From positions 512,001 through 576,000 of the forward strand of contig OZ241875.1 in the NCBI GenBank assembly GCA_965203325.1: DNA of 64,000 nt, read 5' to 3'. Shown in pieces: positions 1 through 64,000 of this stretch (positions are counted from its first letter, which is position 1; every line of letters begins with the position of its first letter). This DNA comes from a bacterium (GTDB taxonomy: Bacteria > UBA8248). Both the position numbers and the translations under genes were made by a program. Below the pieces are notes generated by a model that made no database searches, had not been told where the DNA came from, and saw only the letters and a list, made by a program, of their open reading frames with translations.

Positions 1-2
1 CA

Positions 3-794
3 ATCGAAAAACCAGTGCGCAGGCTGCTGTCAAGCGTGTTGCCGAGAGGCTTATCCGTAGGAACAGGTTGTGTGGTGGACAGCTACGGTAAGACCAGCCG
101 CCAGATGGACATCGTGTTGTACGAACGGGACATTTGTCCCGTCTACTGCGTAAACGATACACCTGAGGCGACTTACTTCCCCTGTGAGGGTGTTGTGGCG
201 GTCGGGGAAGTCAAAGCAGCGATTAACGGCCCGAAACTTGACGACTCCTTCGACAAGATCGAGTCGGTCAAGGCGCTGAGGAGACACTGGGACGAGTTCC
301 AACCGACTGTGCCTCGGGAAAAGAATTACCGGAACTATGGTATTGGGGCGACCATTGCAGGAATTAAATCAGCGAACGAAAACGAGGAGCGGGAGCAAAA
401 TGAAATATTCGGGTTCGTGCTCACTGGCACATCGAAGCTGACGCCAGAAAGCCTCGTCAAAAGGTATGAGAACCGGGCTAAAACGAACGGAGCCTGGTCA
501 TGCCCGAACGTGCTGGCAACGATGGACGGCACGTATGTGCGTCCGTTCGTCGCGGATGGAGAGGAACGTGCAATCTCCAAACGATCATTCCATACAGGCG
601 ACCGTGTCGGGTGCTATGAAGGAACGGCGAGTTTCAACTATTTAATTGACGAGCTCTACGAAGCTTACCGGTACGGACATACAGCCCCACTGACAGCCTT
701 TCGGCGGTATTTGGTAACACGAGAAGATAGCCAGCCAAGGACCATGCGAGCGCATGGAGTCATGCGAAGCCCCCTAGAAGGAGAACATGGGTGA
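3..794 (+). CDS. DUF6602-like protein (PD-(D/E)xK-like), 5'-truncated by the window edge
   Basis: Frame is open from base 3; motif SRQMDIVLYE...FPCEGVVAVGEVK resembles DUF6602. Confidence 0.65.
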   Translation: MEKPVRRLLSSVLPRGLSVGTGCVVDSYGKTSRQMDIVLYERDICPVYCVNDTPEATYFPCEGVVAVGEVKAAINGPKLDDSFDKIESVKALRRHWDEFQPTVPREKNYRNYGIGATIAGIKSANENEEREQNEIFGFVLTGTSKLTPESLVKRYENRAKTNGAWSCPNVLATMDGTYVRPFVADGEERAISKRSFHTGDRVGCYEGTASFNYLIDELYEAYRYGHTAPLTAFRRYLVTREDSQPRTMRAHGVMRSPLEGEHG

Positions 795-1049
795 GCCGCC
801 AGCGTGATACGGAATGGCTTGATTGTGCGGAAATCTGTGATACCGAAAGGCGTTGAGCACAAGGAACGCAGCGGTCCGATTTGATCGAGGAACCCGGAAC
901 GAAGCCCCACGAAATCCCATTTGACCCGCACCGAGTGTAAAACGATGAAGAGCCGTTGCGCATTGTCATATTCAAGGATGAACAGCACGTCGTCCACCGG
1001 CGCCGCAACCGCTCAGCCAGCCGGACAGGCCGACACAGGGCCGTCGGTT

Positions 1050-2600
1050 TCAGTTTCCGGCTTCTGCGAACGCCTCGCGGTAAATCGTTTCGATTCGCGT
1101 CGCCTCGTCATCGGTCAGCGCGGCGAATTCCTTTTCCCGGCCCCGGCGGGAAAGGCTGCCGCCGTTGCGCCGCAGGAACCGGAACAGAAGGTCGGACAGC
1201 CTCTCCGGCATGTCGACCACCAGGTTCAGTTCCCTGCGAAATTCGTCGTAGCGCTCCAGGAAAGAGACTTCTTCCGGCAGGTCGTGCTCGACGGTCCGCT
1301 GCACGCATCCATACAGGAACTCGGTCTGCGGCGTCGCATCGAAGAACCGGTAGAAATCGTCCGTATCGTTCAAGACTTGGACGTTGCCGCTGTCCGTCGG
1401 CTCCCAGTCCACTGCCGGCAGCAGCCGCTGCGAATAGTCTTCGAGCGCGAGGCGGTAGTCGTCGACCCGCTCCAGAATGGCCGCCGATACGGGAAAGACG
1501 ACGCCGGGCGGGTTGAAACCGCGCCGGGCCAGCACATGGTGTACCAGATAGCGGTGGAGACGGCCGTTTCCGTCCTCGAAAGGGTGGATGTAGACGAAGC
1601 CGAACGCGAGGACCGACGCCGCCACGACCGGATCGAGCTGTTGGGCGGCCCCCCGGGCGAAATCGATCATGCCCTCCACGAGCCGGGCCAGACGGTCCGG
1701 CCGGGCGCTGATGTGGACCGGTATCGGCACCCCCGATTCGCGGTCCCGTTCGCCGACGAAACCGCCCTCGGCCCGCAGACCGAGGCGGACGAACCGGGCA
1801 TCGCCGATCACGATGCTTTGTAAGCGCAGCAGTTCGTCAAGATCGATCGCTTGCCCGCCGGCCTGGCCGATGGCGCGGCCCCACCGCTGGATGCGGTCGT
1901 GAGGCGGATGCTCGCCCTCGATGGCGAAGCTGGACCTGGAATCTTTCAGCAACAGGAAGGCCGCCGTGCGCGCCAGCAGATCGCGCGGGACCGCCGCAAC
2001 GGCATCCCCCGCGCGCGCGCCCAGGTCCATGGCGATGAAGCGCTCCAGCGCCTCGGTGCGGAACACCAGCGGACAGAATTCCGGCGTGCCGGGCAGGTTG
2101 TTCTTTACCCGGTGGCGCGGCGAGGTTTCCGCCTGGACGGCATATTGCAGATCCGGATCGACGACTTGCGCATAGGCACCGCGATCGGCGTTCGGCAGAT
2201 CGAGCCGCGTCCCACTCAGCCACTCATAGAGGAACCAGATACGCCTGGCGTAGGCGCCCGTCGGCTTGGCCTTGACGATGTTTTCGACGGGCGCGGGGCC
2301 GCTCGCGGCGAACAGGCGTTTCAGCACTGAGAGATGAAGCCCCTCGTGCTTCAGCGCGAAGGTGAGGTGGGCTCCTAAGCTCGCATCCGGCGCATAGCGG
2401 GGCGAGTAGATACGCCAGCCGCCATCCTCGATGCGCCTGTGTCGCTCGCCCGTGGCGCTCAATACGCGCGGCAGCGGCACGCGCAGCCCGTAGGCTTTGA
2501 TGAGCGCGGCGTATCCGGCCGGCGTGGCCCTCTCCGGGAGCCGCCGTTCCTGAAAAACGGTAACCGGGCCTGAAAAACGATTCTTTTCGGGGACGTTCAT
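1050..2600 (-). CDS. Fic family protein (long form)
   Basis: Canonical Fic motif HPFEDGNGRLHR; start taken at MNVPEKN (2600) because the ORF extension to 2702 is AT-rich and promoter-like. Confidence 0.88.
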   Translation of the reverse strand: MNVPEKNRFSGPVTVFQERRLPERATPAGYAALIKAYGLRVPLPRVLSATGERHRRIEDGGWRIYSPRYAPDASLGAHLTFALKHEGLHLSVLKRLFAASGPAPVENIVKAKPTGAYARRIWFLYEWLSGTRLDLPNADRGAYAQVVDPDLQYAVQAETSPRHRVKNNLPGTPEFCPLVFRTEALERFIAMDLGARAGDAVAAVPRDLLARTAAFLLLKDSRSSFAIEGEHPPHDRIQRWGRAIGQAGGQAIDLDELLRLQSIVIGDARFVRLGLRAEGGFVGERDRESGVPIPVHISARPDRLARLVEGMIDFARGAAQQLDPVVAASVLAFGFVYIHPFEDGNGRLHRYLVHHVLARRGFNPPGVVFPVSAAILERVDDYRLALEDYSQRLLPAVDWEPTDSGNVQVLNDTDDFYRFFDATPQTEFLYGCVQRTVEHDLPEEVSFLERYDEFRRELNLVVDMPERLSDLLFRFLRRNGGSLSRRGREKEFAALTDDEATRIETIYREAFAEAGN

Positions 2601-2933
2601 CTTAAAACGGTTCCTTGTCCGTGAAAAACGGTATTCTTCTATGAATATTGATAACACATACGGACTAAAATGAAAAACTATTATTTCTTGTGGTGAAATC
2701 ACACAGATATGTTCTGCTTGTATCGTCGCACCCCGGAAGACCCTGTCGCGCCTTGGCGACGGGCCGGGGTTCCTATCGTCCGGGATGTTTACCGATATGG
2801 TTTTGACGAGCGGTCGAGAACGGGGGTTCCGTCCGCACCAATGCGGCGCGGCGGATTGGAACCGTGCCGGGAAAAATGATAAGATAAAAATCTACGCGAG
2901 ATTCTATTTCCAGACCCACAAGGAAAACGGACG

Positions 2934-3380
2934 ATGCAAAGCGTCGAGAAACTCGCGCCGCCGGTTCTTGTTTTAGTGTCAATCGGGTTTTTATTTCTTT
3001 TCGGGTACAATGCAACGCAGCGTCCGCTGACGAACATGGAAGCGTACGTTTTCCAAATCTTCGCGCTCCTGGCGGGACTTGGAGGTTCATACGTTTTCGG
3101 TCGCCGAGCGGCCATCACCGGGCCGCATGCGCGCTCCGCATTCAGGCGGCTCGCTTCCCTGTATGGCGGCATGGGCCGCGTGGCGGACATCATCGCCGAG
3201 GGAAAGCCCGAAGACGACGCGACGAAGATGAAGATCATCGAAGCAATCGTCATGGAGCAGATAACCACGCTGGACGATGCGCTGTCGGATTGGCAGGATG
3301 TCGTTCCGGAATCGGTGGAGGAACTGCGGCAAGAACTAAGAGGGACGATTCAGGAGTCGGGAGGGCGGACGAATGGATGA
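2934..3380 (+). CDS. Hypothetical membrane protein with two N-terminal TM segments
   Basis: 148-aa ORF, AAGGA RBS, two hydrophobic helices, overlaps the next gene. Confidence 0.6.
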   Translation: MQSVEKLAPPVLVLVSIGFLFLFGYNATQRPLTNMEAYVFQIFALLAGLGGSYVFGRRAAITGPHARSAFRRLASLYGGMGRVADIIAEGKPEDDATKMKIIEAIVMEQITTLDDALSDWQDVVPESVEELRQELRGTIQESGGRTNG

Positions 3381-3801
3381 TCCGATTCGAGGGAAAGTCG
3401 CCAAGATTCTCAACGCGCGCGAAGTCGCCATCAACCTGGGCAGCGCGCAAGGGGTGCGCCCCGGCATGTATTTCGACGTCGTAGCACGGTATGAGGACAT
3501 CGTGGACCCCGATACGAGGGAATCCCTGGGCGCCATCGAGCGCCCGAAAACCAGGGTGAAAATCACCTGGGTGCAGGAAAAGCTGTCCCTGGCTTCCACC
3601 TATAAAAGCCGGGAAGTCGCCGTCGGCGGGATGCCCCTGGGGGAATTCTCCAGAGCGCTGATGCCGCCCAAGTGGTTGAAAAAATACGAGACCCTCACGG
3701 CGGAGGAAACCGCCGAGCCTCTCGATGAGAAGGAAAGCCTCGTGAAGGTGGGCGACGCCGTCGTCCAGGTCGTCCCGGTCGCCGCAGAAGAGCGCGTATA
3801 A
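3373..3801 (+). CDS. Hypothetical protein with FlgT C-terminal-like beta domain
   Basis: GKVAKIL...VAINLGSAQGVRPGMYFDV and VKVGDAV motifs; GGAGG RBS. Confidence 0.6.
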   Translation: MDDPIRGKVAKILNAREVAINLGSAQGVRPGMYFDVVARYEDIVDPDTRESLGAIERPKTRVKITWVQEKLSLASTYKSREVAVGGMPLGEFSRALMPPKWLKKYETLTAEETAEPLDEKESLVKVGDAVVQVVPVAAEERV

Positions 3802-3862
3802 CCGAGGCGAACGAGGTGTCGGGCCGGGAGTGCGGCCCCTCCGGGTCAAACCCTCCCGAAAA

Positions 3863-4070
3863 GGAGTTGTTGCAAAAGCCCCTTCGCCCCGAGCAGCGGC
3901 CCCGCTCGCCTCCTCGCCTTGAAAACCAACCCCCCCTACCCCCCCTTGTCAGGGGGGCAAGAAAAAACAAAAGCCCCTCTGCCGGCGGCGGGCGCCGCCT
4001 TTTCATACCCCCCTGACAAGGGGGGGTAGGGGGGGTTGCTCCTTTGACAAAGGCTTTTTCAACAACCTCT
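3863..4070. repeat. Intergenic palindromic mosaic (family A arms, A1 core, GTTG-AAAA type ends)
   Basis: AACCCCCCCTACCCCCCCTTGTCAGGGG near 3927 and its reverse complement near 4009-4038; ends GTTGTTGCAAAA and TTTTTCAACAAC. Confidence 0.85.
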
Positions 4071-4076
4071 TGAGGC

Positions 4077-5381
4077 CTAGTCGACCGCGTCCTCGCCCCG
4101 GGCGTGGGCCAGTTCGCGCGCGCTCGGGTTGACCGACGGGCGGAAGGGGACCTCGCAGACCTCCGCGCGGTCGGGCCGGCCCGGCTCGCCGGCGTACTCG
4201 TCCGGCAGCCAGACCAAAAGCTCGGTCCCGACCGCCGACTTGCCGATCGGCACGTAGCCCAGCGCGATGTTGCACCCCAGTTCCGGGGCGTGCCACGGCG
4301 AAGTCAGGTAGCCGATAGGGTCACCTCCATCGGCGTCCGAGACCAGCCAGAAGTCGGGCGCGTAGTCGTCGATCGGCTTGCCGCCCAGCTTCACCCCCAC
4401 CATCACCATCGAGAACGGCGGACGCCCCGCTTCGATCTCGGCCCGCATCCGCTCAAGCGCCGCCCGGCCGATGTAGTCGCCCCGCTTTTTGCGCGGCACC
4501 TGGTAGGCCAGGTTGCACTGAAAGGGCACCGTCTCGTGGTCGATGTCCTGCCCCCAGGAGAGGATGCCGGCCTGGATGCGGCGCTGGTGGCCGGGGGCGG
4601 TGACCATGAGCCGGTGCGGCTCGCCCGCCTCAATCACCGCGCGCCAGAGCTTCTCGGCGTGCAGGGTGGCGTCGCGCAGGTAGATCTCATAACCCTTCTC
4701 TCCCGAGAAGCCGGATTGGGTGACGACCACCGGGCAGCCCCCGACCTCGGCTTCCAGGACCCCGTAGTAGGGGATGTCCCGGACGCCTTCGCCCACCAGA
4801 TCGACCATCAGCGCGAGCGACTTCGGGCCCTGGATCTGCAGCGGGCAGACGTCGATCTCGTTGATCTCCACGTCCATCCGCTTCCCGACGTTGACGCCCT
4901 GGAGCCAGTAGAGCAGGTCGGAGTCCGCCAGCGAGAACCAGAATTCCTCCCCGGCCAGGCGCAGCAGGACCGGGTCGTTCAGAATCCCGCCCTTCTCGTT
5001 GCAGAGGATGACGTACTTCGCCTGCATCGGCCGGATGCGGGTCGCGTCGCGCGTGATGACGTAGTCGACGAACCGCTCCGCGTCCGGCCCCTTCACTTGA
5101 ATCTGCCGCTCGACCGCGACGTTCCAAACCGTCACGTGGCTCGTCAGCGCCTCGTGCTCGACGGCGGCGCCGCCGTCTTCGGGCCTGACGTAGCCGCGCG
5201 GATGATAGACGCGGTTGTAGACCGTGGCCCGCCAGCAGCCCGCCTCGTGGGACAGGTGCCAGTAGGGCGACTTCCGCACCCGCGTGGAGATGAGCATTTC
5301 CACGGGCGTCCGGCCGCTCTGGCGCAGGTTGACGGGAACGATGCGGTCGGACTGGTCGACACTTTGCGGCTGGCCGTTCAT
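4077..5381 (-). CDS. GcvT-family aminomethyltransferase / THF-dependent demethylase (DmdA-like fold)
   Basis: WNVAVERQI, GGILNDPVLLRL, QIQGPKS, SGFSGEKGYEIY, RRIQAGILSWGQD motifs; GGAGG RBS before ATG 5381. Confidence 0.85.
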   Translation of the reverse strand: MNGQPQSVDQSDRIVPVNLRQSGRTPVEMLISTRVRKSPYWHLSHEAGCWRATVYNRVYHPRGYVRPEDGGAAVEHEALTSHVTVWNVAVERQIQVKGPDAERFVDYVITRDATRIRPMQAKYVILCNEKGGILNDPVLLRLAGEEFWFSLADSDLLYWLQGVNVGKRMDVEINEIDVCPLQIQGPKSLALMVDLVGEGVRDIPYYGVLEAEVGGCPVVVTQSGFSGEKGYEIYLRDATLHAEKLWRAVIEAGEPHRLMVTAPGHQRRIQAGILSWGQDIDHETVPFQCNLAYQVPRKKRGDYIGRAALERMRAEIEAGRPPFSMVMVGVKLGGKPIDDYAPDFWLVSDADGGDPIGYLTSPWHAPELGCNIALGYVPIGKSAVGTELLVWLPDEYAGEPGRPDRAEVCEVPFRPSVNPSARELAHARGEDAVD

Positions 5382-5513
5382 GGCTCCTCCTGCTCCGCCG
5401 CGCTTCACGGCTTCCCGGCGCGGCTGCGGTGCGCGAGCGCCTCTGAATGCCCAAGTGGCGGCTGTTGAAATAGCTCCGTGGAGCGATTTTGGTTGAGCGC
5501 ACGCTTTTGAAAT

Positions 5514-5806
5514 TCACTCCCCCCTTGAGGGGGTTGTTGAAAAAGTCCCGATGAACGAGGGTTGCAGGTTTTGTAGGGATAGGTCGCGACCTGTCCCTAC
5601 TACGGATACCTCGCTCCAAAACCAACCCCCCATACCCCCCCCTTGTCAGGGGGGTATGAAGAGGCGCCGCCCGCTGCCGGTAGAGGGGCTTTTGTTTTTC
5701 TTGCCCCCTGACAAGGGGGTCTTTCTTTTTTTACCCCCCTGACAAGGGGGGGTAGGGGGGGTTGCCTTTATCCCCTGAGGAGGGACGGCTCTTTCAAAAG
5801 CCCCTC
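5514..5806. repeat. Intergenic palindromic mosaic (family B half, GTAG-REP, family A arms with A1 core)
   Basis: CACTCCCCCCTTGAGGGG, GTTGTTGAAAAA, GTAGGGATAGGTCGCGACCTGTCCCTAC, then C-tract and G-tract arms. Confidence 0.85.
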
Positions 5807-5997
5807 CTGGCTCGCGAAACTTGTAAACAGGGCGAATTATATGCCATATATGCCATGATTCAAGGCTGACCTTCCGGTCGGGGCGTGATGCGGACGCCGA
5901 CCCCGCTCACGGGGGCGAGACCGGAAACCGGCGCTCCCGGCTCCGGGGCCGGGCGCCTCGCGGGCCGTGACCGCCATGCATACCTGGGAGATCCATC

Positions 5998-8550
5998 CTG
6001 AAAGACGCCATCACCAATCCAGCCGAGAGCGCTTCGCCGACGCCTGCGCGGGCGACGATTGCCGTGATCGGCGCCGGCATCGTCGGGAACTGCCTGGTGG
6101 GGCATCTGGCGGAGCTGGGGTGGGACGACCTGGTGCTGATCGAAAAGGGGCCCCTGCCCAACCCCGGCGGTTCGACCGGCCACGCCTCGAACTTCATCTT
6201 CCCCACCGATCACGACCGCGAAATCACGCTGCTGACGCTGGAGAGCCAGCGCCAGTACGCCGCGCTCGGCGTCAACACCACGTGCGGCGGCATCGAAGTG
6301 GCTCGCACGGAAGCGCGCATGGAAGAGTTGCGCCGGCGGATGACCTCGGCGCTGTGCCGGGGCATCGAGGCCGAGCTGCTCGATCCCGCCGGGGTGGTCG
6401 CCAGGGTGCCGTTCGTGAACGGCGACGTGATCCTGGGCGGCTTCTACACGCCGAGCGTATCGGTGGTCGACCCGGTCCGGGCGGGCGCCATCATGCGCGA
6501 GCGGGCGCAGGCCAAAGGAGCCCTGACCGTGCTGGATAACACCGAGGTCACCGGGCTTGAGGTGTCGCGCCCGGCGTTCGGCCGTCCGCGGGTCCGGGCC
6601 GTGGCGACGACGCGCGGGGAGATAGAGGTGGAGCAGGTGGTGATCGCGTGCGGCGTCTGGAGCCCGCGGGTCGCCGCGCTCGCCGGAGCGACCATCCCGC
6701 TTACCCCGGCGGTGCACCAGATGGTCGACATGGGCTCGATCGACCTGCTGCAAAAAACGGGAAACGAGATCGCCTACCCGATCATCCGCGACATGGACAC
6801 CTTCATGTACGAGCGGCAGAGTCACGAGGCGATGGAGATCGGCTCGTACGCCCATCGCCCCATCCTGGTGCGGCCCGACGACATCCCATCCAATACCGAG
6901 GCGGAGCGGACGCCCACCGAGCTGCCCTTCACCGGCGACGACTTCGCTCCGCAGCTCGAGCACGCCCGGGCGATCATGGGCGAATTGCTCGCCGGTTCCG
7001 AGATGCAGTATTCGGTGAACGGACTGCTCTCGCTGACCCCGGATGCGCGGCAGGTGCTGGGCGAGACCGCCGAGGTGGAGAAGCTCTGGTCGGCGGCCGC
7101 CGTCTGGATCAAGGAGGGCCCCGGCACCGCGCGCCTGATCGCCGAGTGGATCACCCACGGCTATCCGCGCCTGTGCGATCCGCACGGCTCGGACATCACG
7201 CGGTTCTACCCGCACGAGCGGACCGAGCAGCACATCCGGCAGCGATGCCGCGAGCACTTCAACAAGACGTACGGAATCGTGCATCCGCGCGAGCAGTGGG
7301 AGTCCGAGCGCGGGGTGCACCGGGCGCCGTTCCACGACCGCACAGCGGACCTGGGCGCCGAATTCTTCGAAGCGCACGGCTGGGAGCGGCCCCAGTGGTA
7401 CGCGTCGAACGAGGATTTGGTCGCCCGCTACGGCGTTTCGGACCGCCCGCACGAATGGGACCGCCGCTGGTGGTCGCCGATCATCAACGCGGAGCACCTC
7501 CACATGCGGGAGAAGGCCGGGATCGTGGACTTGAGCGCCTTCCAGATCTTCGACGTCACAGGGCTCGGCGTCGTGCCCTACCTGGAGCGGCTGACGGTCA
7601 ACCCCTGCGACCGCCCGGTGGGTTCTTCGATCTACACCCCGCTGCTGACGCCGGAGGGCGGGATTCGCGCCGACCTCACCATACAGAGGCTGGCGCACGA
7701 CCGGTTCCGGGTCGTGACCGGCGTCTTCGACGGCGCGCGCGACGAGGTCTGGTTCCGCCGCCATCTGCCCGGGGACGGCTCGGTCCAGTTCGAGAACCTC
7801 TCCTCAGCGCTCTGCACCATCGGGGTTTGGGGACCGGACGCCCGCGCGCTGCTCTCAGATATTGCCGACGCCCCGCTGACACAGGAGGCGTTTCCCTACG
7901 GGACGACGCAGGAGGTGATCATCGACGGCGTTCCGGCGACGATGCTGCGCATTTCCTACGTGGGCGAGAGCGGATGGGAGATCTACGCGCGGGCATCGCA
8001 CGGCGCGCGCCTGTGGGACGCGATCCGGGAGGCGGGCCGCGCCTTCGACGCCCGGCCCGTCGGCATCGGCGTCTACGGCGCCACGGGACGCCTCGAGAAG
8101 GGATACGCGCTCATGGGCGCCGATCTCACGTCGGAGTACTCGCCGGTGGAGGCGGGCCTGGCGCGGCCCCGCGTGAAGGCCGCGGAATTCATCGGGAAAG
8201 AAGCCTACCTGAAAGCGCGCGACAATGGTCCGGCGGCGAAGCTGTGTACGCTGACGGTGGACAACCACGTCGGCGAATCCGGGATGCTGCGTTTCCCCGC
8301 CGGCAGCAGCGAACCGATCCTGACGCTTGAGGGCGAGCGCCTCGTCGACGCCAAAGGAAGAGAGTCCTTCGTCACCTCGGCCGGCGCGGGACCCTCCCTC
8401 GGCAAATACCTCCTGCTCGCCTATCTGCCGATCGAACAGACGGCACCCGGCAACAAGCTGCAGGTGCAATACATGAACGAGCGCTTCCCGGTGAGCGTGG
8501 CTCCGCACTCGGCGATGTTCGACCCCGAGAACGCCCGCATGAAAGCATAG
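5998..8550 (+). CDS. Dimethylglycine oxidase/dehydrogenase-like flavoprotein (FAD domain + GcvT domain)
   Basis: GAGIVG FAD motif, GGSTGHA covalent-flavin His motif, GWERPQW, RISYVGESGWEIY, RLEKGY; start uncertain (CTG 5998 after GGAG, or GTG 6064). Confidence 0.88.
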   Translation: MKDAITNPAESASPTPARATIAVIGAGIVGNCLVGHLAELGWDDLVLIEKGPLPNPGGSTGHASNFIFPTDHDREITLLTLESQRQYAALGVNTTCGGIEVARTEARMEELRRRMTSALCRGIEAELLDPAGVVARVPFVNGDVILGGFYTPSVSVVDPVRAGAIMRERAQAKGALTVLDNTEVTGLEVSRPAFGRPRVRAVATTRGEIEVEQVVIACGVWSPRVAALAGATIPLTPAVHQMVDMGSIDLLQKTGNEIAYPIIRDMDTFMYERQSHEAMEIGSYAHRPILVRPDDIPSNTEAERTPTELPFTGDDFAPQLEHARAIMGELLAGSEMQYSVNGLLSLTPDARQVLGETAEVEKLWSAAAVWIKEGPGTARLIAEWITHGYPRLCDPHGSDITRFYPHERTEQHIRQRCREHFNKTYGIVHPREQWESERGVHRAPFHDRTADLGAEFFEAHGWERPQWYASNEDLVARYGVSDRPHEWDRRWWSPIINAEHLHMREKAGIVDLSAFQIFDVTGLGVVPYLERLTVNPCDRPVGSSIYTPLLTPEGGIRADLTIQRLAHDRFRVVTGVFDGARDEVWFRRHLPGDGSVQFENLSSALCTIGVWGPDARALLSDIADAPLTQEAFPYGTTQEVIIDGVPATMLRISYVGESGWEIYARASHGARLWDAIREAGRAFDARPVGIGVYGATGRLEKGYALMGADLTSEYSPVEAGLARPRVKAAEFIGKEAYLKARDNGPAAKLCTLTVDNHVGESGMLRFPAGSSEPILTLEGERLVDAKGRESFVTSAGAGPSLGKYLLLAYLPIEQTAPGNKLQVQYMNERFPVSVAPHSAMFDPENARMKA

Positions 8551-8587
8551 CCGGGGGAAATACCGGACGGCCGGGCTATTGCATTGA

Positions 8588-8628
8588 CCTCATCCTGAGT
8601 AGGCGCGCAAGCGCCGTATCGAAGGATG
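8588..8628. repeat. REP-like element, family C (single arm)
   Basis: CCTCATCCTGAGTAGGCGCGCAAGCGCCGTATCGAAGGA, near-identical to the arm at 26092. Confidence 0.7.
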
Positions 8629-8642
8629 GGAAACGCAAACGC

Positions 8643-9995
8643 TCATTCATCAGTCGCATTTGCCTCCCCCACCGCATTGTCGAACACCACCACCGGATCA
8701 AAGTCCGCGATATCCACCCGGGGCAATGAAACGCCCGCGTAGGCACCCGCCGCAAGGAACTTCTCGAGCAGGTCCGCATCGCTCAGCGGCCTCTCCGGCA
8801 TCCCGCGCGCCACCCCGCAAAAGCCGGTTGCGGAGCGGCCGTCGCCGAGCGTCAGCGTGAGGCGAATGCACTCGGGGTATTTCGCGCGCATGGCGTCGGT
8901 GGAAAGGTCTGGGGCGCGCTTCATACTCACCCGCGCCATGAGGGCGGACTTCTCGGGGCCGATGGCGTCGGGCACCAGATCCTCGAAGCGCACCCGCCCG
9001 TGGACCGCGGCGCAGGCCAGGGCGTAAGGCAGGCTGAACTGCATCTCCTGCGGCGTGGCCGGGTCTGGAAAGACGAGACTCTCATAAACGAGCTTCGGCA
9101 CTTCGGCATGAACACCTGCGACCTCGTTCACGCTTGCGCCGAGTTCGGCCATGAGCGCGTTCATCTGCTCGATGGCCGCGAGCGCCGCCGAGCAGACAGG
9201 GCTTGTCTTGAACAAAAGGCCCGGCTCGCACAGGCGCCAGCGCTTTCCGATGGTTTCGAGTTCGGCTTCGAGGACCTCACCCCGGTTCAGCAGCTTCAGG
9301 TAGCCTCGCTCATTCTCGAACGCGTCTTCCGGCCCGGTAAGCCCGGCCCCGGCCGCCCGGGCGAACGTAACGGCCCGCCGCGCGGCCTCGCCGACCAGGA
9401 GGGGCTTGGCGTCCGTGCCGAGCACCGCCTTCCCACCGCCTGAAGCGGCTGCCGCCAGGCCGATAGCGCTCGTCATCGCGTCCTCATCGAGCCCGAGCAG
9501 GCATCCTGCGGCAACTGTCGCGCCCGTGAGGCCGAAAGTGGCCGTGCTCCACCAGCCGTCGAAATAGTGCGCATGCGTGCATATATCGGCGAGAACGTAC
9601 GCCACCTCCGAACCCGCGACGAAGGCGCGGCGAAGCGCGTCGGCATCAGAACCTGCTTCCTGCGCCAGGGCCATGGCGGCGGGCAGCACCACCGCCGAGC
9701 CGTGCATGATGCCCGTGTAGGAGGTATCGTCGAAGTCCCAGACGTGCGCCGCCGTTCCGTTCACCAGCGCAGCGGCTTCGGCGTCCGCCCGCCCGCCCGT
9801 CGCGAGCGTCGCCTTCCCCTCCCCGCGCAAAGTGGCCTGAGCCAGAGCGCGCACCGATGGATGTGCGCCCCCCGCGAGCATGACGCCCATGGTGTCGAGA
9901 ATGGCCCTGTCCGCAACTTTATTGACGTCTGAGTCGATGCGTTCCAGACCACAGGCGAACGCCGCGAATTGTCTGGCGATTGTCTGTGTACTCAT
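8643..9995 (-). CDS. MmgE/PrpD family protein
   Basis: AALVNGTAAHVWDFDDT, HGSAVVLPA, QFSLPYALA, GMPERPLS motifs. Confidence 0.88.
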   Translation of the reverse strand: MSTQTIARQFAAFACGLERIDSDVNKVADRAILDTMGVMLAGGAHPSVRALAQATLRGEGKATLATGGRADAEAAALVNGTAAHVWDFDDTSYTGIMHGSAVVLPAAMALAQEAGSDADALRRAFVAGSEVAYVLADICTHAHYFDGWWSTATFGLTGATVAAGCLLGLDEDAMTSAIGLAAAASGGGKAVLGTDAKPLLVGEAARRAVTFARAAGAGLTGPEDAFENERGYLKLLNRGEVLEAELETIGKRWRLCEPGLLFKTSPVCSAALAAIEQMNALMAELGASVNEVAGVHAEVPKLVYESLVFPDPATPQEMQFSLPYALACAAVHGRVRFEDLVPDAIGPEKSALMARVSMKRAPDLSTDAMRAKYPECIRLTLTLGDGRSATGFCGVARGMPERPLSDADLLEKFLAAGAYAGVSLPRVDIADFDPVVVFDNAVGEANATDE

Positions 9996-10044
9996 GTGGC
10001 GGCGGCGCTGTTCCGGGGCGGGGGCAGATGCCCCTTCAACCACC

Positions 10045-10455
10045 CTACGGAGCGGGTGGCGCGGACGTGCGGCGGATGAGTTCCCTGAGCGACTCGCTCT
10101 GGACTTTGATCGCCTCCATGTTTTCCCGGTGTCGGCTTTCTATGGCCTCCATCGTTTCCCGGTGCTGGTCGCTTTGCGCCTCTTGCTGACGATTAAGCAC
10201 CGCCATGGTTTCTTGATGTTGCGCCATGGCTGCTTGATGTCGGCTGTCCAGCGCCTTCATGGTCTCTCGATGCTGCGCCATGTTTTCCCGGTGCTGGGCG
10301 TCGCGCTGACGCGATGCCTGGCGCATGATGTAGAGACCATACGCGATCAGGCTGCATTGCGCGGCGCCGACGAGAGCGGCGACCCATACGGCGGCTTGTT
10401 GCGCCGCGAGAGCGGCTTCTTGCAAGGCGAGGCTTGCGGTTTCGTATTCCGTCAT
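10045..10455 (-). CDS. Small membrane-anchored coiled-coil protein with H(R/Q)E(N/T)M repeats
   Basis: GGAG RBS, ATG 10455, TM segment followed by about six HRENM-like units. Confidence 0.7.
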   Translation of the reverse strand: MTEYETASLALQEAALAAQQAAVWVAALVGAAQCSLIAYGLYIMRQASRQRDAQHRENMAQHRETMKALDSRHQAAMAQHQETMAVLNRQQEAQSDQHRETMEAIESRHRENMEAIKVQSESLRELIRRTSAPPAP

Positions 10456-10632
10456 TCTGTTCTCTCCATTATTTTCTCGTGGAGATAGCAAGCCAAGCCA
10501 GTTTCACCCAGAGCGCGAAAGATGTCAAAGCGAAGGTGCGTCGGCATTCCGCCCGTTCTGTTCACAGGAAAGTCATTCTTGGATGCAGACGCAACGAACC
10601 TGTGCAAGACGGTGAGGCGTGGTGATTTCCCC

Positions 10633-11949
10633 TTAATACTCGAACACTGTGGGGCCGTCCACTTTTTCGCAGAGCGCGGCGACGGCGGCGCGGGCGGCGC
10701 CGAGACGCCATTCGCGCTCGGCCTCGGGCGTCCGGGAGGGGTCGCCGAATGGATGATGGAAGTGGCCGGCGCGGTTGTTGACGATGCGGTTGACCCCGAT
10801 GTCGCGCGCCACATCGGGCAGACAGGTGACGATGACGGTGGGGATGCCCTCCCGCTCCAGGGCTCTCGCCAGCGCAGCCCCGCTGCGCGTGCCGGTGCCT
10901 CACGTGGCGGGGAGCACGACGCCCTCCACCCCGGTCTTTTTGAGCTCGGCGGCCCAGGCGCGGCCGATGCCGTCCATCTCGACGAAGGCGCCGCCGTTCC
11001 CGCAGGTGCTCAGGAAATCATCGTGGAGTTCGGCGATCTCGCCCTCGTCCGCAAGACGCCGGAAGGCGTCCACGGCGAGCATGCGGTCGGGCTCCTCGTT
11101 CACGAACACGGTGTTGAAGCCCCCGTGGATCGAGATGAACGTGCCGCCCGGAAGCGCGTCTTTCCCCTCGAATGAGTAGGTGGCCCAGTTCCCGTTCCTC
11201 GATCCGGAGAAGCGATCCGGGTTGCCGGGGGGGACCATGCCGCCTTCCGATACGATGGCGATGCGGGCTTTCTTGAGGTCGGCGACGGGTTCGGGGGGCG
11301 CTATCTCTTCGAGCGTCGGGACGTCGAGTTCGGTCCGGTAGGGTTCCCCCTTGATTTTCCTCAAAATCATGTCGACGGCGCGGCGTGAGGTCGGGAGTTC
11401 TGCGATTTCGTTGTAGCGGACCCCCCGAGGGAGGTAGCCCTCCTCGGCGGCGCTTCCAATCTTATCCCCACGGGCGAGCTTGCGTCCGAGCCGTGCGGCG
11501 GCTTCCAGGGCCTCCTCCATGCCGACGGCGGAATCGGCGGCGGGGACGGTGTGGACGCCGGTTCCGGCGGCGGGAAAACCCGGATTCTCGGGGTGCATGG
11601 CGGTGACGACGGGAATCCCGGCTTCCTCCACTGCGCGGCAGACGGCGGCGCAGGCGAGCCCGTAGCGCCCGGCGTTGAAGGCGGGTCCTGCAATAAGGAG
11701 ATCGGGCGCGTATTCCTTGATGAGCGAAAGCGCTTCTGCGGAGCATGTCTCTTCGTTTTCAGCGAAAAGGCCGTCCCCCGCGAAGACGGTACCGACGACT
11801 TCTGCGTCCTCACCCAGGATTTTATCGAGCAGTACACCGGGGCCGACGGGACCAGGCCGGGCGGACACGGGATGACCGCTCCTCTCCTCGCCCCCGACGC
11901 CCGCGAAGAACTGGTTCAAGTAGTGAACGACCCGAAGTGTAGCGCTCAT
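10633..11949 (-). CDS. grdB: Glycine/sarcosine/betaine reductase selenoprotein B (438 aa, Sec at codon 350)
   Basis: VVHYLNQFFAG, AGPAFNAGRYG, HGGF motifs; in-frame TGA at 10902-10900 (PAT-U-GTGTRSGA) is followed by 88 more homologous codons to TAA 10635-10633; GGAGG RBS. Confidence 0.92.
10872..10888 (-). promoter_or_regulatory. Bacterial SECIS-like hairpin of grdB
   Basis: GCGCAGC-GGG-GCTGCGC perfect 7-bp stem beginning after an 11-nt spacer 3' of the UGA. Confidence 0.75.
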
Positions 11950-12028
11950 GACTTGGCCTCCTGATATGGATTCATTCAAAACCCATTTTAGCACGCGCGG
12001 CGAACACCTGGTTGAACGACTCCCGCCC

Positions 12029-13312
12029 TCAATAATCCTTGCCCACCATGTTGTTGATGTCCTTCGCCCACTCGTTGGCGTAGTAGTCGCTGTCGATCAG
12101 GGTGAAGGCCTCGCGGGTGTTGACGCGCTTGCCGTTGTAGAACTCGACGACTTCCGAACCGATGACCCGCTCCACCGCGGGGGCGTCGATGCGCTCGCCC
12201 TGCATGCCCTTGGAGATGACGGCGTCGGCTTCGGGCACATGAAAGACGAGCGGGAACTCGCCCGAGCCCGGCCGGCCCACCTCGTAGATGATCGGAACGG
12301 CGCGCACGCCCATCTGTTCGAGCGCCTGGACGGTGAGCCAGTAATCCACCGTGGAGTTGCCGCCGCCCTCGAAGGCGAGGACCGCGCCATCCGCCTTCAA
12401 GAGGTTGGCGAGCTTGGCGACGTATTGCGCCGAGCGCTCCTTGAGCGCCTGGTTGTCGTGGTGGCCGCGCGTGATGATCACCCCTGCGAAATTGAGGTCC
12501 ACCCCGTGTCGGCGGTAGAGCTCGTAGATGAGCGGCATGTTGCAGTGCAGGTAGGTCGGCGCCTTCTGCTGCGTCTTGTAGTTCGCCCCCACCACCGCGC
12601 CGTCGAGCATCTCGTTGGGGTGAATGAGCGTGGGAAGCGAATCCCCCAGGTTCCTGCCGTACATGAACGTCTGCACCATGGACGCCTGGTGCATGACCTG
12701 ATCGACGAAGACGACCCGGGGGAGAGCGGGGTCGACCTCGCCGAGTTCGAAGGTTTCCAGGCGAACGGGTTCGAGTTCCGCCGTGCGCTCGGCCAGCCGG
12801 GACGCGATTTTCAGCGTCGCCAGGCGAACGGCGTCGTCGTGCGCTTCGTTCGATGCGCCCTCCAAAGGCTCGTAGCAGGCGACGAGGTTCGCGGTCTCTG
12901 AATTCGTGCAGTGCACGGTCCCCGGGCCGGACATGTCGATGATCCCTTCCCGGAAAGTCATGATGCCCGTCATGGGACCCAGGAAATAAGTGGAGCTGAT
13001 GACGCACATCCCGGCGAGCTTGTGGGTGCGGCCCTCTCCCGCTGTCTTCGCCGGGCCGAGAAATCCCGGAAATGCGCATGAGCGCCCGTTTACCTTGTAG
13101 ATAGGCTCGACCGCATCGAGGACGTTCGTGATGCGCACCGACTCGCCCGGTATGGCCGCGTGAAAGCTCACGTCCTTGAGACCGCCGTCTTCGAGCGCCA
13201 GTTCGCGGAGTTCATCGGCATCCACGGTGAGCGTTTCGTCTTTGTACGCGAAGCGCTTCCCGATGATGATTCTGGAAACGGGAAATATACCCATCTCGAG
13301 TCGCATGGACAT
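12029..13312 (-). CDS. grdE: Glycine/sarcosine/betaine reductase component B proprotein (GrdE/GrdI-like)
   Basis: MRLEMG, PGESVRITNVLDAVEP, EGIIDMSGPG, PTLIHPNEMLDGAVV, KERSA motifs; lies between grdA and grdB. Confidence 0.88.
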   Translation of the reverse strand: MSMRLEMGIFPVSRIIIGKRFAYKDETLTVDADELRELALEDGGLKDVSFHAAIPGESVRITNVLDAVEPIYKVNGRSCAFPGFLGPAKTAGEGRTHKLAGMCVISSTYFLGPMTGIMTFREGIIDMSGPGTVHCTNSETANLVACYEPLEGASNEAHDDAVRLATLKIASRLAERTAELEPVRLETFELGEVDPALPRVVFVDQVMHQASMVQTFMYGRNLGDSLPTLIHPNEMLDGAVVGANYKTQQKAPTYLHCNMPLIYELYRRHGVDLNFAGVIITRGHHDNQALKERSAQYVAKLANLLKADGAVLAFEGGGNSTVDYWLTVQALEQMGVRAVPIIYEVGRPGSGEFPLVFHVPEADAVISKGMQGERIDAPAVERVIGSEVVEFYNGKRVNTREAFTLIDSDYYANEWAKDINNMVGKDY

Positions 13313-13321
13313 CGTTGCCCC

Positions 13322-13774
13322 CTACCCTGCCGCGCGCATATCGGCGAGATCGCTTTCTATCTGCTCCAGATCGAGCACCATCTCCATCATGAGAAGTTTA
13401 TCGGCATAAACGTCCTCGGGAACCTGTGCCCGCACAGTTTCTTCCAGGATATGGAAAACGGGGAGTCCCAACGGGACTCCCGCCAGGGGCCCGGCCCAGC
13501 TCGGGTCCCCGGTGGTCAGCGTTTCGACAGCGAGCCGAAGGCCTTCACCGGGCATTCCCAACACCACCATCAGGTTCTCCGGGCCGATTTCATCCGCTAT
13601 CGACTTGATGGCGGCCTGGTTCTCCAGGTCCATGGCGCCCGCGGAGGTTCAGACGAAACACTCCGTCTTCTGAAATACGACCTCCGCCCCCGCCGCTTCG
13701 AGGCACTCGGCGATCAGCGGGCCGGGAACACCGTCGCGCTCGCCCAGCGCGATCACCTTCTTTCCATCGAACAT
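13322..13774 (-). CDS. grdA: Glycine reductase selenoprotein A (150 aa, CxxU, Sec at codon 42)
   Basis: [19 protein letters not shown]...TECFV-TGA(13651-13649)[40 protein letters not shown]. Confidence 0.95.
13608..13633 (-). promoter_or_regulatory. SECIS-like hairpin of grdA
   Basis: AUGG-A-CCUGG-AGAA-CCAGG-CCG-CCAU, beginning after a 15-nt spacer 3' of the UGA. Confidence 0.6.
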
Positions 13775-13806
13775 GAATACCCTCCACTCCCCAAAAAACG
13801 AACGAA

Positions 13807-15225
13807 TCACGCCTCTATCAGCACCGAAGCCCCGTCGGCCTGCCGGGACATCCGGCCCAGAAACAAGCTTCCTTTGGCGAGGATCATTGTACTCTCAAGG
13901 CGGCCCGCCCGCATCCTCTCGAGAGCGTGTCCGAGAAAGGGAATCCCAGCGGGAATGTGTCCCTGCGTGGGCGCGAAACCGGGCATACCGTGCGTTTCGA
14001 TGAAACCCGGTATCTCCTCGCGGGCGATCTCCCCACCCATGACCGCCAGGGCGGCCAGCATCCTGTAATTCGCAGCCGCCACGTCTCCCGCTCCCGACGG
14101 CAGCATGATCTCCGGATTGTGCAGTTCGACGGCGTACTTATCGACGCTGGTCAGCCTGCGCCCGGCGCGGGCCAGCGGGTCGCGCACGAGCGCTTCGGCC
14201 AATCCTTGCGGGGTGGAGGGCCTGCCCGCCGCGTGGCGTCCGGCGATCTCGAGATTCACACGGGGGCCATCGTCCGGATTTTTCGTGAGAAAAAACGCTA
14301 CTCCGCCCAACACGTCTTCCAGGACGGGCACCCCCTTTCCCAGATGGAAATACGCCTTCATCCCGAGCTTCGCCATCGAACCGCCGCCCACGACGACGGC
14401 GTTGCCGACGACGCCCGCCTCTATCAGGGCCGCCGCGTGCACGAGCGCATAGACCGGCGCCGCGCAGAAGGACTTCACGTCGACGCCGGCGGCATTCACA
14501 CAGCCCGCCATCTCGGCAATCGTCTTTGCGAGATTGCCGCCGCCTCGATTGTAGCGATCCCCGACCGCCTCTTCCGAGCAGCTGATGACGTACTCGATCG
14601 CTTCGGGAGCGATGTTCTCCTGTACGAGAAGGCGGCTGAGCGCGTATGCGCCGCTGGCCTTGGCCGAGAGGTTTTCGAGAAGAATGCGGGCGTCCAGGGA
14701 CTCATCCGTTTCATGATCGCGACGGGCGCACCCGATGAGTCCTCCATCCTGAGATAGCGGCAGGGCCTCGCCTCCCTCGATGCGCCGGGAAATGTCTTCT
14801 TTTCCGTATTCCTTTGAGGGTTTTTCTTTCGTGAGAAGAGCGGAGGCGGCCTCTGAATCCACTGCGCCCGGAACACGGCGCTCCTTATCGAGCAGTATCA
14901 ACCCGAACTGATCCGCAGCTTCGAGTAAGGAATAGAAAGCATCCTGCGGGAGGATTTCCCCAAAATGGCCCTCAGGCGAAGCGCCTGCGAGTGGATTCTC
15001 GTACCACGGAGCCGGGATTTCCCCTAAATTCTCCGGCGGCAGGTTGCCGATGAACACCTGATTCGGCGGGTAGCCGACCATTTCGTCAAAAGTGCGCAGG
15101 CTGGCGAATACGTCGCCCGGTGTTTGTCCCCTCCCTAAAGCCTTGCGCCAGGGCTTCGAGCCGTAGCGAACCAGATCGGGAACGTGAACGAGAACGTTCG
15201 CCGCCGCGCGCAGATACGCCGTCAT
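13807..15225 (-). CDS. grdC: Glycine/sarcosine/betaine reductase component C, FabH-like subunit
   Basis: [64 protein letters not shown] motifs. Confidence 0.92.
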
Positions 15226-15279
15226 ATCGCCCGCCCGAAAAGGAGGAAGGGAAGTTTACGGGCGGTCGCCGTCACCGCC

Positions 15280-16065
15280 CTATCCCGCGGTGTAGCCGCC
15301 GTCGGCATAGAGAATGTGGCCGGTGTAGAAGTCGGACGCGCGCGATGCGAGGAACAGGAGCGGCCCGGCCAGATCCTCGGGTTCGCCCAACCGCCCTTTC
15401 GGGACCCGGCTCACGATGTTCTCGCGGGTCTTCACCGCCTTGGGCGCGTCGGTGAACATCCAGTCCGTGAGCACCGAGCGGAAGACGGTCGGTCCGACCG
15501 CGTTGACGGTGATCCCCGTCGGCCCCAGTTCGCAGGCGAGCGCCTTCGTGATCCCGTCGACCGCCGCTTTCGACGCGCAATAGGCGGTGTAGCCCGCCGG
15601 GTGGCCGAGAATCCCGCGCGTAGAGGAGACGAGGACGATCTTGCCGCCGTCTCCCTGCGCCTTCATCCGCCGCGTCGCGGCGCGCGCCAGAAGCCACGAC
15701 TGCGTGACGTTGGCGTCCATGACGTCGGCGAACGCATCGGGCGCCATCTCCTCGATCATCCCTACCCTGTTGATCCCCGACGCCACGACCAGTATGTCCA
15801 GGCGGCCATAGGCCTCGACGGCCTTCTCCACCATGGCGTCGGCGATAGCTTCGGTTTCGGGGCGCGCGTTCACCACTTCGACCGACGCTCCCAGCTCCCG
15901 GCACTCGCCCGCAACGGCTTCGAGCACGTCGGAAGTGCCGGCGGTCAGCGTGAGGCGGCACCCGGCCCCGGCCAGCGTCCGCGCGGCGACCGCCCCGAAA
16001 GCGCCCGAAGCGCCGGTGATGAGCGCGGATTTTCCGCTTACGTCAAAAAGTTCAGAGGGTTTCAT
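15280..16065 (-). CDS. SDR oxidoreductase (KduD / gluconate 5-dehydrogenase-like)
   Basis: TGASGAFG, YCASK, ADGG motifs; start MKPSELF (the longer ORF runs into a repeat). Confidence 0.88.
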   Translation of the reverse strand: MKPSELFDVSGKSALITGASGAFGAVAARTLAGAGCRLTLTAGTSDVLEAVAGECRELGASVEVVNARPETEAIADAMVEKAVEAYGRLDILVVASGINRVGMIEEMAPDAFADVMDANVTQSWLLARAATRRMKAQGDGGKIVLVSSTRGILGHPAGYTAYCASKAAVDGITKALACELGPTGITVNAVGPTVFRSVLTDWMFTDAPKAVKTRENIVSRVPKGRLGEPEDLAGPLLFLASRASDFYTGHILYADGGYTAG

Positions 16066-16189
16066 AATATGGCGTCCGAATGGGGGATCACGACGGGCGT
16101 CCCGCAGGCGTGAGAGAAGATTCCGTATGCCCCATGCTAGGTATCGAGAGGGCGGTATGTCAAGAATGCGGGGGCAAACTCGATCGATG

Positions 16190-16461
16190 AGGGGCTGTTG
16201 AAAAAGTCCTCTTTTCAGGGGGTGGAGGGGCATCCCTCTCGACTGAAAAGCACCCCCCCTACCCCCCCTTGTCAGGGGTCAAACGCGAGTGATGAACGAG
16301 CGTTTGCATAAGCCATTGACGAGAAACACATCGTCTTGCAAAACCTCCCTCTTCGGTCGGTTTTGACCCCTGACAAGGGGGGGTAGGGGGGGTTGGTTTT
16401 ATGGGATTTCCCTTTCAAGGGGGGTTGTCATTACCCTCTCAGGGGATTTTTCAAAAAGCCC
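16190..16461. repeat. Palindromic mosaic element (family A arms, conserved A2 core, MITE-like ends)
   Basis: GGGGCTGTTGAAAAA ... TTTTTCAAAAAGCCC ends; ~90-bp core also at 18061, 26358 (rc) and 29963 (rc). Confidence 0.88.
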
Positions 16462-16554
16462 ACTTACGGCTGTTTCGAGTAGGGATTCGGGGGTGGTGGC
16501 GATCTGGAATAACCAGCGAGAACACGGGAGAGCCGCCATTCTCGTTTCCTCGCC

Positions 16555-17430
16555 CTACCTCCTCTCCCCCGTCACGAGCCATACCCCCGTCGCCGTAAGC
16601 GCCGCGCCGACCAGCAGATGCCAGCCCAGCTGCTCGCCCAAGTAGAGCGCGCTTCCCACGACTCCGACGATGGGCGTCATGAAGAAGAACACCGATATCT
16701 TGGCGGGCGAGTAGCGGAGCAGCAGATGGCCCCAGTAGGCCAGCAGCAGCGCGCTCGCTATGACGCCCATGTAGATGACCGCGAAAATCTGCGGGCCGCC
16801 GATATGGGTGACCCCGAAATCGGGCTGGGAGGAAGAGAGGAGGAAATAGGTCGGCGCGCCGATGAGCATGGACCATCTGGCGATCGAGGTGACGTCGGAT
16901 TTGCCGAGATACCGGCGGTAGTGGATCGTCTGCGTCGCCCAGCCGGCGGCGGCGATGAGGATGTAGAAATCGGCCTGCATGGAGCCGCCCGCGTCGAGGC
17001 TGTTCGAGAAGACAGTGACGGTGCCCGCCATCGCCGTCGCGAAACCCAGTGCCCGCACGAGGGTGATGCGCTCGCCCGTGAGAAAGAGGGCGCTCAGCAG
17101 CATCACCCAGACGGGCTGCGTGTAGAGCAGCACCGAGGCGCGCGCGGCGGCGGTTCCGAACATCCCCTGGTAGAGGAACCAGACGTAGGCGTTGTGCATG
17201 CAGGCGTTCAGGATGCGGTGGCCCTTCTCCCGCCAAGGGTCGTGATAGGTCACGCTCTCGGGGATGCGCATCAGAAGCCTGTAGAGCGTGAGGGTCAGCA
17301 CCCCCGCGGCGCAGCGCAGCCACAAGAGTCCGAAGGGCGTCAGGCCCGCGTAGGCGCCCTTGATGACGGGCTGCGCCATGCCCCACACCGTCGTGAGGAG
17401 CAAGGAACCCAGCACCAGTTCGAGCGTCAT
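16555..17430 (-). CDS. DMT/EamA family transporter
   Basis: About ten TM segments; ASVLLYTQP and FFFMTPIVGV motifs. Confidence 0.88.
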   Translation of the reverse strand: MTLELVLGSLLLTTVWGMAQPVIKGAYAGLTPFGLLWLRCAAGVLTLTLYRLLMRIPESVTYHDPWREKGHRILNACMHNAYVWFLYQGMFGTAAARASVLLYTQPVWVMLLSALFLTGERITLVRALGFATAMAGTVTVFSNSLDAGGSMQADFYILIAAAGWATQTIHYRRYLGKSDVTSIARWSMLIGAPTYFLLSSSQPDFGVTHIGGPQIFAVIYMGVIASALLLAYWGHLLLRYSPAKISVFFFMTPIVGVVGSALYLGEQLGWHLLVGAALTATGVWLVTGERR

Positions 17431-17471
17431 GCCCGCGCCGGCGGATGATTTCGGTGAGACCGGGCGGCTGG

Positions 17472-17882
17472 TCAATCGCTCTCCCCGGACACACGGGGCC
17501 GCTCGCATATCTCGATGCGGATGTTCTCGGGGCCCTTGATGAAGGCGATCATTCGCCCGCCCACGCCTGCAGGCAAGGGCGCCATGTCGACCTCCGCCCC
17601 GCGCTCCACGAGGCGGGCGACCGCCGCCTCCACGTCGTCCACAGCGACGCCGAGATGGTCGAGGCCGTGCGTCAGCATGGGCGCCACGGCGTCCGGCTTA
17701 TCGCCGGGGCGGTATCCCCGGATGCGCACGTCCCCGTCGCCCAGTTTCAATATGGCGTAGGGCGCGCTCTTGAAGTTTTCCTCGTAGGAGATCATTTCCA
17801 GTTCGAAGACGTTCTCGAAGAAATCCGCCAGCGCGCGCACGTCGTGTGTCAGAAAATGCACGTGGTCGTATCGGTATTCCAC
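17472..17882 (-). CDS. VOC / glyoxalase family protein
   Basis: YDHVHF, GLDHLGVAVDDV, FIKGPENIRIEI; AGGAG RBS with GTG start. Confidence 0.88.
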   Translation of the reverse strand: MEYRYDHVHFLTHDVRALADFFENVFELEMISYEENFKSAPYAILKLGDGDVRIRGYRPGDKPDAVAPMLTHGLDHLGVAVDDVEAAVARLVERGAEVDMAPLPAGVGGRMIAFIKGPENIRIEICERPRVSGESD

Positions 17883-17999
17883 AAAAACTCCTTTCGTGAT
17901 TGTTCATATTCGCGCGGTCATATTACGCTGAACCGAGAATCCCACAGGAAGCGCCGTTTGCACAAACGATTTTCGCATTGACGGGAAAACTCCTTGGGA

Positions 18000-18232
18000 G
18001 CAACCCCCGGCCGCCTTGTCAGGGGATAAAGGCAACCCCCCCTACCCCCCCTTGTCAGGGGTCAAACGCGAGTGATGAACGAGCGTTTGCATGAGCCATT
18101 GACGAGAAATACATCGTCTTGCAAAACCTCCCTCTTCGGTCGGTTTTGACCCCTGACAAGGGGGGGTAGGGGGGGTTGATTCTGACGAGGGAGAGAGGTT
18201 TAGCTCACGCCGCACGGGATTTTTCAATAACT
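18000..18232. repeat. Palindromic mosaic element (family A arms, A2 core)
   Basis: Same arms and core as the 16190 element; GGATTTTTCAATAAC right end. Confidence 0.88.
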
Positions 18233-18252
18233 CACATTCAGAAAGGATACCC

Positions 18253-19164
18253 ATGCCGAAGATAAAAATCACCGGCGAGGAACACCATGCGCATCACGAC
18301 GGCGCCGAACTGTTCCTGTGGAGGAAGCGAAACGAGGGCCCCGAAAAACCGGGGGACGCGGTGCTCCTCGTGCACGGCTCGTCCATGGCCTCCACGCCCA
18401 CGTTCGACCTCCAGGTGAAATCGCGGCCCGGATACTCCCTGATGGACCATCTCGCCGGGCGCGGCTACGACGTCTGGTGCGTGGACTGCGAGGGCTACGG
18501 GAGGTCCACCAAATCGAGGCGGGTCTCCTGCGGCATCGAGCGCGGCGCCAGGGACGTTCTGGCGGCGGCGAACGTGATCCGGCGCGTCAGCAGAAAGAGC
18601 GCGCTTCACCTCTACGGCATCTCCTCCGGCGCCCTGCGCGCCGCCCTGTTCGCGCAGAAAAACCCCCGGCGCGTGAAGCGGCTCATCCTCGACGCCTTCG
18701 TCTGGACGGGCGAAGGAAGCCCGACCTTGAAAGAAAGGAGCAAGCGATTCCGTGGCGTGGTCTCCACGTCGAGAAGGCCCGTGAACGCGGCGTTCATCGA
18801 GAGCATCTTCACGCGCGATCATCCCGGCACGGCCTACCGTGACGTCATCCGTGAATACGCGAAGGCCATCTGCGCGCTCGACGACACGATCCCGAACGGC
18901 ACCTACATCGACATGTGCGAACGGCTGCCGCTCGTGAACCCCAAAAAAATCACCGCGCCCGTGATGATCGCGCGCGGCGAGTTCGACGGCATCGCCCATC
19001 TCGACGATCTGGTGGAATTCTTCCGGCTGCTGCCGAATCCGGACAAGCAGTTCGTGATGATGCCCGGCATCGCCCACGCGAGCCTGCAGGAGAAAAACCA
19101 CGGCATCGCCTTTCATCTCATCGAGCGCTTCTTCAGCCAGCCCGCGCCCGTTTACAGGGGCTGA
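18253..19164 (+). CDS. Alpha/beta fold hydrolase
   Basis: LLVHGS, GYGRS, GISSG nucleophile elbow, GEFDGIA, GIAH. Confidence 0.88.
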   Translation: MPKIKITGEEHHAHHDGAELFLWRKRNEGPEKPGDAVLLVHGSSMASTPTFDLQVKSRPGYSLMDHLAGRGYDVWCVDCEGYGRSTKSRRVSCGIERGARDVLAAANVIRRVSRKSALHLYGISSGALRAALFAQKNPRRVKRLILDAFVWTGEGSPTLKERSKRFRGVVSTSRRPVNAAFIESIFTRDHPGTAYRDVIREYAKAICALDDTIPNGTYIDMCERLPLVNPKKITAPVMIARGEFDGIAHLDDLVEFFRLLPNPDKQFVMMPGIAHASLQEKNHGIAFHLIERFFSQPAPVYRG

Positions 19165-19333
19165 AGCCGCCCGGCGGGGGGGACGCCGGGGGTAGCCTCA
19201 TTCCGCCCCCGCTTGATTCGCGCGGGGCAATGGGGCTAGATTAGGGCCATCGATTCGTACAAATGGTAGGGGCGAGAACGTCCTGTATCCGAAAGCGAAT
19301 AAATTCTTATCCCTCAAGCAGAAAGGCGCATCC

Positions 19334-20155
19334 ATGGAAACCCAGGACTGGTATTCCGTCAACAATTTCGCACCGGGCAGCTATCAAATCACCGAGGGCG
19401 GCAGGTTCAACATGCTCCTCCTCGAAGGAGACGAGAAGGCGGTCGCCATCGACGGCGGCATCGGGGTCGCGAATTTGCGGAAACTCTACGAGAGCATCAC
19501 GGACAAGCCCATCGACTTCGTCCTCACCCACACGCACTGGGACCACCTGGGCGCGGCATCGCAGTGGGACAGCGTAGGCGTGCACCCCGTCGGCAAGGAC
19601 CTTCTGGCGAATGATTTCTCGAAACTCGAGCAGGCCTTCGTGAACATGTGGAAGAACAACGGGAACACCTTCCCCGACTGGTTCGACGAGGAGGCCTACG
19701 GCATCAAGCCCGCCACGTTCGGCTGGACGCTCGAAGAGGGCGACACCTTCGACTTGGGGAACAGGAAGTTCCACGTCTACGAGACGCCCGGCCATTCGCC
19801 CTGCAGCATCTCGCTCTATGACGAGCGCGAGAAGATTCTCGTCTCGGGCGACCTGATCCGCTGCGAGGAATACCTCTTCCTGCAGGTGCCCACGGCGGTG
19901 CTCTCCGACTATGCGCCCTCGCTGCGCAAGCTCGAGAAGGTCGCCGCAGAGAACGAGGTGCGCTGGATCACCTCGGGCCACACCGACCCCTACCCGGACC
20001 CCTCCATCATCGGTGAGCTGGCGCAGAACATGGAGGAACTCGAGGCCGGCGCGCACGATCCGCCCGCCAAGGTGGACGGCGGCGCGTGGGGCGAAGTGGA
20101 CGAGTACGTGTTCCCCCGCGTCAAGGTGTGGATTCAGGATCACGCGAGAAAGTAA
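19334..20155 (+). CDS. MBL-fold metallo-hydrolase (paralogue 1)
   Basis: THTHWDH, TPGHS, SGD, SGH motifs. Confidence 0.9.
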   Translation: METQDWYSVNNFAPGSYQITEGGRFNMLLLEGDEKAVAIDGGIGVANLRKLYESITDKPIDFVLTHTHWDHLGAASQWDSVGVHPVGKDLLANDFSKLEQAFVNMWKNNGNTFPDWFDEEAYGIKPATFGWTLEEGDTFDLGNRKFHVYETPGHSPCSISLYDEREKILVSGDLIRCEEYLFLQVPTAVLSDYAPSLRKLEKVAAENEVRWITSGHTDPYPDPSIIGELAQNMEELEAGAHDPPAKVDGGAWGEVDEYVFPRVKVWIQDHARK

Positions 20156-20170
20156 TCCGGGAAAAACGCC

Positions 20171-20986
20171 ATGGACACGCAAGACTGGTATGAGGTCATC
20201 GAGTTCGCACCGGGCACCTATCAGATATCGGAAGCCGGGCGGTGGAACATGTTCCTCCTCGTGGGCGAGGAGAAGGCCCTCTCGCTCGACGGCGGGATCG
20301 GTGTGGGCAGCGTGCGCAGGTTGTGTGAGTCGATAACCGACCTGCCCGTGGAACACGTCCTGACCCACACGCACTGGGATCACGTGGGCGCGATCCACGA
20401 ATGGGAGTCGGTGGGCGTTCATCCCAACGGAAAAGACAAGCTGGCGAACGACTACTCGGCGGGCTGCCGTGATTTCGTCCAGACTTGGGACGGAATACCC
20501 TTTCCCGAGGGGTTTGAGCCTGAGACCTTCACCATACCGCCCGGAAAGTTCGGCTGGGCGGTGCAGGAAGGCGACGTCATCGACCTCGGCGGCAGGAAAA
20601 TCCACGTATACGACACGCCGGGGCATTCGCCGTGCAGCATCTCGCTCTATGACGAGAAAGAGCGCGTCCTGATCTCGGGCGATCTGGTGAAGCCCGGCCA
20701 GCCGCTCTTCATCCAGGTGCCCACGGCCGTCCTGTCCGAATACGGGTCCTCGATGCGCAGGCTCCAGAGGATCGCAGAAGATAACGACGCCCGGTTCGTC
20801 TGCTCGGGCCATACCGACCCGTGCGAGGACATCGCCGTCATCGGGCGGATGGCGCAGTTCGTGGAGGAGGTGGCCGCAGGCGCGCATGAGCCGCCCGCCA
20901 AGGTGGAAGCCGGGAAATGGGGCGTGGTCGATGAATACGCCTCCGGCGACATGAAGGTCTGGACGAACGACAACGCGAGAAAATAG
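20171..20986 (+). CDS. MBL-fold metallo-hydrolase (paralogue 2)
   Basis: Same motifs; colinear with the upstream gene. Confidence 0.9.
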   Translation: MDTQDWYEVIEFAPGTYQISEAGRWNMFLLVGEEKALSLDGGIGVGSVRRLCESITDLPVEHVLTHTHWDHVGAIHEWESVGVHPNGKDKLANDYSAGCRDFVQTWDGIPFPEGFEPETFTIPPGKFGWAVQEGDVIDLGGRKIHVYDTPGHSPCSISLYDEKERVLISGDLVKPGQPLFIQVPTAVLSEYGSSMRRLQRIAEDNDARFVCSGHTDPCEDIAVIGRMAQFVEEVAAGAHEPPAKVEAGKWGVVDEYASGDMKVWTNDNARK

Positions 20987-20996
20987 CGGAGGATAT

Positions 20997-22949
20997 TTGC
21001 AAGTGAACGCTTCTGACATCATTTGGCGGCCGGATGAGGATTTTCTGACGAACAGCCATGTCGCCAGGCTGATGAAAAAGATCGGCATCTCCGATTACCG
21101 CGAATTCCTCAAGTGGTCTATCGAGGACATCCGGCGCTTCTGGGAGGTCGTTTTAGATGACATGGGGCTTGCATGGTACCGGCCCTACGACGAATTGCTC
21201 GACCTGAGCGGCGGCTTCCCGTGGGCGAAGTGGTTCATCGGCGGCGAGACGAACCTCGTCCTGAACTGCATCGACCGCCACGTAGAGGGCGGGCGCCGCG
21301 ATCAGACCGCCCTCGTATGGGAGAGCGACGGGGGCGAGGTGCGGAAGTTCACCTACGCCGAATTCTCGGCGGAAGTGTCGCGTCTTGCGAACGCCATGCG
21401 CGGGATGGGTCTCAAGCCGGGCGACGTGGCGGGCGTGTTCCTCCCCATGGTGCCAGAAGCCGCCATCGTCATGTACGCGTGCTTCAAGACGGGGGTGGCC
21501 GTGCTGCCCGTCTTCTCGGGCTTCGGCCCCGAGGGTCTGGCAGAGCGCCTCATCCACGCGGAAGCACGCATCCTCTTCACAGTGGACGGCGCCGTCCGCA
21601 GGGGCAAGAAGGTGCCGCTCAAGGGCACGGCGGACGCGGCTTTAGAGCGCGGCACGAAGGTGGAAAAGGTGGTCGTCCTCACGCGCTCGGGCGATGAAGT
21701 TCCCATGAAGGCAGGGCGCGACGTCACCTGGGATGATTTCGTAGCGGGGCAATCGACGGAAGCCGAGACGGAGCGCCTCCCCGCCGACGCCGTCTCGATG
21801 ATCATGTACACCTCGGGCACGACCGGAAAGCCCAAGGGCACCGTCTACACCCACGCGGGGCTGATGAGCGGCCCGGGGCGCGAACTCAAGTATTGCCTCG
21901 ACATGCGCGACGGCGATACGGTCTTCTGGGTGACGGACTTCGGCTGGGTCATGGCGCCTTACGAACTCGTGGGCTCTCACTTCAACGGCCACGCTTGCCA
22001 GCTCTATGAGAGCGTGCCGAACCACCCGGCGCCCGATCGCTTATGGCAAATCATCGCGAGGAACGGGGTCACCCACCTGGGGCTGTCCCCCACGGCGGTG
22101 CGCGTACTGATCAGCGCGGGCGATGAGTGGGTGGAGAAACACGATCTCTCCTGCCTGCGCGTGCTCGCCTCCACCGGCGAACCCTGGGACCCGGAATCCT
22201 ACATGTGGTATTTCGAAAAGGTGGGCGGCGGCAGGTGCCCCATCATGAACATATCGGGCGGCACCGAGATCGGCGCCTGCCTCCTGCAACCCCTGCCCGT
22301 CATGGACCTCTCCCCCTGCACGCTGGGCGCGCCCGCCATGGGCACTGACGCCGACGTGTTCGGCGAGGACGCCAGGCCGATCCGCGGCGAGGTGGGCCAC
22401 CTCGTGCTCAAACAGCCCATCCCCTCCCTCACCAACGGTTTCTGGAAGGAGCCGGACCGCTACCTCGAGACCTATTTCTCGCGCTGGGAGGGCGTGTGGT
22501 ACCACGGCGACTGGGCCAAGGTGGACGAGCAGGGGCTCTGGTATCTCTACGGGCGCTCGGACGACACCATCAAGGTATCGGGCAAGCGCGTGGGGCCGAA
22601 CGAAATCGAGTCCGAACTCATCAAGCACCCCGGCGTCATCGAGGCCGCCGTCGTGGGCACGCCCCACCCGGTGAAGGGGGAAGGCCTCACCTGCTTCGTC
22701 GTCATGCACGAAACTTATGAGCCTACCGACGCCCTGCGCGAGGAGCTGAAAGATCAGGCGGTGGAGTATCTCGGAAAGAGCCTGCGGCCCGATGAGGTCC
22801 GCTTCGTCAAGGCCCTGCCCAAGACGCGCTCGGCGAAAATCGTGCGGGGCGCCATCAAGAAGGTCTACCTGGGCGAACAGGTGGACCACATGGACCTGAA
22901 CTCGCTCGAAAACCCCGCGCACCTCGACGCCATCCGGGAAGCGGTGTGA
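20997..22949 (+). CDS. Acetyl-CoA synthetase-like acyl-CoA ligase (paralogue 1)
   Basis: YTSGTTGKPKG, STGEPW, SGGTE, GRSDD, PKTRSAK; start TTG 20997 or GTG 21003. Confidence 0.9.
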   Translation: MQVNASDIIWRPDEDFLTNSHVARLMKKIGISDYREFLKWSIEDIRRFWEVVLDDMGLAWYRPYDELLDLSGGFPWAKWFIGGETNLVLNCIDRHVEGGRRDQTALVWESDGGEVRKFTYAEFSAEVSRLANAMRGMGLKPGDVAGVFLPMVPEAAIVMYACFKTGVAVLPVFSGFGPEGLAERLIHAEARILFTVDGAVRRGKKVPLKGTADAALERGTKVEKVVVLTRSGDEVPMKAGRDVTWDDFVAGQSTEAETERLPADAVSMIMYTSGTTGKPKGTVYTHAGLMSGPGRELKYCLDMRDGDTVFWVTDFGWVMAPYELVGSHFNGHACQLYESVPNHPAPDRLWQIIARNGVTHLGLSPTAVRVLISAGDEWVEKHDLSCLRVLASTGEPWDPESYMWYFEKVGGGRCPIMNISGGTEIGACLLQPLPVMDLSPCTLGAPAMGTDADVFGEDARPIRGEVGHLVLKQPIPSLTNGFWKEPDRYLETYFSRWEGVWYHGDWAKVDEQGLWYLYGRSDDTIKVSGKRVGPNEIESELIKHPGVIEAAVVGTPHPVKGEGLTCFVVMHETYEPTDALREELKDQAVEYLGKSLRPDEVRFVKALPKTRSAKIVRGAIKKVYLGEQVDHMDLNSLENPAHLDAIREAV

Positions 22950-22986
22950 GGAAAGGGACAATAGACATCCCTAAGGAGACGGTTCA

Positions 22987-23847
22987 GTGCAATACGTGAA
23001 ACCAGAAAGAATTTGGCTGAAGAATCCTCATACCGAACTGAACGAAAAATGGGTGCAGGATAGAATCTCCGAAGACCCATCCATATTAGGGCTGGGCGAT
23101 CTTGTTTTGATGGATACGGAGCGAAAACAGCCCAGTGCAGGCCGTTTAGACCTACTGCTTCAAGATTCGAAAACAGACCACAGATACGAAGTCGAAATCC
23201 AGCTTGGGGCAACCGACGAATCGCACATCATCCGCACCATCGAGTATTGGGACATTGAGCGGAAGCGTTATCCGCAATACGAGCATTCCGCGGTTCTGGT
23301 CGCTGAGGACGTCACTAGTCGTTTCTTGAATGTCGTTTCACTGTTCAACGGCGCGATTCCCCTGATCGCGATTCAGTTTCAAGCCTTGAAGATCGGCGAT
23401 TACATTTCATTGGTTTTTACTACTGTAATGGATGTACTAGTGCGAGGAGACGAGGACGAAGAACCTCAAACACCCGCAGATCGTACATATTGGGAGCAGC
23501 GAGGTTCTAAAGCCACTGTTTCACTTGCCGATCAACTAATAGGAATGATTAGAGGGTTCGCTCCAGATGTGGAACCAAAATACAACAAGTATTACATTGG
23601 CCTCTCCCAAAATGGTCGAGTAAACAACTTTATTGCCCTCATCCCCCAGAAAAATCGCCTCCGCCTCAGGATTTTCTGGGAGAGAACACAAGAAACCGAC
23701 GAACGACTCGAACAACAAACAGATATTGCCTTTGCATATAACAGACACAGACGTGCTTATGATATTGATCTCAATAAGGACGATATCGAAAAACGAGGCG
23801 ATGCATTAAAAGAACTCATACACCTGGCTTATAAGCGCAAAACGTAA
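22987..23847 (+). CDS. NucS-like PD-(D/E)xK protein with DUF5655-like C-terminus
   Basis: GRLDLLLQD...YEVEIQLGATDESHIIRTIEYWD; KYNKYYIG; visibly lower GC than flanks. Confidence 0.7.
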   Translation: MQYVKPERIWLKNPHTELNEKWVQDRISEDPSILGLGDLVLMDTERKQPSAGRLDLLLQDSKTDHRYEVEIQLGATDESHIIRTIEYWDIERKRYPQYEHSAVLVAEDVTSRFLNVVSLFNGAIPLIAIQFQALKIGDYISLVFTTVMDVLVRGDEDEEPQTPADRTYWEQRGSKATVSLADQLIGMIRGFAPDVEPKYNKYYIGLSQNGRVNNFIALIPQKNRLRLRIFWERTQETDERLEQQTDIAFAYNRHRRAYDIDLNKDDIEKRGDALKELIHLAYKRKT

Positions 23848-23867
23848 TAACCACCCGAGGAAAAGCC

Positions 23868-25814
23868 GTGAGCAATTCCGAAATCATCTGGCGGCCGAAC
23901 GAGGATTTTCTGGAAAACTCGAACGTCGCCCGCTTCATGAAGAGACAGGGTCTCGCGAGCTATGAGGCGCTGATCGATTTCTTCCGGGAAGACGTCGGCC
24001 GCTTCTGGTCGGCCATCGAAAAGGACATGGGCGTCTCCTGGTACAGGCCGTATGACGAGATCATGGACGCATCGGGCGGCCTGCCCTGGACGAAGTGGTT
24101 CCTGGGAGGCGAGCTAAACATCGTCCACAACTGCATCGACAGGCACTTGGAAACCTCCAGGCGCGACAGGACGGCCCTCATCTGGGAGGGGGACGGCGGC
24201 GAGGTGCGCCGCTACACCTACGCCGAGATGAACGCCCACGTCTGCCGCCTGGCGAACGCCATGCGCGGGATGGGGATGCGGCCCGGCGACAGCGCCGGCA
24301 TCTTCATGCCCATGCTGCCCGAGACGGTCTTCGCCATGTTCGCGTGCCTCAAGATCGGCGTCGTCGCGATCCCCATCTTCTCGGGCTTCGGCCCCGAAGC
24401 CGTCGCCGAGCGTCTCGAGCACGCCGACGCGCGGCTCGTCTTCACGTCGAACGGCGGGATGCGCCGGGGCAAGGAAATCGGCGTGAAGGCCCTGATGGAC
24501 AAGGCCCTGACCCTCGGAACCCGGGTCGAGAAGGTCGTAGTCTTCAGAAGAACCGAATCGGACGTCCCCATGCAGGCCGGACGGGACGTCGATTGGGACG
24601 ATTTCATCGACGGCCACCCCGAAGAAGCCGAGACCGAGCGCCTGCCCGCCGAGGCCCTCTCCCTCATCATCTACACCTCGGGCACGACGGGAAAGCCGAA
24701 AGGCTCGGTGCACACCCACGCGGGCTGCATGCTCAACGTGGCCAAGGAGATACGCTACTGCATGGATTTGCGCGATTCGGACACCCTCTTCTGGGTGACG
24801 GACATCGGCTGGATGATGGGTCCCTGGAAGATGATAGGCGTCCAGTTCGGGGGCGGCACGTATCTGATTTACGAGGGCGCGCCCAACTGGCCCGAACCCG
24901 ACAGGCTCTGGAAGATGCTGAGCGATCATAAGGTCTCCATCTTCGGGGTCTCGCCCACCGCCGTGCGGCTGCTCATCAGCGCGGGCGACGAGTGGGTGGA
25001 AAAACACGACCTCTCCTCCCTGCGCGTGCTGGGCTCCACGGGCGAGCCCTGGGACCCCGAATCCTATATGTGGTATTTCGAAAAGGTGGGCGGCGGGCGG
25101 TGCCCCGTCATGAACATATCGGGCGGCACCGAGCTTTGCGGCTGCATCCTCCAGCCCTACCCCATCGTTCCGCTCACGCCGTGCTCCCTGGGCGGCCCGG
25201 CTTTGGGTTCGGACGCCGACGTGTTCAACGAGGAGGGGCAGCCCGTGCGCGGGGAGATCGGCCACCTCGTGCTCAAACAACCCGTCCCCTCGATGACCAA
25301 GGGTTTCCTGAAAGACGATGCGCGCTTCCTGGAAACCTATTTCTCGCGCTGGCCGGACGTCTGGTACCACGGCGACTGGGCGCGCCTGGACGAAGACGGG
25401 CAGTGGTATCTCTTCGGGCGGTCTGACGACACCATCAACGTCGCGGGCAAGCGCGTGGGGCCCGCCGAGGTGGAGGCCGCCCTCATCCGGCACCCCGCCG
25501 TGGTGGAGGCCGCCGTCATCGGCGCGCCGCACCCCATCAAGGGCGAGGGTCTTTGCTGTTTCGTGGTGCTGGTCGGGGGCCATGCGCCGAGCGACGCGCT
25601 CCGCGACGACCTCAAGGAAGAGACCGTGAAATATCTGGGAAAAAGCCTGCGCCCCGATGAGGTCAAGTTCGTCGAGGCGCTGCCCAAGACGCGCTCGGCC
25701 AAGATCGTGCGCGCCGCCATCAAGAAGGTCTATATGGGCGAGGACCCGGCGAACATCGACACCTCCTCCATCGAGGCGCCGGAGTTTTTACGCGCCATCA
25801 CAGAGGCGCGATGA
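23868..25814 (+). CDS. Acetyl-CoA synthetase-like acyl-CoA ligase (paralogue 2)
   Basis: Same AMP-binding motifs; colinear with 20997-22949. Confidence 0.9.
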   Translation: MSNSEIIWRPNEDFLENSNVARFMKRQGLASYEALIDFFREDVGRFWSAIEKDMGVSWYRPYDEIMDASGGLPWTKWFLGGELNIVHNCIDRHLETSRRDRTALIWEGDGGEVRRYTYAEMNAHVCRLANAMRGMGMRPGDSAGIFMPMLPETVFAMFACLKIGVVAIPIFSGFGPEAVAERLEHADARLVFTSNGGMRRGKEIGVKALMDKALTLGTRVEKVVVFRRTESDVPMQAGRDVDWDDFIDGHPEEAETERLPAEALSLIIYTSGTTGKPKGSVHTHAGCMLNVAKEIRYCMDLRDSDTLFWVTDIGWMMGPWKMIGVQFGGGTYLIYEGAPNWPEPDRLWKMLSDHKVSIFGVSPTAVRLLISAGDEWVEKHDLSSLRVLGSTGEPWDPESYMWYFEKVGGGRCPVMNISGGTELCGCILQPYPIVPLTPCSLGGPALGSDADVFNEEGQPVRGEIGHLVLKQPVPSMTKGFLKDDARFLETYFSRWPDVWYHGDWARLDEDGQWYLFGRSDDTINVAGKRVGPAEVEAALIRHPAVVEAAVIGAPHPIKGEGLCCFVVLVGGHAPSDALRDDLKEETVKYLGKSLRPDEVKFVEALPKTRSAKIVRAAIKKVYMGEDPANIDTSSIEAPEFLRAITEAR

Positions 25815-25815
25815 G

Positions 25816-26073
25816 GTGTCGCTCCTCAACTGCCCTGAATGCGGGGGGCTCCTGAGCACCGAAGCCAGGACATGCCCGCACTGCGGCTATCCCTTGCGAA
25901 AAGGCGGAATCGGGAGCGTCTTCCAAGCCATCGCCCAGATACCGTGCTTCGTCGCCGGCCTGGTCCTCATCTTCATCGCGCTCTTCTTCGGCTTGGTGCT
26001 CCTCGACGTCTACTACTTCCACGGCCTGATCCCCAGATTGTTCGGGATCGAGGGCGGCGTCACCACGTTCTAG
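25816..26073 (+). CDS. Zinc-ribbon membrane protein (85 aa)
   Basis: GTG start just after the upstream stop; CPECG...CPHCG followed by a TM helix. Confidence 0.7.
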   Translation: MSLLNCPECGGLLSTEARTCPHCGYPLRKGGIGSVFQAIAQIPCFVAGLVLIFIALFFGLVLLDVYYFHGLIPRLFGIEGGVTTF

Positions 26074-26091
26074 GGCGGCCGCCGTATGACG

Positions 26092-26280
26092 CCTCATCCC
26101 GAGTAGGCGCGCTTGCGCGCCGTATCGAGGGACGGAGGCGCACCCTTCGATACGCCGCCTTCGGCGGCTACTCAGGGTGAGGGATGTGGGGGCCCTGAGC
26201 TTGTCCAGGGGCCGCTGCGCAGCGCGTGGTCGATTTCGTCGGCGGATAAAAATGGATTCCGGCTTTCGCCGGAATGACGG
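26092..26280. repeat. Cluster of REP-like elements (family C inverted pair and others)
   Basis: CCTCATCCCGAGTAG...TATCGAGGG / CCCTTCGATA...CTACTCAGGGTGAGG; CCCTGAGCTTGTCCAGGG; TGGATTCCGGCTTTCGCCGGAATGAC. Confidence 0.75.
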
Positions 26281-26326
26281 GCAAAAGCGTGTTCGGATCG
26301 CCCTGATTGCCCTCCTCACCCTGAAA

Positions 26327-26560
26327 ATCAACCCCCCCTACCCCCCCCTTGACAGGGGTCAAAACCGACCGAAGAGGGAGGTTTTGCAAGACGATGTATT
26401 TCTCGTCAATGGCTCATGCAAACGCTCGTTCATCACTCGCGTTTGACCCCTGACAAGGGGGGGGGTAGGGGGGGTTGCCTTTATCCCCTGACAAGGGGGC
26501 TTGGGGGTCGAATGCGACCGGGGAGGGAGCGTTCGCCAACAACCGCGCAAACCAACCCCC
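26327..26560. repeat. Palindromic mosaic element (family A arms, A2 core reversed)
   Basis: Closely matches the reverse complement of 18000-18180. Confidence 0.88.
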
Positions 26561-26563
26561 GCC

Positions 26564-27865
26564 TCAGTTCATCACCATGCGCGGGAGCCAGAGCACGAGT
26601 TCGGGGAAGACGATCGTCAGGGCGACGACGATGAGCGAGAGCAGAATGTAGGGGATCGCCAGGACGGCCAGCCGCTCGAAGGGCAGTTCCGTGACCGGGA
26701 TGAGTGCGTAGAGCACCATGCCGACGGGCGGCGTCAGCAGGCCGATCGTGAGAGCGACCGTCATGACCACCCCGAAATGGATGGGGTCGATGCCGAATTT
26801 CTCCGCCGTGGGCAGCAGAATCGGCGTCAGGATCAGGATGGCGGGCGTCTCCGCCATGAAGCAGCCGACGATCATCCACAATATCGTGAACAGGAACAGC
26901 AGCACCGTCGGGTCGCTGGATATCTGCGTGATCAGGGCGGCCAGGGCGTCGGGCACCTGCCCGCGGATCATCACGACGCCGAACGCCGAGGTGAAGGCGA
27001 TGACCAGCATGATGACGGCCGTGTCGATCATCGTGCCCTTGATCTCGCGCATCAGGTGACGCCAGCCGTATTCCCTGTAGAAGAGAAGCCCCAGCACCAT
27101 CGCGTAGAACGCCGCGACGGCGGCCGCCTCGGTCGGGGTGAAGATGCCCCCGTAAATGCCGCCGATGATGATGACGGGCGTCATCAGCGGCAGGAAGGCG
27201 TTCCGGAAGGAGACGAGGAGTTCGCGGATTCCCGCCATGGACCCCGAGGGATAATTGCCCCTGCGGGCGCGGTAGCTCACGTAGATGATGAAGGCGATGG
27301 CCATCAGCGTGCCGGGGATGACGCCGCCCAGGAACAGCGAGCCGATGGATTCCTCCGCGATGACGCCGTAGGCCACGAGCGGGATGCTCGGCGGGATGAT
27401 GGGGCCGATGAGGGAAGACGCCGCCGTGATGCCTGAGCTGAATTCGCGGTCGTAGCCCTCCTGCAGCATGGCGCGCATCTCCACCGTGCCGAGCCCCACG
27501 GCGTCCGCCGTCGCAGCACCCGACATGCCCGCGAAGATCATGCTCGCCAGCACGTTCGCGTGCCCGAGGCCCCCCTTCAGGGGACGCGACACGACGCTCA
27601 CGAAGCCGAAGAGCCGCTCGGTGATTCCGCCCACGTTCATGAGCCGGCCCGTGAGGAGGAAGAACGGGATGGCCAGCAGGAGAAAGTTGTTGATCTTGGC
27701 GAACGCGAGGCGGGCGATCATCGAAGAGGTGCGCGGGTCCAGGAAATCGCCGAAGAAATAGCCCGCCCCTATCATGGAGACGGTGCCCGCGCCGAAACCC
27801 ACCGGAAAGCCCAGCATGATCAGGACCACGAGAGCGAATGCCAGAAAGGCGTAGGCGGCCATCAC
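26564..27865 (-). CDS. dctM: TRAP transporter large permease
   Basis: LLAIPFF, FAGMSG, GPIIPPS, FTPTEA, GLLTPPVG motifs. Confidence 0.93.
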   Translation of the reverse strand: MMAAYAFLAFALVVLIMLGFPVGFGAGTVSMIGAGYFFGDFLDPRTSSMIARLAFAKINNFLLLAIPFFLLTGRLMNVGGITERLFGFVSVVSRPLKGGLGHANVLASMIFAGMSGAATADAVGLGTVEMRAMLQEGYDREFSSGITAASSLIGPIIPPSIPLVAYGVIAEESIGSLFLGGVIPGTLMAIAFIIYVSYRARRGNYPSGSMAGIRELLVSFRNAFLPLMTPVIIIGGIYGGIFTPTEAAAVAAFYAMVLGLLFYREYGWRHLMREIKGTMIDTAVIMLVIAFTSAFGVVMIRGQVPDALAALITQISSDPTVLLFLFTILWMIVGCFMAETPAILILTPILLPTAEKFGIDPIHFGVVMTVALTIGLLTPPVGMVLYALIPVTELPFERLAVLAIPYILLSLIVVALTIVFPELVLWLPRMVMN

Positions 27866-28377
27866 TCGGCGCTCTTTTCAGCGTCGCCGGAACCAGACAG
27901 AAAAGCCTGAAAGCTCTCTACGAATCCGTAGAGAACGTACAGGATGGTCAGCACGATGGCGACGCATTCGATGAAGTAGAGATATCCGGTGCGCAGCCAG
28001 GAGATGGCTATCATGTAGGATTCCCAGGTGACGGAAACCATCGCCGCAGCGCCCCGCAGCAGAAAGATCAGGAAAACGAGGATGACGGCGCTGAACAGCA
28101 TCCCGACCAGCGCGCGGAGGCGCGGCGGAAGGCGGTTCAGGAGAAAATCCACGACGATGTGGCGTTTTTCGGCGACGGCGATGGCGATACCCAGAAAAAC
28201 GCTCGTGATGAAGAGGATTCTCGCCAACTCTTCAGTCCAGTCGACCGATATGGCGAGCTTTCGGAAGAGAATCTGCGCCCATGTCGAGAGGAGCATGCCG
28301 CAAAAACCGACGAGGGCGACGCCCGTGACGAGATAGGTCACGTTCCGCAGCAATGCCCTGGGCGACCTGGAAGTCAC
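27862..28377 (-). CDS. dctQ: TRAP transporter small permease
   Basis: WTEELAR and HIVVD motifs, four TM segments; start taken as GTG 28377 (longer ORF runs into a repeat). Confidence 0.88.
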   Translation of the reverse strand: MTSRSPRALLRNVTYLVTGVALVGFCGMLLSTWAQILFRKLAISVDWTEELARILFITSVFLGIAIAVAEKRHIVVDFLLNRLPPRLRALVGMLFSAVILVFLIFLLRGAAAMVSVTWESYMIAISWLRTGYLYFIECVAIVLTILYVLYGFVESFQAFLSGSGDAEKSAE

Positions 28378-28456
28378 GAACCCCGAACCCCCCGCATGGA
28401 TAGAATGAGGAGAAAGCCCTCGAGAACCCCCCGGCGCCCCGCGAAACCACTCACCA

Positions 28457-28660
28457 GAGGGCTGTTGAAAAATCCCCGAGGAGAGAGGAGCCACTCCCCC
28501 CTTGAGGGGGAGTCGAAGAGGCCGAGCCTTGGCGAAGGCCGATTCGGTGGGGGGACATGCCACAGAAAAAAACTCCCCCCACCGGTTCGGTTTCGGGCAA
28601 AATCCCCCTCCCCTCACCGACTCCCCCTCAAGGGGGGAGTGGATGTTGAGCGCTCTTCAA
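28457..28660. repeat. Palindromic element family B between dctP and dctQ
   Basis: CACTCCCCCCTTGAGGGGGAGTCG (28492) ... CGACTCCCCCTCAAGGGGGGAGTG (28641); inner CGGTGGGGGG/CCCCCCACCG stem; GAGGGCTGTTGAAAAA left end. Confidence 0.85.
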
Positions 28661-28770
28661 AGGGGAAAGTTTCGCCTCCTCCCTCCCCGGTTGACTCCAT
28701 ACACACAATCACGAAATCAGTACATTCTCAAAACCCCACGAGTTGCCGGAGGAATTGAGCGGAAAAGCGG

Positions 28771-29757
28771 CTACATCCCCTGTTTGGCGATGTCCTCGAG
28801 CAGTCCGGGCCGGCACCTTTCCTTCGCGAACTTCTGGACGATCGGCTCGGCGATCTTCTTGAAGGCCGCGACGTTGGGCTTCACAACCGTCATCCCCTTG
28901 GCCTTGAGCTTGGCCTCGACATCGGCGAAGGACTTCCAGACGGCGTCCGTCATCCAGTCGATGGCCTTCTTCGCTTCCTCGTCGAAGATTTTCTTGTGGC
29001 CGGCGCTCAGACCCTTGTAGAACCCGTTGTTCCCGGACACGACGAAGTAGCTCCAGACGTGGCCGGTGAGGTTCAGGTATTTCTGCACTTCAAAGAAGTT
29101 CGACCCGTAGATGGTGCCGAGCGGGTTTTCCTGCGCCTCGACCGTTCCGGTCTGGAGCGCGCCGTAGAGCTCCTTGAACGACATCGGCACGGGGTTCGCC
29201 CCGAAGGCCTTGAACACGCGCTGGCGCAGCTTGTTGGTGATGCGCACCTTGATGCCCTTCATGTCAGACGGATTCTTGACCGGCACTTTCGAGGTGAGGT
29301 TCCGCGCGCCGCGGTGCCCGACGCCGACGATCCGGATGTTGTGCTTCTTCTGGAGGACGCCGCTCACCTCTTTCCCGAGCGGCCCGTTCCACACCTTGAG
29401 CCCGTGGTTGCCGTCCTTGTAGACGAACTCGGCCTCCATGCACTGGTATTCCTTCACGAGGTGGTGGACCACGACGGGCCCCGCCACGTGCAGCTGAATC
29501 TCGTTCGTCCCCAGCTGCTGGAGCAGCTGCTTGTCGCCGCCCAGGGCACCGCCCGCGATGATCTGCATGTCGAGTTCGCCGTTGGAGCGCGCCCGCATGG
29601 CGTCGGCCCAGCGCTGCATGGCCTGCACGCTGAACTCCTTGGTGCTGTTCGTCGTGCCGAGCGTGAACTTCACCTTCGCGGCCTCGGCGGCGGTCGCGAG
29701 GAGCATCACCCCGACCAAGAGCGCAACGATCGCAAAACCGGTTCTCAACGATTTCAT
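28771..29757 (-). CDS. dctP: TRAP transporter substrate-binding protein
   Basis: Signal peptide, GIKVR, ELYGALQTGTVEAQENP, EVQKY; GGAGG RBS. Confidence 0.93.
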   Translation of the reverse strand: MKSLRTGFAIVALLVGVMLLATAAEAAKVKFTLGTTNSTKEFSVQAMQRWADAMRARSNGELDMQIIAGGALGGDKQLLQQLGTNEIQLHVAGPVVVHHLVKEYQCMEAEFVYKDGNHGLKVWNGPLGKEVSGVLQKKHNIRIVGVGHRGARNLTSKVPVKNPSDMKGIKVRITNKLRQRVFKAFGANPVPMSFKELYGALQTGTVEAQENPLGTIYGSNFFEVQKYLNLTGHVWSYFVVSGNNGFYKGLSAGHKKIFDEEAKKAIDWMTDAVWKSFADVEAKLKAKGMTVVKPNVAAFKKIAEPIVQKFAKERCRPGLLEDIAKQGM

Positions 29758-29923
29758 CGAACACCTCCTCCTGAATGACGAGTCATCAGCCCATCCTCCC
29801 CCGAGGGTCCCCGAAACGATCGGGGGGGGGAGGAAACCATTGTCATACGCCGGATATCGGAATTATCGCCATAATACGCCGAAAGAGCAAATCCGGCCGC
29901 TTCGGTCGGCACCGCACCACCTC

Positions 29924-30136
29924 GCCTTGAAAACCAACCCCCCCTACCCCCCCTTGTCAGGGGTCAAAACCGACCGAAGAGGGAGGTTTTGCAAGACGAT
30001 GTATTTCTCGTCAATGGCTCATGCAAACGCTCGTTCATCACTCGCGTTTGACCCCTGACAAGGGGGGTGGGCGTCGAACCCGAACGGAGAGGGAGCGTTC
30101 GCTCCCTTGACAAAGGCTTACTCAACAACCGCGCGA
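29924..30136. repeat. Palindromic mosaic element (family A arms, A2 core reversed)
   Basis: Core matches 26358-26447; flanks match parts of the 3863 and 26327 elements. Confidence 0.88.
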
Positions 30137-30214
30137 ACCCGCCCGGCGCTTGTTCCCGGCCCCCCGAATCGCTAAGCTGGCGCTACTTTTCGTCAAAGGC
30201 TTGCAGGGGACGTT

Positions 30215-30961
30215 TTGGACTACACGGCGCATCAACTTCTCGCATTCGGGATCACCGCCTTTTTCGTCGGCTTTCTGAAAACCACCTTCAGTTCCGGTAT
30301 CGGCATCCTTCTCGTTCCGATCATGATCATGTTCTGGCCCACGCGGTTCATCATCGGAATCGTGGCCGTCATCATGTGGGTGACGGATTTCTTCGCCATC
30401 CCCATGTTCTGGAAACAGTGGGAGAGCCGCTTCCTGCGCTACCTGGTGCCCGGCTTCTACATCGGCATCATCATCGGCGTCTACTGGCTGGTGACCCTGC
30501 CCGATTTCTGGCTGAGAAAGGGCATCGGCTTGACCTGCGTCCTCTTCGCCGTGCTGCTCTTCTGGCGCGAGGCGCGCGGCGAGATGAAGCCCCCGCCCAT
30601 CAGCCTCCCGGCGGGGGTGGGCATCGGGATAGGCGGCGGCATCATCAGCGCCATGTTCCACTCGGGCGGCCTCGTGCTGAGCCTCTTCTTCGTCAGCCAG
30701 GGCATGTCCAAGACGGCGATAGTGGCGAGCATCCTCGTCGTCTGGTTCTGTGTGAACCCCTTCAAGGTCGCTTCGCTGTGGTACGGGGGCGTCGTGCAGA
30801 CGCCCATGCTCGTGGCGGGCGCGCTCGCCTTCCCCCTCGCCTGGGCCGGAAGCTGGTGCGGCAAGCAGGCGCTCCATAAAATCCCCCAGAAAGGATTCAC
30901 TTACATCCTCCTGCTCCTGTCCCTCATCACCGCCCTGCGCCTCCTGCTGGAGACGGGCTAG
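30215..30961 (+). CDS. TauE/SafE (TSUP) family transporter
   Basis: 248 aa, about eight TM segments, VGFLKTTFSSGIG-type N-terminus; TTG start. Confidence 0.8.
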   Translation: MDYTAHQLLAFGITAFFVGFLKTTFSSGIGILLVPIMIMFWPTRFIIGIVAVIMWVTDFFAIPMFWKQWESRFLRYLVPGFYIGIIIGVYWLVTLPDFWLRKGIGLTCVLFAVLLFWREARGEMKPPPISLPAGVGIGIGGGIISAMFHSGGLVLSLFFVSQGMSKTAIVASILVVWFCVNPFKVASLWYGGVVQTPMLVAGALAFPLAWAGSWCGKQALHKIPQKGFTYILLLLSLITALRLLLETG

Positions 30962-30963
30962 CA

Positions 30964-31710
30964 ATGCCGGATTTCACCTGGGTCGAGTGGGGCTTCGTGC
31001 TGGCGGCGGCGTTTTGCAACGGCTTTCTGGTGCGCACGTTCGGGGCGGGCGTGGGACTGGTGATCACGCCCTTCCTCATCTTAGCGTTCTCGCCCTCTTT
31101 TTCGCTCGGCCTCATCGCGATGTTCAGCTGCTGGTCGGGCCTGGGGTCGGCGCCCCATTTCTGGGGAAAATGGAACCTGCGCTACGTGTTCCTCTTAGCA
31201 CCCGGCATCGTGGTCGGGCTCGGCCTGGGCGTCTGGCTGCTCACCTGGCTCCCGGGCGCGGGACTGAAAATGCTGATCGGCGCCATCTGCTTCTCCCTCG
31301 CCGCCTACCAGGCGCTCGTGGAAATCAGGGGCAGACCCTTCGATATCCCTCCCCTGCCGATGTGGCAGGGCGGGGGCTTCGGCGTCATGAGCGGGCTCTG
31401 CTCCGCGCTCGCCAACAGCGGGGCGATCTTCCTCACCCCCGTCCTCATCAGCCAGAGACTCGAAAAACTCACCCTGGTGAGCACGATATGGATGCTCTAC
31501 GCGGTGTTCAACCCCATCAAGGTGGTCGCCTTCTGGCAGGTATCCGTCGTCACCTGGGACACCATCTGGGCGACCGTTGTCGGCCTGCCCGTGCTGTGGC
31601 TGGGCATCAAGGCCGGCGCATGGGTGCAGGAGAGGCTCAGCGGGCGCACGTTCAACCTGTGCGTGCTGAGCATCGCGCTGGGAGGCTCGATACGGCTGCT
31701 GCTCGTCTGA
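30964..31710 (+). CDS. TauE/SafE (TSUP) family transporter (second)
   Basis: 248 aa with the same architecture, directly downstream. Confidence 0.8.
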   Translation: MPDFTWVEWGFVLAAAFCNGFLVRTFGAGVGLVITPFLILAFSPSFSLGLIAMFSCWSGLGSAPHFWGKWNLRYVFLLAPGIVVGLGLGVWLLTWLPGAGLKMLIGAICFSLAAYQALVEIRGRPFDIPPLPMWQGGGFGVMSGLCSALANSGAIFLTPVLISQRLEKLTLVSTIWMLYAVFNPIKVVAFWQVSVVTWDTIWATVVGLPVLWLGIKAGAWVQERLSGRTFNLCVLSIALGGSIRLLLV

Positions 31711-31785
31711 ATCCCCTCCCCCGCGCTTCCGCGACAATATGCGAAAAACGGGAATTCATGCCTGATTGGCCATGCTCTCCATGAG

Positions 31786-32150
31786 TAAAGGCAACCCCCC
31801 CTACCCCCCCTTGACAGGGGGGTAAAGGCGATATCTCCCGACGAGGGGCTGTTCAAAAACTTGGTGTACGTTGCCTACGGAGATTTTCCTCCACCAAAAG
31901 AATTTGAAATCAACTCCCCCCTTGAGGGGGAGTCGATGAGGTGAGGGTGTAAACCCGAAACCGAATCGGTGGGGGGACATGCCACTGAAAAAACTCCCCC
32001 CACCGCATCAGCCTTCGCACAAACCGCTCGGCTTCTGCGACTCCCCCTCAAGGGGGGAGTTGATTTGATATTCTCGTTGGTGAAAAGCGATCTTCGCAGG
32101 GGCCGCATACCGGCTTTTTCAACACCCCCGGCAAGGGGGTTGGGGGGTTG
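31786..32150. repeat. Palindromic mosaic: family A arm, MITE-like ends and a complete family B element (31907-32066)
   Basis: GGGGCTGTTCAAAAA ... TTTTTCAACACCCC enclosing AAATCAACTCCCCCCTTGAGGGGGAGTCG and its inverted copy. Confidence 0.85.
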
Positions 32151-32197
32151 GCCGGTCAAATATATAATCCCCTGAAAAACCGCATGGAGGATCGAAC

Positions 32198-33310
32198 ATG
32201 AGCACGACATCGCAAGCCGCGAAAACACCCCTGCCGGTCTCGGAATCCAGCATCGGCATGGTGGACGCGGACATCCACCACGTACCCGCGTCCCTGGACG
32301 CTCTCAAGCCCTATCTGCCGGTCGTCTGGCGAAACTACGTGGAAGAGACCGATTATACGAAACTGCCGAACGCCCCCTACCCCAAGACGGCGGGCGGCGG
32401 CGTCCGCAAGGACGCCATCCCGCCGGACGGCCCGGCGGGTTCGAGCCTCTCGATGCTGCAGGAGCAGGTGCTGGACGCCTACGGGGTGAGCTACGGGGTG
32501 CTGAACGGGGCGTACTACAACGTCTCCTTCATGGGAATCCCCGAGTTCGGCGCGGCCCTGGCGAGCGCGCACAACGACTGGACGATCGAGCACTGGCTCG
32601 AAAAAGACGAGCGCCTGCGCGGCGCCATCACCGTATCGCACCAGGACCCGCAGCACGCCGTGGACGAGATAAAGCGCGTCGGCGGGCGCGACGACATGGC
32701 GCAGGTGCTCTTCCCGGCGGGTTCGCACGCCCCCTACGGCCAGAGGCGCTACCACCCCATCTACGCGGCGGCGGAGGAGCGCGGACTGCCTATCGGCATC
32801 CATTTCGGGGGCACGGGTGCCGGCAACGCGCCGCCGCCCACGGCTTCGGGCTGGCCCACCTACTACATCGAGTGGCACACGGCGATGAGCCAGGCCTTCA
32901 TGACGCACGTCGTGAGCTTCATCTGCGAGGGCGTGTTCGAGTTTTTCCCCAAGCTCAAGGTCGTGCTGATCGAGGGGGGCCTTTCATGGATTCCGGGGCT
33001 GCTGTGGCGTCTGGACAAGAACTACCGGGGCATGCGCGCCGAAGTGCCCTGGCTCAAGAAGCTGCCGAGCGAGTATTTTTACGAACACTTCCGGGTGACG
33101 AGCCAGCCCATCGAGGAGCCGGAGGAGGACGAGCACCTCGTCCAGATATTCGAGATGGTCCACGCCGAGAAGATACTCCTCTTCGCCACCGACTACCCCC
33201 ACTGGGACTTCGACTCCCCCGTCCACGCCCTGCCGCGCCAGGTGGACGCAGACCTCCGCGCGCGCATCATGCGCGACAACGCGGTGGAGTTGTACGGGTT
33301 GGGGGGTTGA
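32198..33310 (+). CDS. Amidohydrolase family protein (amidohydro_2)
   Basis: [28 protein letters not shown] motifs. Confidence 0.9.
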
Positions 33311-33451
33311 GGGATTTTGACGGGGGTTTGGTGGATCGATTATATTGCAACACGTTGCGAACAGTAACGAGAGTTAATCTTCACAACCTTAGAAACCGCA
33401 TTGTCCTAACAAATCACATTTTAGGAAACGCCAGTTCTGCGAGAGGATTCT

Positions 33452-35251
33452 ATGCCAAATCAACGTTATTCAGTAAATCAGCATCCCGTCAATTACCTGC
33501 TGGCTCAGATCGATGCTGGCCAGATCGCCATTCCAGACATCCAACGTCCTTTTGTCTGGAACGCGGCGAAGGTGCGTGATTTCATAGATTCGCTCTATCA
33601 CGGCTATCCGGTAGGATATCTCATCGCCTGGCAGAACCCGGGCGTCCGCTTGAAGGACGGCTCTCAATCAAACGGCAAGCACATCCTCATAGACGGCCAG
33701 CAGCGCGTTACGGCGCTTATCGCAGCCCTGCTGGGGCGGCAAGTCGTTGACAAAAACTACAAGACCAGACGCATCGCCATAGCTTTTCACCCGATTGAGG
33801 AGAGGTTTGAGGTGTCCAACCCCGCGATTCGCAAGGATCGCGCATGGCTTGGCGACATCGCTGAAGTTTTCGCTCCCGATACTAAAATTTTAGGATTTTT
33901 GGACAAATACTGTGCAGCGAACGCGAACATAGACAAAGACGATATTTACGATCACCTGGAACGTCTTCGAGGCATCAAGAACAACCCTCTTGGCCTTATC
34001 GATTTGAACGCCGACCTAGACGTGGAAACCGTCGCGGAGATTTTCGTCCGCATCAATTCCAAAGGGGTTACATTGAATGCGGCGGACTTCGCCATGTCCA
34101 AGATGGCGGCCAGCGAGCAATACAACGGACACCAACTCCGTAAGTGCATCGACTATTTCTGTCATTTAGCGATTGCGCCGGAAGCGTATTCCGACCTAGC
34201 ACAAGACAAGGACTTCGTCCATACGAACTATTTCCACAAGATGGAATGGCTGAAGCATGAGAAAGAAGACCTCTATGACCCTTCCTACACCGACATGCTT
34301 CGCGTGGCTTTCACCTCGGAATTCAAACGCGGGCGTTTAGACGATTTGGTCGCCCTGCTCTCGGGGCGCAACTTCGAGACGCGCACGTATGAGGAAGCCA
34401 TTGCGGAGGATTCCTTTCAAAAGCTCGAAGGAGCGATCCTGCGCTTTATGAGCGAGACGGATTTCAAGCGCTTCATCATGATCTTGCGCTCGGCTGGATT
34501 CGTGAATGCTTCGATGATCCGCTCACAGAACACCGTCAACTTCGCTTATATCCTGTATTTGACGTTGCGCGCCCAGAAGGTAAATCCTGCCGAGATTGAA
34601 ACGCTGGTGCGGCGATGGTTCGTGATGTCCATACTGACGGGCAGGTATACTGCCTCGCCCGAAACCGCCTTTAGCGTCGATATACGCAATCTCAATGAAC
34701 AGGGCGCGCGCTCCTATCTCGACCAAGTGGAGCAAGCGGAGCTTTCGGACGCCTTCTGGGATGTCGGCCTGCCGCAGCAGATGGACACGCCAGTCGCCAG
34801 CAGCCCTTATTTCAACGTCTTTCTCGCCAGCCAGGTAAAAGCGAACGACAAGGGCTTTCTCTCAAGCGATATTACCGTGCAAAACCTCCTTGAGGGTCTG
34901 TGGCACGTTCACCACGTCTTTCCGAGCAGTTATCTGAAAGACGAACAGAAACTTCCACCCGGTCGTTACAATCAGATCGCCAATTACGTCGTCATGCAAA
35001 GCGAGATCAACATCACCATCGGGAAAAAACCGCCGGCGGAATACTTCAAGGTGCTGAGGGAACAATGCGAGAACAAAACGCCCAAATATGGCGGCATCAC
35101 AGATGCCGATAAAATGCGCACCAATCTTGCGGCGCATTGCATCCCCGAAGGAATGGATGAGGCGAGAAGCATCGAGGATTATAATGAGTTCCTGCAAAAG
35201 CGCAGAAGCCTTATGTCGGCCAAAATACGAGACTACTACCAGAAATTGTAA
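33452..35251 (+). CDS. GmrSD-like DUF262 / HNH-type modification-dependent restriction protein
   Basis: [26 protein letters not shown]-terminal HHVFP...NQIAN; lower GC. Confidence 0.85.
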
Positions 35252-35391
35252 CTAGACATCTGAACTGAGTGCTCCCTCAATCGAAGATTCAAAGGACTCT
35301 CATCCTCGGCTCTTCCGCCCACCCTGCTCGGCGAATCGGACGCTGAGCGAGAAGGCGATATCGCTCTATCGGTTTGAGGGTTTGCGGGATT

Positions 35392-35420
35392 TTGACGGGG
35401 CGGTATGCGTAGCGCATAAT
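35392..35420 (+). promoter_or_regulatory. Putative sigma70 promoter of the ATPase-PIN operon
   Basis: TTGACG-N17-CATAAT about 60 nt upstream of the start. Confidence 0.5.
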
Positions 35421-35482
35421 TCCGGGCGGATCGTGCAAAGAGGCTACCGTCTCCGATACACCTTGTTCGCCTTGGAGAAAGC

Positions 35483-36883
35483 GTGATGATCAAGCACGTC
35501 AACCTCAAGAACTTCAAGGCGTGGCGCGAACTCGACATAGAGTTCGGCCGGAGGATTACCGGTCTGTTCGGAACCAACAGTTCGGGCAAGAGCAGCCTGA
35601 TCCAGTTTCTCCTCATGCTGAAAGAGACGAAGAACAACCCGGATCGGAACCTCGTTCTCGATTTCGGAAAATCCGGCGGGGTGATCAACCTGGGCGGCTT
35701 CGGTGACGTCGTTCACCGAAACGACAAAAACCTGAAGCTGGAATGGGAGTTGTCCTGGGATGGGTTGGAAGAGCCTTGGAGTGCATTCGACACCCACACG
35801 GGCGAAGATGCGATTCGGTTCGATTATAAAGAACTCGTCATAAAAGCAGTGGTGGAGATGACGAATCCAGAGGAATCCAAATCTCTGAAGACGCAGTCCA
35901 TGCGTTACACTATTTTAGACAAAGGTGTAGCAGAAGGAGAAGAAACAACTTTCGTTATCGAGCCGATATCTAATAAAAAAGGAGGCTTTCGTTTTATCGA
36001 ATTAGGAGCGGTGTCACCGAAACAAACAGGATTAATTGACACCGGCCCCATTAAAACTCACCTTTTTCCCTTTCGAGTGTTCTTTCATACCTCACCTGAA
36101 AAGCACGACTTGCTAAAACGTCTGGAGGCCGATTATGAAAGACTGATGGACAGGGTTTTCTATCTCGGTCCGCTCCGGGATTATCCGCACCGACAATACA
36201 ACTGGAGCGGAGGCAGCCCTTCAGACGTGGGGACACGAGGCGAATTAACGATCAACGCCATCCTCGCCTCTTCGGAGAGGGACAACGCCCTTCAACTGAA
36301 GAAAGGGAGCAGAAAACGCTCCTTTCAGGAAATGGTCGCCATGCGGCTCAAGGAAATGGGCCTCATCCATTCCTTTTCGGTGGCCGAGGTCGCTAAGGGC
36401 TCCAACATATATCAGGCAAAAGTCTCAGTGGACCAAGGCAGCCCAGAAGTGCTTTTAACGGAGGTGGGCTTCGGCGTATCCCAGGTTCTTCCGGCCATCG
36501 TTCTGCTGAACCACGTCCCGGAAGGCTCTACCGTCATTTTGGAGCAACCGGAAATCCACCTGCATCCCGAAGTCCAGAGCGGTTTGGTGGACGCCATTGT
36601 CGGAATCGCCGAAACGCGGAATTTACAGGTGATCATCGAAAGCCACAGCGAGCACCTGCTGCGCCGGCTCCAACGGCGCGTGGCGGAAGAAGCCATCTCG
36701 GCGGACTTGGTGAAGCTCTACTTCGTATCGCAGGAAAGCGGTGAGGCCCATCTGACGGACATCGGCCTGAACGAATATGGAGAGATAAAGAACTGGCCCG
36801 AGCATTTCTTCGGCGATGAGATGGAGGAAATCGCCGAGACCAGAAAAGCCGCTATCAAACGCAAGATGAAAGCCGAGGAATGA
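35483..36883 (+). CDS. ABC/AAA-type ATPase with DUF3696-like C-terminus
   Basis: Walker A GTNSSGKS, signature VGFGVSQ, Walker B ILEQPEIHLHP, H-loop ESHSEH, NWPEHFF tail. Confidence 0.88.
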   Translation: MMIKHVNLKNFKAWRELDIEFGRRITGLFGTNSSGKSSLIQFLLMLKETKNNPDRNLVLDFGKSGGVINLGGFGDVVHRNDKNLKLEWELSWDGLEEPWSAFDTHTGEDAIRFDYKELVIKAVVEMTNPEESKSLKTQSMRYTILDKGVAEGEETTFVIEPISNKKGGFRFIELGAVSPKQTGLIDTGPIKTHLFPFRVFFHTSPEKHDLLKRLEADYERLMDRVFYLGPLRDYPHRQYNWSGGSPSDVGTRGELTINAILASSERDNALQLKKGSRKRSFQEMVAMRLKEMGLIHSFSVAEVAKGSNIYQAKVSVDQGSPEVLLTEVGFGVSQVLPAIVLLNHVPEGSTVILEQPEIHLHPEVQSGLVDAIVGIAETRNLQVIIESHSEHLLRRLQRRVAEEAISADLVKLYFVSQESGEAHLTDIGLNEYGEIKNWPEHFFGDEMEEIAETRKAAIKRKMKAEE

Positions 36884-37368
36884 GGGACAGGATTGTCGTT
36901 GATACGAACGTCTTGATAGCGGCGAATGGGAAGAGTCAACAGGCCGATTCCGAGTGCGTACTCGCGTGCATCGAGGCGTTGTTGACAGCGACCAAAGGGA
37001 AACAGAGCATCCTGCTCGACGCATCCGACCTCATAATGGGTGAATACCGTAGACGGTGTAGCTATAGCGGAGCGCCCGGTGTTGGGGATATGTTCTTCAA
37101 ATTCCTTCATGACCATCAATGGTCGGAAACCAGTATCATCCGAATACAGATTCAAGAAACTTCGGATGCGGACGGCGGATTCGCCAACCTTCCCCCGAAT
37201 AATTTTGACCGGAATGACCGGAAATTCCTGGCCGTAGCAGAGGCGGGAGACGGGCAAGTCGTGAACGCAACAGACAAGCACTGGCCGGAACACGCCGACT
37301 TCATCGCTTCCCTTGGCGTCCGCGTCTGTGAACTGTGTCCGCAGTGCCTGAAGCAAGCAGATAGTTAG
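36880..37368 (+). CDS. PIN-like domain protein coupled to the ATPase
   Basis: VVDTNVL, DRNDRKFLAVA, ATD acidic motifs; ATGA overlap. Confidence 0.7.
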   Translation: MRDRIVVDTNVLIAANGKSQQADSECVLACIEALLTATKGKQSILLDASDLIMGEYRRRCSYSGAPGVGDMFFKFLHDHQWSETSIIRIQIQETSDADGGFANLPPNNFDRNDRKFLAVAEAGDGQVVNATDKHWPEHADFIASLGVRVCELCPQCLKQADS

Positions 37369-37631
37369 TCAACAATCCCTACTTCCTTACTCAGCAACCA
37401 CTCTCCCCTCTCGGGATTGACCACGCAATTCCCCGCATTTGCGCGTACCGCGCATCGGGTGGTTTTCGCTATCCTCCCTCGCCAGGATTCGCCGCAGAGA
37501 CCGGCCCGATGATCCTGGACGGAGGGCGCACCAGAGCCGAATGAGGAAGATGGGCGATGATTCGAAGCGCGGATGACAGCCTGACGACGAGCAATGATTT
37601 CCCTACGATGCCCCGCCTCGAAACCCCTCAC

Positions 37632-37687
37632 GAATTACTGAAAAATTCGATAAAATTAGATAAATTCACGGGGTTTTTCGATAAATT
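37632..37687. repeat. 56-bp AT-rich element, inverted copy at 42935-42990
   Basis: 53/56 identity to the reverse complement of 42935-42990 by manual alignment. Confidence 0.9.
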
Positions 37688-37772
37688 AAGAGGGTATTTC
37701 TGAAAATCAACAAGACCGATATCATACATGAACTTTACGTCGTAACTTATTGATATTATAAAGATATATTAT

Positions 37773-38651
37773 TTATTTTCTGGATTCGGAATTCACGAAA
37801 TATATCCCCGCCGATATCAGGACCGCCCCGCCGAGCATGAACTGCGTCAAAGGCTCCGAGAGCAGCAAGGCGCCCGTCAGGACCCCGAACACGGGCGTGA
37901 GGAACATGAACACGCCCACGCGGCTCGCCGGGTAGTCCGTCAGCAGCCACAGCCAGGGGATCATGGCGAGGCCCGTGCCGATGAGGCCACTGTAGCCCAC
38001 GCCTGTGAGCACGTTGGTATCCGTCAAGTCGGGCCAGGGTTCGCCCAGAAACGAGGCGACGATGAAGAACGGGAGCACGGCCAGAAGCTGCGTCCAGGCG
38101 GTGATCCTGAAGGCGTCGAAGCTTCTGAGCTTCAGTTTCAGGAAGATCGACTGCACCGCCCATATGACGGCCGCCAGGACGACGATCGAGTCCCCGTACC
38201 AGGTGGAGCCGCCCGCCGAGGAGAGCTTGTCGCCGAAGAGGAACACCATGCCCAGGCTCGCGGCGATGAAGCCCGAAATCGCGCGGACGCCCACCCGCTC
38301 ATGGGGCAGAATCCACGCCGCGAGCGCCGTCAGGAGCAGGGGCTGGGAGTAGAGGAACAACGAGGCGCGCCCCGCCGTGGTGTGGTCCACGCCGTGGTAA
38401 TAGGTGATGAACATCAGGTTGTGCAGGCAGGCGTTGATCCAGAAATCGCGGCTCTCCCCCCGCCAGGACGGGCGCGGCGGCAGGACCGGCATTTTTCGCG
38501 CGAACATGATCAGGAAAACGCTCGCCGAGGAGATGATGCCCCGCAGCCAGAGGAAGGTGAAGGGCTCCACGCCCCGCAGGCCTATCTTGGCCGCCGGAAA
38601 ACTCAGGCCCCACAGGAAGGTGACGGTGAATATCAAGACGAAAAATCGCAA
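37773..38651 (-). CDS. DMT/EamA family transporter
   Basis: About ten TM segments; ASLFLYSQP and FMFLTPVFGV; related to 16555-17430. Confidence 0.88.
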   Translation of the reverse strand: MRFFVLIFTVTFLWGLSFPAAKIGLRGVEPFTFLWLRGIISSASVFLIMFARKMPVLPPRPSWRGESRDFWINACLHNLMFITYYHGVDHTTAGRASLFLYSQPLLLTALAAWILPHERVGVRAISGFIAASLGMVFLFGDKLSSAGGSTWYGDSIVVLAAVIWAVQSIFLKLKLRSFDAFRITAWTQLLAVLPFFIVASFLGEPWPDLTDTNVLTGVGYSGLIGTGLAMIPWLWLLTDYPASRVGVFMFLTPVFGVLTGALLLSEPLTQFMLGGAVLISAGIYFVNSESRK

Positions 38652-38726
38652 GTCCGGCCTGTCCTTTCAGCGAATCCGCTCTGCACCGGGAATCACGCGG
38701 CGGGTGAAATCCGGGGAAGCACGCCC

Positions 38727-39350
38727 CTAGCTATCAGATTCTCTTTTCTTGGGAAACGGCTCAAGCTCCTTCAAATCCACTTCCTGCTCGAGTTCGTCGT
38801 GGCAGGCGTCACAACGCGGCTGCGCCGTCGCCGCCACCATGAACCCTTTCGCCCTCTCCCCGCCCGTGCGGTGGCCGTTGTGGCACTGAACGCAGTCCGC
38901 TTTTAGCTCCGCGTGGTCGCTGATGGCGTGAAAGGCGTCGTCGGCCAACTCCAGGAGGCGCTCCTCGTCGTGACACTTCAGGCAGTCCTTATCGAGGATG
39001 GGGTGGAAAACGCGCGAGGGCTGCTCGTAATCGCCGATGATGAACTTGTAGAGGTCCTTGTTCGCGAGAATCGTCGTGCGGATCATCCCCGTAATCCCCT
39101 CTTCCCCGTGACAGGAGATGCACCGCACCCCGCCCGCGCTCTTGTGCCACCCGCCCAGCGTCTGGACCATGTTCTTCGCGCGCGCGCCGTCGTCGAGATA
39201 ATCCTGGTGGTCTTGTAAGTGGCAGACCGTGCAAAACGGGTCGTAGGACTCCACGGCGCGAATCCCGTACAGACTGCCGACCCCGAGCAGGGGGGACAGC
39301 AAGACGAGCAGGATCAGCCATCGCCACCAGCGTCTCCGGGCGCTTCGCAT
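38727..39350 (-). CDS. Membrane-anchored multiheme cytochrome c (NapC/NirT/NrfH-like, five CxxCH)
   Basis: N-terminal TM helix; CTVCH, CISCH, CLKCH, CVQCH, CDACH. Confidence 0.82.
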   Translation of the reverse strand: MRSARRRWWRWLILLVLLSPLLGVGSLYGIRAVESYDPFCTVCHLQDHQDYLDDGARAKNMVQTLGGWHKSAGGVRCISCHGEEGITGMIRTTILANKDLYKFIIGDYEQPSRVFHPILDKDCLKCHDEERLLELADDAFHAISDHAELKADCVQCHNGHRTGGERAKGFMVAATAQPRCDACHDELEQEVDLKELEPFPKKRESDS

Positions 39351-39484
39351 TCAGAATCTCCTCGGCGCAAGCATGTCATTTTCCATTCTTTGATCCGCCA
39401 GGATGATAATCGCCACCAAATCCATCTCTTCCTCATTATAGCGCGATTTGCTAGGATGGCTCTTGAACACGGGAGGTTGATTCG

Positions 39485-39847
39485 ATGGCCAGAACGAGAT
39501 TCAGCGCAAACAGACGCCGCCCCGGGCGCAGGAGCGCCGCCGCACCGCCCGCTCCCACCGGCGAAAGCGCGAAACAAATCGCCGCGCGCCTCAAGTCCTC
39601 GGCGAGCGTGGGCAGGAATGCGCAGGACTACAGGCGCAAGTCGCTCGACATCCACGGCTGGTTCTGCGCGAAATGCGGCCGGGATTTCGATGAGAACAAC
39701 CTCCACATCCTGACGGTCCACCACCGCGACGGCAACCACAAGAACAACCCGCCCGACGGCAGCAACTGGGAGAACCTGTGCGTGGACTGCCACGAGGACG
39801 AACACTCCCGCGACATGCTGGGCCGCTACCTGAGCGATGACCGCTAG
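39485..39847 (+). CDS. yajD: YajD family HNH nuclease
   Basis: CAKCGR, LTVHHRDGNHKNNPPDGSNWENLCVDCHEDEHSR. Confidence 0.85.
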   Translation: MARTRFSANRRRPGRRSAAAPPAPTGESAKQIAARLKSSASVGRNAQDYRRKSLDIHGWFCAKCGRDFDENNLHILTVHHRDGNHKNNPPDGSNWENLCVDCHEDEHSRDMLGRYLSDDR

Positions 39848-39874
39848 AAACCGCCGCCAGACACGCCCATCGTC

Positions 39875-41164
39875 ATGATACTCTCGGTCGGGCCATCCAT
39901 CGCCAGGGGAACCACCGGCGTTCCCGGCTCGAAATCCCACTCCATCCGCGCCGTCGCGTTCGCGTCCCTCGCTTCCGGGAAAAGCACGATTCGGAACCCC
40001 CTCGATTCCTCGGACGGCCTCTCGGCGGCCCGTGTCTACGCGAGCTTCGGCGCGGAGATCCACAAAGAAAAAGACGTCTGGTCGGTGGCGGGCTTCGGCG
40101 CCCGGCCCGAAGCGCCGCACGATGTCCTCGACGTGGGGAATTCGGGAACCACCTGCCGGATGGCGCTCGGCACCGCCGCGCTTATGCGGGAGGGTCAGGC
40201 CCGCTTCGACGGCGACGCCCAGACCAGGAAACGCCCGATGGGGCCGCTGCTCGATGCGCTCTCGAATCTGGGCGCAAGGGCGCAATCGGGCAAGGACGGC
40301 TATCTCCCCGTCGCAGTGGGCGGCCCGTGGCGCGGCGGGCGGACGAAAGTCGACGGGACGACCAGCCAGTTCACGTCCTCCCTGCTCCTGAACGCGCCCT
40401 TCGGCGAGGAGACGACCACCATCGAGCCGGTCGACCTGAACGAACGCCCCTACGTGGAGATGACGCTCTGGTGGCTCGATCGCCTGGGACTGGAATACGA
40501 GCGCGACGAGTACCGCCGCTTCACCGTTCCGGGTGGACAGGCGCTCTCGGGATTCGAGGTCACCGTGCCTGCGGATTGGAGTTCCGCCGCCTTTCTCGTG
40601 GCCGCAGGCGCTTTGCCGGGCGGCGATGTGACGCTCGAGGGTCTGGACCTCGACGACTCGCAGGGCGACAAGGAGATTCTCCGCTTCGTCGAGGAAATGG
40701 GCGCGGATGTTCTCGTATCGGAGGAAGGCATTCGAATACGCGGAAAGGCGCTGCGCGGCGGGGAATTCGACCTGAACGCCACGCCCGATCTGCTGCCCGT
40801 CATGGTCGTACTCGGCGCTTTCGGGGAGGGAGAGACCCGGCTCGTCAACACGCCCCAGGCCCGCATCAAGGAGACGGACAGGATCTCCGCGGTGCGCGAA
40901 GTCATCGAAACGCTGGGCGGGGAAGCGAGAGAACTGCCGGACGGCATCGTCGTCCAGGGCGGCGGCCTCAGGGGCGGGGTGGTCCACGGGTTCGGCGATC
41001 ACCGGATCGTCATGTCCGCCGCCGTCGCCGGACTCGCGGCGCCCGGGGGCGTATCGGTCGACACGGCGGAGGCGATGGCGGTAACATTCCCTGATTTTTG
41101 CGAGCGCATGGCGTCGCTGGGCGCGGAGATGGAGACGAGGGGTTCACCCGATGCCGATCTATGA
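39875..41164 (+). CDS. aroA: 3-phosphoshikimate 1-carboxyvinyltransferase (EPSP synthase)
   Basis: PGSKS, GNSGT, RPM, SQF, RIKETDRI, GDHRI, TFPDF motifs. Confidence 0.95.
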   Translation: MILSVGPSIARGTTGVPGSKSHSIRAVAFASLASGKSTIRNPLDSSDGLSAARVYASFGAEIHKEKDVWSVAGFGARPEAPHDVLDVGNSGTTCRMALGTAALMREGQARFDGDAQTRKRPMGPLLDALSNLGARAQSGKDGYLPVAVGGPWRGGRTKVDGTTSQFTSSLLLNAPFGEETTTIEPVDLNERPYVEMTLWWLDRLGLEYERDEYRRFTVPGGQALSGFEVTVPADWSSAAFLVAAGALPGGDVTLEGLDLDDSQGDKEILRFVEEMGADVLVSEEGIRIRGKALRGGEFDLNATPDLLPVMVVLGAFGEGETRLVNTPQARIKETDRISAVREVIETLGGEARELPDGIVVQGGGLRGGVVHGFGDHRIVMSAAVAGLAAPGGVSVDTAEAMAVTFPDFCERMASLGAEMETRGSPDADL

Positions 41165-41483
41165 ATACGAGTGCAGGGCGTGCGGCTTCATCTCCGGCCA
41201 TCTGGTGATGAAGCCCTCGGACAGGAGAAAGCTCGCCTGCCGCTCCTGCGGACACAGGAGACTCCGGAAAGTCATGTCGCGCTTCTCCTCGCACCAGACC
41301 GAAGCCCAGCGGCTCGATTCGTTCGACCCATCGAAGCCGCAGGACAGCTCCTTCTACAAGGACGACCGCAACATCGGGCTATGGGCCCAGAAGCGCGCCC
41401 AGCAGTTGGGTGTCGACCTGGGCGACTCTTTCGGCGAGACCCTGGAGAAGGGGCGCTCGAAAAAAATTCTCGACAACCTGTGA
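41151..41483 (+). CDS. FmdB family zinc-ribbon protein
   Basis: MPIYEYECRACG...CRSCG. Confidence 0.85.
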   Translation: MPIYEYECRACGFISGHLVMKPSDRRKLACRSCGHRRLRKVMSRFSSHQTEAQRLDSFDPSKPQDSSFYKDDRNIGLWAQKRAQQLGVDLGDSFGETLEKGRSKKILDNL

Positions 41484-41490
41484 GGCCACG

Positions 41491-42171
41491 TTGAGCACCG
41501 AACAGAAGATGAGCGAGGCGCTCCGCGCGGAAGCGGAGCCGCTCTGGGAAAAAATTCACGCGCACCCCTTCGTCCGCGGCATCGGGGACGGCACGCTGCC
41601 GCTCGCGCAGTTCCGCTTCTACATGTGCCAGGACTACGTTTTCCTGAAGGAATACGGCCGCGTCATCGCCCTGGCCGTCGTGAAGGCCCCCGAACTGGCG
41701 GAGATGGGGCGTTTCGCCGACCTCCTGAACGCCACGCTGAACACCGAGATGGAACTCCACCGGGGGTTCGCGGCGAAATTCGGCATCTCGGCGGACGAGA
41801 TAGAGGCGACTAGACCTGCGCCGACGTGCAAAGGCTACACCGATTTCCTGCTCGAGGCGGCCTATTCGGGCACATTCGGGGAGGTCGCCGCCGCCATGCT
41901 CCCCTGCCAGTGGGACTACGCGGTCATCGGCGAGATGCTCGCCGCCAAGGGGGTTCCCGAGAACGCCCCGCTCCACGCCGAGTGGATAGAGACTTACGCG
42001 TCCGAGGAGTTCGCCGCGCTCGCCCGAGGGCTGCGCGACGTGCTCGACGAAGCCGCCGCGGCGGCGGGCCCCGCCGAGCGTGCGCGCATGCGCGCGCATT
42101 TCCTGATGGGCACGCGGTATGAGTACCTCTTCTGGGACATGAGCTGGAAGATGGAGGCGTGGCCCCTCTAG
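41491..42171 (+). CDS. tenA: Thiaminase II
   Basis: HPFV, QDYVFL, LPCQWDY (catalytic Cys), WIETY, YEYLFWDM; start TTG 41491 or ATG 41509. Confidence 0.9.
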   Translation: MSTEQKMSEALRAEAEPLWEKIHAHPFVRGIGDGTLPLAQFRFYMCQDYVFLKEYGRVIALAVVKAPELAEMGRFADLLNATLNTEMELHRGFAAKFGISADEIEATRPAPTCKGYTDFLLEAAYSGTFGEVAAAMLPCQWDYAVIGEMLAAKGVPENAPLHAEWIETYASEEFAALARGLRDVLDEAAAAAGPAERARMRAHFLMGTRYEYLFWDMSWKMEAWPL

Positions 42172-42195
42172 CCCCGAGCCCCGTCTGGAGAACGC

Positions 42196-42720
42196 ATGGC
42201 CCCCCGGACGCGAAAAGACATCCCCAACCCCACCCGATGCACGTGGGCCGAGGGCGACCCCGTGATGGAGAAATACCACGACGAGGAATGGGGGTTTCCC
42301 GTCCGTACGACCCGGAAACACTTCGAGCAACTCACTCTCGAAATCTTTCAGGCGGGCCTCTCCTGGCGCACGATACTCCACAAGCGCGAGGCGTTCCGAA
42401 AGGAATTCATGGGGTTCGCACCCGAGAAAGTCGCCCGATTCACCGAGAAGGACATCGAGCGCATCCTCGGAAACCCGGGCGTCGTTCGCAACCGCAAGAA
42501 GATCGAAGCGGCGGTCGAGAACGCCAAAAGATTCCTCGCCATTCAGAAGAAACACGGCTCGTTCAACCGCTACCTCGCCTCCCTGCCGGACGATTTGGCC
42601 GCGCTGCAAAAGATTTTCCGCGCGGAATTCGTCTTCATGGGACCCAAGATCGCCGAAGCCTACCTCGAGAGCGTGGGCCGGATACCCGCGCCCCACGACC
42701 CCCGCTGCTGGCGCGCGTAA
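42196..42720 (+). CDS. tag: DNA-3-methyladenine glycosylase I
   Basis: RCTWA, YHDEEWG, FQAGLSW, RNRKKI, HDPRC. Confidence 0.92.
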   Translation: MAPRTRKDIPNPTRCTWAEGDPVMEKYHDEEWGFPVRTTRKHFEQLTLEIFQAGLSWRTILHKREAFRKEFMGFAPEKVARFTEKDIERILGNPGVVRNRKKIEAAVENAKRFLAIQKKHGSFNRYLASLPDDLAALQKIFRAEFVFMGPKIAEAYLESVGRIPAPHDPRCWRA

Positions 42721-42934
42721 CCCCGCTGGATTCATCGCAAATGCGGGGGTCAAAGCCGATTGATGAATGAGGCTTTGCCGACGTGATGCGGTGCGAGAGG
42801 AAATGCGGGCTGTTGCGGGGAAATGCGGTGGCGCCTGAAAAACTTTTTTTACCGCCGGATCTGAGTGTCCGGCGCTAAGATTTATACGGCAACCCTTTTG
42901 ATTACAATTATTTATCTGGACGTTATTTTTCAGC

Positions 42935-42990
42935 AATTTATCGAAAAACCCCGTGAATTTATCGTATTTTATCGAATTGTTCAGTAATTC
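42935..42990. repeat. 56-bp AT-rich element (inverted partner of 37632-37687)
   Basis: Three TTTATCG direct repeats; 53/56 identical to its partner. Confidence 0.9.
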
Positions 42991-43302
42991 CCGTCGCGCG
43001 GAAAACGCCGGGTCCGTTCGCTTCGCTCTTTCCGCTTTTTCCAGGTCCATCGGAACTCCTCCCGTTCGCGCGCCCGATCCTGCCCCGCGCGGGCGCAAGC
43101 CCGGTAACGCCAAATGCGGGGAAATGCGTTTCATCCGGTTTTTTCGCGCAACCCGCACCGGTTCCCCTCGGGATCCGGGAAAACGGGGAACGGGCCCAGG
43201 CCATCTCCCTGGGCTTTGGGAACAACGGGACAACCTTTCTCTTTTCCACTATCCCATGGGTAAGGCATAATGAAATCTGGTAAGGGAAAGGGAGATCATG
43301 AA

Positions 43303-43668
43303 ATGTTCGAATCCACGATTACATCCAAAGGCCGGACGACGCTGCCCAAGCCGGTGCGCGAAGCCCTCGGCGTGCGGCCGGGCGATCACGTGCGCTATAT
43401 CATCCTGGGCGATGAGGTGCGCATCATCCCGATGCGGCCGCTCGCCCGGCTGTTCGGCGCGCTCAAATACGAAGGCCCCCGAAAACGCTCGAAGAGATGG
43501 AGCGCGCCGTCGCAGAAGGGGCCTGTGAGGAGTGATCGCGCTCGACACGAACGTCCTCGTCCGATATCTGGTCGCAGACGATGCAACCCAGACAGAAGCG
43601 GCGCATCCTCTCTCTACACCTTCGACAGACGAGCGGCGCAGATGGAGGGTGTGGTGTTGGTAGGATGA
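43303..43668 (+). pseudogene. Decayed AbrB-antitoxin / VapC-toxin pair (copy of 49985-50622)
   Basis: One C missing in the poly-C run near 43476 frameshifts the antitoxin; the toxin lacks 259 bp between two GAAGCGGC repeats. Confidence 0.9.
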
Positions 43669-43845
43669 ATCTCGACAAAGAAGGAGGGATTTCCGAGCAA
43701 TATTAAAAACTAAAAGCATCCCCAAAACTTCTTGAACACCCATTGAAAAGAACCACCCGTCCGAAGTGATTGCTGTAGTTTCTTCTTGACATATATGTTG
43801 ATTTGTTAAAAAATAAATCAACACTAACTATTTGGGGTGTTCTCC

Positions 43846-44253
43846 ATGTCCAAATACGAACCCCTGACGACCCACCTTCGCGCATCCGGGCGGGCGTCGA
43901 TCCCCCTCACCTTCAATAAAATCGAGCGCATAGTCGGGGCGAAGCTGCCGCCCTCGGCCTTCAAATACCGCGCGTGGTGGTCGAACAACCCTACGAATAG
44001 CGTCATCACACACGCCTGGCTCGATGCGGGCTACAAGACGGCGAACGTGGACATGGCGGGCCGCAAACTCGTCTTTCGAAAATATGCAAAGAGTGAGTCG
44101 GCACCTGAATCCGTCAACGAACGAGAAACCACGAACGGGGCCGACGCCGGTTTATTCCAGCGCATCTACGGTGCGCTTCAGGGCACGGTAACGATTTCCC
44201 AGGATACGGACCTAACTTCCCCCACCGATGAAGAATGGGAAGCCTTGCGATAG
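43846..44253 (+). CDS. DUF7662-like protein, putative antitoxin
   Basis: MSKYEPL...LTFNKIE...LPPSA...WWSN...AWLDAGY; antitoxin-like tail YGALQGTVTI...PTDEEW; 6 nt upstream of vapC. Confidence 0.7.
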   Translation: MSKYEPLTTHLRASGRASIPLTFNKIERIVGAKLPPSAFKYRAWWSNNPTNSVITHAWLDAGYKTANVDMAGRKLVFRKYAKSESAPESVNERETTNGADAGLFQRIYGALQGTVTISQDTDLTSPTDEEWEALR

Positions 44254-44259
44254 CCCGCC

Positions 44260-44667
44260 ATGCCGGCTTACCTCCTTGATACTTGTGCGGTGATCTGGAT
44301 TGCCGAAGGCGCGCGTCTGCAGGAACCTGCTGCGAGTGATCTCCCGAAAGCGCAAGACGGGGAGCTTTTTGTATCCCCCATAAGCGCATGGGAGATCGCT
44401 AATCTCGCGGCGAAGGGAAAAATCGCGCTCACGATGAGTCCCGAGGTCTGGTTCGAGCGTTTTTGCGATCAGCGAGGAGTAGTGCTGGCCGAGATGCCGC
44501 CTTCGGTGCTGATCGCCTCAGCCGTCCTCCCCGGCGCGCCTCCTGCCGATCCGGCGGATCGCATTCTCCTCGCCACGGCAAGGGAGTTCGGCTACACGCT
44601 GGTGACGAGAGATACGCACCTGCTCGAATACGGCGAGCAAGGGCACGCGCGGCTGATGGGGTGTTAA
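44260..44667 (+). CDS. vapC: VapC family PIN toxin
   Basis: LLDTC, SPISAWEI, DPADRILLATA, LVTRD. Confidence 0.9.
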   Translation: MPAYLLDTCAVIWIAEGARLQEPAASDLPKAQDGELFVSPISAWEIANLAAKGKIALTMSPEVWFERFCDQRGVVLAEMPPSVLIASAVLPGAPPADPADRILLATAREFGYTLVTRDTHLLEYGEQGHARLMGC

Positions 44668-45112
44668 GGGGTGCATCATATTTGCGAATGATGTCCTAGG
44701 CTGGTTGATCTCAAGCATTTCAGCTTCCTTGCAATTTTCAAAAAGTTATTGAACACTAAATGCGAACACGAGGATTCTAAAAGACCCGAACCCACCATTA
44801 CATCATTGGGGCAAACGATTTTGCATTAGCCCATTGGGTAGGCGTTCGGCGTGCTTCCGGGGATCGCGTGCGCTAATTCTCGCCTTGCTCAATGTGAGGC
44901 GAAGTGTGTTTGTACGGTCCGTCTCTCGGCGGCTCGACGCGCTTAGGACGAGGACATCCAACGCGCCGTTACCGATCGCCGACGAGGAAAGTCGCGTACA
45001 TTACGAACGCCCTGACCACGCTGCTTTGACTTGGCACAATGAGCACTGTTTCAAAGGATAAACGGTGGCTTCAATTCCTGATAACGACCTTGACACACGA
45101 ATGCGAATGGCC

Positions 45113-46499
45113 GAGTTACGCTCAAAACTTGTGTATGGGCTGAATTGAAGAAGGCGGCGCATCCTGCTGAAATAGGGTTTGCCAAATAGCCCGGTCATTC
45201 AGCACAAGGAGATGCGCCACCATGAGAGAAGATACGACGATTCCCATGAAGAATCCAGCCCTACGGGACGAGTTGAGCGAACTGTTGCGCGCGGGCGCGC
45301 GACGAATCATCCGCCAGGCGGTGGAAGCGGAGTTGGCGGCGTTTCTCGAAGAATATGCGGGCGATCGTGACGCGCAGGGCCGCCGCGCGGTGGTTCGCAA
45401 CGGGTATCTGCCGTCGCGGGAGGTGTTGACGGGAGTGGGTCCGGTGCGTGTCCAGGTGCCCCGGACGCGGGACAGGTCGGGGTCGGGGCGGCGTTTCCGC
45501 TCGGAGTTGCTGCCGCCGTATCTGCGCAAGACGCGGCGCGTGGAAGCGGTGATACCGTGGCTGTACCTGAAGGGGGTATCGACGAACGACTTCGGCGAGG
45601 CGCTCACGGCGCTGTTCGGCGAGTCGGTGGGGGGCTTGTCCCCGGCGAGCGTCTCGCGGCTCAAGGAGGGCTGGGAGCGCGAGTACGCGCAGTGGCGCGA
45701 GCGGGCGTGGCACGGGGAGGAGTTCGCGTATCTGTGGGCGGACGGCATCTACGTGAACGTTCGCAGCGGGGAGCGGCGCTGCCTTCTGGTGGTCGTGGGC
45801 TGCGACGCGCGAGGCCGCAAGCGCTTCCTGGCCCTGGAGGCGGGGTTCCGTGAATCGAAGGAGAGCTGGAAGGCGGTTTTGTTGCGCCTGCGGGAGCGGG
45901 GCGTGAAGGCGGCGAAGCTCGCCGTGGGCGACGGGGGGCTGGGGTTGTGGTCGGCGCTGGCCGAGGTGTACCCCGGGACCCGGGCGCAGCGCTGCTGGGT
46001 GCACAAGACGGCGAACGTTCTCGACAAGCTGCCCAAGAGCGCTCAGGTCGAAGCGAGGCCGATGCTGTATGAGATGTGGAGGGCGGAGACCCGCGCGCAT
46101 GCGGAGAAGGCGTTCGAACGCTTTCTCGCCACCTGGGAGGCGAAGTATCCCAAGGCCGCCGCGTGCCTGTCGAGGGACCGCGAGGAGTTGTTCGCCTTCT
46201 ACGACTTCCCGGCGGCGCACTGGCGGAGCATTCGGACGACGAACCCGATCGAGTCGACCTTCGCCACGATCCGGCTGCGAACGGCGAAGACGAGGAACTG
46301 CCTGAGCGAGAAGACGGCGCTGAGCCTGATTCACCAACTCGCCATGAGCGCCGAGAAGCGATGGGGGCGGCTGGGCGGCTTGCGCCAGCTGGCCGACGTG
46401 ATCACCGACGTGAGGTTCATCGATGGGATGAACGAAAAACAAACCGGCAGGGAGGCCGCTGAACTCAAGACGGCCATACACAACATTTGACAGTAACTC
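45113..46499 (+). mobile_element. IS256-family insertion sequence, copy 1 (1387 bp, 9-bp TSD CGAATGGCC)
   Basis: Imperfect TIRs GAGTTACGCTCAAAACTTGTGTATGG / CCATACACAACATTTGACAGTAACTC; TSD 45104-45112 and 46500-46508. Confidence 0.96.
45222..46490 (+). CDS. IS256 family (mutator) transposase
   Basis: RNGY, YLKGVST, YLWADG, VGDGGLG, QRCWVH, RTTNPIES. Confidence 0.96.
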   Translation: MREDTTIPMKNPALRDELSELLRAGARRIIRQAVEAELAAFLEEYAGDRDAQGRRAVVRNGYLPSREVLTGVGPVRVQVPRTRDRSGSGRRFRSELLPPYLRKTRRVEAVIPWLYLKGVSTNDFGEALTALFGESVGGLSPASVSRLKEGWEREYAQWRERAWHGEEFAYLWADGIYVNVRSGERRCLLVVVGCDARGRKRFLALEAGFRESKESWKAVLLRLRERGVKAAKLAVGDGGLGLWSALAEVYPGTRAQRCWVHKTANVLDKLPKSAQVEARPMLYEMWRAETRAHAEKAFERFLATWEAKYPKAAACLSRDREELFAFYDFPAAHWRSIRTTNPIESTFATIRLRTAKTRNCLSEKTALSLIHQLAMSAEKRWGRLGGLRQLADVITDVRFIDGMNEKQTGREAAELKTAIHNI

Positions 46500-47494
46500 C
46501 GAATGGCCGCTTTCGATCGCGTTCGGGAATTACAGGAAATACATGATCACCTGACTGCAAATGAGTTAGGTCCGGGTTTTATTTTCGAGGGCAAACGCAC
46601 CCCGCTCGTCAATCCGCAACGCGGCATTTTCAAACCCCGACAAATGCGATTCTTGCTTTCGATCAGGACTGTATTTCCGGTGCCGGGCGGAAGAATCTGG
46701 TATGACGATCAGCGCGAAGTTCACCGCCAGATATATGAGGGCGACGAAACGGTTGATTACGCGTTCATGGGGGAAAACCCGGAAGCTGCCGACAACCGTT
46801 GGCTGCGCGAAGCGTTCGAGAACAAAAAGCCGGTGATCTATTTCCTCGGCGTTGCGCCAAGGAGGTACCAGGCCATCCTGCCAGTTTTCATTACAGGATG
46901 GGACGCCGGAGCACTGAAGGCGCAAGTTGCGTTTGGAGCGCCGGGCCAAGAGATACTCTCACCACCCAAAAATGCCGTGGAGCGTCGTTATGCCCTGCGC
47001 TCCGTGAAACATCGGCTGCATCAAACATCGTTTCGAGAGGCCGTCATCACCGCCTATAACGGCCGTTGCGCGCTGTCGGGGATACCCGAACCACGTCTGT
47101 TGGATGCAGCGCACATTATTTCAGACAAGGATGAACGGCTCGGCCAGCCGGTAATCCCCAACGGCATCCCGTTGTCGAAAACCCATCATGCCGCCTTCGA
47201 TAAACATCTGATCGGGATCGACCCGGACTACCGTGTGCATGTCTCCGACCAACTGCTTAGCAAGCATGATGGCCCCATGCTCGAAGCGCTAAAGCAACTC
47301 AATGGTGGAGCTATTCATCTCCCCAAACGCAATAAGGACGAACCGGATCGAGACCGCCTTGCGCTGCGTTTCGAGCGCTTCAAGGCAACAGCGTAAGTCC
47401 CCTTCCGTTTGATACATCAGAACCGATTGTTACGAAGCGCGAAAGCCGAACTTCGGCAGGGTGGGGACCGCAAACGCGAAGGCCCGGACGAGCA

Positions 47495-48082
47495 TCAATC
47501 TCTCCCGGCAGCTTTTTTCACGGCGTCGGTAAGTCCGTGATAGGCAACGGGGCGAGCGAGTTTTTCCAGAGCAGACAGCGATATCGACTTACGCTTATCG
47601 AGCTTTGATGTAGCAAGCGCGTAGAACTTCCACTGATCGAGGTCGAGCGGGTCAATCGGTGCTTCCCGTTGCGCAAAGAGCGCGAACACATAGAGGTCGG
47701 CGTGATGTTTGGGTTCAGGATCTAACTGGCCGCTTTCAGGATCCCATGCTTGCGTTTTGGGCGTCCTGAAACTGATTCGTGACAAGCGCTCCTGGACCCA
47801 ACTCTGGACATACGCCGCGGATTTGACCTCTATCTTTATCCCGTCCGGCATTTCGAGGTCGAACGGCGCCCACCCGTCGCGAATTTCCTTATCCATTGGT
47901 ATTTCAAGAGCGCGGGCCACGATGTATTCCGCCAGAATGCCTCGGGCGGTGTTGCCGACCAGATCGGAAGCCGACCACCGCCAATAATCAAGCACGTTGA
48001 AATCGAGATCGGAGCCGTGCGCGCGAAAACGCTCGGAACCGTCTTTTTTTACGACTTTGAGTTTCTCTAAAGCATCCGTCAT
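47495..48082 (-). CDS. Hypothetical PD-(D/E)xK restriction-endonuclease-like protein
   Basis: RGILAEYIV...FDL...KIEVKSAAY; GGAGG RBS. Confidence 0.65.
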   Translation of the reverse strand: MTDALEKLKVVKKDGSERFRAHGSDLDFNVLDYWRWSASDLVGNTARGILAEYIVARALEIPMDKEIRDGWAPFDLEMPDGIKIEVKSAAYVQSWVQERLSRISFRTPKTQAWDPESGQLDPEPKHHADLYVFALFAQREAPIDPLDLDQWKFYALATSKLDKRKSISLSALEKLARPVAYHGLTDAVKKAAGRD

Positions 48083-48150
48083 AAATGCCTCCGAAACAGT
48101 TCCCCTGCCTCCTCAATGCGCGGACCTTGCTCTTTTCGCTTTAATCGCCT

Positions 48151-49428
48151 TCAAACATCCTCAACCCCCGTCTCGAAAAACAGACCGTCATAAAGGAATG
48201 CGCTGCGGATCGCCTCGCAGTCGCGTTCGCTCACGCCGACGCCGCGCATCGTTTGTCGCCATGAAGCGCGCGCCGTATCGACGATGCGCGAGAAGATGGC
48301 CTCGGCCTCATCCGCGCCGAGGAGAAAACGGCCCGCCGCGCCGATGAGGTTCGCCTTGTTGGCCGACCTGCCCGCCGGGCCGCACGTCATCGCCAGATCG
48401 CGCCGCTCCTGCGCGACGACCGGCATCGGCGTAAGATCGTAGGCGGGGCTGAGCCGCCACTGTCTCCCTTTCGCAAGCAGCGCGTGGTTGCGCGGGTGAT
48501 CGTCGAGATTCGAAACCGCCGCGTTGAAACACATGCGCGCGAACAGTTCGCGCAGGTCTTCTTCGGGGCGCACGCTCCCGCGCCGAAGTTCATCGGCGAG
48601 CAACAGATAAGACCACCGCCCCCGCGCGGCGGGGTTGTCTTCCGATTGCAGCAGCGTGAGGGCGCTCACCATCCGGTGGCGCTGGTAGCCTTCCCCGCTC
48701 CACTCGCGGTCGAAGCGACGCACGAGCAACACGTCGCGCCCGCCGACACTTTCCACCCGGCTCTCCGCGACATCGACTCCGCATTCTCTCGCCAGAACCA
48801 GCAACCCGTGTTCGACGCGCGGGTGGTTCCAGCGGTCGTCCAGTCTTCCGAACTTGGCGAGCCACAGGGCCAGCTCGTCCTCCACAACGACCTTGGGACG
48901 TGCGCCGCCCATCGACGTGCCAATCAACAACAACTCTTCGGCCTGCGCTTGGGCGGACCCACCTCCCTCGGGATCATCTGCGACGATGGCGTCGGCGGCG
49001 GCTTGCAGGCGGTCCAATTCGATCGTGCGGTTGAACCAGCGGCGCACCGGCGGCACCTCGACGACGGGGCCGAAGCCGAGCGCCCCCGCGCGGTCGTCGG
49101 GTCCTCGCACCAGATAGTCGAATTCATCGAGCCCGGTCTGTCCGCGGTTTCTTTCAATGACGAGGCGGCCCCAATAATCCGGCATGGAATCGCGTATGGC
49201 GCCGAAAAATCCGCTCATGCGCGCCGTCTCATACTCGCGCTCGGCGAGGCGCAACTCGACCGGGTCGAGCTCCACGGCGTCATCGCGCCCGAGATAGCTG
49301 CGTCCGTAGACGAATCGCCCAAGCGCCGCACCGTCGCGCATCTCCTCCACCCGGAAACGACCCGCCGTCACGAACTCCGTCTCTCCGGGGAGGACGATAT
49401 AGACGAAGCACTCGCCCTCAGAAGTCAT
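48151..49428 (-). CDS. hipA: HipA family kinase toxin
   Basis: SMGGARPK, RRFDR, NLDDHPRNH, LSPAYDL. Confidence 0.92.
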   Translation of the reverse strand: MTSEGECFVYIVLPGETEFVTAGRFRVEEMRDGAALGRFVYGRSYLGRDDAVELDPVELRLAEREYETARMSGFFGAIRDSMPDYWGRLVIERNRGQTGLDEFDYLVRGPDDRAGALGFGPVVEVPPVRRWFNRTIELDRLQAAADAIVADDPEGGGSAQAQAEELLLIGTSMGGARPKVVVEDELALWLAKFGRLDDRWNHPRVEHGLLVLARECGVDVAESRVESVGGRDVLLVRRFDREWSGEGYQRHRMVSALTLLQSEDNPAARGRWSYLLLADELRRGSVRPEEDLRELFARMCFNAAVSNLDDHPRNHALLAKGRQWRLSPAYDLTPMPVVAQERRDLAMTCGPAGRSANKANLIGAAGRFLLGADEAEAIFSRIVDTARASWRQTMRGVGVSERDCEAIRSAFLYDGLFFETGVEDV

Positions 49429-49759
49429 TGTCGAGCCTCCTGCGGCGCGGCGCTTGCCGGGGACTTCTGGCGCTTTCGAGCGTCTTGCCCTCCTCGTCCC
49501 TGTCGGGGTCAGCCACCTCGCTCATCCCCTCCAGCAGGCCGAGCGCCCACAGCGCCCCCGCGTAGGCGGCCATCGACGCGCCCGGCTTGCCCTTCTCGAC
49601 GTCCGCGACCGTGAAGCGCGAAGCGCCGATGCGGTTCGCCACATCCTCGATGCGCAGCCTCCGGCGCAGGCGCGCCGTGCGGATGTTCCGCCCCAGACGC
49701 CGGATGGCGTCCTCGACGGCGGCCGGTGGCGTCCGTGTAATCCTGCCTTTATTCGCCAT
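49418..49759 (-). CDS. XRE-family HTH antitoxin (HipB-like)
   Basis: LGRNIRTARLRR...VEKG HTH; overlaps the hipA start; upstream TTGACG-N18-TATCAT (49840-49811). Confidence 0.85.
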   Translation of the reverse strand: MANKGRITRTPPAAVEDAIRRLGRNIRTARLRRRLRIEDVANRIGASRFTVADVEKGKPGASMAAYAGALWALGLLEGMSEVADPDRDEEGKTLESARSPRQAPRRRRLDNDF

Positions 49760-49984
49760 ATTGCAAATATCCATCATATAAGAGATATATGTTGGTTAAA
49801 ATCATCATAAATGATACGGGAATGGCGTTTCCCCCGTCAAGCGAAAAGGAGTTATGCGTTTCTTGGGAGAATTATATGGATTTCATAAACCGGCTAAATT
49901 CCATATAAACGCGCCAACTATTCCCTTGCTTAACCTATGGAAGTAAGGCATTATTATATTAAGTAAGGAATAGGAGGGTTCCGC

Positions 49985-50218
49985 ATGGTCGAATCCACGA
50001 TTACCTCGAAGGGCCAAACGACGCTGCCCAAGCCGGTACGCGAAGCCCTCGGCGTACGGCCGGGCGACCGCGTGCGCTATATCATCCTGGGCGATGAGGT
50101 GCGCATCATCCCGATGCGGCCCATCGCCCGGCTGTTCGGCATGCTCAAATACGAAGGCCCCCCGAAGACGCTCGAAGATATGGAGCGCGCTATCGCTGAG
50201 GGGGCGAGTGAGGAGTGA
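49985..50218 (+). CDS. AbrB/MazE/SpoVT family antitoxin
   Basis: STITSKGQTTLPKPVREALGVRPGD. Confidence 0.9.
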   Translation: MVESTITSKGQTTLPKPVREALGVRPGDRVRYIILGDEVRIIPMRPIARLFGMLKYEGPPKTLEDMERAIAEGASEE

Positions 50219-50622
50219 TCGCGCTCGACACGAACGCCCTCGTCCGATATCTGGTCGCGGATGATGCGTCCCAGACAGAAGCGGCCCAAGGTCTGATAGC
50301 AGGGCTGACTGCCGAGCGGCCCGGCTTTATTTGCCGCGAGGTGACTGTCGAACTCGTCTGGGTGCTGGAGCGAACCTATCGGTTTTCCCGAGAACGAATC
50401 GTAGAGGTGCTGGATGAACTCGTAGCTACCGAAGAACTCGAAATCGAGGCGGCGGACGACGTCGCCCGCGCCGCTTTCCATTACCGGCGCGGCGGGGCCG
50501 GTTTTTCCGACCTCATGATCGCAGCCGCCGCGAACCGAAGCGGCGCATCCTCACTCTACACCTTCGACAGACGAGCAGCGCAGATGGAGGGGGTGGAGTT
50601 GGTAGAGGTCCATGCCGGTTGA
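50215..50622 (+). CDS. vapC: VapC family PIN toxin
   Basis: ALDTNALVR, ELVWVL, FSDLMI, YTFD; GTGA overlap with the antitoxin. Confidence 0.9.
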   Translation: MIALDTNALVRYLVADDASQTEAAQGLIAGLTAERPGFICREVTVELVWVLERTYRFSRERIVEVLDELVATEELEIEAADDVARAAFHYRRGGAGFSDLMIAAAANRSGASSLYTFDRRAAQMEGVELVEVHAG

Positions 50623-50702
50623 GGGGGAAGGATTCCATTTTCTTATGTAGCAAAAACTTCATGAAGGGAAATACCGTTTCCTCCAATCACGATGAAATCT
50701 TG

Positions 50703-51542
50703 TCAGTCCAATTCCTTTTTCTTCGAATCGTAATGTTTAGTTGAAAACCACCTATTTCCTATTTCATCGAACTCTATATCAATTTTCGTGACGTGGCAGG
50801 GAACAGCAGTTATGGGCTCCGCGTCTTCGACGTTGAAAAGGGCAATGTTGTATCCCATCTCGCCAAATTGACTTCGATAGGCGATAGCGTCGTAGCCAGC
50901 GCCTCGAAAAAGCTCTGCGAGAATTTGCGTGGGCGCGTAATCTGCTGAGGCGTCAGAACGCCTCACCGGACGTGAAAACGCGTTGTCAATTTCGATCCAC
51001 ACTGCTTCCTCTTTTGTTTCGGCATCAATTGTTTTCGGATCGTCAATTTGCTTCAAAGTCAGGTGACCGATCCAAAATTTACCATGTCCTCGGGACAAAT
51101 CGAGTGCTTTCAGATCACGGAGAACCTTGAATTGAGCGACTGATATCTCCGATCCTATCCACGGCCTCACTTCGGAAATCGCCGTTTGTTCAGTCGTGGC
51201 AAGGTAAAGTACAGGAAGACCTGCCGGATTAGCCCGCCCTTCCTTGGCGCGGTCTTCAAGCGGCTTCATTCGTTCTGCGCCGAACGCATATGGTCCTGTA
51301 GGCCATTCATTGCCGTTCTCGTCTACATCTTCCCTGTATTCAACATCTTGCTGAGCGCGGAAAAACACGGTGCCTTTGGAAATAGGCTCATCGCGATCCT
51401 TCAGAGTCTCGCGAACCGTATCCAGGAACGCCTCGACTTCTTTTCCCCAAACAAATCGCCGGCCACGACGAACTCGCTTGGCGAACTTCCCGTAGCTCAC
51501 AACAGAGACAAACTCGGGCTTCGTTGGATCATCTAAATCCAT
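50703..51542 (-). CDS. RES domain protein
   Basis: FFRAQ, GRANPAG, LYLAT..TAISEVRP, YAPTQ, AYRS, NIALF; lower GC. Confidence 0.85.
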   Translation of the reverse strand: MDLDDPTKPEFVSVVSYGKFAKRVRRGRRFVWGKEVEAFLDTVRETLKDRDEPISKGTVFFRAQQDVEYREDVDENGNEWPTGPYAFGAERMKPLEDRAKEGRANPAGLPVLYLATTEQTAISEVRPWIGSEISVAQFKVLRDLKALDLSRGHGKFWIGHLTLKQIDDPKTIDAETKEEAVWIEIDNAFSRPVRRSDASADYAPTQILAELFRGAGYDAIAYRSQFGEMGYNIALFNVEDAEPITAVPCHVTKIDIEFDEIGNRWFSTKHYDSKKKELD

Positions 51543-51605
51543 AACGAAACTCTAAATGGAAAATATGGAAAGAATTAAAAATGGTCTATGAGAGCTACTA
51601 CCCCC

Positions 51606-52235
51606 CTACCTCCTCATCTCCCGCGTTTCGATCTCCCCGCCCTCTTCCTTCTCACCACCCGTCATGCCCTGGAGCTTCTCCTTCCCCGCGCCGACGCCCT
51701 CTTTGGCCGAGTCGAGCTTGTCGCCGAATTTCTCCTTGGCGGCGTTCAGGCCTTCCTCGATATCCGCCTTGTCGAACCCCTCGATGTAGGCGCTCACCCC
51801 CCGCACATACGGGAGGAGCCTGTCCCCGCCGCCCGCAGGCAAAAAGCCGGACACATGGCTCCCGAAGACCGCCAGCCCCAGGGCGAAGAAGAACACGCCC
51901 TTGGCGCACCCGATGAGGCCGCCGCCGAGCCTGGAGAACAGCCCGGGCGTGGCGATCGACAAGACGCCGAACATCATGCGGAAGAACCAGGCGGCGAGCA
52001 CCCATACGCCCAGGAAGAGAATCGGCTTGACGAGCGAATCGAGTCGGTCGCCCTCGCCCAGGAGATAGGCGAGGTAGGAGCGCGTGAGGTCGGTGAACTG
52101 CATGGTGACGAGAACCGCGATTCCGAGCGCGACCACGGAAAAAGTCTCGCGGAAAAAACCACGCACGCAGCCGCGGATGAGGAACGCGCCGACGAATACG
52201 GCGATGACGATATCGGGAAACGTGAAGGAAATCAT
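51606..52235 (-). CDS. cvpA: CvpA family protein
   Basis: RGCVRGFFRE and RLGGGLIGCAKG motifs, four TM segments. Confidence 0.8.
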   Translation of the reverse strand: MISFTFPDIVIAVFVGAFLIRGCVRGFFRETFSVVALGIAVLVTMQFTDLTRSYLAYLLGEGDRLDSLVKPILFLGVWVLAAWFFRMMFGVLSIATPGLFSRLGGGLIGCAKGVFFFALGLAVFGSHVSGFLPAGGGDRLLPYVRGVSAYIEGFDKADIEEGLNAAKEKFGDKLDSAKEGVGAGKEKLQGMTGGEKEEGGEIETREMRR

Positions 52236-52339
52236 ATAAATTTTGAGTCTCTACGGACGGAAACTGTACGGCCTCGTGATAGAGCGGGCATAATCTAGCA
52301 AATAACAATGGGATTGTCACTAGATATTTAAGCGCCGGT

Positions 52340-52792
52340 TCAAATTTTTTCCTTCCACATCACGAGGGCGTCTTCGCGGTTGTCGGGGTAATAGCGCGGA
52401 CGCATGGCCGCCGCCGTGAACCCCCACTTCTCATACAAGGCGATGGCGGCGGCGTTGCCGAGGCGCACCTCCAAGGTGGCGCGGAGGAGGCCCCTGCCCT
52501 TCGCGTCCTCGAGAACCCTCCCCAGCAGAACGTCCGCCACCCCCCTTCGCCTGTGGGCGGGCGCGACGGCGAAATTCGTGATGTGGCACTCATCCGCCAC
52601 CTCCCACCAGCAGGCGTAGCCCATGACGCCGGCCCGAGCCTCCTCATCCTCCGCCACGACCAGGAGGTGGGAGTTGTCGATCTCGCAAATCTCGCGGATA
52701 AAACTCTCCCGCGACCACGGAAGCGGAAAGGAGAGGCGTTCGATGGCGAGCACCTGATCGACGTCTTCTACTCTCATGGGCCTCGTCTTCAC
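52340..52792 (-). CDS. rimI: Ribosomal protein S18 alanine N-acetyltransferase
   Basis: SFPLPWS, HITNFAV, RRRG, LEVRLGN, RPRYY..EDALVM; GTG start with GGAG RBS. Confidence 0.9.
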   Translation of the reverse strand: MKTRPMRVEDVDQVLAIERLSFPLPWSRESFIREICEIDNSHLLVVAEDEEARAGVMGYACWWEVADECHITNFAVAPAHRRRGVADVLLGRVLEDAKGRGLLRATLEVRLGNAAAIALYEKWGFTAAAMRPRYYPDNREDALVMWKEKI

Positions 52793-52981
52793 GGCTCCCC
52801 TCACCTCGCGTTCAGCCGGAAACGGCGAATGAAGCGAAATCCCCTGAAACTCTTTCGCCCCGGAGTTTTCGGGACTATAATGCGCCGACCGGACTTCAGA
52901 ACATTTGAACACAAACCGATGCCGCAAACGTAGCGCGTTTGCGGTCGAGCGAAAACCCGAAAACTGATACGGAGGACCATC

Positions 52982-53692
52982 ATGGGCGCAACTCTTACTT
53001 ATCTGGGACATTCCACTTTCGTCGGTCAGTCAGGCGGGGGCAAGACCTTCTACATCGACCCCTGGCTCGAGGGGAACCCGCGCTGCCCGGAAGGCCACAC
53101 CAGCCCGCAGAAAGCGGATCTGATCGCCTTGACCCACGGCCACTTCGACCACATCGCCGCCGTCATGGACGTCTACGGCCTTGGCGGATGCCCGGTGGCG
53201 GGGCCCTATGAACTGGTGAACCTGATCGCCCAGAACGAGGGCTTCGCGGAAGAGCACGCGGGCGCGATGGGCAAGGGCGGCACGGTGGATTTCGGCGGGG
53301 TCGGCGTAACGCTCACCCACGCCATGCACAGCTCCAGCTACAACGACCCGGGCGTCTACGCGGGCGAACCCGCCGGCCTCGTCATGACCTTCGAGGACGG
53401 AAAGCGCGTCTACCACGCGGGAGATACCGCCGTTTTCGGCGACATGAAGATCATCGGCGAGTTGTATCAGCCCGATCTCTGCCTCCTCCCCATCGGCAGC
53501 CGGTTCACGATGGACCCGCGCGAGGCGGCCCTCGCCGTCGAGCTTCTGGGCGCACAGCGTGTCGTGCCCATCCACCACTCGACCTTCCCGCCGCTCACGG
53601 GCACGCCCGAGCAGTTCGCGGAAGAAGTGGCGGCGCGCGGGCTCTCGCCCGAAATCACCGTGATGGAGCCGGGCGATTCCATCAGCGTGTAG
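52982..53692 (+). CDS. Metal-dependent hydrolase (UPF0173-like MBL fold)
   Basis: YLGHS, IDPW, THGHFDH, YHAGDT, PIG..FTM, PIH. Confidence 0.9.
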   Translation: MGATLTYLGHSTFVGQSGGGKTFYIDPWLEGNPRCPEGHTSPQKADLIALTHGHFDHIAAVMDVYGLGGCPVAGPYELVNLIAQNEGFAEEHAGAMGKGGTVDFGGVGVTLTHAMHSSSYNDPGVYAGEPAGLVMTFEDGKRVYHAGDTAVFGDMKIIGELYQPDLCLLPIGSRFTMDPREAALAVELLGAQRVVPIHHSTFPPLTGTPEQFAEEVAARGLSPEITVMEPGDSISV

Positions 53693-53875
53693 GCACGGGG
53701 GAATGCTCGACCCTTGAGGGGTTGTTGAGAAAGGCCCCTTTTCAGGGGGTAGAGGGGACGCCCCTCTCGACTGAAAAAGCAACCCCCCCTACCCCCCCTT
53801 AACAGGGGGGTAAAGGCGATGCCCTCCCGACGAGGGGGTTATTGAAAAGCCCCCCTAACAAGGGGGTATGAAAAG

Positions 53876-55262
53876 GAGTTACGCTCAAAACTTGTGTATG
53901 GGCTGAATTGAAGAAGGCGGCGCATCCTGCTGAAATAGGGTTTGCCAAATAGCCCGGTCATTCAGCACAAGGAGATGCGCCACCATGAGAGAAGATACGA
54001 CGATTCCCATGAAGAATCCAGCCCTACGGGACGAGTTGAGCGAACTGTTGCGCGCGGGCGCGCGACGAATCATCCGCCAGGCGGTGGAAGCGGAGTTGGC
54101 GGCGTTTCTCGAAGAATATGCGGGCGATCGTGACGCGCAGGGCCGCCGCGCGGTGGTTCGCAACGGGTATCTGCCGTCGCGGGAGGTGTTGACGGGAGTG
54201 GGTCCGGTGCGTGTCCAGGTGCCCCGGACGCGGGACAGGTCGGGGTCGGGGCGGCGTTTCCGCTCGGAGTTGCTGCCGCCGTATCTGCGCAAGACGCGGC
54301 GCGTGGAAGCGGTGATACCGTGGCTGTACCTGAAGGGGGTATCGACGAACGACTTCGGCGAGGCGCTCACGGCGCTGTTCGGCGAGTCGGTGGGGGGCTT
54401 GTCCCCGGCGAGCGTCTCGCGGCTCAAGGAGGGCTGGGAGCGCGAGTACGCGCAGTGGCGCGAGCGGGCGTGGCACGGGGAGGAGTTCGCGTATCTGTGG
54501 GCGGACGGCATCTACGTGAACGTTCGCAGCGGGGAGCGGCGCTGCCTTCTGGTGGTCGTGGGCTGCGACGCGCGAGGCCGCAAGCGCTTCCTGGCCCTGG
54601 AGGCGGGGTTCCGTGAATCGAAGGAGAGCTGGAAGGCGGTTTTGTTGCGCCTGCGGGAGCGGGGCGTGAAGGCGGCGAAGCTCGCCGTGGGCGACGGGGG
54701 GCTGGGGTTGTGGTCGGCGCTGGCCGAGGTGTACCCCGGGACCCGGGCGCAGCGCTGCTGGGTGCACAAGACGGCGAACGTTCTCGACAAGCTGCCCAAG
54801 AGCGCTCAGGTCGAAGCGAGGCCGATGCTGTATGAGATGTGGAGGGCGGAGACCCGCGCGCATGCGGAGAAGGCGTTCGAACGCTTTCTCGCCACCTGGG
54901 AGGCGAAGTATCCCAAGGCCGCCGCGTGCCTGTCGAGGGACCGCGAGGAGTTGTTCGCCTTCTACGACTTCCCGGCGGCGCACTGGCGGAGCATTCGGAC
55001 GACGAACCCGATCGAGTCGACCTTCGCCACGATCCGGCTGCGAACGGCGAAGACGAGGAACTGCCTGAGCGAGAAGACGGCGCTGAGCCTGATTCACCAA
55101 CTCGCCATGAGCGCCGAGAAGCGATGGGGGCGGCTGGGCGGCTTGCGCCAGCTGGCCGACGTGATCACCGACGTGAGGTTCATCGATGGGATGAACGAAA
55201 AACAAACCGGCAGGGAGGCCGCTGAACTCAAGACGGCCATACACAACATTTGACAGTAACTC
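53876..55262 (+). mobile_element. IS256-family insertion sequence, copy 2 (1387 bp, 9-bp TSD TATGAAAAG)
   Basis: Same ends and identical transposase translation as copy 1; TSD 53867-53875 and 55263-55271. Confidence 0.96.
53985..55253 (+). CDS. IS256 family transposase
   Basis: 422 aa, identical to 45222-46490. Confidence 0.96.
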   Translation: MREDTTIPMKNPALRDELSELLRAGARRIIRQAVEAELAAFLEEYAGDRDAQGRRAVVRNGYLPSREVLTGVGPVRVQVPRTRDRSGSGRRFRSELLPPYLRKTRRVEAVIPWLYLKGVSTNDFGEALTALFGESVGGLSPASVSRLKEGWEREYAQWRERAWHGEEFAYLWADGIYVNVRSGERRCLLVVVGCDARGRKRFLALEAGFRESKESWKAVLLRLRERGVKAAKLAVGDGGLGLWSALAEVYPGTRAQRCWVHKTANVLDKLPKSAQVEARPMLYEMWRAETRAHAEKAFERFLATWEAKYPKAAACLSRDREELFAFYDFPAAHWRSIRTTNPIESTFATIRLRTAKTRNCLSEKTALSLIHQLAMSAEKRWGRLGGLRQLADVITDVRFIDGMNEKQTGREAAELKTAIHNI

Positions 55263-55510
55263 TATGAAAAGGCGACACCCGCCGCCGATAAAGGGGCTTT
55301 TGTTTTTTCTTGCCCCCCTGTTAAGGGGGGGTAGGGGGGGGTGCCTTTATCCCCTGACAGGGGGACTTTTTCATTGACCCTCAAAGAGGAAAGAAAAACC
55401 CAGGCGGAAAAAAGAAATCTCCAACTGAAATATATGATTCCCAATCGCACGCGCCGAAAAAACGGAAAAACAGGAATTCGCTATCAAACGCCAAATGAAA
55501 GGAACCACGC

Positions 55511-57280
55511 ATGAGTGAGGCCCCCCAAGTCAACACGAGAACTGAAGACCGCGACGGCATGCGGATCACCTGGCACCAGCCCATCGAGATGGACGACGGA
55601 CTCGTGCTTCGCGCCGACGTGTTCCGGCCCACCCAAGAGGGGAAATACCCCGTCATCCTGACCTACGGCATCTACGCCAAGGGGGTGGCCTACCAGGAGG
55701 GCTACCACCACCAGTGGAACAAGATGGTGGCGGACTATCCCGAAATTCTCGCAATGTCCACCAACAAGTACCAGAACTGGGAGGTGACGGACCCCGAGTG
55801 CTGGATTCCGCACGGCTACGTCTGCATCCGCGTGGACTCGCGCGGGGCGGGCTGGTCGCCCGGCTTCATGGCGCCCAACTCGCCTCGGGAGATCGACGAC
55901 CTCTACGAGTGCATCGAGTGGGCGGGCGCGCAGGAGTGGAGCAACGGGAAGGTGGGGATGCTGGGCATCTCCTACTATGCGCGCAACCAGTGGCGCATCG
56001 CGGGCCGAAAACCCCCGCACCTGACCGCCATCATCCCCTGGGAGGGCGGGAACGACACCTACCGCGATTCGGGCTATCACGGGGGAATTTTAAGCCAGTT
56101 CCAAGAGCAGTGGTCGAAAGTCCAGGTGATGAACGTCCAGTACGGACGCGGCGAGAACGCGCGGAAACACCCCGTGACGGGAGAGTCCGTCGCGGGCCCC
56201 ATCACCCTCACGGAAGATGAACTCGCGGCGAACCGCGTCAACGCCTTCGAGGAACTCAAAAAACACCCATTCGACGGCCCGTGGCACCGGGAGCGCTCCG
56301 CCGACCTCTCGAAAGTCACCCTCCCGCTCCTCACCTGCGCCAACTGGGGCGGACAGGGCATCCATCCGCGCGGGAATTTCAACGGCTACATCGAATCGCC
56401 CTCAGAACAAAAATGGCTGGAAGCCCACGGCGATTCGCACTGGTCGCTCTTCTCCAGCGCCTACGGGCTGGACCTCCAGAAGCGCTTTTTCGACCATTTC
56501 CTGAAAGGAATCGACAACGGCTGGGAGAAGACCCCGCCGGTTGCGCTCAACGTCCGCCACCCCGGTCCCAAGTTCGTCCACCGCTACGAGAACGAATGGC
56601 CCCTGGCGCGCACGCAGTGGACGAAGTTCTATCTCGATCTGGAGAACAAGGCGCTCGCGAGAGAACCCGTCGCAGGGGAGGCGAGCCTCGAATACGCGGG
56701 GCTGGGAGACGGCGTGACGTTCTGGATGCCGCCGATGGAAGAGGCAACCGAGATCACGGGGCCGATGGCGGCGAAGCTGTTCGTCTCCTCATCCACCGAG
56801 GATGCGGACCTCTTCCTCATCGTCCGCGTGTTCGACCCCGAGGGGAAAGAACTCACCTTCATGGGCTCCACCGACCCGCACACGCCGATTGCGAACGGCT
56901 GGCTGCGCGTCTCGCACCGCGCGCTCGACCCGGAGAAGAGCACCTTCTATCGCCCGTATCATCCCCACGATAAGGCGGAGAAGCTCACGCCCGGCGATGT
57001 GTATGAGTGCGACGTGGAGATCGTCACCTCGTGCATCGTCGTGCCCGCCGGCTGGCAGGTGGCGTTCACCGTTCGCGGGAAGGACTATGAATACACGGGC
57101 GAGCTCAGCGAGTTCGGCAAGCAGTTCCACTATTCCACGAAAGGCACGGGCGGCATGACGCACAACGACCCCGACGACAGGCCGCCTGCGGTCTTCGACA
57201 ACAAGGTGACCCTGCACGCCGGCGGCGGGCGGGATCCCTATCTCCTCCTGCCCATCATTCCGCCGAAGGAGGGAGAGTAA
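55511..57280 (+). CDS. CocE/NonD family hydrolase
   Basis: LRADVFRP, DSRGAGWSPG, WSNGKVGMLGISY, GWLRVSHR. Confidence 0.92.
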   Translation: MSEAPQVNTRTEDRDGMRITWHQPIEMDDGLVLRADVFRPTQEGKYPVILTYGIYAKGVAYQEGYHHQWNKMVADYPEILAMSTNKYQNWEVTDPECWIPHGYVCIRVDSRGAGWSPGFMAPNSPREIDDLYECIEWAGAQEWSNGKVGMLGISYYARNQWRIAGRKPPHLTAIIPWEGGNDTYRDSGYHGGILSQFQEQWSKVQVMNVQYGRGENARKHPVTGESVAGPITLTEDELAANRVNAFEELKKHPFDGPWHRERSADLSKVTLPLLTCANWGGQGIHPRGNFNGYIESPSEQKWLEAHGDSHWSLFSSAYGLDLQKRFFDHFLKGIDNGWEKTPPVALNVRHPGPKFVHRYENEWPLARTQWTKFYLDLENKALAREPVAGEASLEYAGLGDGVTFWMPPMEEATEITGPMAAKLFVSSSTEDADLFLIVRVFDPEGKELTFMGSTDPHTPIANGWLRVSHRALDPEKSTFYRPYHPHDKAEKLTPGDVYECDVEIVTSCIVVPAGWQVAFTVRGKDYEYTGELSEFGKQFHYSTKGTGGMTHNDPDDRPPAVFDNKVTLHAGGGRDPYLLLPIIPPKEGE

Positions 57281-57443
57281 AGCGAGACGACTTCATTTTT
57301 CAGACGTGGCAAAAGGAGCATCCAAACGCGAAGTAACACTAAAAAACGGTCTATTGACCGCTGCCGCCTGAATTGCGATATTTTGTCTTGATCCCCGCTT
57401 GCGCGGGCGCGAGGACGACTTCAAGGACCCAGGGAGGATCCAG

Positions 57444-57842
57444 ATGAAAGACACATGGATCGGGTTTTTGGGCGTCGTGCTGACTATTGTCGCAGCCTAC
57501 ACTTTGCTTTCCAGCGAAATGGGGGACATTCGCGAGAAAATTGGAAGGATGGATAATGAAATAGGTAACATGCGCGGGGATATAGGAAAAATCGACGGGA
57601 GACTCGTAAGAATCGAAGACCGTATGGGAAAAATGGAATATCGCATGACGGGACTCGAGAACCGAATGGTGAAAGTCGAGAATCGCTTGGTGAAGGTCGA
57701 GAATCGCTTGGTGAAAGTCGAGAATCGCATCGGCAAGCTGGAGAACCGCACAGCGAGAGTCGAGAAATGGGTGGGCCTCACGGCGCGCGGCCTCAATCTC
57801 CTTCCGCAAGACGAAAAATCGACTCAGAAGCCGCTCCCTTAA
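57444..57842 (+). CDS. Membrane-anchored heptad-repeat coiled-coil protein
   Basis: GGAGG RBS; N-terminal TM helix; (V/M)xx(V/L)ENR heptads. Confidence 0.75.
   Translation: MKDTWIGFLGVVLTIVAAYTLLSSEMGDIREKIGRMDNEIGNMRGDIGKIDGRLVRIEDRMGKMEYRMTGLENRMVKVENRLVKVENRLVKVENRIGKLENRTARVEKWVGLTARGLNLLPQDEKSTQKPLP
57668..57730 (+). repeat. In-frame 21-bp tandem repeat x3
   Basis: GGTGAA(A/G)GTCGAGAATCGC(T/A)T three times, encoding VKVENR(L/I). Confidence 0.9.
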
Positions 57843-57978
57843 GGGGCTGTTGAGAAGGTTATTCTCGGTCGGAATGACGGTGCGTAATCTCGATTGTAGG
57901 GGTCGTTCGCGAACGACCCTTGCCGGAGGAACGGGCGCTTCACGAAGCGCCCCTACGGGGCTTTTTCAACGACCCCTC
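57836..57978. repeat. MITE-like element enclosing a GTAG-REP inverted doublet
   Basis: GGGGCTGTTGAGAA ... CTTTTTCAACGACCC; GTAGGGGTCGTTCGCGAACGACCC and GGGCGCTTCACGAAGCGCCCCTAC. Confidence 0.8.
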
Positions 57979-58000
57979 CGGGAAGGGGGAAACATCAACA

Positions 58001-58774
58001 TCACCCCGCGGCGCCGCGGCCGCCGTCCACGACGATGTGCTGTCCGGTGAGGTAATCGGAAGCCGAGGAGCACAGGAAGAGCGCCGCTCCCGTCAGATCC
58101 TCAGGCGCCCCCGCGCGTCCGGCAGGCGTTCGCGCATGGACTTCCGCCATCTTTTCGGGATTGGCGAACAACCCCCCCGTCATCGGTGTTTTGGTGAGTT
58201 GCGGCCCCAGGGCGTTCACCTGGATATTATGCGGCGCCCATTCGAGCGCCAGCGCGCGCGTCAGGGAGACCACAGCGCCCTTGGTGGCGACGTAGACGGC
58301 CTGGTTGGGGACGGCGCGCTCGGCCACCATCGAAGTGAGCAAAACGATCTTCCCGCCGCTTCCCTGATCGACCATCGCTCTCGCGGCTTCCTGAGCGCAG
58401 AGAAAAGCGCCGCGCACGTTCGAGGCCAGGAGCGCGTCCACGTCTTCGGGCGCGTGGTCGAGCGCGGGCTTCACGATGTTGATCGCGGCGCTGTTCACGA
58501 GGACGTTCAGCCCTCCGTGGCTGGAAACCACCTCCCCTGCCATCGAGGAAACCGAGGCTGCGTCCCCCACGTCGCAGGAGAGAAACTGCGCATCGAGACC
58601 ATCGGCCCGGAAGGCTTCGAGCGCCTCCTCACCCCGCTCCTTCGAGCGACCGGCGATGACGACCTTGGCACCCGCGTCCGCCAGCGCTTTTCCGATTGCC
58701 AGGCCGATGCCCGAGGTGCCGCCCGTAACGATAGCCACGCGGCCGTCCATCCTGAATTGTTTTATCATCGCCAC
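58001..58774 (-). CDS. SDR oxidoreductase
   Basis: TGGTSGIG, NSAA, YVATK, VDGG. Confidence 0.9.
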   Translation of the reverse strand: MAMIKQFRMDGRVAIVTGGTSGIGLAIGKALADAGAKVVIAGRSKERGEEALEAFRADGLDAQFLSCDVGDAASVSSMAGEVVSSHGGLNVLVNSAAINIVKPALDHAPEDVDALLASNVRGAFLCAQEAARAMVDQGSGGKIVLLTSMVAERAVPNQAVYVATKGAVVSLTRALALEWAPHNIQVNALGPQLTKTPMTGGLFANPEKMAEVHARTPAGRAGAPEDLTGAALFLCSSASDYLTGQHIVVDGGRGAAG

Positions 58775-58793
58775 ACCTCCGAAAGGCTGCTAC

Positions 58794-59603
58794 TCACAGG
58801 CGCGGCCTCAGATATTCAATCGTCTTCGTCGCCGCCGTCTCGAAGTCGGGCTTCTGGGCGAGTTGGGCCGAGAGATAGCCCGCATAGCCCACCTCCTTGA
58901 GCGCGCCGATAATCTCATCGAACGGAATGTGGCCCGAACCTGGGTAGGTGCGCATGTTGTCGGCGATGTGGAAGTAGTCGATCCTGTCGCCCGCCTCGCG
59001 GATCGCGCCCGCGAACGAGGCGTCCTCGATGTTCATGTGGAAGCTGTCGATCAGGAAACCCACCGCCTCGTGGTTCATCTCGTCGAGAAAATCCAGGCCC
59101 TCTCGCGTGGAGCGCACGAAGTTCGTGTTGAAGCGGTGGTGCGGCTCGAAGAGCATCTTGATGCCGCGCTCCCCCGCCCTGTCCGCACCCGCGCGCAGTC
59201 CGTCCCACATCCACGCTTCGGACTCGGACCTCCGCTCGTCTTCCAGAAAATTCCCCCGGAAGCGGCCGATATTCACGGGACATCCCAGCTCGCCCGCGAA
59301 GTCGATGTGGCCGAAAAGACGCTCGATAGCCTTGGCGCGCACGTCCGCGTCTGGGTGGCAGATTTCGATCTCGTCCTGATAAGAGATCGGCGCCGTTCCG
59401 ATGAGGGAGACTTCGAGGCCGGTTTCCTCGATCGTGCGGCGCAGTTCGTCCTTGTCGAAAGCGCCCGCGTCGCGCGTCGCGAGTTCCACACCGTCGAATC
59501 CTAAGTCTTTCAGGAACATCAGATTATCTCGGAACGCGCCACGCACCGCGGGCATCAGCGGCGTCGTCACGTCGGGCGTTGCAACCACATAACCGATTTT
59601 CAT
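58794..59603 (-). CDS. Sugar phosphate isomerase/epimerase (xylose-isomerase-like TIM barrel)
   Basis: GFDGVEL, FEPHHRF, DSFHMNIED, HIADN, PGSGH. Confidence 0.88.
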   Translation of the reverse strand: MKIGYVVATPDVTTPLMPAVRGAFRDNLMFLKDLGFDGVELATRDAGAFDKDELRRTIEETGLEVSLIGTAPISYQDEIEICHPDADVRAKAIERLFGHIDFAGELGCPVNIGRFRGNFLEDERRSESEAWMWDGLRAGADRAGERGIKMLFEPHHRFNTNFVRSTREGLDFLDEMNHEAVGFLIDSFHMNIEDASFAGAIREAGDRIDYFHIADNMRTYPGSGHIPFDEIIGALKEVGYAGYLSAQLAQKPDFETAATKTIEYLRPRL

Positions 59604-59804
59604 GAAGCTTTGCTCCTCTCATTCAAGCATTTCATCAAGAAAAGTTGCTCGTCATACTTCATCCATACGTCTCAGCGGGTGCGGCGACACTATAGCCGCA
59701 AGGGCATCGGGGCGAAAGAGGAAGATGCGTTGCCCGAACGGCGGCGATTCTGTAGCTTTCATAAACAGGTATCCGATACCACACAAAACCCGGAGAGGAA
59801 CGGC

Positions 59805-60752
59805 ATGAGAGAAGACCAGAGGCTGCTTCACGGCGCAATCGACACCCACATCCACGCATCGCCCAGCCTGTTCCCGCGCGTCTGCGACCACATCGAGTGC
59901 GCGCGCGGGGCGGCTTCGGTCGGAATGCGCGGCGTGGTGTTCAAGATTCACCACGGCGACACGTCGGGCCGCATCCCCATCGTGCGCGAGGTGATGGGCG
60001 ACGCCATCGAGATTTACGGGGGCATCACGCTCAACAGCCCGGTGGGCGGGTTCAACCCCTTTGCGGTGGACACCGCCATCAAGATGGGGGCAAAGATGGT
60101 CTGGATGCCCACCATCAGTTCGCTGAACCACCTGGAAAAACTCGGTGCGCCGCATTTCCCGGGCATGAAGCAGACCAGGGGCGTGAAGCTTAAAGAAGAA
60201 GGCCTCACCATCTTCTCCGATGCGAAACGCACCAAGATACACCCCGAAGTCAGAACGATATGTAAACTCATCGCCGATGCGGGCATCTGCCTGAGCACGG
60301 GGCACCTGGACGTGGACGAGGTGCGCGCCTTGATCCCCCTCGCGAAAGAAGAGGGGGTGAAGCACATCATCGTCCAGCACCCCGAGTACATCGTGGACGC
60401 CTCTATCGAGGAGCAGGTGGAATTTGCCAAAATGGGGGCCTACATCGAGCATCTGGCGATCTTCTGCTTCACCCACTGGGGCGCGTACCCGACGGATGAG
60501 AACGCGCCTCCCATCTCCGTCAGGGAACAGGCCAAGATGGTGAAGGCCGTAGGCGCGGCGAAGACGATCCTCTCTACCGACCTGGGCCAGCTCCACAACG
60601 CGCCTCCCTGGGAGGGCCTGCGCGTGTTCGTTCAGTTGATGCTCGAGAACGGAATCAAGCCGCGCGAAATCGAGACCATGCTGCACAAGAACCCCGCCCG
60701 CATCCTGGGGCTGCCCTTGAAAGCGCCCAAGCGGGAGACGGAATCCGCCTAG
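59805..60752 (+). CDS. DUF6282-like metal-dependent hydrolase
   Basis: IDTHIHASP, GGITLN, VWMPT, STGH, QHP, STDLGQ; start MREDQ with GAGG RBS. Confidence 0.82.
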   Translation: MREDQRLLHGAIDTHIHASPSLFPRVCDHIECARGAASVGMRGVVFKIHHGDTSGRIPIVREVMGDAIEIYGGITLNSPVGGFNPFAVDTAIKMGAKMVWMPTISSLNHLEKLGAPHFPGMKQTRGVKLKEEGLTIFSDAKRTKIHPEVRTICKLIADAGICLSTGHLDVDEVRALIPLAKEEGVKHIIVQHPEYIVDASIEEQVEFAKMGAYIEHLAIFCFTHWGAYPTDENAPPISVREQAKMVKAVGAAKTILSTDLGQLHNAPPWEGLRVFVQLMLENGIKPREIETMLHKNPARILGLPLKAPKRETESA

Positions 60753-60799
60753 TTCGTAGGGGCGGAGAGGTTATCAGCCGTATTGTCGGGGTCGCATTT

Positions 60800-61070
60800 G
60801 GGGTTGTTGAAAAAGTTCCCGAGAGGGTAATGGCAACCCCCATGAAAGGGAAACCCCATAAAGCAACCCCCCCTACCCCCCCTTGTCAGGGGGGCAAGAA
60901 AAAGCAAAACCCCCTCGGCCCAGAGGGGACGCATCGCCTTTTTATACCCCCCTGACAAGGGGGCTTTTTTGTTTTTACCCCCCTGACAAGGGGGGGTAGG
61001 GGGGGTTGCCTTTCTATCCGAGAGAGGCTTCTCCTCTACCTCTGAAATGTGGCCTTTTTCAACATCCCCC
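60800..61070. repeat. Palindromic mosaic element (family A arms, A1 core, MITE-like ends)
   Basis: GGGGTTGTTGAAAAA ... TTTTTCAACATCCCC; left flank resembles the reverse complement of 16396-16460. Confidence 0.88.
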
Positions 61071-61101
61071 CGTAGTCGCGACCTGTGGGACAGCCCCGAG
61101 G

Positions 61102-62391
61102 CTACATCGAATACCCCGCGTCCCGGACGAAACGTCCCAACTCCCGCTTCGTCTCGTCGCCAAAACGCTCGAACATCTCGAGCGTCGCTTTCTTGCTGCC
61201 CTCCACGGCGGGCTGATCGAAAGGGTTCACCCCGCGCAGCAGGCCGCCGTAGACCGCCGCCCACTGCCACAGCGCGATGAGGCCGCACACGTCGGCGACT
61301 GCCAGGGAATCGAGGGTGAGAACCATGTGGGGCGTCCCCCTGCTCTCGGCTTCGGCGGCGACGCCCGCGTGCTCTAAGTGCAAAAACTCGGTGCAGCTCA
61401 CCCCGCCTGGGAGGCGTGCATCCTCCATGAAACGCCCGACACAGACTGACAGCCCAATGACGTTCTCCCGCCCGCCGAAATACCGCTGGTTCGTGTGGTG
61501 CTGACTCTCGGGCGCGCCCGCCCAGAGAATCGTCTGCCCGCGCCCGGCCTTGCAGTAGCTCTCATGCACCAGTTGCACGATGAGTTCGCCCGCGCCTGAT
61601 AGCGCATGGGCGTAAATCGGCATGAAGACCTCCGTGTAGCCGGCCCGCTCCGCCCGCCACAGTTCCAGGGCGAGGGTCTTCGCCATGTTCTCGCTTAGAG
61701 GCGAGGAGACCTTGAGCTTTTCGTGGGCGCCAGCGAAGGCGGCATCAATTTCTCCGGCCAGCTTCGTATTTCCCTCCAGCATCGCGAGGGGCAGGAGCGC
61801 GTTGTTCTGCGCGGCGGTGAAGCGCCCGCCCACCTCGTCGGGATGCGGGAAGGCCTCGAGATTCGCCTCGGCGACCATCGCAGCCAGCTTGCTCGGGCCG
61901 GATGAGGTGATCGCCAGCGCCGGATAGCCGCGCTCCATCAGGAGAGCGGTCTCCTGAATCACGTTTTCCGTCTCGCCCGACTTGCTCACGGGAACGATGA
62001 GCGTGTTCCCGGGGTTGAACGCGCCGCCTTCGCGCAGCAACTCTCCGAGCAGACCGCTCATGTCCGTGCCGTCGAGCAGGTGCAGCTTTCGGGCAAACCC
62101 CCGCTCTGAAAGCGCCAGATAGAGCGCCCACACGTTTCGTATCGATCCCCCGTTCCCGATAACGACGACGTGTTCTTTTCCCTCCGCCGCCCCGAGTTTC
62201 GCCTCCATGCCCGCTACGTCCGCCCGCTCCGTGGCGAACCAGGGCTCTCCCGGCCCCTTCTGATCCCAAGCTATCAGTTCGGCGCACCGCGCAGGGTTGT
62301 CGAGAAGGGCCTTTTTCTCGCGCCAGAGATCGTCCTTTCCCCTCTCGCCGAGCGGGGTTTCGAAACTCCTCAAGTACAGATGCAGGCTCAA
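61102..62391 (-). CDS. pgi: Glucose-6-phosphate isomerase-like SIS protein (divergent)
   Basis: IGNGGS, SKSGETE, VGGRFT, QLVHESYCK, QHHTNQ, NPFDQPAVEGSK. Confidence 0.78.
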   Translation of the reverse strand: MSLHLYLRSFETPLGERGKDDLWREKKALLDNPARCAELIAWDQKGPGEPWFATERADVAGMEAKLGAAEGKEHVVVIGNGGSIRNVWALYLALSERGFARKLHLLDGTDMSGLLGELLREGGAFNPGNTLIVPVSKSGETENVIQETALLMERGYPALAITSSGPSKLAAMVAEANLEAFPHPDEVGGRFTAAQNNALLPLAMLEGNTKLAGEIDAAFAGAHEKLKVSSPLSENMAKTLALELWRAERAGYTEVFMPIYAHALSGAGELIVQLVHESYCKAGRGQTILWAGAPESQHHTNQRYFGGRENVIGLSVCVGRFMEDARLPGGVSCTEFLHLEHAGVAAEAESRGTPHMVLTLDSLAVADVCGLIALWQWAAVYGGLLRGVNPFDQPAVEGSKKATLEMFERFGDETKRELGRFVRDAGYSM

Positions 62392-62433
62392 ACCTTGGCT
62401 CCTCGTTCCTAAGGTGTCGGAAAATGCATCATA

Positions 62434-63291
62434 TTACATCGGCCCCTCGTCCAGATGGGCCTTCATGCTGCGCAAGACGATGGGGATGAGACCCGCGGGC
62501 GGAAGATTCAACCGCTCGAAAACGAACGCAGCCGCCTCTTCAGGCGAAACATCATCTCCCTTCTCTGATAAGGCCTGCCGCACCAGTCCGTCGATCTCCT
62601 GCATATAGCCCGCCCCGCTCTCGATGTGGCTTGCAACCGCCTCATCACGCGAGACCTCCCGGCTCATGGCGGAGAGCAGGACGCTCACGCCTTGAAGCGC
62701 CTTCAGCCTCTCCAGACTCGCCAGCGTATCCCGTAAGCTCTCATAGATCGGCAACGCCCCCGGTTCGGGCAGCACGTCCCCGCAGATGAGCGCGCCCTCC
62801 TCCGGCACGAAGAAAGAGAGGCTTCCCGCCGAATGGCCCGGCGTGTGGATCACCCGGACTTTGACGCCGCCCGGCGATATCTCGCCGCCCTCGGCCAGAA
62901 AGCCCGCGAGCTTCACGGGGCCCGATACCGCATCGCGCATTCTCCCCACCGGACGGACGCTGTGCTGATAGTCCAGATCCTCGATCATCCGCCGCTCCGC
63001 CTCGGGGCCGAAAAATTCAGGTGCAGCCTTTTCCGCGACAAGACCGTTCCCGCCGATATGGTCGAAATGGGAGTGCGTGAGCAGGACGTGCGCAATCTCT
63101 TGAGGACTCCTGCCGATGGACTCGATGTAGGCGAAGATATCCGGCGCCGTTGCGGCGACGCCCGTGTCGATCAGGGTGAGCGTATCGCCCGCGAGGATGT
63201 AGGACGTGACGAACCTCGGGATCCGCTCGCCCGCGGGTGTTTTGATCTCGAATTCCAGCCAGAGGCAATGCACGTGCGGCGTGATCTGCAT
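62434..63291 (-). CDS. MBL-fold metallo-hydrolase
   Basis: LIDTG, THSHFDH, TPGHS, CGD; start MQITPH. Confidence 0.88.
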   Translation of the reverse strand: MQITPHVHCLWLEFEIKTPAGERIPRFVTSYILAGDTLTLIDTGVAATAPDIFAYIESIGRSPQEIAHVLLTHSHFDHIGGNGLVAEKAAPEFFGPEAERRMIEDLDYQHSVRPVGRMRDAVSGPVKLAGFLAEGGEISPGGVKVRVIHTPGHSAGSLSFFVPEEGALICGDVLPEPGALPIYESLRDTLASLERLKALQGVSVLLSAMSREVSRDEAVASHIESGAGYMQEIDGLVRQALSEKGDDVSPEEAAAFVFERLNLPPAGLIPIVLRSMKAHLDEGPM

Positions 63292-63375
63292 GGAATCATC
63301 CTGGATGAATGGCGGAAAATTTATTAGTGCATCAATCAACGGGGAATCTACCAAAACCGCAAGGCGCGCGAAACG

Positions 63376-63606
63376 CGGTTGTTGTAAAAGTCCGAAAGGA
63401 AATAAATCACTCCCCCCTTGAGGGGCTTGTTGATAAACCCCGAGAGGAAAATTTGTTTGTGTGTAGGGGTCGCATATATGCGACCCTGATTTTTTTGCCC
63501 ACTACAAGGGCCGCATGTATGCGGCCCCTACAAAACCACCCCTCCTCGGTCGCACAAAACCCTCGTTCATCAGGACTTTTTCAACAGCCCCTCAAGGGGG
63601 GAGTGG
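63376..63606. repeat. Nested mosaic: family B arms > GTTGA-ended element > GTAG-REP doublet
   Basis: CACTCCCCCCTTGAGGGG | CTTGTTGATAAA ... GTAGGGGTCGCATATATGCGACCC ... GGGCCGCATGTATGCGGCCCCTAC ... TTTTTCAACAG | CCCCTCAAGGGGGGAGTG. Confidence 0.85.
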
Positions 63607-63812
63607 TTGGTTCACGCTCTGCAAGCGAGGAGTAAAGTTTCATCTCTCCATGATCGGCTCCATAAGTGGAATCACAAATTCACGAAATCCTCATCTTTTC
63701 CTCGCCCTTAACTTGCTGTATAAAGCCGCTTTGCGGCGGGTCCGCCGGAAAATCGCCCGTTTGGGCTGATGCGGCCCGCCGCGCGCGGAGAGCATTTTCT
63801 CTGGAGAAGACG

Positions 63813-64000
63813 ATGAACACGACCGCCTTGAGCCTCACCCTGCTCGCCGTCCTGTGCTTCGGCGTCTGGGGATTCTTCATGAAGATGGGCCAGGAGCGCC
63901 TGGGCGCGATGCCGCACCTCATGGGAATGGGCGTCACCACCGCGGTCGTCGTGGTGATCGCCGTCTTGAGCAGACAGTTCCCCTTGCCGCCGATGCGTAT
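63813..64000 (+). CDS. EamA-like membrane protein, 3'-truncated by the window edge
   Basis: GGAG RBS, ATG 63813, hydrophobic MNTTALSLTLLAVLCFGVWGFFMKMG... Confidence 0.65.
   Translation, partial: MNTTALSLTLLAVLCFGVWGFFMKMGQERLGAMPHLMGMGVTTAVVVVIAVLSRQFPLPPMR

Follow-up and report, generated by a model that had tools for sequence, protein, structure and literature searches.

Does a Grd-type selenoprotein operon that departs from the clostridial enzyme encode a reductase with a different substrate or mechanism? The question is raised by four genes on the minus strand (10633-15225) of a 64,000-nucleotide window, the whole stretch of DNA that was analysed, from a sponge-associated marine bacterium. 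The sequence-only reading described a compact grdC-grdA-grdE-grdB operon with three departures from the clostridial enzyme, and every coordinate and trait held when re-checked. The features of the operon are as follows.

13807..15225, minus strand: grdC-like gene (472 aa and stop), thiolase-fold acyl carrier subunit with Cys254 and His369; NF040746 564 bits, cut-off 450.
13322..13774, minus strand: grdA, selenoprotein A (150 aa and stop); NF040748 203 bits, cut-off 130; PF04723 202 bits.
13649-13651, minus strand: TGA codon of GrdA Sec42, motif ECFVU (C39-F-V-U42).
13615..13628, minus strand: grdA hairpin CCUGG-NNNN-CCAGG, candidate SECIS core, beginning 23 nt past the U of UGA.
12029..13312, minus strand: grdE-like gene (427 aa and stop), protein B partner subunit; PF09338 355 bits.
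12578-12580, minus strand: codon of Tyr245, with Asn244-Tyr245 at the pyruvoyl-Cys column in site alignments.
10633..11949, minus strand: grdB-like selenoprotein gene (438 aa and stop); PF07355 401 bits; TIGR01918 415 bits, cut-off 65.
10900-10902, minus strand: TGA codon of GrdB-like Sec350, motif U350-G-T-G353-T-R-S356.
10872..10888, minus strand: grdB 7-bp hairpin with GGN loop, candidate SECIS, beginning 14 nt past the U of UGA.

The four reading frames are intact and contain only the two expected Sec codons as in-frame TGA. The proposal of a selenium-dependent enzyme depended on the genome encoding Sec insertion; selA, selB, selC (tRNA-Sec) and selD are all present, giving a complete machinery. 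Across 11 orthologs the grdB hairpin has no broken pair in 77 pair cells, and two of its pairs show compensatory synonymous changes; folded as a single sequence it is no better than shuffles (z = 0.09). For the grdA hairpin, 8 of 11 sequences preserve the five pairs, and 3 of 55 cells are broken (columns 24-37, alignment A3). A weak hint of expression comes from sponge metatranscriptome contigs, which map on the grdB, grdE and grdA genes of close relatives.

GrdA and GrdC clear their NCBIfam equivalog cut-offs and are close to the canonical proteins. The GrdB-like protein is 41-47% identical to canonical GrdB and reads A-T-U-G-T-G-T-R-S-G-A at its active site, compared with S-T-U-G-T-C-T-R-C-G-A in 70 of 128 compared rows. 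Both Cys of UxxCxxC are replaced, resulting in UxxGxxS (U-G-T-G-T-R-S), and UGTGTRSGA is invariant across the orthologs of all 29 readable genomes. The protein scores below the specific equivalogs TIGR01917 (396 bits, cut-off 602), GrdF (422, cut-off 800) and GrdH (352, cut-off 775). In a tree of 97 rows it falls in its own clade (support 99), and all rows labelled GrdB-, GrdF- or GrdH-like form a separate 71-row clade (support 100). A search for a solved structure of GrdB or GrdE found none. A glycine- or sarcosine-specific identity was considered for this protein and is improbable; it carries IHGGFNT, RMLAVD and STCGNGGAF, which do not match the GrdB and GrdF motifs given in the accessible part of the published description (PMC9751293).

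The GrdE-like protein reads G-A-N-Y-K-T-Q-Q-K where the canonical site is S-G-N-C-V-S-A-C-D-K, with a one-residue deletion and with Tyr245 in place of the pyruvoyl-precursor Cys. The window protein and 10 ortholog GrdE proteins taken from their loci all read G-[AG]-N-Y-K-T. Among the 120 best database matches, Tyr occupies the Cys column in all 120 and Asn-Tyr the exact pyruvoyl position in 119. Equivalog scores are again low (GrdG 258 bits, cut-off 780; FarE 140, cut-off 675), and in a tree of 77 rows the Asn-Tyr types separate from the Cys types with support 93. Judged by what is established for GrdE, the missing Cys speaks against a mechanism that uses a pyruvoyl Schiff base; the Schiff base is proposed to have no role in substrate binding because the pyruvoyl group cannot form. 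This gives support to the earlier suggestion of reduction without such a Schiff base. From the missing Cys it follows only that no pyruvoyl group can arise at that residue, and another carbonyl or a different activation may operate.

Of the 51 genomes of the phylum, 30 encode orthologs (58% identity or more), and all 30 belong to one family, which was assigned to Nitrospinota via the labels of close relatives. The gene order is kept in every sufficiently long locus (L012-L015, L122, L125-L129). The wider lineage with this type of GrdE is large, is present in many phyla and is apparently undescribed; it is named here the Asn-Tyr or NY type. In 77 metagenome loci, which were picked with a pattern containing N-Y and therefore have this trait by construction, GrdB is UxxG in all 47 readable cases, all 26 readable GrdC are of the His type, and neither GrdD nor TrxB is found nearby (0/77 each). 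The expectation that UxxG, a Tyr-type GrdE and the absence of GrdD travel together across genomes is thus borne out. The same can be said of a distinct reductase subfamily: the equivalog models for GrdB, GrdF, GrdH, GrdG and FarE all fail, and the GrdB and GrdE trees show no grouping with labelled glycine-, sarcosine- or betaine-type proteins.

The third departure concerns the release of the product. All 66 GrdC sequences compared have the acyl-carrying Cys254, which lines up with the active-site Cys of FabH. The protein has the signature of GrdC that lacks a GrdD partner (His369, Lys290 and Arg224-Tyr225), whereas GrdD-linked GrdC has Gln, Asn and Met-Asn. His369 could perhaps act as a helper in acetyl release, but a profile alignment places the catalytic His of FabH two residues from it, right beside a gap of 16 residues. 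The GrdD-less GrdC proteins are probably one clade, so the shared residues may reflect a single historical event. GrdD itself accompanies GrdC in 49 of 53 canonical-motif loci, the remaining four of which run off their contigs, and in none of 15 non-canonical loci. A genome-wide profile search for GrdD (NF040747, cut-off 350) gives a top score of 20 bits in this genome, and none of the 51 phylum genomes clears the cut-off (top 35 bits); the positive control, Paraclostridium dentum, gives 605 bits. No homolog of TrxA, TrxB, GrdD or GrdX was found in the 64-kb window with Paraclostridium queries (tblastn); TrxB is encoded elsewhere in the genome. AckA passes in 1 of 51 phylum genomes and Pta in none, and both are missing from all 42 genomes of the family, although, as for GrdD, these are results of profile searches, which could miss a phosphotransacylase or acetyl-phosphate user of unrelated sequence. 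Since GrdD, AckA and Pta are all missing, the product is probably acetate or acetyl-CoA and not acetyl phosphate. Two AcsA-like genes lie in the window, 6-10 kb from the operon. That acetyl phosphate is an improbable product had not been anticipated in the sequence-only reading.

The cofactor site, the two conserved Cys and the phosphate-transferring subunit are all missing, so the enzyme probably differs from glycine reductase both in the compound that it acts on and in how the product is released. The favored explanation, held with slightly better than even confidence, is a functional Sec-dependent Grd-type reductase of the separate NY lineage. The genes, motifs, conservation, phylogenetic separation, trait co-occurrence and absences are observed; every chemical step, the identity of the leaving group X and what becomes of the acetyl group are predicted from them. 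The GrdE-like/GrdB-like pair would bind a carboxymethyl-X compound with no Schiff base involved, and Sec350 of GrdB would displace X and become carboxymethylated. The carboxymethyl group would then pass to Sec42 of GrdA, where reductive cleavage involving Cys39 would leave Cys254 of GrdC carrying the acetyl group as a thioester. The acetyl group would exit as acetate or acetyl-CoA, perhaps aided by the lineage-specific His369, and oxidised GrdA would be re-reduced by the general thioredoxin system of the cell.

The neighboring genes are listed here.

4077..5513, minus strand: GcvT-family methyl-group transferase; closest model DmdA (NF009133), 262 bits, below the cut-off of 410; a neighbor, at most a putative member of the system.
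6064..8550, plus strand: DAO+FAO_M+GcvT protein (Pfam), dimethylglycine/sarcosine dehydrogenase-like; a neighbor, at most a putative member of the system.
8643..10043, minus strand: MmgE/PrpD gene (Pfam), 1 bp past the 148-aa ORF.
10045..10491, minus strand: 148-aa ORF downstream of grdB, with homologs at the same place in L012 and L013.
15283..16233, minus strand: short-chain dehydrogenase (Pfam adh_short), 57 bp upstream of the operon; true start probably later than 16233.

The dimethylglycine-oxidase-like, GcvT and MmgE/PrpD neighbors are present as had been described, but they are not conserved with the operon. The DAO+FAO_M+GcvT gene, whose product passes no NCBIfam equivalog, adjoins it in 2 of 8 same-contig cases of the genus, and the DmdA-like gene recurs only in L012 among five related genome loci. 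An MmgE/PrpD ortholog adjoins grdB in 4 of 7 such cases, and the genome has 12 copies. The 148-aa ORF matches no Pfam or NCBIfam family. The short-chain dehydrogenase is possibly co-transcribed with the operon and is kept upstream only in L012 and L014; a promoter-like site at 16134-16163 is a consensus match only.

If X is given a name, the favored explanation becomes an onium reductase that converts glycine betaine to trimethylamine, or acts on dimethylsulfonioacetate or arsenobetaine; Tyr245 would then contribute to binding of the charged head group. This more specific version is possible but rather unlikely. The host lives in sponges, which hold such osmolytes, and both the dimethylglycine-dehydrogenase-like gene and the DmdA-like gene are found here and in the nearest relative (G026; L012). 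The Cys column is Phe in the GrdI-like protein of Anoxynatronum sibiricum (L067) and Phe or Tyr in F-type proteins of sister-class genomes, and GrdI of betaine reductase is described as unprocessed in the accessible part of one report (PMC10838667). However, FarE also has aromatic residues there and its substrate, fluoroacetate, is not an onium compound. The GrdH model scores lower than the GrdB and GrdF models, and the GrdH-like row falls in the canonical clade, apart from the NY clade, and keeps the CxxC that is missing here. Methyl-amine genes adjoin the operon in just the two cases above, and no BCCT or OpuAC betaine-transporter domain occurs among 90 flanking ORFs of the wider lineage; the recurring transporters are the carboxylate types TctC and TRAP instead. 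The sequence-only reading had proposed glycine betaine or dimethylsulfonioacetate, for which no positive evidence was obtained.

The carboxylate transporters would suit a substituted acetate that is neutral or negatively charged (a haloacetate or sulfoacetate, for example), reduced in the manner of FarEB of Synergistota. The only precedent studied that has neither the CxxC nor the processing Cys is the pair FarB and FarE, according to the accessible part of the report (PMC10838667), and in three genomes of the genus an IclR regulator and a TauE/SafE-family exporter are encoded immediately upstream of a paralogous cluster. This substrate is nevertheless quite unlikely, since the exporter belongs to the paralog and not to the operon studied, the FarE model falls far below its cut-off, and identity to the Far orthologs is 29-30% (E) and 35-38% (B), lower than to canonical GrdB.

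Less probable again is a glycine or sarcosine reductase in which the amine is activated otherwise, for example by a carbonyl from Tyr245 or another residue. The near-canonical GrdA and GrdC, the top-scoring specific models (GrdF for B, GrdG for E) and the glycine-producing demethylases nearby in this genome are consistent with it, and the near-universal Asn-Tyr would fit an essential catalytic residue. Tyr-derived quinone cofactors exist in other enzymes, but Tyr is not known to give rise to a pyruvoyl group. Scores fall far short of the TIGR01917, GrdF and GrdG cut-offs, and the published GrdB/GrdF motifs, so far as the accessible text gives them (PMC9751293), do not match this protein. A silent or decaying relic is very improbable already, for although an oxygen-respiring host (COX1 match 511 bits) is an unusual home for such an enzyme, the intact frames, the complete Sec machinery, the compensatory changes past the UGA, the metatranscriptome hint, and frame, order and motifs kept in orthologs of 29 readable genomes down to 58% identity all argue against it.

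The separate NY-type reductase can be compared with five known systems. Its A, B (E and B) and C-beta components are homologous to those of the Peptostreptococcales glycine reductase GrdX-TrxB-TrxA-GrdE-GrdA-GrdB-GrdC-GrdD (Paraclostridium dentum, L074), and Sec in GrdA (CxxU) and GrdB and the thioester Cys of GrdC are common to both. It differs in UxxGxxS for UxxCxxC, Tyr for the pyruvoyl-precursor Cys, the order C-A-E-B, His369/Lys290/Arg-Tyr224-225 for Gln/Asn/Met-Asn in GrdC, the lack of GrdD genome-wide and of adjacent TrxA, TrxB and GrdX, and an oxygen-respiring host without AckA or Pta.

D-proline reductase (PrdA/PrdB) is a distant homolog (PrdB 85 bits, cut-off 300; PrdA 32 bits, cut-off 700). 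The Prd enzyme is independent of GrdA and GrdC, both of which are encoded here. The sarcosine reductase GrdF/GrdG supplies the top specific NCBIfam models (422 and 258 bits; cut-offs 800 and 780), but the GrdF motif in the accessible text (PMC9751293) does not match here, and the GrdG-type rows retain the Cys pair and group in a clade of their own within the canonical group.

FarEB of Cloacibacillus porcorum MFA1 is, in the accessible part of its report, the only studied Grd-type protein B without the GrdB CxxC and the GrdE processing Cys; the proposal there is that it supplies the GrdA and protein C that the host already has (PMC10838667). Orthologs were found in 13 of 268 Synergistota genomes and confirm both Cys losses. 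The Far motifs differ from those of the present operon (FarB U-G-T-S-S-R-[CG]; FarE W-R-Y-W-E with a 6-residue deletion), and the transporter (a farA-like antiporter) and radical-SAM gene of the far operon are missing beside it.

The betaine type of L067, whose GrdH is a near-cut-off match (770.5 bits, cut-off 775), keeps UGTCTRC, sits in the canonical clade and has GrdD 9.9 kb from the grdH-like gene. Its E-type subunit lacks the processing Cys as the present one does, with Phe in L067 and Tyr here, and this shared aromatic residue in place of the Cys suggests that the mechanism does not involve a Schiff base.

The operon occupies 10633-15225 on the minus strand. Gene calling on this strand with TGA read as Sec gave four genes:

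13810-15225, minus strand: grdC-like gene, 472 aa
13325-13774, minus strand: grdA, 150 aa, with Sec42 in E-C-F-V-U
12032-13312, minus strand: grdE-like gene, 427 aa
10636-11949, minus strand: grdB-like gene, 438 aa, with Sec350

The intergenic gaps, in the order grdC-grdA-grdE-grdB, are 32, 9 and 79 bp. GrdA carries a Cys-x-x-Sec motif (ECFVU) and passes its equivalog NF040748 (203 bits, cut-off 130). GrdC passes the protein C beta equivalog NF040746 (564 bits, cut-off 450) and has the thioester Cys254. The two protein-B subunits match broad families only (PF09338, 355 bits; PF07355, 401 bits; TIGR01918, 415 bits with a cut-off of 65). The subfamily-level B-protein profile match holds, with Sec at the conserved position and a PF09338 partner. 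The specific models were all missed: GrdB (TIGR01917, 396 bits vs 602), the sarcosine equivalogs GrdF (NF040794, 422 vs 800) and GrdG (NF040793, 258 vs 780), GrdH (NF040795, 352 vs 775) and FarE (NF053623, 140 vs 675). Grd homologs have been filtered by a glycine-type GrdB motif, given in one paper as AHGGxD[QTAP], RV[IL]PxD and TxGNxTxV (PMC9751293). By eye, the window GrdB has IHGGFNT, RMLAVD and STCGNGGAF and does not match the motif as given there. A scan for promoters and terminators returned consensus matches alone, and the terminator-like sites on the operon strand fall within genes.

The operon has three departures from the canonical system. The window GrdB reads A-T-U-G-T-G-T-R-S-G-A, while S-T-U-G-T-C-T-R-C-G-A is the most frequent form in the comparison (70/128 rows); the UxxGxxS motif proposed in the sequence-only reading is therefore present as U-G-T-G-T-R-S. 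The second departure is in GrdE, in the canonical system a proprotein in which a Cys is cleaved to a pyruvoyl group. The canonical GrdE/GrdG segment is S-G-N-C-V-[SA]-[AP]-C-D-K and the window has G-A-N-Y-K-T-Q-Q-K, with Tyr245 at the pyruvoyl-precursor Cys column, Gln in place of the second Cys and one residue deleted. The claimed loss of this segment is thus seen in the alignment, and with Tyr245 replacing the Cys the predicted enzyme would use no Schiff base, as had been suggested. The third is the lack of grdD, which encodes the acetyl-phosphate-forming alpha subunit of protein C. The absence extends to the whole one-contig 4.39-Mb genome (95.5% complete by markers), where the best match scores 20 bits vs a cut-off of 350. 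No homolog of TrxA, TrxB, GrdD or GrdX was found within the 64-kb window. The claim that trxAB is missing stands for the window, and a thioredoxin reductase gene lies elsewhere in the genome (362 bits, cut-off 343).

The loss of GrdD is not limited to this genome. The collection examined comprises 51 species genomes of the window's phylum, 42 of them in its family. GrdD passes its cut-off in 0/51 (best 35 bits); as a positive control, the model scores 605 bits in the grdX-trxB-trxA-grdE-grdA-grdB-grdC-grdD locus of Paraclostridium dentum. Among loci with GrdC, GrdD is found in 49/53 with the canonical Sec motif, the other four ending 1.0-2.3 kb past grdB, and in 0/15 with other motifs. GrdC itself differs between the two groups. 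Cys254 is invariant in 66/66 sequences and aligns with the active-site Cys of FabH. Lys24, Arg224-Tyr225, Lys251, Lys290 and His369 are common to 18 GrdD-less GrdC proteins (His type), and at those columns the GrdD-linked proteins (n=48) have Thr, Met-Asn, Arg, Asn and Gln at 90% or more. In a profile alignment (probability 88.5%), His369 lies two residues from the catalytic His of FabH, beside a 16-residue gap. Acetate kinase occurs in 1/51 phylum genomes, phosphotransacetylase is above cut-off in 0/51, and both are missing from the 42 genomes of the operon-carrying family. Since GrdD, AckA and Pta are all lacking, the product is presumably something other than acetyl phosphate. The GrdC-bound acetyl thioester would probably be hydrolysed or its acetyl group passed on to CoA. 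At 6-10 kb from the operon there are two AcsA-like genes, which fits acetate release and proves nothing.

The B-protein subunits were placed by labelling and by trees. When 47 related GrdB proteins were scored with NCBIfam, 25 passed the glycine-reductase model, 2 the sarcosine model and 1, with 770.5 bits, all but reached the betaine cut-off of 775; no specific model was passed by the window's clade or by several further odd types. The maximum-likelihood GrdB tree (97 rows, quick search, SH-aLRT support) samples the 80 best genome loci and the phylum's own loci, with a single GrdH-like row and long branches flagged. The window's clade forms one branch of 12 rows (support 99), and its sister is a paralog in three same-genus genomes (U-G-S-G-T-R-S, support 96). 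All labelled GrdB, GrdF and GrdH-like rows are in a separate 71-row clade (support 100). The window protein thus does not group with the characterised enzymes, and the distinct subfamily that had been proposed is borne out by the missed equivalogs and the separate clade. The GrdE tree (77 rows) divides the NY types, which have Asn-Tyr at the pyruvoyl-Cys column, from Cys-type GrdE/GrdG, the GrdI-like row and two further types (support 93). Within the tree, 34 rows make up a core N-Y-[KR] clade (support 100). Support is 99 for the window's clade and 97 for its sister relationship to a group that includes a protein from a Dehalococcoidia MAG.

The NY type is widespread. Among the best 120 database matches of the GrdE-like protein (43-96% identity), Tyr occupies the Cys column in 120/120 and Asn-Tyr is present in 119/120; the named sources are Nitrospinota, Dehalococcoidia, Chloroflexi, Burkholderiales, Thermodesulfobacteriota and Desulfobaccales. 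A further 77 metagenome loci were fetched by alignment of NY-type GrdE with a search pattern that contained N-Y, so this trait is given in them. The GrdB motif, readable in 47 of the loci, is UGTGTRS in 28, UGSGTRS in 12, UGTGTRC in 7 and UxxC in 0, making UxxG 47/47. GrdC is of the His type in 26/26 readable genes. GrdD and TrxB are found in 0/77 loci, and a weak TrxA-like gene in 4/77. The traits therefore co-occur, and the window has all four: Asn-Tyr GrdE, UxxG GrdB, His-type GrdC and no GrdD. The second cysteines of GrdE (N-Y-V-Y-A-C) and GrdB (U-G-T-G-T-R-C) are coupled, being present together in 7/7 loci (L189, L191, L197, L198, L204, L205, L217) and in 0/40 otherwise; the combination was also noted at L017 and L051. 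The seven loci are probably one clade, and the coupling suggests that the two cysteines may work as a cross-subunit pair.

Two related cluster types were also seen in the phylum. Three genomes of the window's genus carry a paralogous second cluster in the order grdA-grdC-grdE-grdB (L130 in G029:C2, L131 in G035:C1, also G032). It has U-G-S-G-T-R-S in GrdB and N-Y-K-S-A-M in GrdE, and upstream of it lie genes for ABC transporters, a TauE/SafE-family exporter and an IclR regulator. This cluster could act on a sulfonated substrate. Sister-class genomes (G001-G004, G007; loci L133, L136-L141) have several GrdE/GrdB pairs each, with Phe or Tyr at the Cys column in 6/7 of the pairs read (L141 differs) and U-G-T-C-T-R-C-G-S in 7/7. 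With one grdA-grdC per genome, no GrdD and no NCBIfam equivalog passed, they represent another type.

The genome has selD, selB, selA and tRNA-Sec, the last lying apart from the other three, elsewhere in the genome. A lack of selABCD, which would have spoken against the sequence-only reading, is thus not what was found. The selD gene (G000:C1:1726679-1727641, L006) has an in-frame TGA and probably encodes a Sec-containing selenophosphate synthetase. The genome also has three ORFs of 174-205 aa with no TGA (L002-L004; G000:C1:3076038-3076430, 2665631-2666032 and 2498551-2498862) whose match to the GRDB family (31-42 bits) is confined to its C-terminal third. These may be selenium-free oxidoreductases of a PrdB-like or GrdB-related kind. 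The closest database proteins are labelled Nitrospinae or Nitrospinota MAGs by their sources. The window is present, whole or in part, in sponge metagenomes of several studies, and in one of them 30/30 window bins are covered by contigs that differ by a few percent. The host can respire oxygen, as its genome encodes a heme-copper oxidase subunit I (511 bits).

The operon is conserved in the window's family. A GrdB-like match occurs in 36/51 phylum genomes, and GrdB orthologs (58-95% identity) in 30, all in the family (30/42, the window's genome counted). The order grdC-grdA-grdE-grdB is kept in every sufficiently long locus (L012-L015, L122, L125-L129; six genera). The motif U-G-T-G-T-R-S-G-A is invariant in 29/29 readable genomes, the thirtieth being cut at a contig end, and G-[AG]-N-Y-K-T in the window GrdE and the 10 orthologs of it that were read from loci. 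The grdB UGA is followed in 11/11 sequences by a 7-bp hairpin with a GGN loop, with no broken cell in the alignment, and two of its pairs are changed on both sides through synonymous substitutions. The fold of the single sequence after this UGA is not above shuffles (z = 0.09), so support for the hairpin comes from the alignment. The grdA hairpin is CCUGG-NNNN-CCAGG. Judged by this conservation, the operon is a gene set under selection and not a relic. Seven short contigs (88-98% identity) from a sponge metatranscriptome with uncontrolled DNA carry-over lie on grdB, grdE and grdA, which hints weakly at transcription of these genes in relatives. No contigs of the same set lie over grdC, the dehydrogenase gene or most of PrpD, and contigs cannot show absence or level.

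Two structural differences were observed around these genes. At L012 (8194-10000) and L014 (8099-10000), a 1.8-1.9-kb insert separates grdE from grdB, where the window gap is 79 bp; in L012 it contains ORFs of 247 and 159 aa. At 16245-16500 in the window, summed contig depth rises from about 10-25 to >1000 in three metagenome runs and to 333 in the RNA run, and loose ends are numerous. The interval, which separates the dehydrogenase gene from the EamA gene, is a multi-copy repeat.

The neighbouring genes to which the sequence-only reading drew attention are real but their position is not stable. The dimethylglycine-dehydrogenase-like gene adjoins the operon in 2/8 genus genomes with both on one contig, and in the other six lies 0.7-3 Mb apart. 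The MmgE/PrpD ortholog adjoins grdB in 4/7 same-contig cases (the window's genome G000, G026, G027 and G021) and, in 7 genomes of the genus (G000, G026, G031, G014, G017, G018, G016), is next to the dimethylglycine-dehydrogenase-like gene. The genome has 12 MmgE/PrpD copies. In one relative (G030:C1:2181224-2182597) the ortholog has two in-frame TGA codons and may be a pseudogene, a sequencing error or a case of recoding. The best model for the stand-alone GcvT-family protein at 4080-5513 is DmdA, the DMSP demethylase, at 262 bits, above GcvT itself and below the cut-off of 410. The operon flanks in other genera are unrelated to one another. In a low-GC genus (g8, 38% GC; L128 10519-12229), two CoA-transferase subunit genes directly follow grdB, one of several cases of acyl-activating genes near the operon in different genera. 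The 90 flanking ORFs at 26 loci of the wider lineage include IclR regulators, TctC and TRAP carboxylate transporters, various ABC systems and assorted enzymes; a BCCT or OpuAC betaine-transporter domain is found in 0/90. Reading the substrate from the neighbourhood was set aside, as no transporter or enzyme is common to all flanks of the genera and the wider lineage. A sequence search of the PDB returned no solved relative of the GrdB-like or GrdE-like protein.

Several substrates can be considered. Glycine betaine or another onium compound, as proposed at the outset, is a rather unlikely choice. The unprocessed type of partner subunit, without the pyruvoyl Cys, is a betaine-reductase trait that the window has, but FarE of fluoroacetate reductase (Far) has it too, so it is not specific to GrdI. 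Likewise, the GrdI-like row, the Far proteins and the NY type all have an aromatic residue at the column of the former Cys, so this feature does not point to onium substrates in particular. Halo- or sulfo-acetate-like compounds are improbable, and glycine or sarcosine, which would need an activation of unknown kind, slightly more so. Whatever probability these leave belongs to some unforeseen substrate.

Full-text searches on glycine, sarcosine, betaine and fluoroacetate reductases returned no description of a Grd lineage with these traits. In a 2026 review the GrdB motif is still given as UxxC (PMC13188914), and a 2005 Sargasso Sea study lists one grdA and one grdB (PMC1088965). The operon represents a Nitrospinota-affiliated, sponge-associated clade of a widespread NY variant that was not found described in print. 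The analysis adds the His-type signature of GrdC, the lack of GrdD, AckA (1/51) and Pta across the phylum, the coupled cysteines and the comparison with Far orthologs. A tentative reading is that NY-type Grd is a new selenoenzyme class of oxygen-respiring bacteria from many phyla. Such an enzyme would reductively cleave a leaving group that is either no amine or quaternary off a carboxymethyl compound, with no carbonyl cofactor involved, and the acetyl group would pass to CoA or water by way of the His-bearing GrdC without GrdD. If true, NY-type Grd is an assimilatory or detoxifying route and not an ATP-yielding fermentation. In a bolder form, the invariant Asn-Tyr at the old pyruvoyl position could give a Tyr-derived carbonyl cofactor, restoring amine chemistry with oxygen present.

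Grd-type enzymes are markers of strictly anaerobic amino-acid fermentation and lately also of the reductive glycine pathway. Metagenome annotation pipelines name every homolog 'glycine reductase' or 'betaine reductase'. The results suggest that a large part of the proteins so named in environmental metagenomes, marine and sponge ones included, comes from a lineage that is unable to make the pyruvoyl cofactor, has no GrdD and, in the window's phylum at least, has no means to use acetyl phosphate. Metabolic models that have these organisms reduce glycine, form trimethylamine or carry out substrate-level phosphorylation are probably in error. This lineage is also a defined target for new Sec-dependent C-X bond cleavage, with four genes, two Sec codons and diagnostic residues, and allows the roles of the GrdB CxxC and the GrdE cysteines to be probed.

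One studied enzyme, the fluoroacetate reductase FarEB of Cloacibacillus porcorum MFA1 (Synergistota), has losses similar to those of the window proteins; it is described with FarB lacking CxxC and FarE lacking the processing cysteines (PMC10838667). FarE orthologs occur in 13/268 Synergistota genomes. Six Far loci have U-G-T-S-S-R-[CG] in FarB, and W-R-Y-W-E with a six-residue deletion in FarE. Identity between the window proteins and the Far orthologs of these loci is 35-38% for the B subunit and 29-30% for the E subunit. In contrast to Far and the NY type, the betaine type keeps the first Cys after Sec. This Cys has therefore been lost at least twice, in lineages unable to form the pyruvoyl group.
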